37,119 nt of DNA from Candidatus Aenigmatarchaeota archaeon (GTDB lineage: Archaea; Aenigmatarchaeota; Aenigmatarchaeia; Aenigmatarchaeales; Aenigmatarchaeaceae). Position numbers and translations under genes: made by a program. Positions 1 through 37,119 of this stretch are shown here, piece by piece; positions within the stretch are counted from its first letter, which is position 1, and each line of letters starts with the position of its first letter. The notes beneath the pieces are model-generated. The model was not told where the DNA came from. It worked only from the letters and a program-made list of their open reading frames with translations, and made no database searches. The stretch is from assembly GCA_039000735.1 (NCBI GenBank), contig JAWBOD010000001.1, forward strand, positions 1-37,119, read 5' to 3'.

Positions 1-2
1 TT

Positions 3-2075
3 AAAGTCGATGAAAATGTAACAATTTACACAACGCCTAAAACTGCTAAAATATTTGACATATCTAATGAAGGATGGGTTAAGGCAGAATGCGTTCCACC
101 AAATGCTACCATAGATTTTTATCCTGTTATTTATGCAGATAAAAATTATGTTTTTTGGGGTTTAGACGAGCCATTAAGTTTTTCAAGTAATGCATGGGAA
201 ATTTTTGATAGAGCTATATTATATGTTTTAAATGATACTGCTTGGTTAATAAACGCTTTTGCTTTACCAAGCGTTGCAACCATTAATCAGGATGTTTTAA
301 TTTTTGCAAATGTAACTCAAAATGGTAAGCCAGTTTCAGGAACAGTTAATTTTACTGCCGATGGCCTTAGCGGAACCATGAGCTATAATGGCTATTGGAT
401 TTCTTCAATAAAACCTTTAGAAGAAAAGCAATACATTATAAGAATAAATGCGTATTCAAAATCATTAAGAGGTTCTTTTGATTTGCCTTTAAATGTTGGT
501 AGCTTAAACATAGAATTGCTTACACCTAACTTTAAGCCGTACTCAAGATATTTTTTAAGCGCAAAAATTCAGGGGGCAAGCTTAGCGTCTTATAGGATTT
601 TAGACCCATTTAGTTATAATATTTTGTTTCAAGGAAGTTTAGATTGCCAGAACAGCTTATGCAATGCTACAATTGAAAACATGCCGAATTTTAACAATTT
701 ATTATTAGAGATAACTGCTTCTGGAAGTGGAAAGGTAGGAGGAATTTTAAAAATATTAACAAAGGAAAGCTTAGCAACAGATAAAGATGTTTACAAGCCA
801 GGGGAAACAATAAAAATAGACCTTTTTTCTGAAGGAATAAATCAAGCAAACTTAACAATAATAAAACCTGATGGAACAAAAGAAACCCCAGGCCCATTGC
901 CAATGGATTTCGTATCAACAAATCATTTTAGCAAAAACTATACTCTTAACGTAAATTCTTTAAACGGAACTTACATTATTTTTGTTAAAACTCCTAAGGA
1001 AGAATACAATAAAACAATAGATGTAATTGCTTGGAGAGCTTATGCTTATTTAAATAAAAATAACTTTGATGTTTTTGAAGACCTTTTGCTTACAGTAGGA
1101 ACAGCAGATGCTCCTAGCAATTTAGACATTTATGTTTTAGCTGAAATAACAAGGCCAGATGAAACAAAGATTTCCTTAGGTGAAAAAACAATAAAGTCAA
1201 ACAGTGCTTGTAACTTTTCTTATTACATTCCAAAAGGTTATCCAAGTGGCATATCAAAAGTTAAAATAAGCTTAAAGGATTCTTTTAACAGAACATCTAA
1301 CTTAGAATTAAACTTTTCAACAAATATAAGTGTTTTGCAACCAAGCCTTTTTGTTACACCATCAACCATATCTGTAACAACAATTCCAGAAAAAATGGTA
1401 GAAAAAACATTTGTTCTTGAAAACACGGCAACAAAAGAAACAAAAATAATTACAAACGCAACCTTAAAGGCCTTTATTAATGCTCCAGCATCCTTAGGCC
1501 CAAAAGAAAAAGCTAATGTTAAGGTAATAATAGATACAAGGCCTTACTCTGAAGGTTTTTACACAGAAAAAATTAATTTTTACAGCCAGGTTGGTGACGC
1601 AGAAATAACTGTAAACTTAGAAATAATTGGTAACATTGAATTAAAAGCATCTGAAAAACTTGAAGAATTAAACTCTTTGGAAAATAACATTACTTACTTA
1701 AGTAAGCTTTTAGTTAATGTAACAGATGCTTTAAAGCTTTTAAACGAAACTAAGGAAACTTTAAATGATGCTGTAAGAGAATATAGAAATGAAAACTTTG
1801 TAAATGCAAAAACTAAGTTTGATGAAGCTTTAGAAAAAGCTAAGGAATTGGAAATTGTTGTAAGCAATCTTTATCAAAATGTTCCAGACTATAGCTTTGT
1901 AATATGGTATTTTGCCTTAGCAGTTGTTGTAGTGATAGTAGGATTAACTGTTTTTAAGATTAAAACAAGAAGAAAAAAACAAAAAGTTAAAAAAGTTATT
2001 GTTAAGAAAGAAGAACCAAAAGAAGAGATTTTCTTTGAACCAAAAGGCGGAGAATATAGAACAGAATATTATTAA
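3..2075 (+). CDS. Cell-surface (S-layer/adhesin-like) glycoprotein, 5'-truncated by window edge
   Basis: The frame of the 378..2075 ORF stays open back to nt 3 (KVDENVTIYTTPK...), so the gene begins upstream of the window. I count 18 N-x-S/T sequons. There is a coiled-coil-like stretch (ELKASEKLEELNSLENN...EALEKAKELE), one C-terminal TM helix (FVIWYFALAVVVVIVGLTVF) and a Lys/Arg-rich tail. Confidence 0.7.
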   Translation, partial: KVDENVTIYTTPKTAKIFDISNEGWVKAECVPPNATIDFYPVIYADKNYVFWGLDEPLSFSSNAWEIFDRAILYVLNDTAWLINAFALPSVATINQDVLIFANVTQNGKPVSGTVNFTADGLSGTMSYNGYWISSIKPLEEKQYIIRINAYSKSLRGSFDLPLNVGSLNIELLTPNFKPYSRYFLSAKIQGASLASYRILDPFSYNILFQGSLDCQNSLCNATIENMPNFNNLLLEITASGSGKVGGILKILTKESLATDKDVYKPGETIKIDLFSEGINQANLTIIKPDGTKETPGPLPMDFVSTNHFSKNYTLNVNSLNGTYIIFVKTPKEEYNKTIDVIAWRAYAYLNKNNFDVFEDLLLTVGTADAPSNLDIYVLAEITRPDETKISLGEKTIKSNSACNFSYYIPKGYPSGISKVKISLKDSFNRTSNLELNFSTNISVLQPSLFVTPSTISVTTIPEKMVEKTFVLENTATKETKIITNATLKAFINAPASLGPKEKANVKVIIDTRPYSEGFYTEKINFYSQVGDAEITVNLEIIGNIELKASEKLEELNSLENNITYLSKLLVNVTDALKLLNETKETLNDAVREYRNENFVNAKTKFDEALEKAKELEIVVSNLYQNVPDYSFVIWYFALAVVVVIVGLTVFKIKTRRKKQKVKKVIVKKEEPKEEIFFEPKGGEYRTEYY

Positions 2076-2100
2076 AATATTTCTAAATTAAATTTTTATT

Positions 2101-2910
2101 ATGCCAACAAATGTTACAGTTGAGTATGCAAAAGCACAGCAAAAATATTTAAATGCAAAAACAAGAGAAGAAAAGATTGCTGCTTTAGAAGAAATGATAA
2201 GTGCTGTGCCAGATCATAAGGGTACTGAAAATCTAAGAGCACAATTAAAACAAAGGCTTGCTAAGTTAAAAAGGCAAGCAGAAGCCAAGGTTGCTAGAAA
2301 ATCAATAACAATTCCTAAAGAAGGCGATGCTCAAGTATGCATAATAGGCTTAACACAGTCTGGAAAATCAACCTTGCTTTCTAAGCTTACCAATGCTAAG
2401 CCAGAAATCTCTAATCATCCTTACACAACAACAAAGCCAGAAATAGGAACTTGTGATTACGAAGGTGTTAAAATACAATTAATTGAAATTCCTTCTTCCT
2501 TTGAGTCATCAGTAATGAACATAGCACAAAATGCAGACTTGATTATTTTGCTTTATAAAAATGAGCAAGACCTTTTAGAATTAAAAAATGTTTTGTCTAA
2601 GTTTAGAATTAAAAAGAATTTTATTGAAGTAAATAGAGATGAAGAATTAGAAGAAATTAAAAGCAAGATATGGAATTCTTTAAATTTAATAAGAGTTTAT
2701 TGCAAAGAACCTGGCAAAAAACCTGAAGAAAAACCAATGATTTTGAAAAAAGGATCTACAATTAAGGATGCAGCTAAAAAATTACACAAAGACTTTTTAA
2801 AATATTTTAGATTTGCAAGGGTTTGGGGATCTTCAAAGTATCCAGGAGAAAAGGTTGGCTTAAGCTATGAATTAAAAGATAAGGATATTTTAGAAGTCCA
2901 TATAGGTTAA
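2101..2910 (+). CDS. Obg/DRG-family GTP-binding protein with C-terminal TGS domain (short form)
   Basis: N-terminal helical region with PDHKGTENLRAQLKQRLAKLKRQ. G1 is GLTQSGKST and G2 is HPYTTTKPEIG. The C-terminal TGS-like region is RVYCKEPGKKP...KDILEVH. The G3 position reads EIPS rather than DxPG, and no NKxD is seen. Confidence 0.7.
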   Translation: MPTNVTVEYAKAQQKYLNAKTREEKIAALEEMISAVPDHKGTENLRAQLKQRLAKLKRQAEAKVARKSITIPKEGDAQVCIIGLTQSGKSTLLSKLTNAKPEISNHPYTTTKPEIGTCDYEGVKIQLIEIPSSFESSVMNIAQNADLIILLYKNEQDLLELKNVLSKFRIKKNFIEVNRDEELEEIKSKIWNSLNLIRVYCKEPGKKPEEKPMILKKGSTIKDAAKKLHKDFLKYFRFARVWGSSKYPGEKVGLSYELKDKDILEVHIG

Positions 2911-2940
2911 CCTTTTATAGTTTCTAATTAAATTATTATT

Positions 2941-3300
2941 ATGGTTAATGAAGGTTTGCCAGAATCTTGGTATTCTCAAATTGAGAAATCTAAAGAAAAG
3001 GCTAGAAAATTTTTAAAAAAGGTAATAGCTGTTGATTTAAATGACTCAATTTTAGTTGGTGTTTTAAATGATGTTTCTCTAGATAAGCTTTTTAGGTTAA
3101 AGTATCCTTTTTGTAAGTTAACCTTAATTAAAGCAAAAAAGTATAGCTTAGATGGAAAACTTGAGAAACAAATAGAAGGAGAACAAATATGTTTTGTTAA
3201 CAAGCCACAAATGATTATGGATATGGAAGAGCTTTCAAAAAAATTCCCTGAAATTCATGAAGATATTCATGTTGATTTAAGAAGAGGAAGGTTTGGTTAA
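2941..3300 (+). CDS. Hypothetical protein
   Basis: 119-aa ORF in a tight same-strand operon, immediately followed by the next start (TAA ATG). No motif recognised. Confidence 0.5.
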   Translation: MVNEGLPESWYSQIEKSKEKARKFLKKVIAVDLNDSILVGVLNDVSLDKLFRLKYPFCKLTLIKAKKYSLDGKLEKQIEGEQICFVNKPQMIMDMEELSKKFPEIHEDIHVDLRRGRFG

Positions 3301-3483
3301 ATGGCCCTAAAGCAAATTGAAGACAAAAAGAAAAGCGATATGACAAGATGTCCGAGGTGTGGAGAAGAAGCTATTTTAATAGATGGAAGATTTGTTAGAT
3401 GGTTAAATTGCCCAAAATGCAAGTTTAAAAAGCTTTTAGAAAAGGAAGACGAAACAACAAAGGTTAGGGTTAAAGATATTTAA
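3301..3483 (+). CDS. Small C4 zinc-ribbon protein
   Basis: CPRCG-x15-CPKC arrangement in a 60-aa ORF that abuts the upstream stop. Confidence 0.55.
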   Translation: MALKQIEDKKKSDMTRCPRCGEEAILIDGRFVRWLNCPKCKFKKLLEKEDETTKVRVKDI

Positions 3484-3507
3484 AGTTTGACTTTCTTAGT
3501 TTATGGA

Positions 3508-3786
3508 ATGAAAAGAAGAGAAAGTTTAGAAATTGTAAAGGGTTTGTTAGATTATTTGGTAGAGCCTAATTCAATAACTTATATAATGAGAAAAAATAAC
3601 TTAAGCTTTGAGCAGGCTAACAGCTATTTAAATTCTCTTATAAAAGTTGGTTATTTGGAAAAAATAGAAAGTCCTGTTCAAGGCAATTCAAAATATGCAT
3701 ACCAAACAACAGAAAAAGGTTTACGTGCTCTTGAAGTTATTAAAGATGCTTCTGAAATTATGAAAGAGATTAAGAAACATTTATAA
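3508..3786 (+). CDS. Winged-helix DNA-binding protein
   Basis: wHTH-like pattern (ITYIMRKNNLSFEQANSYLNSLIKVGYLEK...YQTTEKG). ATG at 3508; an alternative TTG at 3487 is used by the ORF track. Confidence 0.55.
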   Translation: MKRRESLEIVKGLLDYLVEPNSITYIMRKNNLSFEQANSYLNSLIKVGYLEKIESPVQGNSKYAYQTTEKGLRALEVIKDASEIMKEIKKHL

Positions 3787-3809
3787 TATTGAAAATAACA
3801 ATTCTTAAT

Positions 3810-5171
3810 ATGCTTAACAATTATTCTAGCAAAATTAAAAAAGCTTTAAAGGGAATAAAAATAGGAGATAGAATTTCTATTACAAAAGGTAAGCAAAAAT
3901 ATGAAGGATTGCTAATGCCTAGGCCAGAACTTGGAGACAAGGATTGTATTGTTTTAAAGCTAGACAATGGTTATAACATAGGGATAAGATTTGAGAGGGG
4001 GATAAAAATTGAAAAAAGCAAAAAACCTGAACCAAGAGAAATTAAAAAGGAAATTGAATTTGAACTTGGAAAGGAACATTTTAAGGCTTTAAGCTTCGAT
4101 GAAAAAAATCCAAAAATTTCTATTTTAATGACAGGTGGGACAATAATTTCTAGGGTAGATTACAGAACTGGTGGGGTTTATGCTTTAGAAAAGCCAGAAG
4201 AGCTTTTAACAAATGTACCAGAACTAAAAAATATTGTTTACATTAAAGATGTTTTAAGCCCATTTAAAAAAATGTCTGAAGATTTTGATTATAAAGATTG
4301 GCAAAATTTAGCAAAGATTGTAGCCAAAGAATTAAACAAAAATGAAGGCATAATAATAACTCATGGTACTGATACAATGCATTACACTTCTGCTGCTTTG
4401 TCTTTTATGCTTAAAAATCTTTACAAGCCAGTTGTTTTAGTTGGAGCTCAAAGGTCAGCCGATAGAGGAAGTTCTGATGCTTTTATTAATTTAATTTGTT
4501 CTGCTTACGTTGCTAAATCAAATATAGCAGAAGTTGGAGTTTGCATGCATGGTTCAATTGATGATCAATACTGCTATTTTATTAGAGGTACTAAATGTCG
4601 TAAGCTTCATAGCACAAGAAGAGATGCCTTTAGGGCCGTAAACGAAATGCCTTTAGCAAAAGTATGGGTAGATGGTAAAATTGACATTTTAAATAAAAAT
4701 CATAAGCAAAGAAACAATAATGAAGAAGTAAAAGCTGATGTAAAGTTTGAACCAAAAGTTGCTTTATTAAAAACTTATCCTGGCAGCGAACCAGAAATTT
4801 TAGAATTCTTAGTTAAAAAAGGCTATAAAGGATTTGTTATTGAAGGAACAGGAATGGGTCATGTTCCAACATTTGCTAAAAAATCCTGGATACCAACAAT
4901 TAAAAAATTAATAAAAGATGAAATACCTGTTGTTATTGCAACGCAAACAATTTATGGTAGAGTTAACACAAACGTTTACACAAATTTAAGAATTCTGTTT
5001 CACGAAGCTAAGGCCATTCCTGCAGAAGATATGCTTAGCGAAACAGCTTATGTAAAGTTAGGTTGGGTTTTAGGACACACCAAAGATTTAGATAAAGTTA
5101 GAGAGTTGATGCTTACAAATTTGGCAGGAGAAATTACTGAAAGGAGTGAAATAGAAGCCTTTTTGGTGTGA
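3810..5171 (+). CDS. gatD: Glutamyl-tRNA(Gln) amidotransferase subunit D
   Basis: N-terminal GDRISITKG...YEGLLMP...LKLDNGYNIG, then an asparaginase-like domain (ILMTGGTI, HGTDTM, GAQRS). Directly precedes and overlaps gatE. Alternative TTG start at 3789. Confidence 0.9.
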   Translation: MLNNYSSKIKKALKGIKIGDRISITKGKQKYEGLLMPRPELGDKDCIVLKLDNGYNIGIRFERGIKIEKSKKPEPREIKKEIEFELGKEHFKALSFDEKNPKISILMTGGTIISRVDYRTGGVYALEKPEELLTNVPELKNIVYIKDVLSPFKKMSEDFDYKDWQNLAKIVAKELNKNEGIIITHGTDTMHYTSAALSFMLKNLYKPVVLVGAQRSADRGSSDAFINLICSAYVAKSNIAEVGVCMHGSIDDQYCYFIRGTKCRKLHSTRRDAFRAVNEMPLAKVWVDGKIDILNKNHKQRNNNEEVKADVKFEPKVALLKTYPGSEPEILEFLVKKGYKGFVIEGTGMGHVPTFAKKSWIPTIKKLIKDEIPVVIATQTIYGRVNTNVYTNLRILFHEAKAIPAEDMLSETAYVKLGWVLGHTKDLDKVRELMLTNLAGEITERSEIEAFLV

Positions 5172-5173
5172 AA

Positions 5174-6622
5174 ATGAAAAATTATGAAGAAATTGGTTTT
5201 AAATGTGGTTTGGAATTACACAACAGATTAAATGTTAAAACAAAATTATTTTGCAAATGCAAACCAAGTTTTTCAAATGAAAAGCCAACTAACATTATAT
5301 TAAGAAAGCTAAGGCCGGTGGCTGGCGAGACTGGCCAAGTAGATGTAGCTGCTATGCACGAGTATTTAAAAAATAAGAAATTTTTATATCAAACCTTTCC
5401 AGAAACTGTATGCTTGGTTGAATGCGATGAAGAACCAATACATTCTTTAAATCAAGAAGCTTTGGAAGTTACAATACAGGTAGCAAAATTATTAAAAGCA
5501 GAAATTCCAGACGAGATTCATGTAATGCGCAAAATTGTTATTGATGGTAGTTCTGTTTCAAGTTTTCAAAGAACTGCAATTGTTGGCTTAAATGGAGTTT
5601 TAGAAACCTCTAAAGGCATTGTAAGAATAACAAACATTTGCTTAGAAGAGGAATCTGCTGGTATTGTTGACAAGGCTAACGATGAAGTTACTTATAGACT
5701 TGACAGGCTATGCATACCTTTAATAGAAATTGGCACAGCTCCGGACATTAAAACACCAGAACATGCAAAAGAAGTTGCTGAAAAACTAGGAATGATTATA
5801 AGGTCTACAGGTAAAAGTCAAAGAGGCTTAGGCGTAACAAGGCAAGACTTAAATGTTTCTATAAAAGGTGGAGCAAGAGTTGAAATAAAAGGTGTTCAAG
5901 AACTTGACATGATACCATTAATAATAGAAAATGAGATAAAAAGACAACAAGATTTGATAGCTAGAGGCATAAAGCCAAAAGAAGAAACAAGGGTTGCCAA
6001 GGAAGATGGAACAACAGAATATATGAGACCTTTGCCAGGAGAATTTCGAATGTATCCTGAAACAGACAGCTTACCCATAATTATAACAAAAGATTTTATT
6101 TCAAAAATAAAGACACCTGAAACCTGGGAGGAAAAGGCAAAAAGATTTTCAAAATTTTTACCTAAAGAAATGGTAGATCAAATATTAAGAAGTGAGTATT
6201 TAGATTTGTTTGAAAAGTTTTCTAAGAATTACGATCCTGTTTTAGTTGCAAACACATTTATTTCTACAATAAAGGATTTAAAAAGAAAAGGTTTTGTTTT
6301 TGATTTAAAAGAGGAAGAATTTGAAGAATTATTTTCAAATATAAATAAAAAAATATCAAAAGAAGCAATACCAACTGTTTTAGAAATTGCTTGCAAAGAA
6401 AAAATTTCTATTAAAGATGCAATTGAAAAAAGTGGTTTAAAGTTTTTAAGCGAAGATGAATTAAGAAAGTTAATAAGAAAAGTTTTTGAAAAAAATCCAA
6501 ACCTTGTTAAAGAAAAAAGAGTTTCTGCCCTAATGGGAGAAATAATGAAAGAAGTAAGAGGTTCTGTGGACGGAAAAATAGTTTTTAAAGTTTTAAACGA
6601 AGAATTAAAAAATAAAAATTAA
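5174..6622 (+). CDS. gatE: Glutamyl-tRNA(Gln) amidotransferase subunit E (short form)
   Basis: GLELHNRL..KLFCKC, LRPVAGETGQVD, CLVECDEEP, MRKIVIDGSSVSSFQRT, RQDLNVSI, RVEIKGVQ and a YqeY-like tail. Alternative GTG start at 5168 overlaps the gatD stop. Confidence 0.9.
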   Translation: MKNYEEIGFKCGLELHNRLNVKTKLFCKCKPSFSNEKPTNIILRKLRPVAGETGQVDVAAMHEYLKNKKFLYQTFPETVCLVECDEEPIHSLNQEALEVTIQVAKLLKAEIPDEIHVMRKIVIDGSSVSSFQRTAIVGLNGVLETSKGIVRITNICLEEESAGIVDKANDEVTYRLDRLCIPLIEIGTAPDIKTPEHAKEVAEKLGMIIRSTGKSQRGLGVTRQDLNVSIKGGARVEIKGVQELDMIPLIIENEIKRQQDLIARGIKPKEETRVAKEDGTTEYMRPLPGEFRMYPETDSLPIIITKDFISKIKTPETWEEKAKRFSKFLPKEMVDQILRSEYLDLFEKFSKNYDPVLVANTFISTIKDLKRKGFVFDLKEEEFEELFSNINKKISKEAIPTVLEIACKEKISIKDAIEKSGLKFLSEDELRKLIRKVFEKNPNLVKEKRVSALMGEIMKEVRGSVDGKIVFKVLNEELKNKN

Positions 6623-7278
6623 GAACCATAAAGCCTTTGTAAACCTGCTATGTCACCATATTCTAGTGTTCTTTTCTTAGTTTCTCCATAATCGCTATAT
6701 CCGTACATTGTTTGTTCTGAGCAAACACTAGTGTATAAATCTGCTAAGCCTATTCCATGACCTGTTTCATGGGTTGCTATATTTTGCCAATCCATTACTG
6801 TTGGGTCTTTAGTTGCATCCCCCCATTTAAAATCAGAATCAAACATAACATCGTATTCAACTATTTCTTTACTTTTTCTTGTATACCACGTTCTTGTTAC
6901 TGCTATAACGCCTGATTGTGGGTAATTACCATAACTATATTCATTTCTTCCATCAGGGGAGCTATCAAAGTTTGCCGAACCGTCTATTTCATAGCTTCCA
7001 AACAAGTTAGTTGATGTATATTTGTCCCACTCATTTGTTGAAGCTATAATAGCAGAAGAATCTATCATTGGGCTTATAACATAGTTTATTGGAAAGCTTT
7101 TCCATTTAATACCCATTAACTTATAGCATAGCTGTGCTTTAGATTCAATGCCAACTATTTTTACTGCACCATTTTTGTAATGTATAAAAGTTATGCTGTC
7201 CAATGGTTCTTTGTACTTTGCAAATGTTGCTGTTGTTAATACAATTAAGACTGTTGCTAAAACCAGGAGTTTTTTCAT
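6619..7278 (-). CDS. Secreted zinc metalloprotease, metzincin (matrixin/snapalysin-like)
   Basis: Signal peptide MKKLLVLATVLIVLTTATFA. Zinc motif is HETGHGIGLAD (HExxHxxGxxD), followed by a Met-turn-like TMYGY. Convergent 4-nt overlap with the gatE stop. Confidence 0.75.
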   Translation of the reverse strand: MKKLLVLATVLIVLTTATFAKYKEPLDSITFIHYKNGAVKIVGIESKAQLCYKLMGIKWKSFPINYVISPMIDSSAIIASTNEWDKYTSTNLFGSYEIDGSANFDSSPDGRNEYSYGNYPQSGVIAVTRTWYTRKSKEIVEYDVMFDSDFKWGDATKDPTVMDWQNIATHETGHGIGLADLYTSVCSEQTMYGYSDYGETKKRTLEYGDIAGLQRLYGS

Positions 7279-7316
7279 TTTTTCACTTATATTCTTTAGT
7301 TAAGTAAATATAAAAA

Positions 7317-8255
7317 TTATTCTAAAAACTCAGCAAAATCAATAATCCCATCGCTATTCTTATCAATACCCTCAACAACTTTTGCATAAATTTTTGAATC
7401 ATACGAATTTCCTTTGCAAATTTCATCAAATTTTTGCAAGAAAGCTAGTATGGCAGCTCTTGTTCCTGCAGCCCTTCTACCAGCCACAACTAAAATTTCT
7501 TTTGTTTTTTCAAATGGATTTTTTGTTTTAACAATTATTCCACAACCTTCTTCTGAGTAACTTTTTTTAGATACGCTTGAATAAATGCTAGAATAATAAT
7601 TTTCTTGATATTTTATTTTCTCAAATCTTATTGGAAGTTTAGAATTTACCTTAGCTGTTATAAAATTTACTCCAGGTCCTCCAATTAATATTAAATTATT
7701 TTTTAAATCTTCTTCTTTTACTTCGGTATCTAACTTAGTAGAATTTTCTGGCTTATAATTTAGAAAAGTACCTAAAAGCAAGCCCAAGTCAGTAGCAAAC
7801 AAACCATCTTTTGCTCTAACTTTAGCTAAACCATGAGGTTCTGGACTTCCCATAATTATTAAAGCATTTAGTCTGCCATCAAGTATAAACGGTTCTAAGA
7901 AATTTTTATATTCCTTTTTTAAATGAAAGATTTTTTGAGACTCTTCTAAAGGTTTTAACGTAACTGTAAAGGCATAATCAGATAAAGTATAAAACTTTGC
8001 TAAGGCACCTTGCCTTTTTTCTTCTTTTAACTTCTCTACTAAACCTGCTTTTTCTAAATTTCTAATATGATAATAAACTTTTTGCTCATTTACTTTAAGT
8101 TTTTCACCAATTTCTTTAGGATAGCTTGGCCTTTCTGATAATATTTTAAGAATTTTCCAAGCTAAAGGCGATAAAGCTACTTTTAATTGCTTTGGCTCTA
8201 AAATTTTTGTTGATAAGCTAAAGGTTTTACCATTTTTTTGTTCGATTACAAACAT
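7317..8255 (-). CDS. ArsR-type winged-helix transcriptional regulator with C-terminal EF-hand loop
   Basis: N-terminal wHTH (LAWKILKILSERPSYPKEIGEKLKVNEQKVYYHIRNLEKAGLV), a central domain of unknown function, and C-terminal DKNSDGIIDFAEF. Confidence 0.7.
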   Translation of the reverse strand: MFVIEQKNGKTFSLSTKILEPKQLKVALSPLAWKILKILSERPSYPKEIGEKLKVNEQKVYYHIRNLEKAGLVEKLKEEKRQGALAKFYTLSDYAFTVTLKPLEESQKIFHLKKEYKNFLEPFILDGRLNALIIMGSPEPHGLAKVRAKDGLFATDLGLLLGTFLNYKPENSTKLDTEVKEEDLKNNLILIGGPGVNFITAKVNSKLPIRFEKIKYQENYYSSIYSSVSKKSYSEEGCGIIVKTKNPFEKTKEILVVAGRRAAGTRAAILAFLQKFDEICKGNSYDSKIYAKVVEGIDKNSDGIIDFAEFLE

Positions 8256-8337
8256 ATCTAACCACTAAAAATCATTTTTTAATGATATTATAATTTTTTT
8301 AATAATATTTATATTTAAAAATTTTTAAAGCTTATTT

Positions 8338-10101
8338 ATGTGCGGTATAGTTGGATACATTGGTAATAAAAAAGCCTCTAAAATTTTATTAAAATGTTTA
8401 AAAAAATTAGAATACAGGGGCTATGATTCTTGCGGTATGGCTGTTTTAAATGGTAATATTTTTATTAAAAAAGATGTTGGAAAAATAGAAAAAGTTAATA
8501 AAAAATTAAATTTTTTAAATCTTAAAGGCAAGCTTGGAATTGCACATACAAGATGGGCAACTCATGGAAATGTTACTCAAAAAAATGCGCACCCTCATTT
8601 ATCAAATAACAAAAAAATAGCAGTAGTTCACAATGGAATTATTGAAAATTATCAAGAACTAAAAGATTTCTTAATTTCAAAAAATTTTAAATTTTATAGC
8701 GAAACTGATACTGAAGTTATACCTAATTTAATTGAATATTTTATGAAAAAAAGAAATTTTTTTGATGCGGTTAAGTTAGCATTAAGCAAATTAGAAGGCA
8801 GCTATGCTATTGCTGTTATAAAGGAAGGAGAAAATAAGCTAATTGCTGCAAGAAAAGAATCACCACTAGTAATAGGCATCGGAAAAAATGAATATTTTGT
8901 TGCCTCAGACGTACCTGCTTTTTTAGAATTTACAAAAAATGTAATTTACTTAGAAGAAAAAGATATTGCAATAATAGACAGTAAAGTAAAGATTTTTAAT
9001 TTAAATAAAAATTGTTTTGTTAAAAGGCCTTTAAGAACAGTTGATTGGAGTTTAGAGCAAATAAAGAAAAGAAAATTTGAGCATTACATGCTTAAAGAAA
9101 TATCAGAGCAAGCAGAAGTTATTGAAAAAACAATTAAACAAAGCAAAAATGAAATAAAAGAAATTGCAAACTTTATTAAAAAAGCAAATAAAATTTATCT
9201 TGTTGGTTGTGGATCTTCTTTTTATGCATGTTTATCCGCATCTTACAAATTTGCTTCTGTAGCTAAATTAAATGTTAATGCTGTTTTAGCTTCTGAATTT
9301 TCAAACTTTAAAAATTTCATTGATTCTAAAACTTTGGTAATTGCAGTTTCACAATCTGGAGAAACAGCCGATGTTTTAAATGCTGTAAGAATTGCTAAAA
9401 ATGCTGGTGCAAAAATCATTTCAATTGTAAATGTTGCTTATTCTTCTTTAGCAAGAGAGTCTCATAAAACTTTATTTATGAATTGTGGCCCAGAAATATG
9501 TGTTTTATCAACAAAAACATACACATCTCAGCTTCTTATACTAACCTTGTTAGCTTATGCTGTTGTTGGAAAATATGAAGAAGGTAAGAAAAAGCTAAAA
9601 GATTTGGTAAATTACGTTTATTACTTAACATCTGAAAATGCAAGAAAATATATTAAAAAATTAGCTAAAAAGCTTAAAAATTGTGAGCATATTTACACTA
9701 TAGGAAGAGGTTTACAGTATCCTACAGCTTTAGAGGCAGCCTTAAAAATAAAAGAGGTTTCTTACATTCATGCAGAAGGATTTGCTGGTGGCGAATTAAA
9801 GCATGGAACAATAGCTTTAATTGAAAAAGGAACTCCATGTATAGTTTTTTCATCTAAAGAAACTGAAAAAGAAATTCTAAGTAATGCTATGGAACTAAAA
9901 TCAAGAGGCGCCTATATTATAGGGTTATCTTCAAACAATAACAAAATCTTTGACTTTTTTATTAAGGTTAGAGAGGCTGAAGAAGCTAATTCAATTTGTC
10001 AAATAATACCAATCCAATTGCTAGCTTATCAGTTAGCAGTTTTAAGAGGTTATGATCCAGATAAACCTAGAAATCTAGCTAAAAGTGTTACTGTTAAATA
10101 A
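8338..10101 (+). CDS. glmS: Glutamine--fructose-6-phosphate aminotransferase
   Basis: Starts MCGIVGY (Ntn Cys). Two SIS domains (SQSGETADV). C-terminus is NLAKSVTVK. Confidence 0.95.
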   Translation: MCGIVGYIGNKKASKILLKCLKKLEYRGYDSCGMAVLNGNIFIKKDVGKIEKVNKKLNFLNLKGKLGIAHTRWATHGNVTQKNAHPHLSNNKKIAVVHNGIIENYQELKDFLISKNFKFYSETDTEVIPNLIEYFMKKRNFFDAVKLALSKLEGSYAIAVIKEGENKLIAARKESPLVIGIGKNEYFVASDVPAFLEFTKNVIYLEEKDIAIIDSKVKIFNLNKNCFVKRPLRTVDWSLEQIKKRKFEHYMLKEISEQAEVIEKTIKQSKNEIKEIANFIKKANKIYLVGCGSSFYACLSASYKFASVAKLNVNAVLASEFSNFKNFIDSKTLVIAVSQSGETADVLNAVRIAKNAGAKIISIVNVAYSSLARESHKTLFMNCGPEICVLSTKTYTSQLLILTLLAYAVVGKYEEGKKKLKDLVNYVYYLTSENARKYIKKLAKKLKNCEHIYTIGRGLQYPTALEAALKIKEVSYIHAEGFAGGELKHGTIALIEKGTPCIVFSSKETEKEILSNAMELKSRGAYIIGLSSNNNKIFDFFIKVREAEEANSICQIIPIQLLAYQLAVLRGYDPDKPRNLAKSVTVK

Positions 10102-10146
10102 AAAAATATATAGAAAAAACTAAAAATCTAAACTAAAAAACTAAAA

Positions 10147-10551
10147 TTATTTCTTAATTTTCTTTCCTATAAATCCACCAACTGCACCTAGGATTATACC
10201 TGCTGCAATGTACCATGCAAAAGCTGCTCCAATTGCTATTGGACTATTGGCAGTTATCATTCCAGCGAATACTAGTATTATAGAGTCTAATAATGTTCCA
10301 GTTGTTGTTGGTATTGGTGCAAATCCCGTTACAATACCAGCTATAATACCACCAATTATACCAGCTATAATACCGTCAATGGCTGCTTTCATTGGGCTTG
10401 CCCCCTTCATACCAACATATATTCCTGCTATCAATGCTGCTAATAGAACTGCATAAGCTGCAAACATTCCGCCTATCATACCTAGGATTATTGCCAAGAT
10501 TACGTATATTATACCTCCAATCAAATATAGTTTAAAGTTCATATTATTCAC
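10147..10551 (-). CDS. Small Gly/Ala/Ile-rich integral membrane protein
   Basis: 134 aa, about 4 hydrophobic helices with GxxxG-type repeats (GIIAGIIGGIIAGIVTG). No family recognised. Confidence 0.55.
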   Translation of the reverse strand: MNNMNFKLYLIGGIIYVILAIILGMIGGMFAAYAVLLAALIAGIYVGMKGASPMKAAIDGIIAGIIGGIIAGIVTGFAPIPTTTGTLLDSIILVFAGMITANSPIAIGAAFAWYIAAGIILGAVGGFIGKKIKK

Positions 10552-10585
10552 TTAAAAGAATTAATAATTTCCTTAAATATAAAGA

Positions 10586-11869
10586 TTATGTCTTTCCTAT
10601 TAAATAAGTAGACGTAAAGTCGTATATTTTTACGTTAATAAGTCTACCTAAAATATTTTCTTTACTTTCTATTAAAATAGGTTTATAAGCAAAGTTTCTT
10701 CCAATGTATTGATTAGGTTTTTTACCAATTTCAGAAATCAAAATTTCACCTTCCCAATCTAACCATTCTTTATTTTTTTCTAAAAAAATTTCTTTTGCTA
10801 AGCTAGATACAATTTCACTTCTTTCCTTTACAATTTTTGATGGTAGGGGCTTTAGCTTAGAAGCTTCTGTTTTTGGTCTTGCCCCAAATTTTGAAATATT
10901 AACGTAATCTGGCTTTATTTTTTTAATTAAATTTATTGTGTTTTTAAATTGCTCTTCGCTTTCTCCAGGATACCCAACAATAATGTCTGTCCATAATTGA
11001 AATTTAAAATTCTTTTTAAATTCTTTAACAATCATTTCAAAGTCTTTTACTTTATAATTTCTATTCATTTTTTCTAAAATTTCATTATCTCCAGATTGAA
11101 CAGGAAGATGCAAAAACTTGTATATTTTATTACTTTTGTAAGCTTCTATTAGGTCTGGGAGGATTTTTAAAACATTTTTTGGATTCATCATTCCAACTCT
11201 TACAAAGAAGTTGTTAGGAATTTTTGCTATTTCTTTTAATAAACTTGGTAAATAAAAATTTCCTAAATCTAGGCCGTAGGATGCTGTGTCTTGTGCAGTT
11301 AACCATATTTCTTTACAGCCTTCTCTTAAAGAATTTTCAATTTCTTTTATTATCATTTCCACAGGATAAGAAAATAGACTTCCCTTAGCAAATTTAACAC
11401 AACAGTAAGAACAAGCTGAGTTACAACCAGAAGAAATAGGAACTATGTTTATAATAGGATTTTTTCTTATTTTTGGTAAACAAAGCTTTATTTCTTTTGA
11501 TTTCCCCAAGTATTCTACTCTTTTTCCTTCTAAGGTTTTTTGAACAGCTTTAACAATTTCTTTAACATAGTGTGTACTTACTAAGCTAGCTTTAGGAGCT
11601 ATTTTTATCAATTTATTGTAAATTCCTTCTGGCATGCATCCTGCTATAATTAACTTTTTTTCAGGATAAAGCTCTTGCAATTCTCTTATTCTAAATAAAA
11701 TTTTTTGTTCAGTAGAAGACTTAACATAACAAGTTACAATTATTATTAAATTGGCTTCGCTTTCGTTTTTAGCAATATCAAATTTAGCTTCATTTAGCAA
11801 ACCGGCCATTATCTCTGATTCTGCTTGCGACGCTGAACAGCCGTAAGTTTCTATATAAATTCTTATCAT
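10586..11869 (-). CDS. Radical SAM methylthiotransferase, MiaB/RimO family (archaeal MtaB/CDKAL1-like)
   Basis: N-terminal UPF0004 domain (YIETYGCSASQAESE), radical SAM CxxxCxxC (CNSACSYC) and a C-terminal TRAM-like domain. Confidence 0.85.
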   Translation of the reverse strand: MIRIYIETYGCSASQAESEIMAGLLNEAKFDIAKNESEANLIIIVTCYVKSSTEQKILFRIRELQELYPEKKLIIAGCMPEGIYNKLIKIAPKASLVSTHYVKEIVKAVQKTLEGKRVEYLGKSKEIKLCLPKIRKNPIINIVPISSGCNSACSYCCVKFAKGSLFSYPVEMIIKEIENSLREGCKEIWLTAQDTASYGLDLGNFYLPSLLKEIAKIPNNFFVRVGMMNPKNVLKILPDLIEAYKSNKIYKFLHLPVQSGDNEILEKMNRNYKVKDFEMIVKEFKKNFKFQLWTDIIVGYPGESEEQFKNTINLIKKIKPDYVNISKFGARPKTEASKLKPLPSKIVKERSEIVSSLAKEIFLEKNKEWLDWEGEILISEIGKKPNQYIGRNFAYKPILIESKENILGRLINVKIYDFTSTYLIGKT

Positions 11870-12162
11870 ATTATCAATATTTTATTTAATTTATAAGAAA
11901 CCATCTTATGAACTAAAGATAAAAATAAAAAAGAAACTTACAAAATTGCTAATATAAGAGGAGTATCTCCTAATTTATTTAATAATGTTGAATATTCAGA
12001 AGAAGCAATACCAATAATTTCAGATTATCTCGAGAAAAAGTGTAATTTAAAACCAGAAGATAAAAATACAGTTCAATCTATTTTAAAGGGAAGATTATAA
12101 TTAATTATAAAGAATATAGATATCTTTAAATATTTTATATATAATTACTTTATAGTGATAAT

Positions 12163-12543
12163 ATGGAAAACGAGAGCTGGACTTGGGAAAATGCTAAAAA
12201 AGAATTTGAAAAAATGTCTGAGCCCGATAAGCTTGCTTTATTTCAATCATTTGTAAACATTTATACTTTATGTGAAAAATGTAAAATTTTACAAAGTAAA
12301 AAAATTAAGAAACAAGGAATAATTCCTATAAAATATAAGCCTAAACCATGGCAAATAGGCATAGACCCTTATGTTGATAAAGAATTGTCTACAGTTCTTG
12401 GAAAAAACATTCCTCCTAATATAAGAGGAATGATTGAAGAATACAAAAACAAGCATTTTAATTACGAATGTAAGGAAGCAGAAGCCTTTTCAAGAAACAT
12501 TTACAATACTTTTAAAGAAATCTTAAGTAAAAATGGTGCTTAA
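12163..12543 (+). CDS. Hypothetical protein
   Basis: 126-aa ORF with an upstream GTGAT Shine-Dalgarno (tagtgataatATG). No motif recognised. Confidence 0.45.
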   Translation: MENESWTWENAKKEFEKMSEPDKLALFQSFVNIYTLCEKCKILQSKKIKKQGIIPIKYKPKPWQIGIDPYVDKELSTVLGKNIPPNIRGMIEEYKNKHFNYECKEAEAFSRNIYNTFKEILSKNGA

Positions 12544-12545
12544 TT

Positions 12546-12944
12546 TTATTCTCCAGTAATGGTTATAACTATTTCTCTTTCCCTTTCAAAAGTATCAAAA
12601 TTTGCTATTAAAATACTTTGCCAAGTTCCTAAAACTAACTTTCCATCTTCTATTGGAATGGTTTGGCTGTTTCCAATAAAAACAGATCTTATGTGAGAAT
12701 AAGCATTTTCAGCGTGGTGATAAAAAGCATTTTCAGGGGCAATTTTTTCTAAAGATTTTTTTAAATCTTGTAAAAGCATTGGTTCGTTTTCATTTAATAA
12801 AACAGCAGAAGTAGCTCCTAGCACAAATATATTGCATAAACCTTTTTTTATTTTCATTTTTCTAACAATGCTTTCAACTTTATCTGTTATGTCAAAAAAA
12901 TCTTGAGATTTTATTTTTACTTTTATTTTTTCACTATAAATCAT
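12546..12944 (-). CDS. YjbQ/UPF0047 family protein (secondary thiamine-phosphate synthase-like)
   Basis: Typical family pattern: FDITDKV..., NIFVLGATSAVLLNENE, HIRSVFIGNSQTIPI..GKLVLGTWQSI. Confidence 0.8.
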   Translation of the reverse strand: MIYSEKIKVKIKSQDFFDITDKVESIVRKMKIKKGLCNIFVLGATSAVLLNENEPMLLQDLKKSLEKIAPENAFYHHAENAYSHIRSVFIGNSQTIPIEDGKLVLGTWQSILIANFDTFEREREIVITITGE

Positions 12945-13038
12945 AATAAAAATTACTTTTTATTATTAATAAATAATTGTCGTAGTTAAGTTCATAGGAT
13001 GATAAAGAAAGTGAAACAAAGAAAATTATTTCAAAGAA

Positions 13039-13056
13039 AATGCTTGTAAAAGCATT
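13039..13056 (-). terminator. Possible terminator hairpin downstream of dph6
   Basis: 7-bp stem AATGCTT/AAGCATT with a 4-nt loop, 8 nt past the dph6 stop, followed on the minus strand by T-rich tracts. Confidence 0.3.
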
Positions 13057-13063
13057 GAATTAA

Positions 13064-13753
13064 CTACTTTGTAACCAGTTTAGCATCCTTTATTTCAAAA
13101 ACTCCTGAATTGTTTTTCCAGACTTTTTCAGCTTTAGTTATTTCAATTTTTTTAAAAAATAATGGGCAATCCAAAACTAAGCTTTCAAATTCCCCTCCTT
13201 CGCCTAGCACACTTAATCCATATTTTTTATTTAATTGAATTAAATCTTCTATGCATTTTTCATCAATTTTTCTTCCAAGCCAACTTTCATTAAATCCTTC
13301 AGCAGCAACAGCAGTTATTATTGCATCAAAACCGGAACTAACAATTTCTCTTAAAAGCTTTTCTGGCTCTAACCCCCAAAGTGGTGTAATAAGTTTTAAG
13401 TTAAGTTCTTTGCAAACTTTTTCTACTCTTTCTTTTTGATAATTGCTTGAAATTGCTCCGCAAACAACCCCATCTGCATCTAAGTTTTTTAAAAGTATTT
13501 CTAAATCTCTTACTTCGTTTTCTTTTTCACCTAAAGACTCTTTAGAAACTAATTGAATGTTTAAGCAACGGGATTGCATTAATGTTAAACCAATGTTAGG
13601 AGTATGATACATGTAACTGTAAGGATTTTTAGAATGAATTGTAGCTAAATATTTTATTTCATGGCCTTGCTCTATTGCTTTTTTAATTGCAAATAAAGAA
13701 TCTTTACCTCCACTAAATAAAGCTATTAGTTGCATAAGAATTTTTAATTTCAA
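13064..13753 (-). CDS. dph6: Diphthine--ammonia ligase (MJ0570/DUF71 PP-loop ATPase)
   Basis: PP-loop LFSGGKDS, YMYHTPN, EGGEFES. Close collinear resemblance to the MJ0570 family as I recall it. Confidence 0.8.
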   Translation of the reverse strand: MKLKILMQLIALFSGGKDSLFAIKKAIEQGHEIKYLATIHSKNPYSYMYHTPNIGLTLMQSRCLNIQLVSKESLGEKENEVRDLEILLKNLDADGVVCGAISSNYQKERVEKVCKELNLKLITPLWGLEPEKLLREIVSSGFDAIITAVAAEGFNESWLGRKIDEKCIEDLIQLNKKYGLSVLGEGGEFESLVLDCPLFFKKIEITKAEKVWKNNSGVFEIKDAKLVTK

Positions 13754-13819
13754 AGATTTATAAAGATAAATTTATAAACTTAAATAACAACAAATTAAAA
13801 ATTTAAAAAGGGGTGTAAC

Positions 13820-16042
13820 ATGCCAAAGGAAGAGTTCAGCGAAAGTGTTCAGCAATTAATGAATAATCCAAAGAATATCCGTAACATAGGGATAGTATCT
13901 CACATTCACCACGGATCTTATTAGAAAATTTTCTAATAAGAGTGGAAAAAAACGACGCTTACGGATAATCTTGCAGCAGCAGGAGGGTTGATGGCAAGAG
14001 AATTAGTTGGAGAAAGAATGCTTACCTGGATTGATGAACAAGAAAGAGAAAGATTAATGACAATTTATGGTGCAACTGTAACAATGCCGCATGATTTTGA
14101 AGGTCAAAGGTATCTTATTAACTTGCTTGATACACCAGGCCATGTTGATTTTGGTGCTGATGTTACTCAAGCAATGAGGGCTGTTGATGGTGCTGTTGTT
14201 CTTTGTTGTGCTGTAGAGGGTGTAATGCCACAAACTGAAACAGTTTTAAAACAAGCCTTAGCTGAAAGAGTTAAGCCAGTTTTATTTATTAATAAAGTAG
14301 ATAGAGCAATACGTGAATTAAAATTAACACCAGAACAATTACAAAAAAGGTTAGCAAACATAGTTATTGATGTTAACAAGTTTATTCAAAGGCATGTTGA
14401 ACCAGAATTTAGGGACAAATGGATTGTTAAAGTTGAAGATGGTTCTGTTGCTTTTGGCTCTGCTTTAAAAAAATGGGCAATTTCTGTTCCTTACATGCAA
14501 AGAACTGGAGTAAGCTTTAAAAAAATTATTGAGTTATGCTCTCAGGAAAAAGATGAAGAACTAGCAAATCTAGCTCCAATGCATGTTATTGTTTTAGATA
14601 TGGTTATTAAACATTTACCATCACCAATAGAAGCTCAAAAATATAGAATAGCAAAAATTTGGAAAGGTGATATAAATTCTGAAATAGGAAAGCAATTGTT
14701 AAATTGCGATCCTAATGGAAGATTAGCAGCAGTAATAACAAAAGTTACATACGATCCACACGCAGGCATGATATCTACTGCAAGAATATTTTCAGGTAAG
14801 CTTTCTAGAGGTCAAGATATTTACATAGTTAATACTGGCCAAATAATTAAGGTACAACAAGTTACAACATTTATAGCATTAAGAAGAATACCAGTTGAGT
14901 ATGTTTTAGCTGGAAATGTTGTTGGTTTAGTTGGTTTATCAGAGGCTGCTGTTGGACAAACTTTTTGCGATCCTAATTATCCAATAGAAGAATTTGAAGC
15001 AATTAAGCATATTTTTGAGCCGGTTGTTACAAAATCAATAGAACCAAAGTATCCACAAGACTTACCTAAGTTAATAGAAATTTTAAAAACTTTAAGCAGG
15101 GAAGATACCACATTAAAAGTTAAAATAAATGAAGAGACTGGTGAAACTTTAGTTTCTGGTTTAGGCGAATTGCATTTAGATGCAAAAGTTGAAAGAAAAA
15201 TTAAAGAAAAAGGAATAGAAATTGTTGTATCGCCACCAATTGTAGTTTATAGAGAAAGCATTTTTGGCAAGTCTCCTATAATTGAAGGTAAATCTCCTAA
15301 TAAGCATAATAAGTTTTACATATCAGTTGAACCAGTATCTCCTGAAATTTATAAGGCTATGACTGAAGGAATTATAAAGGATGCTGAAATAAAAGGAAAA
15401 AATCTTGAATTAAGAAAAAAATTAATAGACTTAGGAATGGACCCGGAAGATGCGAAAAACGTTATACTTATTTACAATCATTGCATGCTTTTAGATTGTA
15501 CAAAGGGAATACAATACTTAAATGAATCAATAGAAGATGTAAAAGCTGCTTTTATGGACGTTGTTGATGCTGGTCCATTAGCAAAAGAACCTTGTGCAGC
15601 TTTGATTGTAAAATTACACGATGCAGAGTTGCATGAAGATGCGGTTCACAGAGGTCCTGCGCAAATAATGCCTGCAGTAAGATATCCTATTATTCAAGGA
15701 ATGCTAAAAGTTGGTGTTACATTTTTAGAGCCAAAGCAAATTTTAAGAATAGATACACCACAAGAATACATAGGAAATGTTACAGCTGAAGTAAACAATA
15801 GAAGAGGAGAAATTTTAAATGTTGAACAAGAAGAATATTCAGCTATAATAACTGCTAAGATTCCTACTGCTGAGCTTTTTGGTTTTGAAGGTGCTTTAAA
15901 ATCTGCAACTGCTGGTAAAGGTTTTCAATCTTTAATGGACGTTGTTTTTGAAAAAATACCAAACGAATTAAGAGATCAAGTTGCCTTAAAGATTAGAGAA
16001 AGAAAAGGTTTACCAAAAGAACTACCTAAACCAGAAGTCTAA
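13820..16042 (+). CDS. fusA: Translation elongation factor 2 (aEF-2), interrupted by a 33-nt putative BHB intron at 13915..13947
   Basis: The segment from 13820 reads MPKEEFSESVQQLMNNPKNIRNIGIVSHIHHG. After the insert it continues KTTLTDNLAAAGGLMARELVGE..., then DTPGHVDF, NKVDR and HEDAVHRGPAQIMP (diphthamide His). Joining the two parts gives 729 aa, collinear with archaeal EF-2. The Shine-Dalgarno AGGGGTG lies upstream of 13820. The ORF track reports only 13988..16042. Confidence 0.9.
13915..13947 (+). other. Putative bulge-helix-bulge (BHB) mini-intron within EF-2 mRNA
   Basis: CCAC (13909-12) pairs with GUGG (13942-45). The bulges are GGA (13913-15) and AAA (13946-48). The inner helix is the perfect palindrome 13916..13941. 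In-frame stops lie at 13922, 13934 and 13937. Removing these 33 nt restores HHGKTTL. Confidence 0.6.
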
Positions 16043-16089
16043 CAAAAACTTTAAATATCTTGCATTAAATAAGATAAAAAGGTGATTTA

Positions 16090-17358
16090 ATGGCTGCAAA
16101 ACCACACTTAAACTTGGTAACAATTGGTCATGTTGATCATGGTAAGTCTACTTTAGTTGGAAGAATACTTTATGACACAGGAGCTATAAAAGAAGAAGAC
16201 TTAAGAAAGTTAAAGGAATTAGCTAAGGAGTTAAAAAAAGAAACATTTGAATTTGCTTTTGTTATGGATAAATTAAAGGAAGAAAGGGAAAGAGGAGTTA
16301 CCATTGATGTAATGCATCAAAGATTTGATACACAAAAATATTATTTTACAATTATTGATGCACCAGGTCACAGGGACTTTGTTAAAAATATGATTACAGG
16401 AGCTTCTCAGGCAGATGCTGCTTTACTTGTTTGTTCTGCTAAAGAAGGAGTTCAAGAGCAAACAAAGGAGCATGTATTTTTAATAAAAGTTTTAGGCGTG
16501 GGACAAATTATAACAGCAATTAACAAAATGGATGCTGTTAACTATGATCAAGCAAAGTTTAATACTGTAAAAGCAGATGTTGAAAAACTTTTAAAGTCAG
16601 TTGGTTACGATACAAGCAAGATATTGTTTATTCCAACTTCAGGATATATGGGAGACAATGTTGTTAAGAAATCTGATAAAATGACTTGGTACAACGGCCC
16701 AACATTAGTTGAAGCTTTTGATACTTTGCATGTCCCACCTCAACCAATAGATAAGCCACTAAGATTGCCTGTTCAAGATGTTTACACAATAACAGGTATA
16801 GGAACAGTTCCTGTAGGAAGGGTTGAAACTGGAATATTGAAAACAGGAGATACTGTAATATTTGAACCAGCAGGAGTAAAAGGAGAAGTTAAATCAATAG
16901 AAATGCACCACGAACAAATACCAGAAGCAAAACCAGGAGACAATGTAGGTTTTTGCGTAAGAGGTGTAAACAAACAAGATATTAAAAGAGGAGATGTTGT
17001 TGGTCATGTTAGCAATCCGCCAAAAGTGGCTAAAGAATTTACAGCACAAATAATTGTTTTACACCATCCAAATGTTATAACAAAAGGTTATACACCAGTT
17101 TTTCACTGCCATACAGCACAAGTTGCTTGTAAAATAACTGAGATCGTTAAGAAAATTGATCCAAAGTCAGGAGCAACTTTGCAAGAACATCCAGATTTTA
17201 TTAAAACTGGAGATGCGGCCATTGTTAAATGCGTTCCTACAAAACCTTTAGTTATTGAAGCTAGCAAAGACTTTCCAGAATTAGCAAGATTTGCAATTAG
17301 AGACATGGGCCAAACTATTGCTGCAGGAGTTTGTTTAGAAGTTGTTCCTGCAAAGTAA
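16090..17358 (+). CDS. tuf: Translation elongation factor 1-alpha (aEF-1alpha)
   Basis: [21 protein letters not shown]. 422 aa. Shine-Dalgarno GGTGAT upstream. Confidence 0.97.
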
Positions 17359-17364
17359 TTTTTT
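17359..17364 (+). terminator. Oligo-T tract immediately after tuf stop (possible archaeal terminator)
   Basis: TAA is followed directly by TTTTTT. AT-rich TATA-like sequence follows before the next gene. Confidence 0.3.
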
Positions 17365-17425
17365 AGGTTCTATTTCTTATATTTTTAAATATTAAATAAG
17401 TTAAAAATATTTAAAGAGTGTTTTA

Positions 17426-18064
17426 ATGAAAAGAATCAAAACCGGTATTAAAGGTTTTGATGAATTGATAGAAGGCGGATTAGTTAAGGGGTCAATTACA
17501 TTGGTATCTGGTGCTCCAGGTACAGGAAAAAGTATTTTTGCAATGCAGTTTATTAATGAAGGTTTAAAAAACAATGAAAAATGCGTTTACATATCTGTTT
17601 TAAGTGAGAAAGAAAATCAAATAATAGAAGAGGCAAAACAATTTGGGTTTAATCTTAAAAAAGCAAAAATTATTACACCTCAACCAGAAGAGTGGGGTGT
17701 TGCAATAGGAGAATTAATGAAAACGATAAAGCCTGAAAGAATGGTAATAGATTCGATTTCTGCTTTTACATTTTCAGATGAAGGAACATTAAGAAGGTTT
17801 ATGAACGAATTAGCTGGTCATGTAAAGAATGATGGTAATTGTACAGTAATTATAACATCAGAGCTTCCAAAAGAATCTAATTATTTTAGTAGAGATACTG
17901 TTAGTGAGTTTATATCGGATGGTGTAGTTGTTTTATCAAAAAAAGTTGTTGGAGATAAAGTTGAAAGAAGCTTAGTTGTTGAAAAAATGAGACAAACTAA
18001 GATTAAAGGTGGAATTTACCCAATTGAAATAACAAAAAATGGGATTGTTGTTAAAACAAAATAA
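17426..18064 (+). CDS. KaiC-like / RecA-superfamily ATPase (single domain)
   Basis: TGIKGFDELIEGGL, Walker A GAPGTGKS, Walker B RMVIDS. 212 aa. Confidence 0.8.
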   Translation: MKRIKTGIKGFDELIEGGLVKGSITLVSGAPGTGKSIFAMQFINEGLKNNEKCVYISVLSEKENQIIEEAKQFGFNLKKAKIITPQPEEWGVAIGELMKTIKPERMVIDSISAFTFSDEGTLRRFMNELAGHVKNDGNCTVIITSELPKESNYFSRDTVSEFISDGVVVLSKKVVGDKVERSLVVEKMRQTKIKGGIYPIEITKNGIVVKTK

Positions 18065-18093
18065 ATATATATTGAAAATAATGAATTTTTATA

Positions 18094-19158
18094 ATGAAAA
18101 TTGTAATACTTGGCGCAGGTATATCAGGATTAACCGCTGCCATAACTCTTGCAAAAAATGGCTATGAAGTCATAGTTTATGAGATAGGAAAAAGACCTAA
18201 GCCAATGTTTAACGTTTCTATACACTCATTTAGGAATTATGGAATAGAACAAGGAGTAATTAAAAAACTTTCTAAAACAAGTATTAAATTACCTAAAATG
18301 GATAAAATTTATAAAATTTTTAAATTCTCTCCTTCATTAAGAAAATCTGAGATTATCTCAAATGATAAACAACCTTTATTTTATTCTTTTCTTCGCGGAA
18401 AAGATCCAAGAAGCATTGATCAAGTTTTATTTAAACAAGCAAAAAAACTTGGTGTTGAATTTCATTTTGGAGAAGCAATACCTAAAGAAAAAGCAAATAT
18501 TATAGCTACAGGACCTAAAAAAGTTGATGGTGTTGCTTTTGGTTATCATTATAAAGACTTAAACGTAGAACATGCAGTTTATACCTTTTATGATAATAGA
18601 TACGCGCCTCATGGTTATTTGTATATTTTACCTTATAAGAATTCTGGTGATATTGTAACAACAACTTTTTGTTCAAAAAATGAATATCCAAAAATAAAAA
18701 AATATTTTTTTAAAGCATTAAAAGAAAATGAAATTATAAAAGAAGCCATTAAAGGTGCTACAAAAATTTGTGAAGTGAGTGGTTATGGAAATTTTGATAT
18801 ACCTTTTTCAGCATTTGTAAATGGCCGTTATTATGTTGGTGAAGCAGCTGGCTTTCAAGATATTTCTAAAGGGTTTGGAGTTAAATTTGCTATACTTTCT
18901 GGTTGGTTAGCAGCAAAATCAATTATTAATGAAGAAAGTTATGACAAGCTTTGGAAAAAAGAATTTTTAAATGATTTAATTTATTATTTTAAAAGAAGAA
19001 TTGTTTTTCATAAAAAAACAAATAACGATTTTGAAAACGATATAATAAATGGTAAAATTTCTAAAACTGAAGAAGAAATTAGAAAAAAACATTCAAAATT
19101 TTTAGATTTATTATATCCTTATTATTTATGTAAATGGAAAATTCTTAGAAGAATCTGA
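18094..19158 (+). CDS. FAD-dependent oxidoreductase, geranylgeranyl-reductase-like
   Basis: N-terminal Rossmann motif IVILGAGISGLTAA...VIVYE. C-terminal GEAAGFQD...G.GVKFAILSGWLAA is typical of the GGR family. Confidence 0.7.
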   Translation: MKIVILGAGISGLTAAITLAKNGYEVIVYEIGKRPKPMFNVSIHSFRNYGIEQGVIKKLSKTSIKLPKMDKIYKIFKFSPSLRKSEIISNDKQPLFYSFLRGKDPRSIDQVLFKQAKKLGVEFHFGEAIPKEKANIIATGPKKVDGVAFGYHYKDLNVEHAVYTFYDNRYAPHGYLYILPYKNSGDIVTTTFCSKNEYPKIKKYFFKALKENEIIKEAIKGATKICEVSGYGNFDIPFSAFVNGRYYVGEAAGFQDISKGFGVKFAILSGWLAAKSIINEESYDKLWKKEFLNDLIYYFKRRIVFHKKTNNDFENDIINGKISKTEEEIRKKHSKFLDLLYPYYLCKWKILRRI

Positions 19159-19188
19159 TTTTTTAAATTCTAAAATTAAAATATAATT

Positions 19189-20016
19189 ATGGCATTTTTC
19201 AAAAAATTTATTAATTTTTTAATACACTCAAATATTTATTTAGCATTGGGTTCAGCTTTCTTGCCAATTACAGCATTTACGTTTCTTAAATTACCAATTA
19301 AAATAGAACCAATTTTTATAGTATTTACAACTACCATCTTTCTCTATTATTTAAATAGGAGAAGTGACATAGCAGAAGATGCTATTAATTATCCTGAGCG
19401 AATTAGTTTTTTTAAAAAATATGGTAATTATTTTCTTTTTTTAACTTTTATTCTCTATGTTGCAGGACTAAGTTTAGCACTTTCTCATAATTTTAAAACT
19501 TTTTTTATTGCATTAATCCCATTGTTAATAATGATAGCTTATAGTTTGCTGAGGCTAAAAAAATATTTTTTAATAAAAAATATTTTAGCTTCAATAGGTT
19601 GGGCATCTTCATTTATTCTTGCTGGTGCATATTTTAATTTAGAATTTTCATTAAGTGTAATGATAATTTTCTTGTTTTATTTTTTTAGAGCTATGATTAA
19701 TACTATTTTTTGTGATGTAAGAGATATGAGTGGTGATAAGGCTTTAGGCATTAAAACTTTACCTATAAAAATTGGTATAAAATCCACAAAACTATTTCTT
19801 CATTTTTTAAACATTCTTTCTATTTCACTCATCTTGATAGCTTTATTTTTTAAAATAATTAGCGGTGGTTATATTATTTTATTTGTAGCGTTGTACGGAT
19901 TTTTTTGTATTAACTCTATAAATAAATTTAATATAAAAACCCTTAGTGAGCTCATAGATGGAGAACTTTATATGCTTGGTGGTCTAGCATTATTAGAAAG
20001 GGTTTTATTTGTTTAA
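19189..20016 (+). CDS. UbiA-family prenyltransferase (DGGGP-synthase-like)
   Basis: Polytopic membrane protein. First Asp-rich motif is NRRSDIAEDAINYPER (NxxxDxxxD) and the second is DVRDMSGD (DxxDxxxD). Confidence 0.75.
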   Translation: MAFFKKFINFLIHSNIYLALGSAFLPITAFTFLKLPIKIEPIFIVFTTTIFLYYLNRRSDIAEDAINYPERISFFKKYGNYFLFLTFILYVAGLSLALSHNFKTFFIALIPLLIMIAYSLLRLKKYFLIKNILASIGWASSFILAGAYFNLEFSLSVMIIFLFYFFRAMINTIFCDVRDMSGDKALGIKTLPIKIGIKSTKLFLHFLNILSISLILIALFFKIISGGYIILFVALYGFFCINSINKFNIKTLSELIDGELYMLGGLALLERVLFV

Positions 20017-20064
20017 AAATTTGTTTTAATTTTAAACCTACAATTAAAATGAATGGTGCTTTAA

Positions 20065-21162
20065 ATGAAAATCAAAGATAAAATATCTTCGTGGTTTATA
20101 AGAAATATATTAATACCAAAAATGGAAATCATAAATAAACCCGGTTTTATTTTAATGAAATTTCCATTTAAAGAAGAGGAAAGTTTACGTGAAATAGGAA
20201 TACCAGAAACTTTGTTCGTAAACTTAGAAAAAACAACAATTAATCCTATAGTTTTTTATTCTATAGGAAAAAAATTCGCATATCTTCATGCGTCTATGCT
20301 TCAATTACCAACATCAAAAGATAGAAATTTTAAAAATTTTGCAAATTTTTTTGTAAACTATATTGGAACAATTTATGGCCAAATACATCATGATATTAAT
20401 TTACCAACTAAAACTTTGAAATTATATATGCAAAATTATATAATTTGCCCTAAAAATGGTCTAGGCTACATTTTTTCAGAAGGTGTTGTAGCTGGAATTT
20501 GGTCTTATGCATTTCAAGATTATAGCATTGAAGCTGTTCAAATAAAATGTCAAGGTAGAGGAGACAAGGTATGTGAAGTAATTTGCTCACCATCTAAAAA
20601 ATTAAATAAAATGAAACTTAAATTTTTTATAGTAAGAGATTTAGAGAATGTGAGATTAAACGAAGGATATAAAGAAATGAACAAAATTAGAGAAGCACAA
20701 TATGCAAAAAATTCTTTAGAAGACTTAATAAACTCTGGATTTATTAAATATTCTTATGGTGTTGTGAATTATAAAGAAGATAGATATTTTCTTTGTGAAG
20801 CAAGTTTAATGTATATACTTGAGAGAGAATTAAAAAAATTGAATAATGCAAATAAGATTTTGTTTGATGTTTCTTTTAATTGGGGTAAAGAATTGATTAA
20901 AAAAGAGAAACAAGATCCATGCAAATTTATAATGGATTTTATGCCAGCATTAGGTTGGGGTGATATAGTAGTATTAAAGAAAGAAAATAAGTATAGTGTT
21001 GTAATATCTTATTTTCCATGGACAAAGTGGGCAGATGAAATTAACTTTACAATGATTAGAGGTATGCTTTCTGGCATTTTGTCTGCCAATAGAAAAGTTT
21101 TATTAAAAAAAATTAAAAAAGATATATCTAAAGGTTATCTTAGTTTGTGGTTAAGCGAATAA
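20065..21162 (+). CDS. V4R-domain (4-vinyl-reductase-like, hydrophobic-ligand-binding) protein
   Basis: V4R-like signature GYIFSEGVVAGIWSYAF...IKCQGRGDKVCEVICSP. The second half is of similar size. Confidence 0.5.
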   Translation: MKIKDKISSWFIRNILIPKMEIINKPGFILMKFPFKEEESLREIGIPETLFVNLEKTTINPIVFYSIGKKFAYLHASMLQLPTSKDRNFKNFANFFVNYIGTIYGQIHHDINLPTKTLKLYMQNYIICPKNGLGYIFSEGVVAGIWSYAFQDYSIEAVQIKCQGRGDKVCEVICSPSKKLNKMKLKFFIVRDLENVRLNEGYKEMNKIREAQYAKNSLEDLINSGFIKYSYGVVNYKEDRYFLCEASLMYILERELKKLNNANKILFDVSFNWGKELIKKEKQDPCKFIMDFMPALGWGDIVVLKKENKYSVVISYFPWTKWADEINFTMIRGMLSGILSANRKVLLKKIKKDISKGYLSLWLSE

Positions 21163-21199
21163 TTTTAATTTAAAAATCACCTTTATTTGCACAAATATT

Positions 21200-21450
21200 T
21201 TATTTCAATTTCTCCTTTACAGATATAAAATCATTAATGAAACCGGGTGTGAATAATTCTTTATTCTTACTTATCAAATCTTCAATTTCTTTAACAGAAA
21301 GTCTTTTAAGTTCAATAAATTACCAGTAAAATACCTTATTATTTTATCATTTTCTTTAAACTCATTAAAAATCTTTCCCCAAAACTTTAAATCACAATTA
21401 ATGCCTAACTCTTCTTTAACTTCTCTTCTTCCATAAACATATACGAATTT
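21200..21450 (-). pseudogene. Nudix hydrolase remnant (5'-truncated, frameshifted)
   Basis: The minus strand reads ...GRREVKEELGINCDLKFWGKIFNEFKENDKIIRYFTGNL, which is the distal half of the Nudix box REUxEExGU. A frame change near 21310 then leads into LKRLSVKEIEDLISKNKELFTPGFINDFISVKEKLK*. No start codon; an upstream stop lies at 21451-53. Confidence 0.45.
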
Positions 21451-21487
21451 TTAGAAAAATAAATATTTCAGTTACTCAAAATTATTT

Positions 21488-21551
21488 AAATACTTTAACA
21501 AATAGAATTTAGATATACAAAATAAAATACTTTAACAAGTACAAATAGAAT
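21488..21551. repeat. Direct repeat in S10 upstream region
   Basis: AAATACTTTAACAAATAGAAT (21488-21508) recurs at 21525-21551 with a 6-nt insertion (AAGTAC). It lies 15-80 nt upstream of the rps10 ATG. Confidence 0.6.
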
Positions 21552-21565
21552 ATAAAGTGATTTAA

Positions 21566-21886
21566 ATGCAAAAAGCAAGAATAAAGTTAATGAGTCCGGA
21601 TCCAAAAAAGCTAGATGCTGTTTGCAACGAGCTTAAAGCAATAACCGAAAAGTTTGGAGTAGCTATGCGTGGCCCAATTCCCTTACCAACAAAAAAACTT
21701 AGGGTTGTAACAATGAAAACTCCATGTGGCGATGGAACAGGACATGGTAATGCAACTTGGGATAGATGGGAAATGAGAATTCATAAAAGAGTAATAGATA
21801 TTTCTGCAGACGAAAGAACATTAAGACAAATAATGAGAGTTACTATACCTGATGGCGTATCTATTTCTATACAACTTAGAGATTAA
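21566..21886 (+). CDS. rps10: 30S ribosomal protein S10
   Basis: ARIKL...LD.VC..., [11 protein letters not shown] and [15 protein letters not shown] are typical S10. Confidence 0.95.
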
Positions 21887-22125
21887 CGAAATTTAAATAA
21901 ACTTGTTCTATATTTGTTGTACCATTTTATAAACAAAACAAAAACTACTCCTAAAAATAAGACAAAAAGCATTAAAAATAAGACATATAATGATTGAACA
22001 AATTTAATTTGAACACCTGTTGGCACCAATGCCGTTAGAAATCCAATGGAAAATATGCCTAATATAAAGCAAATGCTTAAAAGAAATTCTATAAGTTTGG
22101 TATCAATTTCATACTGTGATGGCAT
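21883..22125 (-). CDS. Small membrane protein (2 TM), hypothetical
   Basis: 80-aa ORF with two hydrophobic helices. Convergent 4-nt overlap with the rps10 stop. Confidence 0.4.
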
Positions 22126-22168
22126 AATATTAATAGATTTTTAAAATATAAAAAAATAAATCTAATAT

Positions 22169-22252
22169 GCCGAGATCGCATAACCTGGTAGTGCGCAGGT
22201 CTGGAGAACCTGTGTCCGAAAGGACTTGTGGGTTCGAATCCCACTCTCGGCG
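22169..22252 (+). tRNA. tRNA-Ser (anticodon GGA)
   Basis: Hand-folded cloverleaf. Acceptor stem is GCCGAGA/TCTCGGC and D stem is GCAT/GTGC. Anticodon stem CAGGT/ACCTG carries the loop CTGGAGA. Long variable arm is GTCC-GAAA-GGAC. T arm is GTGGG-TTCGAAT-CCCAC. Discriminator is G. CCA is not encoded and there is no intron. Confidence 0.95.
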
Positions 22253-22282
22253 CAATTTCTTTAACGTTGAATTAGAAATTTA

Positions 22283-22699
22283 TCATAAGTTTAATAATTT
22301 TTTTAACTCTTCTTTCACTAAAGAAATATCTGTAGAATATATCATTTTATCTTGTGCTATATTGTTAAACTTGTCTATAGTAAATGGGGAGTAACCATGA
22401 AATACCCCCTCAACAGTTTTCAGTATTATTCTTGAATAACCCTCATACGAATTTATTCTAACTTCTAAAGGAATTCCACAACCTTCTATAATATAGCTAA
22501 TTGTTGGCGATTTTGTAAAAGCCTTTATATGAGTAGAAGATGGCCTAAATTCAACAGAAACATATTCACTTGCATCATTAGTTATAGGAAAAATTTTCTT
22601 AGGGCGCTCAAAATCTAGCAAGGTTTGGATTTCTTTATTTTCTAGAACTTTTAAAAAATTATTTACAATTCTTTTTAAATCATCTTTTTTAATGCTCAT
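22283..22699 (-). CDS. Hypothetical protein
   Basis: 138-aa ORF ending 31 nt from the tRNA. No motif recognised. Confidence 0.5.
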   Translation of the reverse strand: MSIKKDDLKRIVNNFLKVLENKEIQTLLDFERPKKIFPITNDASEYVSVEFRPSSTHIKAFTKSPTISYIIEGCGIPLEVRINSYEGYSRIILKTVEGVFHGYSPFTIDKFNNIAQDKMIYSTDISLVKEELKKLLNL

Positions 22700-22751
22700 A
22701 ATTTAAGTTAGCTTAAAATCTATTTAAATATATTAAAATCATATTTTTTTC

Positions 22752-23216
22752 ATGTTTGAAAAAACAGCAATGGTAATACTTGCTAATTTATTGCCAACTT
22801 CAGAACAAATAGGTGGAATATCCTTAGGCTTATATTTAGGTTTAGATCCGCTTTACGTTTTGTTAATATCTTTAATTGTTAATTGCTTTTTATTTTTTCC
22901 AGTTTACTTTGGCTTAAAATTATTTTATAATAGTTTATTAAGCAAAATAAAGCTTTTTGAAAAATATATTGAAAGAGTTAGAAGAAAAGGCAAGCCTTAT
23001 GTTGATAAGTATGGATTTTTTGGTTTAACTTTATTTATAGCTTTACCTGCACCGTTAACGGGGACTTATACTGCTTCTATTCTTAGCTGGTTTTTAGATT
23101 TAGATTGGAAAAAATCTTTTTTAGCTATAGCTCTCGGATCTTTTATTGGGGCGTTAGTAATTTTATTTAGCTATTTAGGAGTTGTTAATGTTTTAAAGCT
23201 AATTTTTAGCCTTTAG
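22752..23216 (+). CDS. Small membrane protein, putative small multidrug export family (COG2426-like)
   Basis: Four hydrophobic segments. The N-terminal LPTSEQIGGISLGLYLGLDP and the following LFIALPAPLTGTYTASI resemble that family. Confidence 0.55.
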   Translation: MFEKTAMVILANLLPTSEQIGGISLGLYLGLDPLYVLLISLIVNCFLFFPVYFGLKLFYNSLLSKIKLFEKYIERVRRKGKPYVDKYGFFGLTLFIALPAPLTGTYTASILSWFLDLDWKKSFLAIALGSFIGALVILFSYLGVVNVLKLIFSL

Positions 23217-23256
23217 TAAAGAAAATTTTATATTTTAATTTTTAATTATATTTTTT

Positions 23257-23559
23257 GTGAATAAAATTCCCAATGATATTGAAGTAAGAAGAATAATAAA
23301 ATTTTTAAACAGAAATGGCCTTTTAGACAAAAAGTTCTCAAACAACAGAAATTATTGTGAAATTACAGAAAATGACTTAAGAAGTTCTTCAAAGCATGAC
23401 TTATCTTTAAATTTTGTTTACAATTCTTTAAAATTTTTATTAGAACATTTTGGTTATAAAGATTTTAACAACGGCCTTTCTAAAAACGAAAAAAAGATTA
23501 AAATAGAAGGAAAAGCTTATGAAGCAGCAAAGCAAGCATACAATTTTTTTAAAGATTAA
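23257..23559 (+). CDS. Hypothetical protein
   Basis: 100-aa ORF with a GTG start. No motif recognised. Confidence 0.4.
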   Translation: MNKIPNDIEVRRIIKFLNRNGLLDKKFSNNRNYCEITENDLRSSSKHDLSLNFVYNSLKFLLEHFGYKDFNNGLSKNEKKIKIEGKAYEAAKQAYNFFKD

Positions 23560-23618
23560 TTTTAAATACATTTCTATTCTAATAAGATTAGGAAAGTTTT
23601 CGCAGCTACGTGTTCTAA

Positions 23619-23638
23619 TAGATTTAAATAGATTTAAA
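23619..23638. repeat. Tandem 10-nt duplication TAGATTTAAA x2 (TATA-like) upstream of rpl3
   Basis: Two exact adjacent copies, each containing a TTTAAAT TATA-like core, 27-47 nt upstream of the rpl3 ATG. Confidence 0.6.
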
Positions 23639-23665
23639 TTTGCAATATTATAAATTGTGAGTTAA

Positions 23666-24625
23666 ATGCCTTATAGAAAAAGACCAACAAGAGGTAGTAA
23701 AGCATTTTACCCAAGGAAAAGGGCTAGACGTATTTATCCTAGAATTAAATCTTGGCCAAAATTAAAAGAAGCTAAACCACTTGGTTTTGCTGGCTACAAG
23801 GCCGGAATGACTCATGCTATATTAATAGATACAAATCCTAATTCAAAAACAAAAGGTCAACAAATTTCAAAGTCCGTTACAATTCTTGATTGTCCTCCAA
23901 TTACTATTTTTGGCTTTAGATGTTATACAAAAAATTTAACTTCTTATGATGTTTTTTCTGAAAACTTAAATAAAAATCTTTCAAGAAAGCTAAAAATACC
24001 AAAACAAGCTAAAAAATTAGAGGAACAATTAAGTAAGATACCTAAAAACATTACTAAAGTAACTTTACTTTGTCATACAAACCCTACTTTTAAGAAAAAA
24101 CCTGAAGTTTTTGAGATTGCCCTGGGTGGGACGGTAGAAGAACAATTAAAGTATGCTAAAGAGAACTTAGGAAAGGAAATAAGAATTTCTAATGTTTTTA
24201 AGCAAGGTGACTTAGTAGATGTTATATCAGTTACAAAGGGTAAAGGGTTTGAAGGTCCAGTTAAAAGGTTTGGAATAAAAGTTTTAGGAAGAAAAATGCA
24301 ACAAATGCAAAGACATGTTGGTGCATTAGGCCAAAATGTTCCAGGAAAAGTTAGATGGAATGTTCCTCAAGCAGGTCAATTAGGTTTTCAAACAAGAACA
24401 GAATTTAATAAAAGAGTTCTAAAAATAGGAGAAAAAGGTGAAGAAATTACACCAAAAGGTGGTTTTGTTAATTATGGTGTTATTAAAAACGATTACATAG
24501 TTTTAGAAGGTAGTGTTCCGGGGCCAAGAAAAAGGTTAATAAGATTAAGATTTTCAATAAGGCCAAAGAAAACTTATCCAGTTGATATTAAATACATTTC
24601 ATTAGAAAGCAAGCAAGGTGTATGA
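23666..24625 (+). CDS. rpl3: 50S ribosomal protein L3
   Basis: RKRPTRGS..FYPRKRA, GYKAGMTH, FEGPVKRFG. Confidence 0.95.
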   Translation: MPYRKRPTRGSKAFYPRKRARRIYPRIKSWPKLKEAKPLGFAGYKAGMTHAILIDTNPNSKTKGQQISKSVTILDCPPITIFGFRCYTKNLTSYDVFSENLNKNLSRKLKIPKQAKKLEEQLSKIPKNITKVTLLCHTNPTFKKKPEVFEIALGGTVEEQLKYAKENLGKEIRISNVFKQGDLVDVISVTKGKGFEGPVKRFGIKVLGRKMQQMQRHVGALGQNVPGKVRWNVPQAGQLGFQTRTEFNKRVLKIGEKGEEITPKGGFVNYGVIKNDYIVLEGSVPGPRKRLIRLRFSIRPKKTYPVDIKYISLESKQGV

Positions 24626-24626
24626 A

Positions 24627-25421
24627 ATGAAAGTTAATGTTTTTGATCTTCAAGGAAATATTAAAGGTGAAATAGAATTGCCTAAGGTTTTTTATACAAG
24701 TTTTAGGCCTGATGTAATAAAAAGAGCAGTTTTAGCGATACAAAGCCATAAAAGACAACCATATGGTGTTGATCCTTTAGCTGGAAAAAGAACTTCAGCT
24801 CATTATCATGGTATGAGAAGATCTATTTATACCATGATGAACAGAGAAATGGCTCGAATGAAAAGAATTCATGAAGGACCACCTGGTTTACAATTTACTG
24901 CAAGGTTTGTTCCTCAAGCTAGAAAGGGTAGGGAAGCTCATCCACCAAAAGCTGAAAAGAAATGGTGGCAAAAGATAAATGAAAAAGAAAGAATTTTAGC
25001 TATTAAGTCTGCAATTGCAGCAACCGTTTTAAAGGATTTGATAATAAAAAGAGGACATAAAATTAACAACATTAATTTACCAATTGTGGTTGACGATTCT
25101 TTACAAGAGTTAAAAAAATCTAAGCAAGTAAAAGAATTTTTAGAAAAAATTGGTTTAAAAGAAGAACTTAAAAGAATAAAAAAGAAAAAAGTTAGGGCTG
25201 GAAAGGGAAAAATGAGAGGAAGAATTTATAAAAAGAAAAAAGGGCCTTTAATTGTTGTTGCAGAAGATAAAGGCATAATTAAAGCATCAAAAAATATTGG
25301 TTTAGATTGTTGCTTAGTTAAAGATTTAAACGCAGAAATTCTCGCTCCTGGAACAAATCCAGGAAGGCTTACAATTTTTACAGAATCTGCAATTAAGAAA
25401 CTTGGTGAGATTTATGGTTGA
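24627..25421 (+). CDS. rpl4: 50S ribosomal protein L4 (L1e)
   Basis: MKVNVFDLQGN...RPDVIKRAV..., KRQPYG. ATG lies 1 nt after the rpl3 TGA. Shine-Dalgarno GGTG. Confidence 0.93.
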   Translation: MKVNVFDLQGNIKGEIELPKVFYTSFRPDVIKRAVLAIQSHKRQPYGVDPLAGKRTSAHYHGMRRSIYTMMNREMARMKRIHEGPPGLQFTARFVPQARKGREAHPPKAEKKWWQKINEKERILAIKSAIAATVLKDLIIKRGHKINNINLPIVVDDSLQELKKSKQVKEFLEKIGLKEELKRIKKKKVRAGKGKMRGRIYKKKKGPLIVVAEDKGIIKASKNIGLDCCLVKDLNAEILAPGTNPGRLTIFTESAIKKLGEIYG

Positions 25422-25704
25422 AGACAACGAAAAGCTTCCATTAGTTAATCCTTGGTCTATTTTACTGTATCCCTTGCTTACTGAAAAAGCTATTGAAAAA
25501 ATAGAAAAAGAAAATAAAATTATTTTTGTTGTTAGTAGAAAAGCTAATAAAAAGCAAATAAAATGGGCAACTGAAAAAGTTTTTAATGTTAAGGTTGTTA
25601 AAGTTAATACAATAATAGACAGAAAGGGTAGAAAAAAAGCTTGGATAAAACTTTCAAAAGAATATTCCGCAAGCGACATTGCAACAAAATTAGGAATGTT
25701 GTGA
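25414..25704 (+). CDS. rpl23: 50S ribosomal protein L23
   Basis: LLYPLLTEKAI...IIFVVSRKANKKQIK.A.EKVFNVKV..VNT. The start overlaps the rpl4 stop (ATGGTTGA). Confidence 0.93.
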   Translation: MVEDNEKLPLVNPWSILLYPLLTEKAIEKIEKENKIIFVVSRKANKKQIKWATEKVFNVKVVKVNTIIDRKGRKKAWIKLSKEYSASDIATKLGML

Positions 25705-25709
25705 TAAGT

Positions 25710-26033
25710 ATGAATGAAAAAATAAAAGTAAAGGTAGAAAAAGAATTTCAAAATTTAGAAGATTATGAAAAATTTTTAATGAATAATGGAATATTAGAAA
25801 AAGACAGTTTGGGAAATTTAAAGCTATCACAAGAAACTTATGCTAAAATTTTTGTTGATGCTTACGGGTTATCAATTGTTTTTAATGATTCTAAACCAGA
25901 TGAAATTTTAAGAGTATGTTCTAGGCACATTGATGAAACGTACGGATTTGATATACTTAAAAAAACTACAAGCTATCAAGACCTTGTAAGCAGGATAAAA
26001 GAACTTCAAAACGAAACAAAAAGGGTGGCTTAA
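25710..26033 (+). CDS. Hypothetical 107-aa protein inserted between rpl23 and rpl2
   Basis: ATG is preceded by GTGATaagt, and the rpl23 stop lies inside that Shine-Dalgarno. Its stop overlaps the rpl2 start (TAATG). No family recognised. Confidence 0.6.
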   Translation: MNEKIKVKVEKEFQNLEDYEKFLMNNGILEKDSLGNLKLSQETYAKIFVDAYGLSIVFNDSKPDEILRVCSRHIDETYGFDILKKTTSYQDLVSRIKELQNETKRVA

Positions 26034-26716
26034 TGGGTAAAAGAATAATTTCAAGAGCAAGAGGTCATGGCGGTCCAAGATATAGAGCACCAAGTCATAG
26101 ATATGTTGCTAAACCAAGTTATGATTTTAATAAAGCAGAAGTTGTTGACATAGTTCATGACCCTGCTAGAGATGCACCTTTAGCCAAACTTAAGGCAAAT
26201 GGTGAGGAAAAATACATAATAGCAGCAGAAGGTTTAAAAATAGGAGACATTATAGACAAAGAAGAAGTTAAGGTAGGAAATGTTTTACCTTTATATAAAA
26301 TACCAAAGGGCTATACTGTGTTTGCAATAGAAAATTATCCTGGTTCTGGTCCTAAATTTTGTTGTACAGCTGGAACAAGAGCTTTAATAATATCTCATGA
26401 TCAAGAAAAAGTTATTGTTCAAATGCCTTCAAAAGAATTTAAAGCATTTAATCCAAATTGCTTAGCTACAATAGGTATAGCAGCTGGTGGCGGTAGAGAA
26501 GATAAACCTTTTGTTAAGGCTGGTCAAATGTTTTACCTTGCACAAGCTAGAAATAAGCTTTGGCCAAGATCTTCTGCAGTTAAAATGAATCCAGTCGATC
26601 ATCCTTTTGGTGGAAGAACAAAACCAGGAACACCTAAAACAGTTTCAAGACATATGCCACCTGGTGCTAAAGTTGGTAGCATATCAGCAAGAAGAAGTGG
26701 TAAGAAAAAGAAGTGA
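26033..26716 (+). CDS. rpl2: 50S ribosomal protein L2
   Basis: [35 protein letters not shown]. Confidence 0.95.
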
Positions 26717-26721
26717 TAATT

Positions 26722-27102
26722 ATGGCTAAAGTGTTTACTTTTCGTGGAAAAACACTTGAAGAATTACAAAAAATGAGCTTAGAAGAATTTGCAAAACTTT
26801 TACCATCAAGGCAAAGAAGAAGATTGCTTAGAGGCTTTAGTGAAAAAGAAAAAAAGTTTTTAGAAAAATTAAGAAAGTCTGATAAGCCAGTTAAAACGCA
26901 TCTTAGAGATTTTATAATAATTCCTGAAATGGTTGGAAAAAAAGTTTTAGTTCACAATGGAAATAGCTGGGTTGGCGTTGATATAAAACAAGAAATGCTT
27001 GGTCATAGATTAGGTGAGTTTGCTTTAACTAGAAAAAGAGTTATTCATAGTGCTCCTGGAGTAGGTGCTACTAAATCTAGTAAATTCCTGCCATTAAAGT
27101 AG
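26722..27102 (+). CDS. rps19: 30S ribosomal protein S19
   Basis: [34 protein letters not shown]. Confidence 0.93.
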
Positions 27103-27109
27103 TGATTTT

Positions 27110-27508
27110 ATGAAGTATGCAATAAAAACAAAGGAAAAAGCTTGCGCATCAAGCACACTACCAATATCATTAAAGAATTCGGTAAAGGTTTGTAGAGCAA
27201 TAAATAGAAAAAAATTTTCTGATGCAAAAAAGTTTTTAGAAGATTTGTTAAATAAAAAAATAAGCTTAAATGGAAAATACTTTACAAAAACTGTTAAAGA
27301 AATTTTAAAGCTTTTAAATCAATTGGAAAAGAATGCAAAAAACAAAAACATTGATCCAAATCCCTTGTTTCTTTTTATTTCAGCACACAAAGGTCCTACC
27401 TTACGTAGAGCAAGAAGAAGGTGGAGAAAATTTGGTACGCAATTAAAAATATGTCATATTCAAGCAGTATTAAGTGAGAAGGATGGCTTTGGAAAAAAAG
27501 TTCATTAA
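27110..27508 (+). CDS. rpl22: 50S ribosomal protein L22
   Basis: Position between rps19 and rps3. PISLKNSVKVCRAI and a basic RRARRRWRKFG loop. Confidence 0.88.
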   Translation: MKYAIKTKEKACASSTLPISLKNSVKVCRAINRKKFSDAKKFLEDLLNKKISLNGKYFTKTVKEILKLLNQLEKNAKNKNIDPNPLFLFISAHKGPTLRRARRRWRKFGTQLKICHIQAVLSEKDGFGKKVH

Positions 27509-28130
27509 AGAAGGTATTAGAAATAAAGACATAGAAGAGTTTTTAGCAAATGAGTTTGCTAAAGCTGGTTATAGTCATTGTGAAATTCAAAGAACACCCT
27601 TAAGCACAAGAATAACTGTCTATGCTCATAAACCTGGTCTAATAATAGGTAGGGGTGGAAAAAATATTGAAACCATGACTCAAGTTTTAAAAGATAAGTT
27701 TGGTCTTGAAAATCCTCAATTAGAAGTTCAAGAAGTTACCAATCCTGATTTAGATCCTTTTATTGTTTCAAAATGGATCGCTTCTGCCATAGAAAAAGGC
27801 TTAAATTATAAGCGTGTTGCAAACCTTGCATTAGAAAGAGTTATGAATGCAGGAGCAGCTGGTGTTGCAATTAGAATTGCTGGTAAGTTAGGTTCTGATA
27901 TGGCAAGAACAGAAAAATTTTCTTCAGGATATTTAAAATATTCTGGAGACTTTGCCGATACTTTAGTTAAAACTGCTTATGCTCAAGCAAATGTAAAATT
28001 AGGAACAATTGGAATACAAGTTAGAATACTTCCTGAAAAACCTAAGGAATTAGAATTTATTATTAAAGATACTGGTGATAAAGTTGGCAATAATAAAGAA
28101 AAAGCAACTGAAGCAAATGACAAAAACTGA
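27483..28130 (+). CDS. rps3: 30S ribosomal protein S3
   Basis: MALEKKFIKEGIRN... and KH domain GLIIGRGGKNI. Confidence 0.93.
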   Translation: MALEKKFIKEGIRNKDIEEFLANEFAKAGYSHCEIQRTPLSTRITVYAHKPGLIIGRGGKNIETMTQVLKDKFGLENPQLEVQEVTNPDLDPFIVSKWIASAIEKGLNYKRVANLALERVMNAGAAGVAIRIAGKLGSDMARTEKFSSGYLKYSGDFADTLVKTAYAQANVKLGTIGIQVRILPEKPKELEFIIKDTGDKVGNNKEKATEANDKN

Positions 28131-28287
28131 TCTTATTAATAGATTAAATGAATTAAGGCTTGAACTAGCTAAAGAAAAAGGACAAATTGCAATAGGTGGT
28201 AGTCCAAGCAATCCTGGAAAAATTAAAGAAATTAAAAGAACTATAGCAAGAATTTTAACAGAATTAAAAACAAGAGGTGAAAAATAA
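28084..28287 (+). CDS. rpl29: 50S ribosomal protein L29
   Basis: A TTG start, 4 nt after GGTGAT, gives MAIIKKKQLKQMTKTDL...GGSPSNPGKIKEIKRTIARI. This is collinear with archaeal L29 as I recall it. Alternative starts: GTG at 28075 and ATG at 28117. Confidence 0.85.
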   Translation: MAIIKKKQLKQMTKTDLINRLNELRLELAKEKGQIAIGGSPSNPGKIKEIKRTIARILTELKTRGEK

Positions 28288-28298
28288 GGAGGTGTGTT

Positions 28299-28604
28299 GT
28301 GCCAGAAGTTTGTCCTGTATGTGGACTTCCTAAAGAGCTTTGTGTTTGTAAAACAATTGCAAAAGAAGAAGCAAAGATAAAAGTTTTTACAGTAAGCAGG
28401 TCTTTTGGGAAACTTGTTACAATAATAGAAGGCATAGATGAAAAAGCAAATCCAAAAGAACTTACAAAAAAGTTTAAAACAAAGCTTGCATGCGGCGGTA
28501 CTTACAAAGATGGAAAAATTGAGCTAAGAGGTGAACATAAAGAAAAAGTTAAAAAGCTTTTAATTGAATCCGGATTTCCAGAAGACAAAATTGAAGTTGA
28601 ATAA
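28299..28604 (+). CDS. Translation initiation factor aIF1/SUI1
   Basis: GTG start after GGAGGTG. CPVCGLPKELCVC zinc knuckle, then the SUI1 fold (GKLVTIIEG...ACGGT...IELRGEH). Confidence 0.9.
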   Translation: MPEVCPVCGLPKELCVCKTIAKEEAKIKVFTVSRSFGKLVTIIEGIDEKANPKELTKKFKTKLACGGTYKDGKIELRGEHKEKVKKLLIESGFPEDKIEVE

Positions 28605-28605
28605 A

Positions 28606-28884
28606 ATGATAACACCAAGGAACTTAATAAGGCACGAGCTCATAGGCTTAAATGTAGAAGTTTTTGACAGTACAAACAAATTTCAAATTGGAATTAAAGG
28701 CATTGTAGTAGACGAAACTAAAAACACTATAACTATTGAAGCTAAAAACGGCTTAAAAAAAATTCAAAAAAAAGGTGCAACATTTATATTTACAATTCCA
28801 AATGGAAAAAAAGTTAAAGTTAAGGGTGAAAAAATTTTAGCAAGACCAGAAGAAAGGGTAAAGTTAAGGGTGAAAAAATGGTAA
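28606..28884 (+). CDS. rnp1: RNase P protein component 1 (Rpp29/Pop4)
   Basis: HELIGLNVEV.DS.N...G.KGIVVDETKNT..IE. Canonical position between SUI1/L29 and S17. Confidence 0.85.
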   Translation: MITPRNLIRHELIGLNVEVFDSTNKFQIGIKGIVVDETKNTITIEAKNGLKKIQKKGATFIFTIPNGKKVKVKGEKILARPEERVKLRVKKW

Positions 28885-29216
28885 AAAACATTGGAATAGA
28901 GGCTAAGCAACCAGAAAAAGAATGTAACGATGTAAAGTGCCCATGGCACGGTCATCTTAAGCTTAGAGGAAGAGTTTTTGTAGGAGAGGTTGTTAGCGAT
29001 AAGGCTAAAAAATCTGTTGTTGTTAGATGGGATTATGTTAACTACATACCAAAGTATGAAAGATATGAAAGAAGAAACACAAAGGTTATGGCTTACAATC
29101 CAGAATGCATAAATGCAAAAAAAGGAGATGTTGTAAAGATTGCTGAGTGTAGGCCTTTAAGTAAAACAAAAAGTTTTTGCGTTATTGAAATACTAAAGAA
29201 AGGTGAAAGTAAGTGA
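28878..29216 (+). CDS. rps17: 30S ribosomal protein S17
   Basis: CNDVKCPWHGHLKLRG..F.G.VVS.K..KSVVV and GDVVKIAECRPLSKTK. Confidence 0.93.
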   Translation: MVKNIGIEAKQPEKECNDVKCPWHGHLKLRGRVFVGEVVSDKAKKSVVVRWDYVNYIPKYERYERRNTKVMAYNPECINAKKGDVVKIAECRPLSKTKSFCVIEILKKGESK

Positions 29217-29611
29217 AACCAATATCCGCTAAAATAACAAAAGCTTTACAAGTTGGAAGTTATTTAAATTGTGCAGACAATACAGGAGCAACATTACTTC
29301 AAATAATTGCAGTAAAAGGTTATAAAGGTGTAAAAAGCAGGTCTCCAAGATGCGGGGTAGGTGATTGGGTAATTTGCTCAGTAAAAGAAGGAGACATTAA
29401 AATGGTTCATGAAGTTGTTCAGGCAATTATAATCAGACAAAAAAAGGAATACAGAAGAGCAAATGGGATGAGAGTAAAGTTTGAGGACAATGCAGCTATT
29501 TTAGTTAATGAAAAAGGAGAGCCTAGAGGAACTAAAATCAAAGGTCCTGTAGCAAAAGAAGTTATTGAAAGATTTTCAGCTATTGGTAAAATTGCTACAA
29601 TGGTGGTATAA
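29213..29611 (+). CDS. rpl14: 50S ribosomal protein L14
   Basis: The GTG start overlaps the rps17 stop. LNCADNTGA and the remaining sequence are typical L14. Confidence 0.93.
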   Translation: MKPISAKITKALQVGSYLNCADNTGATLLQIIAVKGYKGVKSRSPRCGVGDWVICSVKEGDIKMVHEVVQAIIIRQKKEYRRANGMRVKFEDNAAILVNEKGEPRGTKIKGPVAKEVIERFSAIGKIATMVV

Positions 29612-29970
29612 TGAAATCAAAAAAACCAAGCAAACAAAGAAAAGCTTTGTATCAAGCACCCTTACATTTAAGACATAAGTTCCTTTCAGCACATTTATCA
29701 AAAGAATTAAGAAAGCAATGGAAAAGAAGATCCTTAAGCTTAAGAAAGGGAGATGAAGTTAAGGTAATGAGGGGAAAATTTAAAGATGTTGTTGGAAAGG
29801 TTGTAAAAATAAATTTAAAAAAATTAAAAGTTTACGTTGAAAATGTAAAAAGAAAGAAAGTTTCGGGGCAAGAGGTTTATGTTCCAATTCACCCATCAAA
29901 TCTTTTATTAATAAATCCTGTTATGGACGATCCAAAAAGAAAAGAAATATTAAAAAGAGGTAAAAAATGA
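29611..29970 (+). CDS. rpl24: 50S ribosomal protein L24 (L26e)
   Basis: KQRK..Y.APLH.R...LSAHLSKELR and KOW motif KGDEVKVMRGKFK. Confidence 0.92.
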   Translation: MKSKKPSKQRKALYQAPLHLRHKFLSAHLSKELRKQWKRRSLSLRKGDEVKVMRGKFKDVVGKVVKINLKKLKVYVENVKRKKVSGQEVYVPIHPSNLLLINPVMDDPKRKEILKRGKK

Positions 29971-30626
29971 AAAGGCTTGCTTCACCAAAATGGTGGCCAA
30001 TAGAAAGAAAAACAAAAAAATTTGTAGTTTCACCAAGAGGACCGCATAAAAAGGAACTTTCCTTGCCTTTATTAGTTTTAATTAGGGACGTTTTAAAATT
30101 AGCTGAAACTAATAGAGAAGCTAAGTCTATAATTAAAAAAGGAGAAATTTTAGTTGATGAAAGAAAAATAAAAGATCATAAGTATGGTGTTGGACTTTTA
30201 GATTCAGTTAGAATACCTTTATTAAAAAAATCTTACAGGGCTATACCAAAAAATGGCTTAGAATTTATTGAAATTCCTGAAAACGAAGCAAATTTAAAGA
30301 TTTGTAAAATTTTAGATAAAAAATCATTAAAAGGAAATAAAATTCAATTAAATTTGCATGACGGTAGAAACATCTTATCAAATGAAAAATATTCTACTCA
30401 TGATTCTTTGCTAATACAATTGCCAGAGCAAAAGATTATTGAACATGTAAAATTTGAAGAAGGTTCTTTAGCTTTGGTTTTTGGTGGTAAAAATTCAGGA
30501 AAAATCGCAAAAATAAGCAAAATAGAAGGAAATATGGTTTGGCTTAGCAATGATAAAAAGTTTGAGGTACCTAAGGAATTGGTAATTGTTGTTGGAAAGG
30601 ATAAACCTTTAATAAAACTAGAGTGA
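29967..30626 (+). CDS. rps4e: 30S ribosomal protein S4e
   Basis: KRLASPKWWPIERKTKKFVVSPRGPH and S4/KOW-like regions. Confidence 0.93.
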   Translation: MKRLASPKWWPIERKTKKFVVSPRGPHKKELSLPLLVLIRDVLKLAETNREAKSIIKKGEILVDERKIKDHKYGVGLLDSVRIPLLKKSYRAIPKNGLEFIEIPENEANLKICKILDKKSLKGNKIQLNLHDGRNILSNEKYSTHDSLLIQLPEQKIIEHVKFEEGSLALVFGGKNSGKIAKISKIEGNMVWLSNDKKFEVPKELVIVVGKDKPLIKLE

Positions 30627-30630
30627 TTTT

Positions 30631-31131
30631 ATGAATCCTATGAGAAATATTAGAATTGAAAAAATAACAATTAACATTGGTTGCGGAGAAAGCGGAGAAA
30701 AATTAGAAAGGGCTAAGAAAATGTTAGAAAACTTGGTAAACAAAAAAGTTGTTATAACTAAAACCCATAAAAGAACTACTTTTGGGATGGCTAAAGGAAG
30801 GCCTATTGGTTGCAAGGTTACTTTAAGAGGCAAGGATGCTCAAGAATTTCTTAAAAAAGCTTTAGATGCAGTTGACTTTAAATTACCTAAAAGTGTTTTT
30901 GATAAGCAAGGTAACTTTTCCTTTGGTATAAAAGAGCATATAGACCTTCCTGGAGTAAAATATGATCCAGACATAGGAATTTTTGGTATGGATGTTTGTG
31001 TTACTTTAGAAAGGCCTGGCTTTAGAGTTAAAAGAAAGAAAATTTCACATAAAATTGGTAAAAAACATTTAATAAAACCAGAAGAAGCTATGGAGTGGTT
31101 AATTAAAAATTATAATGTGGAGATAATATGA
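30631..31131 (+). CDS. rpl5: 50S ribosomal protein L5
   Basis: [16 protein letters not shown] and [12 protein letters not shown]. Confidence 0.93.
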
Positions 31132-31286
31132 AACCAATTAAAAAAGAAAGAAAATTTGGAAAGGGAAGTAGGCGTTGTAGGCGTTGTGGTAGCTATAAAG
31201 GGGTAATTAGAAAATATGGTTTAATGTATTGTAGAAGATGCATGAGAGAAATAGCCAAGGACTTGGGATTTAAAAAGTACATGTGA
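31128..31286 (+). CDS. rps14: 30S ribosomal protein S14 (zinc-binding type)
   Basis: Not in the ORF track (52 aa): [52 protein letters not shown], with CxxC...CxxC. ATG overlaps the rpl5 stop (ATATGA). Confidence 0.9.
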
Positions 31287-31291
31287 TTTTT

Positions 31292-31678
31292 ATGAGACAT
31301 GACATGGTATCCGATGTTTTTTGCACAATAAAAAACGGAGAAAAAGCCGGTAAAAAAGAAGTTATTACACCTGCGTCTAAACTAGTAAAAAACATACTAT
31401 TAATTTTACAAAAAAACAATTACATTGGTGATTTTGAATACATTGACGATAAAAAAGGTGGAAAGTTTAGAATACAACTTTTAGGAAAAATTAATGAATG
31501 CAATTCTATAAGACCTAGATTTTATGTTAAAAAGGATGAGTTTGAAAAATTTGAAAAAAGATTCTTGCCTGCAGCCGATTTTGGATTTTTAATAATTTCA
31601 ACATCAAAAGGTTTGCTAACAAATAAAGAGGCTAAAGAAAAAGGTGTTGGTGGAACTTTAATTGGTTATGTTTATTAG
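31292..31678 (+). CDS. rps8: 30S ribosomal protein S8
   Basis: Position, plus ...IKNGEKAGKKEV..PASKL..., ISTSKGL and GG.LIGYVY. Confidence 0.92.
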   Translation: MRHDMVSDVFCTIKNGEKAGKKEVITPASKLVKNILLILQKNNYIGDFEYIDDKKGGKFRIQLLGKINECNSIRPRFYVKKDEFEKFEKRFLPAADFGFLIISTSKGLLTNKEAKEKGVGGTLIGYVY

Positions 31679-31685
31679 TGATTTT

Positions 31686-32216
31686 ATGGAAAGAATAATT
31701 GAAATACCAAACGAAATTCAAGTTGAAATAGAAAACTTTAAAGTTAAAGTAAATGGGCCAAAAGGAAAATTAGAAAAAAACTTTTACAGCCCTATTTTTA
31801 AAAAAGATATTGCAATTAAAAAAAATGACAATAAAATTATAATTTCAACAAATTCTAAAAAAAGAAAAATTAAAGCAATGCTAGGAACTATTGAAGCCCA
31901 TATTAAAAACATGTTTAAAGGTGTTAAAGAAGGATACGAAGCAAGATTAAAAATTGTTTTTATGCATTTTCCATTTACAGTAAAGGTAAGTGGCAATGAA
32001 GTTATAATAAGCAACTTCTTAGGTGAAAAAACTCCAAGAAAAACAAAGATTGTTGGCGATTGTAAGGTTGAAGTAAAGGAAGATGAAATAATAGTAACCG
32101 GTATTAACAAAGAAGATGTTGGTCAAACTGCTGCTAATCTTGAAACTGCAACAAAAATAAAGGCTAGAGATAGAAGAGTTTTTCAAGACGGCATTTTCAT
32201 AACAAAAAAACCGTGA
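31686..32216 (+). CDS. rpl6: 50S ribosomal protein L6
   Basis: IPNEIQVEIENFKVKVNGPKGKLEKNF and two L6 repeats. Confidence 0.92.
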   Translation: MERIIEIPNEIQVEIENFKVKVNGPKGKLEKNFYSPIFKKDIAIKKNDNKIIISTNSKKRKIKAMLGTIEAHIKNMFKGVKEGYEARLKIVFMHFPFTVKVSGNEVIISNFLGEKTPRKTKIVGDCKVEVKEDEIIVTGINKEDVGQTAANLETATKIKARDRRVFQDGIFITKKP

Positions 32217-32220
32217 TTAA

Positions 32221-32598
32221 ATGAATAAGCTAAAATTAAGGTTAAAAATTAAAAGAAAAAAGCCAGAGTTTTTAAGAAAAAGAGGTGGAATTTATAAAAG
32301 ACTTGGCTTAAAATGGAGAACTCCAAGAGGAATACACAGTCAGCTCCGCAAACATAAAAGAGAAGCTGGAAATCTTCCAAATCCAGGCTACGGCTCTCCT
32401 AAAGAAGTTAAAGGATTACATCCATCTGGCTTTGAAGAAGTTTTAGTTTTTAATGTTAAAGACTTGGAAAAGATAAACCCACAAAAACAAGCTGTTAGAA
32501 TAGCTTCAAAAGTTGGAAAGAAAAAAAGATTAGAAATAATGAAAAGGGCAGAAGAACTTAAGTTAAAAGTTTTAAATCCTTTTAAAAAGGGGTTTTAA
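32221..32598 (+). CDS. rpl32e: 50S ribosomal protein L32e
   Basis: KKPEFLRKRGGIYKRLGLKWRTPRGIHS..RKH and AVRIASKVG.KKR. Confidence 0.9.
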   Translation: MNKLKLRLKIKRKKPEFLRKRGGIYKRLGLKWRTPRGIHSQLRKHKREAGNLPNPGYGSPKEVKGLHPSGFEEVLVFNVKDLEKINPQKQAVRIASKVGKKKRLEIMKRAEELKLKVLNPFKKGF

Positions 32599-32599
32599 T

Positions 32600-32761
32600 A
32601 TGTATTTAATTGGTAAGGGGCGCTGCCCAACTTGTGGAATAAAAGGTAAGTTGTGGAAGAAAAAACCAGAAATTTTTAGATGCCCTATTTGTAATGCTTT
32701 TTTTAACGAATTTGGTTTAATTTTAGAATCACAGGTTGAAAAGGAAGATGAATTTTTATGA
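32600..32761 (+). CDS. Small C4 zinc-ribbon protein (53 aa) between rpl32e and rpl19e
   Basis: Not in the ORF track: MYLIGKGRCPTCGIKGKLWKKKPEIFRCPICNAFFNEFGLILESQVEKEDEFL. ATG lies 1 nt after the rpl32e TAA. It fills the whole gap of an otherwise gapless operon. Confidence 0.55.
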   Translation: MYLIGKGRCPTCGIKGKLWKKKPEIFRCPICNAFFNEFGLILESQVEKEDEFL

Positions 32762-32794
32762 AAATAGAAGTTTGTATACCATTAGAGTGATTTT

Positions 32795-33238
32795 ATGGTA
32801 AGTTTGCAAAAGAAAATTGCAGCAAAAATATTAAAATGCGGCTTAGATAGAGTTTGGATTGACCCAACCAATGTTAAAGTTAAGCAAGCAATAACAAGAA
32901 AAGATATTAAAAGATTTATAAAAGAGGGAATTATTAAAAAAATTCCTGAAAAGAAAAAAGAAAAACATAAAGAAAAAAGACAACAAAGAACAGGAAGTAA
33001 AAAAGGTAGTAAATTTGCTAGAGTTGGTAAAAAAAGCTTATGGCTTAAAATAGTAAGACCTCAAAGAAAGCTTTTAAAAGAATTAAAAAAGCAAGGTAAA
33101 CTAAAACCACATGCTTACAGAATGGTTTACAAACTTATAAAAGGTAACTTTTTTAGAAGCAAAGCACACTTAATGACATACTTAAAAGAAAAAGAGTTAA
33201 TAAAAGAGGATAAAAATGAAAAGAATAAATCCATTTAA
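32795..33238 (+). CDS. rpl19e: 50S ribosomal protein L19e
   Basis: LQKKIAAKILKCGLDRVWIDP and a basic tail. Confidence 0.93.
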   Translation: MVSLQKKIAAKILKCGLDRVWIDPTNVKVKQAITRKDIKRFIKEGIIKKIPEKKKEKHKEKRQQRTGSKKGSKFARVGKKSLWLKIVRPQRKLLKELKKQGKLKPHAYRMVYKLIKGNFFRSKAHLMTYLKEKELIKEDKNEKNKSI

Positions 33239-33701
33239 AAGAAGATTAAAAAAGAAAACAAATTATAAGAAAAGGTTAGCCTTGCTAAAGTCCGGAAAAA
33301 CAAGGTTAGTTATAAGAAAAAGTTTAAGCAACATTTCTGTTCAATTCATAAATTATAAGCCAGAAGGCGATGAAACTGTTGTTTCTGCTAATTCAGTAGA
33401 ATTAAAAAAATTTGGTTTAAAGCATGGTGGTAATTTACCTGCAGCATATTTAACTGGCCTTTTAGCTGGAAAAAGAGCTAAAGAAAAAAATATTAAAGAA
33501 GCTGTGTTAGACATAGGCTTACAAACATCAACAAAGGGTTCTAGGATTTATGCTGCATTAAAAGGAGTTTTAGATTCAGGAATAAATGTTCCTCACTCAA
33601 AGGAAATATTGCCAGCAGAAGATAGAATAAAAGGAAAGCATATCTCTGAAGCAATTGAAAAGCAATTTGAAGAAATTAAAAATAAAATACAAGGTGCTTA
33701 A
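33216..33701 (+). CDS. rpl18: 50S ribosomal protein L18
   Basis: RRLKKKTNYKKRLALLKSGKTRLVIRKS.. and GLLAGKRA. Confidence 0.92.
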   Translation: MKRINPFKRRLKKKTNYKKRLALLKSGKTRLVIRKSLSNISVQFINYKPEGDETVVSANSVELKKFGLKHGGNLPAAYLTGLLAGKRAKEKNIKEAVLDIGLQTSTKGSRIYAALKGVLDSGINVPHSKEILPAEDRIKGKHISEAIEKQFEEIKNKIQGA

Positions 33702-34487
33702 ATGCCAAGAGAACCAAAAAAACAAGAGGTTGAAGAAGAAATTGAAATAAGGGAGGAAGAAGAAATAACTCCTCAAGAAATTAAAACAACTATACCAGAA
33801 GGTTGGAAACCTAAAACAGAGTTAGGAAGGAAAATTTTAGCTGGTGAAATAACAGATATATCAAAAATATTTTCTGAAGGTAAAAAAATATCTGAACCAG
33901 CCATTGTTGATATTTTGCTTCCAAATTTGGAAAAAGAAATAATATTAATTGGTGGGACAACAGGAAAGGGTGGAGGAATAAAAAGAACACCATTTAAAAG
34001 AACAGCAAGAATGCATAAAAGTGGAAGAAGGTATAGAATTTCTGTTATGACTGCCATTGGCAACAAGAATGGTTACATTGGTGTTGGTTTAGCTTCTGGC
34101 CCACCTGGAAAGCATCAAGAAGTTATTGAGAAATCTTTAAACAAAGCTAAGCTAAGTTTAATACCAATAAGAAGAGGATGTGGTTCTTGGGAATGCTTGT
34201 GTGGAACAAACCACTCTATACCATTTGCCATTGAAGGCAAAAGTGGTTCTGTAAGAATAAAATTTATGCCCGCACCAAAAGGTGTTGGGTTGGTAGTTTC
34301 TGACGAGGTTAAAAAAATAATGAGATTGGCTGGAATAAGTGATATTTGGTGCAAGTCTAGGGGTAACACTCAAATGAGAATAAATCTAATAAGAGCTACG
34401 TTTAATGCTTTAAAAAAACTTAATGCTTACAAAATTAAACCTGAATTTGAAAAGAAAAGTGGTATGACAATTGGAAAGGTTGAATAA
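33702..34487 (+). CDS. rps5: 30S ribosomal protein S5 (with acidic N-terminal extension)
   Basis: WKPKTELGRKI..GEI, GGGIKRT.FK and IGNKNGYIGVG. About 30 extra Glu-rich residues at the N-terminus. Confidence 0.93.
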   Translation: MPREPKKQEVEEEIEIREEEEITPQEIKTTIPEGWKPKTELGRKILAGEITDISKIFSEGKKISEPAIVDILLPNLEKEIILIGGTTGKGGGIKRTPFKRTARMHKSGRRYRISVMTAIGNKNGYIGVGLASGPPGKHQEVIEKSLNKAKLSLIPIRRGCGSWECLCGTNHSIPFAIEGKSGSVRIKFMPAPKGVGLVVSDEVKKIMRLAGISDIWCKSRGNTQMRINLIRATFNALKKLNAYKIKPEFEKKSGMTIGKVE

Positions 34488-34488
34488 A

Positions 34489-34914
34489 ATGTATGCTGTT
34501 GTTAGAATAAGAGGTTTGGTTGGGATAAAAAAAGAAATTAAAGACACTTTAGCCATGCTTAGACTTCATAGAAAAATGCATTGCGTTTTAATAAAAGAAA
34601 CAGAATCTATGAAAGGAATGCTTCAAAAAGTAAAAGATTATGTAACATGGGGAGAAATTGATGATAAAACTTTAATGGAGTTAATTAAAAAAAGGGCAAG
34701 AAAAATTGGAAACAAAAGATTAAGTGAAGCAGAAGCCGAGGAAGTTTTTAAAAAAATAAAGGAAATTGAAAAAATTCCTAAAGAAATTAAGCCTGTTTTT
34801 AGACTAACTCCACCTTCTAAAGGTTTTAAAAATTCTATTAAACAGCATTATCCAAAGGGTGAACTGGGCTATAGAGGAAAAGCAATTAATGAATTGCTAA
34901 AAAGGATGATTTAA
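34489..34914 (+). CDS. rpl30: 50S ribosomal protein L30
   Basis: MYAVVRIRGLVGIKKEIKDTLAMLRLHRK. Confidence 0.92.
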   Translation: MYAVVRIRGLVGIKKEIKDTLAMLRLHRKMHCVLIKETESMKGMLQKVKDYVTWGEIDDKTLMELIKKRARKIGNKRLSEAEAEEVFKKIKEIEKIPKEIKPVFRLTPPSKGFKNSIKQHYPKGELGYRGKAINELLKRMI

Positions 34915-35327
34915 TGGTTGTAAGGTTTAAGAAAAAAATTAGAAAAAAAAGAGGAACAAGAACTTGTGGATATGGAAGTCATAAAAAGCATAGAGGAGGT
35001 GGCTCAAGAGGCGGTAGAGGAAAAGCTGGATTGTTAAAGCATAAAAAATCTTGGATGCTTAAGTATGAACCTGATCATTTTGGAAAAAGAGGATTTAAAG
35101 TTCCAAAAAAAGCAAAAAAAGAAATTAAAGCTATAACATTAAGAGATTTAGATATTCTTGCAAAAAAATTAAACAAAACTGAAATAAACTTATCAGAACT
35201 TGGTTTTGATAAGGTTCTTTCTACTGGTAATTTAACTCAAGCCTTAACAATAAAGGCAAAGAAATTTACTGAAAATGCAAAAAAGAAAATTGAAGAAGTA
35301 GGTGGAAAGGCGATTGAAAATGTTTAA
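34914..35327 (+). CDS. rpl15: 50S ribosomal protein L15
   Basis: KKRGTRTCGYGSHKKHRGGGSRGGRGKAG. Confidence 0.92.
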   Translation: MVVRFKKKIRKKRGTRTCGYGSHKKHRGGGSRGGRGKAGLLKHKKSWMLKYEPDHFGKRGFKVPKKAKKEIKAITLRDLDILAKKLNKTEINLSELGFDKVLSTGNLTQALTIKAKKFTENAKKKIEEVGGKAIENV

Positions 35328-36849
35328 TTGGCAAAAAATAGCAAGGTACATACCTGCAGTAGAAGAGCCTGTTCAAAAGCTAACTTTTAGAGAAAAAATT
35401 AAGTGGACTTTTATAATTCTTGTTTTGTTTTACATTTTAGGTTCAATAACAGTTTGGGGAATTAATCCTGAAGCTGTTGCACAATTTGAATTTTTAGAAA
35501 TTGTTTTTGGTTCAAGATTTGGCTCATTAATAACATTAGGTATTGGTCCAATTGTTACTGCATCTATAATTTTACAACTTTTTGTTGGAAGCAAGATAAT
35601 AAATTGGGATACTAATACCGAAGAAGGTAAAGCAAAGTTTCAATCTGCAGAAAAGATTTTAATGATTATATTTTGCTTTATAGAAGCTGTAGCATATGTT
35701 TTAGCTGGAGCAGTTCCTCCGGCAAGCTCTGATCCATTTTTAATTTCCTTTGTTATTTTTGAGCTTGCAGTTGGTGGAATTATTATTATATTTATGGATG
35801 GTGTTTGCTCAAAATGGGGAATTGGTTCTGGAGTTTCTTTGTTTATTGCAGCTGGAGTTGCTAAAACAATAATAGTAAGAATATTTAATCCACTAACGCA
35901 AAGCGGAGGTCTTCCAACTATTGGTGAACCACCAGCTGGAATAATGCCTCTTTTCATTACATCTTTAATGGAAGGAATGCCATCCATATTTATTTTACTG
36001 CCTTTAATTTCAACAATATTAGTTTTCATACTTACAGTTTACATACAAGATGTAAGGGTTGAATTACCTTTATCATTTTCTTTACCTTTTGGAAAAATTG
36101 CAGCAAGAAGATGGCCAATCAAATTCTTATATACATCAAACATACCAGTTATTTTAACAGCAGCTGTTTTAGCAAACTTACAAGTTTTAGGAAGATTACT
36201 TTATCAAAGAGGAATTTCATTTTTAGGAACTTATAACGAAAGCGGTGTTCCAACTTCTGGTCTTTTATATTATATTTCTCATCCTTCTGGCGATGTTGGA
36301 ATAATAATTGTTACAATCTTAGCAAGCATATTTGCATTGATATTTATTGTTATTAACATTAGAGTTTGGAAAAAACATATAATTAAGTTTAGCTTTTTAG
36401 GAGCAATAATTGGCGGGATAATTGGCTATTTTTTAATTTCATATTATAATCTTCCTGTTATAACAAGTGAAAATGCATTAAGAGCTTTAATATACGTTAC
36501 AATTTATATGATAGGCTCAACCATATTTTCAATTTTTTGGGTTAATACTGCTGGAATGGATGCAAAATCTCTTGCAGAGCAATTTAAAGCTAGCTCAATA
36601 ATGATACCAGGATTTAGACACGATCCAAGAATTGTTGAAAAGGTTTTAGATAAGTACATACCAGCTTTAACCGTATTGGGAGGTGCTTTTGTTGGATTTT
36701 TAGCAGCCTTTGCAGATTTAACATCTGCAATAGGATCTGGAACAGGAATTCTATTAACTGTTATGATAATTTATCAGTTTTATGAGCAAATAACTGCCCA
36801 ACATTACGATGAGATTCCAGAAAAAATAAGAAAATTACTTGGTGTTTAA
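35320..36849 (+). CDS. secY: Preprotein translocase subunit SecY (long form)
   Basis: IPAVEEP...FREKIKWT, GIGPIVTASIILQL, FLYTSNIPVIL and the C-terminal GTGILLTVMIIYQFYEQI. ATG overlaps the rpl15 end. Confidence 0.93.
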   Translation: MFNWQKIARYIPAVEEPVQKLTFREKIKWTFIILVLFYILGSITVWGINPEAVAQFEFLEIVFGSRFGSLITLGIGPIVTASIILQLFVGSKIINWDTNTEEGKAKFQSAEKILMIIFCFIEAVAYVLAGAVPPASSDPFLISFVIFELAVGGIIIIFMDGVCSKWGIGSGVSLFIAAGVAKTIIVRIFNPLTQSGGLPTIGEPPAGIMPLFITSLMEGMPSIFILLPLISTILVFILTVYIQDVRVELPLSFSLPFGKIAARRWPIKFLYTSNIPVILTAAVLANLQVLGRLLYQRGISFLGTYNESGVPTSGLLYYISHPSGDVGIIIVTILASIFALIFIVINIRVWKKHIIKFSFLGAIIGGIIGYFLISYYNLPVITSENALRALIYVTIYMIGSTIFSIFWVNTAGMDAKSLAEQFKASSIMIPGFRHDPRIVEKVLDKYIPALTVLGGAFVGFLAAFADLTSAIGSGTGILLTVMIIYQFYEQITAQHYDEIPEKIRKLLGV

Positions 36850-37119
36850 ATGAAAATTACAATAATAGGTCCAATGAACTCTGGAAAAGGAACGTACGCA
36901 TCAAGGATTGCAAAAAAGTTTGGAATTCCCCATATATCTACTGGCCAAATTTTCCGTGAAAATATAGATGCTAAAACAGAATTAGGGAAAGAGGTTGAAA
37001 GTTTTGTAACTAAAGGGCTTTTGGTACCAGATGATATAACCATTAATGTTATTAAGGAAAGGATAAAAAATCCTGATTGCAAAAATGGATTTATTTTTGA
37101 TGGTTTTCCAAGAACAATA
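36850..37119 (+). CDS. adk: Adenylate kinase (Adk type), 3'-truncated by window edge
   Basis: IIGPMNSGKGT, ISTGQIFRE, GLLVPDD, GFIFDGFPRT. ATG directly follows the secY TAA. Confidence 0.9.
   Translation, partial: MKITIIGPMNSGKGTYASRIAKKFGIPHISTGQIFRENIDAKTELGKEVESFVTKGLLVPDDITINVIKERIKNPDCKNGFIFDGFPRTI

What the first reader, a model, noticed from the sequence alone, without database searches (positions are those of the whole stretch)
13901..13960. 33-nt bulge-helix-bulge mini-intron splitting the P-loop codons of the essential EF-2 gene
Seen directly in the sequence: from ATG 13820 the frame reads ...IRNIGIVSHIHHG. It then runs through SY*KIF**EWK, with stops TAG 13922, TAA 13934 and TAA 13937. 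It resumes as KTTLTDNLAAAGGLMARELVGE... in the same reading frame; 13820 and the track ORF start 13988 are both 2 mod 3. Deleting exactly 13915..13947 (33 nt) gives SHIHHGKTTLTDNL. That is gapless against the archaeal EF-2 P-loop region (AHIDHGKTTLSDNL), and the product is 729 aa. The RNA fold around the insert matches the archaeal splicing-endonuclease substrate. CCAC (13909-12) pairs with GUGG (13942-45) to form a 4-bp central helix. A 3-nt bulge, GGA (13913-15), sits on the 5' strand, and a 3-nt bulge, AAA (13946-48), sits on the 3' strand. The inner helix is a perfect 26-nt palindrome, UCUUAUUAGAAAA/UUUUCUAAUAAGA (13916-13941). Any symmetric cut in the two bulges removes exactly 33 nt. A cut after the 2nd or 3rd bulge nucleotide rebuilds GGA-AAA (Gly-Lys). 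The outer exon-exon helix is weak, with only scattered pairs between 13903-06 and 13951-54, so this would be a relaxed BHB-h' form. Relaxed motifs are known to be cleaved by the broad-specificity endonuclease types found in Crenarchaeota, Nanoarchaeota and ARMAN lineages. BHB introns in protein-coding mRNAs are known essentially only from cbf5 in Crenarchaeota. I am not aware of one described in EF-2 or inside a GTPase P-loop, but that novelty judgement is my inference and not a search result.
Basis: partly seen in the sequence, partly recalled or inferred. Interest (0 to 1): 0.92.

Follow-up and report, generated by a model that had tools for sequence, protein, structure and literature searches.

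The report
Spliced mini-intron inside archaeal EF-2 gene
The essential translation factor EF-2 of this tiny DPANN archaeon is interrupted inside its GTP-binding loop by a 33-base insert shaped like the substrate of the archaeal tRNA-splicing enzyme, and relatives carry up to four such mini-introns in the same gene, so archaeal protein-gene splicing extends well beyond the single textbook case (cbf5).

Summary
EF-2 starts at ATG 13820 and is broken after HHG by 33 nt carrying three stops. Removing 13915-13947 gives a 729-aa EF-2.

The insert folds as CCAC/GUGG (4 bp), with 3-nt bulges GGA and AAA and an 11-13-bp hairpin. This is bulge-helix-bulge (BHB) geometry without an outer helix.

The decisive evidence is comparative:
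- Relatives (Aenigmatarchaeota, by source names of the closest EF-2 proteins) carry 18 sampled mini-introns of 23-33 nt at six sites (plus a 1-nt-shifted variant) in the first 110 codons.
- 13 of the 18 lengths are not multiples of three.
- All 18 have this geometry, and cutting after the second bulge nucleotide restores EF-2 exactly in each.
- The chance rate for the geometry is about 0.16%.
- Helix pairs covary.
- A second assembly, 99.83% identical to the window, carries the same intron with one SNP.
- Exons are under strong purifying selection (dN/dS 0.03-0.06).

I therefore reject pseudogene, assembly artefact, translational hop and mobile-element insertion.

The best explanation is splicing of the pre-mRNA by the EndA endonuclease and RtcB ligase. 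Neither RNA evidence nor these enzyme genes could be examined here.

In the searchable literature only cbf5, plus one Haloferax 5'-UTR intron, is reported. A 95%-identical relative has an intein one codon away.

The parts
13810..13815 (+). Shine-Dalgarno-like GGGGTG, 4 nt upstream of the EF-2 start codon
   Evidence: Read directly. It supports exon 1 being the true start of the gene. This is inference; it was not tested.
13820..13914 (+). EF-2 exon 1: codons 1-31 plus the first two bases (GG) of Gly32
   Evidence: Translation. The spliced full-length query matches full-length Aenigmatarchaeota EF-2 proteins at 82-90% identity with 100% coverage.
13909..13912 (+). 5' strand (CCAC, exonic) of the 4-bp central BHB helix H
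   Evidence: It pairs with 13942-45. In L091 and L092 the exon reads CCAU and still pairs through G-U.
13913..13915 (+). 5' three-nucleotide bulge GGA; predicted cut between 13914 and 13915
   Evidence: Unpaired in the minimum-free-energy fold. The cut rule (after the 2nd bulge nucleotide) is derived from the canonical 37/38 tRNA intron geometry described in PMC4090602.
13915..13947 (+). The 33-nt BHB mini-intron (ATCTTATTAGAAAATTTTCTAATAAGAGTGGAA)
   Evidence: Its removal gives the 729-aa EF-2. Homologous introns of 31 nt occur in L091/L105 and L093/L094/L104, and one of 33 nt in L090.
13916..13941 (+). Inner helix h': perfect 26-nt palindrome forming an 11-13-bp hairpin
   Evidence: On the six-sequence site-B alignment, 6 of its 11 pairs show changes on both sides.
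13942..13945 (+). 3' strand (GUGG, intronic) of the central helix H
13946..13948 (+). 3' three-nucleotide bulge AAA; predicted cut between 13947 and 13948. It is not closed by an outer helix.
   Evidence: Outer helix count is 0.
13948..16042 (+). EF-2 exon 2: third base of Gly32, then Lys33 to the stop codon
   Evidence: dN/dS is 0.06 against L009 and 0.03 against L091.

Best explanation
The 33 nt at 13915-13947 are an archaeal bulge-helix-bulge (BHB) intron inside the coding sequence of the single-copy-type EF-2 gene of an Aenigmatarchaeota (DPANN) archaeon.

Proposed mechanism:
1. In the primary transcript, the exonic CCAC (the last base of His30 plus the His31 codon) pairs with the intronic GUGG.
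2. This pairing presents two 3-nt bulges, GGA and AAA, on opposite strands, 4 bp apart. The intron hairpin serves as the inner helix.
3. The tRNA-splicing endonuclease EndA cuts after the second nucleotide of each bulge.
4. The RtcB ligase joins ...CAC CAC GG to A AAA ACG..., recreating Gly-Lys of the P-loop (GHHGKT).
5. The mRNA then encodes a normal 729-aa EF-2. Unspliced RNA can only give a 34-aa peptide.

What is shown: the geometry, the exact frame restoration, conservation and covariation across relatives, purifying selection on the exons, and the presence of the intron in an independent assembly.

What is inferred: the identity of the enzymes, the cut positions, and the claim that splicing happens at all.

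The intron belongs to a family of 23-33-nt BHB mini-introns. The family occupies six sites (plus a 1-nt-shifted variant) in the conserved GTPase motifs of EF-2 in this lineage, with up to four introns per gene.
For: 1. Structure. The MFE fold equals the BHB model, with z = -3.1.

2. Frame restoration. The spliced product is a 729-aa EF-2 that matches full-length relatives over 100% of its length at 82-90% identity.

3. Comparative catalogue. There are 18 sampled introns:
- Site A, SH|IH: L002, L095-97, L005-7.
- Site B, in the Gly codon: window, L090, L091/L105, L093/94/L104, L092, L122. L003/4 is shifted by 1 nt, with H = CAUG/CAUG.
- Site C, in the Lys codon: L002, L095.
- Site D, IDE|QE: L093, L015.
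- Site E, HVD|FG: L091, L092, L093.
- Site F, in the Arg codon of AMR|AV: L091, L093.
All 18 have H >= 3/4 pairs (16 have 4/4), 3-nt bulges and h' >= 5 bp. The rates at random positions are 0.16% and 0.035%. 13 of 18 lengths are not multiples of 3. Removing the introns by the canonical cut rule gives stop-free EF-2 in L091 (3 introns), L093 (4 introns), L002 (2 introns separated by a 15-nt micro-exon) and L015.

4. Covariation at site B. 83% of cells are paired, against 40-54% when partners are slid. 7 pairs change on both sides; 0-2 of 500 shuffles reach the observed values. At site D the exon change GAU->GAC is matched by A->G in the intron strand.

5. Purifying selection. dN/dS is 0.06 against the closest allele and 0.03 against L091, where dS = 1.7, so the intron has persisted through saturating synonymous divergence.

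6. Independent assembly. L090 has the same intron plus 1 SNP.

7. Known biology.
- BHB consists of a 4-bp helix with two 3-nt bulges (PMC4090602).
- Relaxed forms are cut by the (alpha-beta)2 and epsilon2 enzyme types, and L3-loop-bearing alpha4 EndAs in several DPANN lineages are associated with more disrupted tRNA genes (PMC5829648).
- EndA homologues are abundant in DPANN metagenome proteins.
Against: - No RNA evidence of a spliced junction or of an excised or circular intron was available.
- No endA or rtcB gene lies in the 37-kb window or in any fetched locus. The EndA type of this lineage is unknown. The top EndA hits were Nanoarchaeota and Woesearchaeota, not Aenigmatarchaeota.
- The window intron has no outer helix, so a strict-specificity EndA would not be expected to cut the 3' site.
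- Two of the 18 introns (L015 site D, L091 site E) have only 3 of 4 central pairs.
- No intron-containing tRNA gene was seen in the fetched loci.
- Whether the rest of the genome holds a second, intact EF-2 cannot be checked.
Confidence: 0.87

Rival explanations
1. Pseudogene or inactivating insertion: a small palindromic (MITE-like) element landed in EF-2 and killed this copy, and a functional EF-2 lies elsewhere in the genome.
For: The insert is a perfect palindrome and carries three stops. The rest of the genome cannot be inspected.
Against: - There is no other lesion in 729 codons. dN/dS is 0.03-0.06, even across dS = 1.7, between intron-bearing alleles.
- There is no second copy of the palindrome in the window.
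- The 4 nt following the palindrome are complementary to the exon. The same holds at five other sites with unrelated intron sequences.
- The gene sits in the usual EF-2/EF-1alpha/S10 context.
Confidence: 0.04
2. Programmed translational bypass (ribosome hopping as in phage T4 gene 60): the ribosome takes off at GGA 13913-15 and lands downstream, skipping the hairpin.
For: There is a GGA take-off codon, a hairpin, a nearby stop, and a second GGA at 13944-46.
Against: - Landing on GGA 13944-46 puts the ribosome in the wrong frame (GKKRR... instead of GKTTLTDNL; read).
- The GGA take-off/landing pairing seen at site B has no evident counterpart at the other five sites; I spot-checked only L002 site A, where the nearest matching codon would skip a residue (reading and 51 sequences).
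- Bypass does not predict a 4-bp exon-intron helix with 3-nt bulges at fixed distance.
Confidence: 0.02
3. Sequencing or assembly artefact (chimeric join or collapsed palindrome).
For: Palindromes can arise from library or assembly errors.
Against: - An independent assembly from SRR27730047 has the same insert with one SNP and 14 differences over 8 kb.
- Homologous introns occur in ENA, JGI and Logan contigs from other samples.
Confidence: 0.01
4. The inserts are removed from the RNA, but by an enzyme other than EndA/RtcB, for example another structure-specific RNase plus a different ligase.
For: The enzymes were not observed here. The outer helix is absent in most of these introns, which is atypical for strict EndA substrates.
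Against: The geometry (4-bp helix, 3-nt bulges, symmetric cuts after the second bulge nucleotide) is the defining EndA substrate. No other archaeal activity with this specificity is known to me (PMC4090602; PMC7714728).
Confidence: 0.05

Closest known systems
cbf5 pre-mRNA intron of Crenarchaeota (Watanabe 2002; Yoshinari 2006; Yokobori 2009, PMC2738675)
   Same: A BHB intron inside a protein-coding ORF. It has a patchy presence and absence among relatives (gain and loss). It is inferred to be handled by the tRNA-splicing endonuclease.
   Different: - The host gene is EF-2 rather than cbf5, and the phylum is DPANN/Aenigmatarchaeota rather than Crenarchaeota.
- This intron lies inside the P-loop.
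- The family here occupies six sites plus a shifted variant, with up to four introns per gene and a 15-nt micro-exon.
- cbf5 splicing is experimentally confirmed; this one is not.
BHB introns of archaeal tRNA and rRNA genes, including relaxed HBh'/hBH forms (Marck & Grosjean 2003; PMC4090602; PMC5829648)
   Same: The same motif: a 4-bp helix, two 3-nt bulges and an inner hairpin. The relaxed form lacks the outer helix. Multiple small introns per gene occur, as in Thermoproteales tRNAs.
   Different: The substrate is an mRNA, so the exonic half of the helix is constrained by codons and the splice must restore a reading frame.
HVO_1309 5'-UTR BHB intron of Haloferax volcanii (PMC7714728)
   Same: An mRNA cleaved by EndA at a BHB, shown both in vivo and in vitro.
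   Different: It lies in the untranslated leader, not in the coding sequence, so there is no frame restoration.
HAC1/XBP1 unconventional mRNA splicing in eukaryotes (from my own knowledge; RtcB splicing of HAC1 mRNA appears as a reference title)
   Same: Non-spliceosomal removal of a short intron from a coding sequence by a protein endonuclease plus RtcB-type ligation, changing the reading frame.
   Different: The endonuclease is Ire1 acting on twin stem-loops and is stress-regulated. It is not EndA acting on a BHB.
P-loop inteins of archaeal NTPases
   Same: A selfish insertion at the most conserved nucleotide-binding motif. A 94.7%-identical (DNA) allele (P0001/L009) carries an intein at GK|T, 3-4 nt from this intron.
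   Different: Inteins are translated and removed at the protein level. This insert has stops and is far too short.
Translational bypass in phage T4 gene 60
   Same: A GGA codon followed by a hairpin and a stop within a coding sequence.
   Different: There is no in-frame matching landing codon, and the structure is a BHB (see rivals).

Membership tests
Archaeal bulge-helix-bulge (BHB) intron | Central 4-bp helix flanked by two 3-nt bulges on opposite strands | tested here: met
   CCAC 13909-12 pairs with GUGG 13942-45; the bulges are GGA 13913-15 and AAA 13946-48.
Archaeal bulge-helix-bulge (BHB) intron | Inner helix h' adjacent to the 5' bulge | tested here: met
   An 11-13-bp hairpin at 13916-41. 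It covaries in relatives.
Archaeal bulge-helix-bulge (BHB) intron | Outer helix h closing the 3' bulge (strict hBHBh' form) | tested here: not met
   There are 0 contiguous outer pairs in the window, and 0-3 in the 18 catalogued introns. It is therefore the relaxed HBh' form, not the strict motif.
Archaeal bulge-helix-bulge (BHB) intron | Symmetric cuts after the second nucleotide of each bulge yield a functional product | tested here: met
   In silico only. The result is a 729-aa EF-2 with an intact GHHGKT P-loop. The same rule restores EF-2 in all 18 introns.
Archaeal bulge-helix-bulge (BHB) intron | Structure rather than sequence conserved among homologues | tested here: met
   The site-B introns of L092, L003 and L122 have unrelated hairpin sequences but the same geometry.
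Archaeal bulge-helix-bulge (BHB) intron | Cleaved by EndA and exons joined by RtcB (spliced RNA exists) | not testable with these tools
   No transcript data and no enzymology were available.
Archaeal bulge-helix-bulge (BHB) intron | EndA and RtcB encoded by the same genome | tested here: inconclusive
   None is present in the window or in any fetched locus. EndA homologues are widespread in DPANN proteins, but no Aenigmatarchaeota-labelled hit appeared in the top 120.
Programmed translational bypass (T4 gene 60 type) | Matching take-off and landing codons that keep the downstream reading frame | tested here: not met
   GGA 13944-46 is out of frame with KTTLTDNL. The other five sites were not systematically checked for matched codons; one spot check at L002 site A found none that keeps the protein sequence.
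Intein | In-frame open reading frame with splicing blocks (C/S...HN + C/S/T) | tested here: not met
   The insert is 33 nt with three stops. By contrast, the relative P0001 does end an intein with ...IIHN|T.
Self-splicing group I / II intron | Ribozyme core detectable by covariance model; length of hundreds of nucleotides | tested here: not met
   The Rfam scan of the window found only one tRNA. The insert is 33 nt.
MITE / insertion sequence | Repeated copies in the genome and a target-site duplication | tested here: not met
   It is a single copy in the 37 kb, even allowing 3 mismatches, and I saw no flanking direct repeat in the sequence (read by eye, not formally scanned). The rest of the genome was not available.

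The most novel reading that the evidence does not exclude
The EF-2 mini-introns may be relics or partners of homing elements that compete for the most conserved GTPase motifs.

Observations that suggest this:
- The introns sit at or close to conserved GTPase motif regions: the P-loop (G1), the DTPGH (G3) motif, and by my reading the switch regions. Inteins and homing endonucleases target such sites.
- A near-conspecific allele has an intein one codon from the window's intron.
- In the two lineages sampled with introns at sites A and C (L002, L095-97), a free-standing LAGLIDADG endonuclease-like gene abuts the EF-2 start.

Under this reading a BHB intron spreads with, or protects its allele from, a DNA endonuclease that recognises the uninterrupted P-loop coding sequence. 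This would be analogous to 'collaborative homing' of phage introns with free-standing endonucleases. It would make BHB introns in protein genes mobile, selfish elements rather than accidents.
Probability: 0.2. Interest if true: 0.9.

Novelty: new member of a known kind. Interest (0 to 1): 0.82.

Why it matters
Archaeal protein genes are treated as intron-free. The only established exception is one intron in cbf5 of some Crenarchaeota, plus one 5'-UTR intron in Haloferax.

Here an indispensable translation factor of a DPANN archaeon cannot be made without RNA splicing. In relatives the same gene is a mosaic of up to five exons, one of them only 15 nt long.

Consequences:
- The known reach of EndA/RtcB splicing extends to mRNAs of a second major archaeal group.
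- Gene callers systematically mis-annotate such genes. Here the calls are a 683-aa P-loop-less 'EF-2' and orphan 30-34-aa ORFs.
- It raises the question of how splicing is reconciled with coupled transcription and translation.
- It offers a natural system to study intron gain and loss, and the interplay of introns, inteins and homing endonucleases at conserved motifs.
- It predicts a broad-specificity EndA in Aenigmatarchaeota.

Tried and rejected
1. A permissive BHB scan of the whole window gave about 2000 hits in this 30%-GC DNA. A test of whether removing a candidate merges two ORFs gave 47 hits. Only the EF-2 site combined a long h' with a meaningful junction. Pfam showed that most other large ORFs, including 10 of the ribosomal-protein-cluster ORFs, are intact. 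No second intron was found in the window.

2. A search for intron-containing tRNAs in the window and 19 related loci found none.

3. The Rfam scan found only the tRNA.

4. Looking for EndA:
- tblastn of M. jannaschii EndA against all held DNA gave no hits.
- A protein search with N. equitans EndA returned Nanoarchaeota and Woesearchaeota only.

5. N-truncated EF-2 hits P0037 and P0067 turned out to be contig-end truncations, not introns.

6. Long tblastn 'matches' in L011, L013 and L019-L026 were the neighbouring EF-1alpha gene, not inserts.

7. The metagenome pattern scan for site-B introns returned 51 stretches, of which only 3 (L104, L105, L122) are EF-2. The rest are chance matches.

8. 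For L015 site D, the register suggested by the MFE fold (UGAC/GUCA) would not restore the frame. Only the GACG/AGUC register (3 of 4 pairs) does, so that intron is a less canonical member.

Padding it with X residues worked and retrieved orphan exon-1 ORFs.

10. My first dN/dS run used wrong start coordinates for L003 and L005. Those two rows are void.
Full report
**1. The observation**

The sequence is as described. From ATG 13820, preceded by GGGGTG at 13810-15, the frame reads MPKEEFSESVQQLMNNPKNIRNIGIVSHIHHG. It then runs through SY*KIF**EWK, with stops TAG 13922, TAA 13934 and TAA 13937. It resumes as KTTLTDNLAAAGG... in the same frame.

- ORF listing shows a 34-aa ORF (13820-13924) and a 684-aa ORF (13988-16042).
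- Deleting 13915-13947, or equivalently 13916-13948, yields a 729-aa protein.
- No other 33-nt deletion gives the same product (reading).
- The window has 29.7% G+C.

The fold of 13895-13965 has as its minimum-free-energy and centroid structure exactly the proposed motif:
- CCAC (13909-12) paired with GUGG (13942-45).
- A 3-nt bulge GGA.
- An 11-bp hairpin from the 26-nt palindrome.
- An unpaired AAA and a 3' tail.

The energy is -15.3 kcal/mol against -7.7 +/- 2.4 for shuffles (z = -3.1). The palindrome is unique in the window. The strand order (exon H strand, bulge, hairpin, intron H strand, bulge, exon) is the arrangement found in pre-tRNAs. There, anticodon-loop nucleotides pair with the intron, and the splice sites lie in the two adjacent bulges (PMC4090602). 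With the canonical intron at 37/38, each cut falls after the second bulge nucleotide. Here that means GG|A and AA|A, joining ...CAC CAC GG to A AAA ACG and giving His-His-Gly-Lys-Thr.

**2. The organism and the gene**

The spliced protein matches full-length EF-2 of Candidatus Aenigmatarchaeota MAGs at 82-90% identity over 100% of its length. Nearly all of these relatives are 727-731 aa and uninterrupted.

The neighbourhood is the usual one. EF-1alpha (16090-17358) lies downstream; after five further ORFs, S10, a tRNA-Ser and three more ORFs comes the ribosomal-protein cluster starting with L3-L4-L23-L2. A diphthamide synthase gene lies divergently upstream.

**3. Is it an artefact?**

The 683-aa downstream ORF is present with an identical sequence on a Logan contig from run SRR27730047 (L090).
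- That contig is 99.83% identical to the window over 8052 nt, with 14 mismatches.
- It carries the same 33-nt insert with one A->T change at the apex of the hairpin. This is the only difference in the 211 nt around the site.

So the insert exists in an independently assembled, slightly different population.

**4. Comparative evidence**

This is the core of the argument.

*How the relatives were found.* Several EF-2 hits were N-terminally truncated. A search with the exon-1 peptide retrieved orphan 30-34-aa ORFs. I fetched their contigs. I also fetched the species-representative genomes and ran one metagenome pattern scan. All EF-2 loci were then scanned with a script with two requirements. First, the candidate must show canonical BHB geometry. 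Second, after cutting behind the second nucleotide of each bulge, the peptide across the junction must match EF-2.

*Result.* There are 18 sampled introns, of 23-33 nt.

| Site | Position | Loci (length in nt) | Central helix H |
|---|---|---|---|
| A | after Ser-His (SH\|IH) | L002 (31), L095-97 (31), L005-7 (29) | UCGC/GCGA |
| B | within the Gly codon, GG^A | window and L090 (33), L091/L105 (31), L093/L094/L104 (31), L092 (32), L122 (33) | CCAC or CCAU / GUGG |
| B' | 1 nt downstream of B | L003/L004 (32) | CAUG/CAUG |
| C | within the Lys codon, AA^A | L002 (30), L095 (28) | CGGU/GCCG |
| D | IDE\|QE | L093 (23), L015 (32) | GAUG/CAUC; GACG/AGUC |
| E | DTPGHVD\|FG | L091 (23), L092 (29), L093 (27) | GUCG/CGAA; GUUG/CAAC; GUUG/CAAU |
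| F | within Arg of AMR\|AV | L091 (33), L093 (32) | UAUG/CAUA |

*Features of the set.*
- Every interruption found in these genes is explained by such an intron.
- 13 of 18 lengths are not divisible by three, so no read-through or in-frame insertion model can apply.
- After in-silico splicing the reading frames carry no stop: L091 (3 introns, 506 codons), L093 (4 introns, 354 codons), L002 (2 introns separated by a 15-nt exon ATACATCACGGTAAA, 729 codons) and L015.
- All 18 have at least 3 of 4 central pairs (16 have 4 of 4) and an inner helix of 5-11 bp directly adjacent.
- Random positions and lengths in the same genes meet these criteria in 0.16% of trials, and the stricter 4/4 criterion in 0.035%.

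*Structure is conserved, not sequence.*
- The site-B introns of the window, L090, L091 and L093 are clearly homologous. They differ by loop indels and by transitions that keep pairing.
- Those of L092, L003 and L122 have unrelated hairpins but the same geometry.
- On the six-sequence site-B alignment, 83% of cells are paired, against 40-54% when partners are slid by 1-3 columns. Seven pairs change on both sides. Only 0-2 of 500 shuffles reach the observed pairing, double-change and covariation values.
- In the central helix the exonic strand is fixed by codons and the intronic strand follows it. CAC->CAU in the exon gives a G-U pair (L091, L092). GAU->GAC at site D is matched by A->G in the intron.

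**5. The gene is functional**

- dN/dS between the window and its closest allele (L009; 96% amino-acid identity, 94.7% DNA identity) is 0.06.
- Between the window and L091, which shares the site-B intron, it is 0.03 at dS = 1.7.

The intron has therefore persisted while synonymous sites approached saturation and the protein stayed under strong constraint. This excludes a pseudogene.

**6. Mechanism**

The best-supported reading has four steps:
1. The primary transcript forms the BHB.
2. The tRNA-splicing endonuclease EndA cuts both bulges.
3. RtcB joins the exons.
4. The mRNA then encodes EF-2.

Steps 2 and 3 are inferred from what is known of BHB processing (PMC4090602; PMC7714728).

The window's intron has no outer helix, and the family has 0-3 outer pairs. 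It is therefore the relaxed HBh' type.
- According to PMC5829648, relaxed motifs need broad-specificity enzymes, the (alpha-beta)2 and epsilon2 types.
- The same paper reports alpha4 enzymes carrying an 'L3' loop in several DPANN lineages and associates them with more disrupted tRNA genes.
- The EndA of this lineage could not be examined. None is in the window or the fetched loci. A search seeded with N. equitans EndA returned Nanoarchaeota and Woesearchaeota proteins only.
- Unspliced RNA would yield only a 34-aa peptide.
- A protein starting at the internal ATG 13991, as gene callers chose, would lack the P-loop.

**7. Rivals**

- *Translational hopping.* It fails because the only matching landing codon (GGA 13944-46) is out of frame. 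The other sites were not systematically checked for matched codons.
- *MITE-like insertion.* It fails on copy number, on selection and on the exon-complementary tetranucleotide found at every site.
- *Intein or self-splicing intron.* Both fail on size, stops and the Rfam scan.
- *Assembly artefact.* It fails as set out in section 3.
- *A non-EndA nuclease.* This cannot be excluded, but nothing supports it.

**8. Comparison with what is known**

Full-text searches for BHB introns combined with protein-coding genes, mRNA, DPANN, Aenigmarchaeota or elongation factor 2 found only the cbf5 work and the Haloferax HVO_1309 5'-UTR intron.
- A 2020 paper states that cbf5 was the only earlier example.
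- 2018 and 2025 endonuclease papers cite only the cbf5 papers for pre-mRNA.
- The 2009 cbf5 paper notes that other cases had been predicted but not confirmed.
- No paper linked BHB introns to EF-2.

The library covers open-access papers and bioRxiv only, so an earlier mention elsewhere cannot be ruled out.

I class the finding as a new member of a known kind. Four features are unusual: the host gene, the lineage, the multiplicity of introns, and their location in GTPase signature motifs.

**9. Context that may matter**

- The closest allele (P0001/L009, GCA_038998635.1) begins inside an intein that ends ...NGLIIHN|TTLTDNL. That is an intein at GK|T of the same P-loop, 3-4 nt from the window's intron and 1 nt from site C.
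- Both lineages sampled with introns at sites A and C (L002 and L095-97) have a 350-410-aa ORF immediately upstream of, and overlapping, the EF-2 start codon. The ORF has a LAGLIDADG_3 domain and a C-terminal winged helix. Its best solved-structure matches are two 'V-ATPase'/'V-type ATP synthase alpha chain' PDB entries (7qss/7qsu), which from their size and the LAGLIDADG match I take to be V-ATPase intein structures.
- The intron sites lie at or close to conserved GTPase motif regions: P-loop; near switch I; DTPGH; after switch II (switch-region placement is my reading, not tested).

Together these points suggest, but do not show, a link between the mini-introns and homing-endonuclease activity at these sites.

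**10. Verdict**

- Confidence in the BHB-splicing explanation is 0.87.

Noticed in passing
L009 1-84 (GCA_038998635.1, JAVZGI010000030.1), aligned to the window from 13961 onward: The closest EF-2 allele (96% amino-acid, 94.7% DNA identity) starts inside an intein that ends ...NGLIIHN|TTLTDNL. That is an intein at GK|T of the same P-loop, 3-4 nt from the window's intron. The contig is cut, so it is unknown whether that allele also carries the intron.
   Followed up: partly
L002 1628-2857 and L095 2-1060: A free-standing ORF with a LAGLIDADG_3 domain (30 bits, above the Pfam cut-off) and a C-terminal winged helix. Its best PDB matches are two V-ATPase / V-type ATP synthase alpha chain entries (7qss/7qsu), which I take to be intein structures. 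It lies immediately upstream of, and overlaps, the start of both EF-2 lineages sampled with introns at sites A and C. It may be a homing endonuclease that targets the uninterrupted P-loop sequence.
   Followed up: partly
L002 2965-2979: A 15-nt micro-exon (ATACATCACGGTAAA, encoding IHHGK) lies between two BHB introns of 31 and 30 nt. The two BHB motifs are only one helical turn apart, and each uses part of the micro-exon as its central-helix strand or bulge.
   Followed up: yes
L015 2671-2678 with 2727-2734: The site-D intron of L015 is flanked by a perfect 8-bp exon-exon helix (GCUCACGU/ACGUGAGC) made of codons for LTW and ERE, while its central helix has only 3 of 4 pairs. The window's orthologous codons are not complementary.
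   Followed up: partly
window 13064-13753 (-): A diphthamide synthase (Dph6-type, PF01902, E = 7e-76) is encoded divergently, 66 nt upstream of EF-2, the protein whose histidine it helps modify.
   Followed up: no
window 25641-26033 (+): A 130-aa ORF with no Pfam match fills a gap of about 330 nt between the L23 and L2 genes of the otherwise canonical ribosomal-protein operon.
   Followed up: no
L122 (Ga0213870_1000058, 56-kb contig), minus strand about 365-411: A much more divergent EF-2 (…IRNIATASHVHHG|KTTLTDNLLSGAG…) carries a 33-nt intron at exactly site B. It has the same CCAC/GUGG helix but an unrelated hairpin (CUGUAG…CUGCAG). The site is therefore either old or has been colonised repeatedly.
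   Followed up: partly
window 13991-16042 and 13820-13924: Public gene calls split this gene into a 683-aa P-loop-less 'EF-2' and, in relatives, orphan 30-34-aa 'hypothetical proteins'. Searching for such orphan exon-1 peptides was an efficient way to find intron-bearing alleles.
   Followed up: yes
window 19553-19593 and 23141-23201: Two long AT-rich hairpins turned up in the BHB scan. One is a 27-nt palindrome inside the UbiA-family ORF. The other is a 17-bp stem at the 3' end of ORF 22752-23216. Neither interrupts a reading frame. They are probably a coding-region palindrome and a terminator-like hairpin.
   Followed up: no
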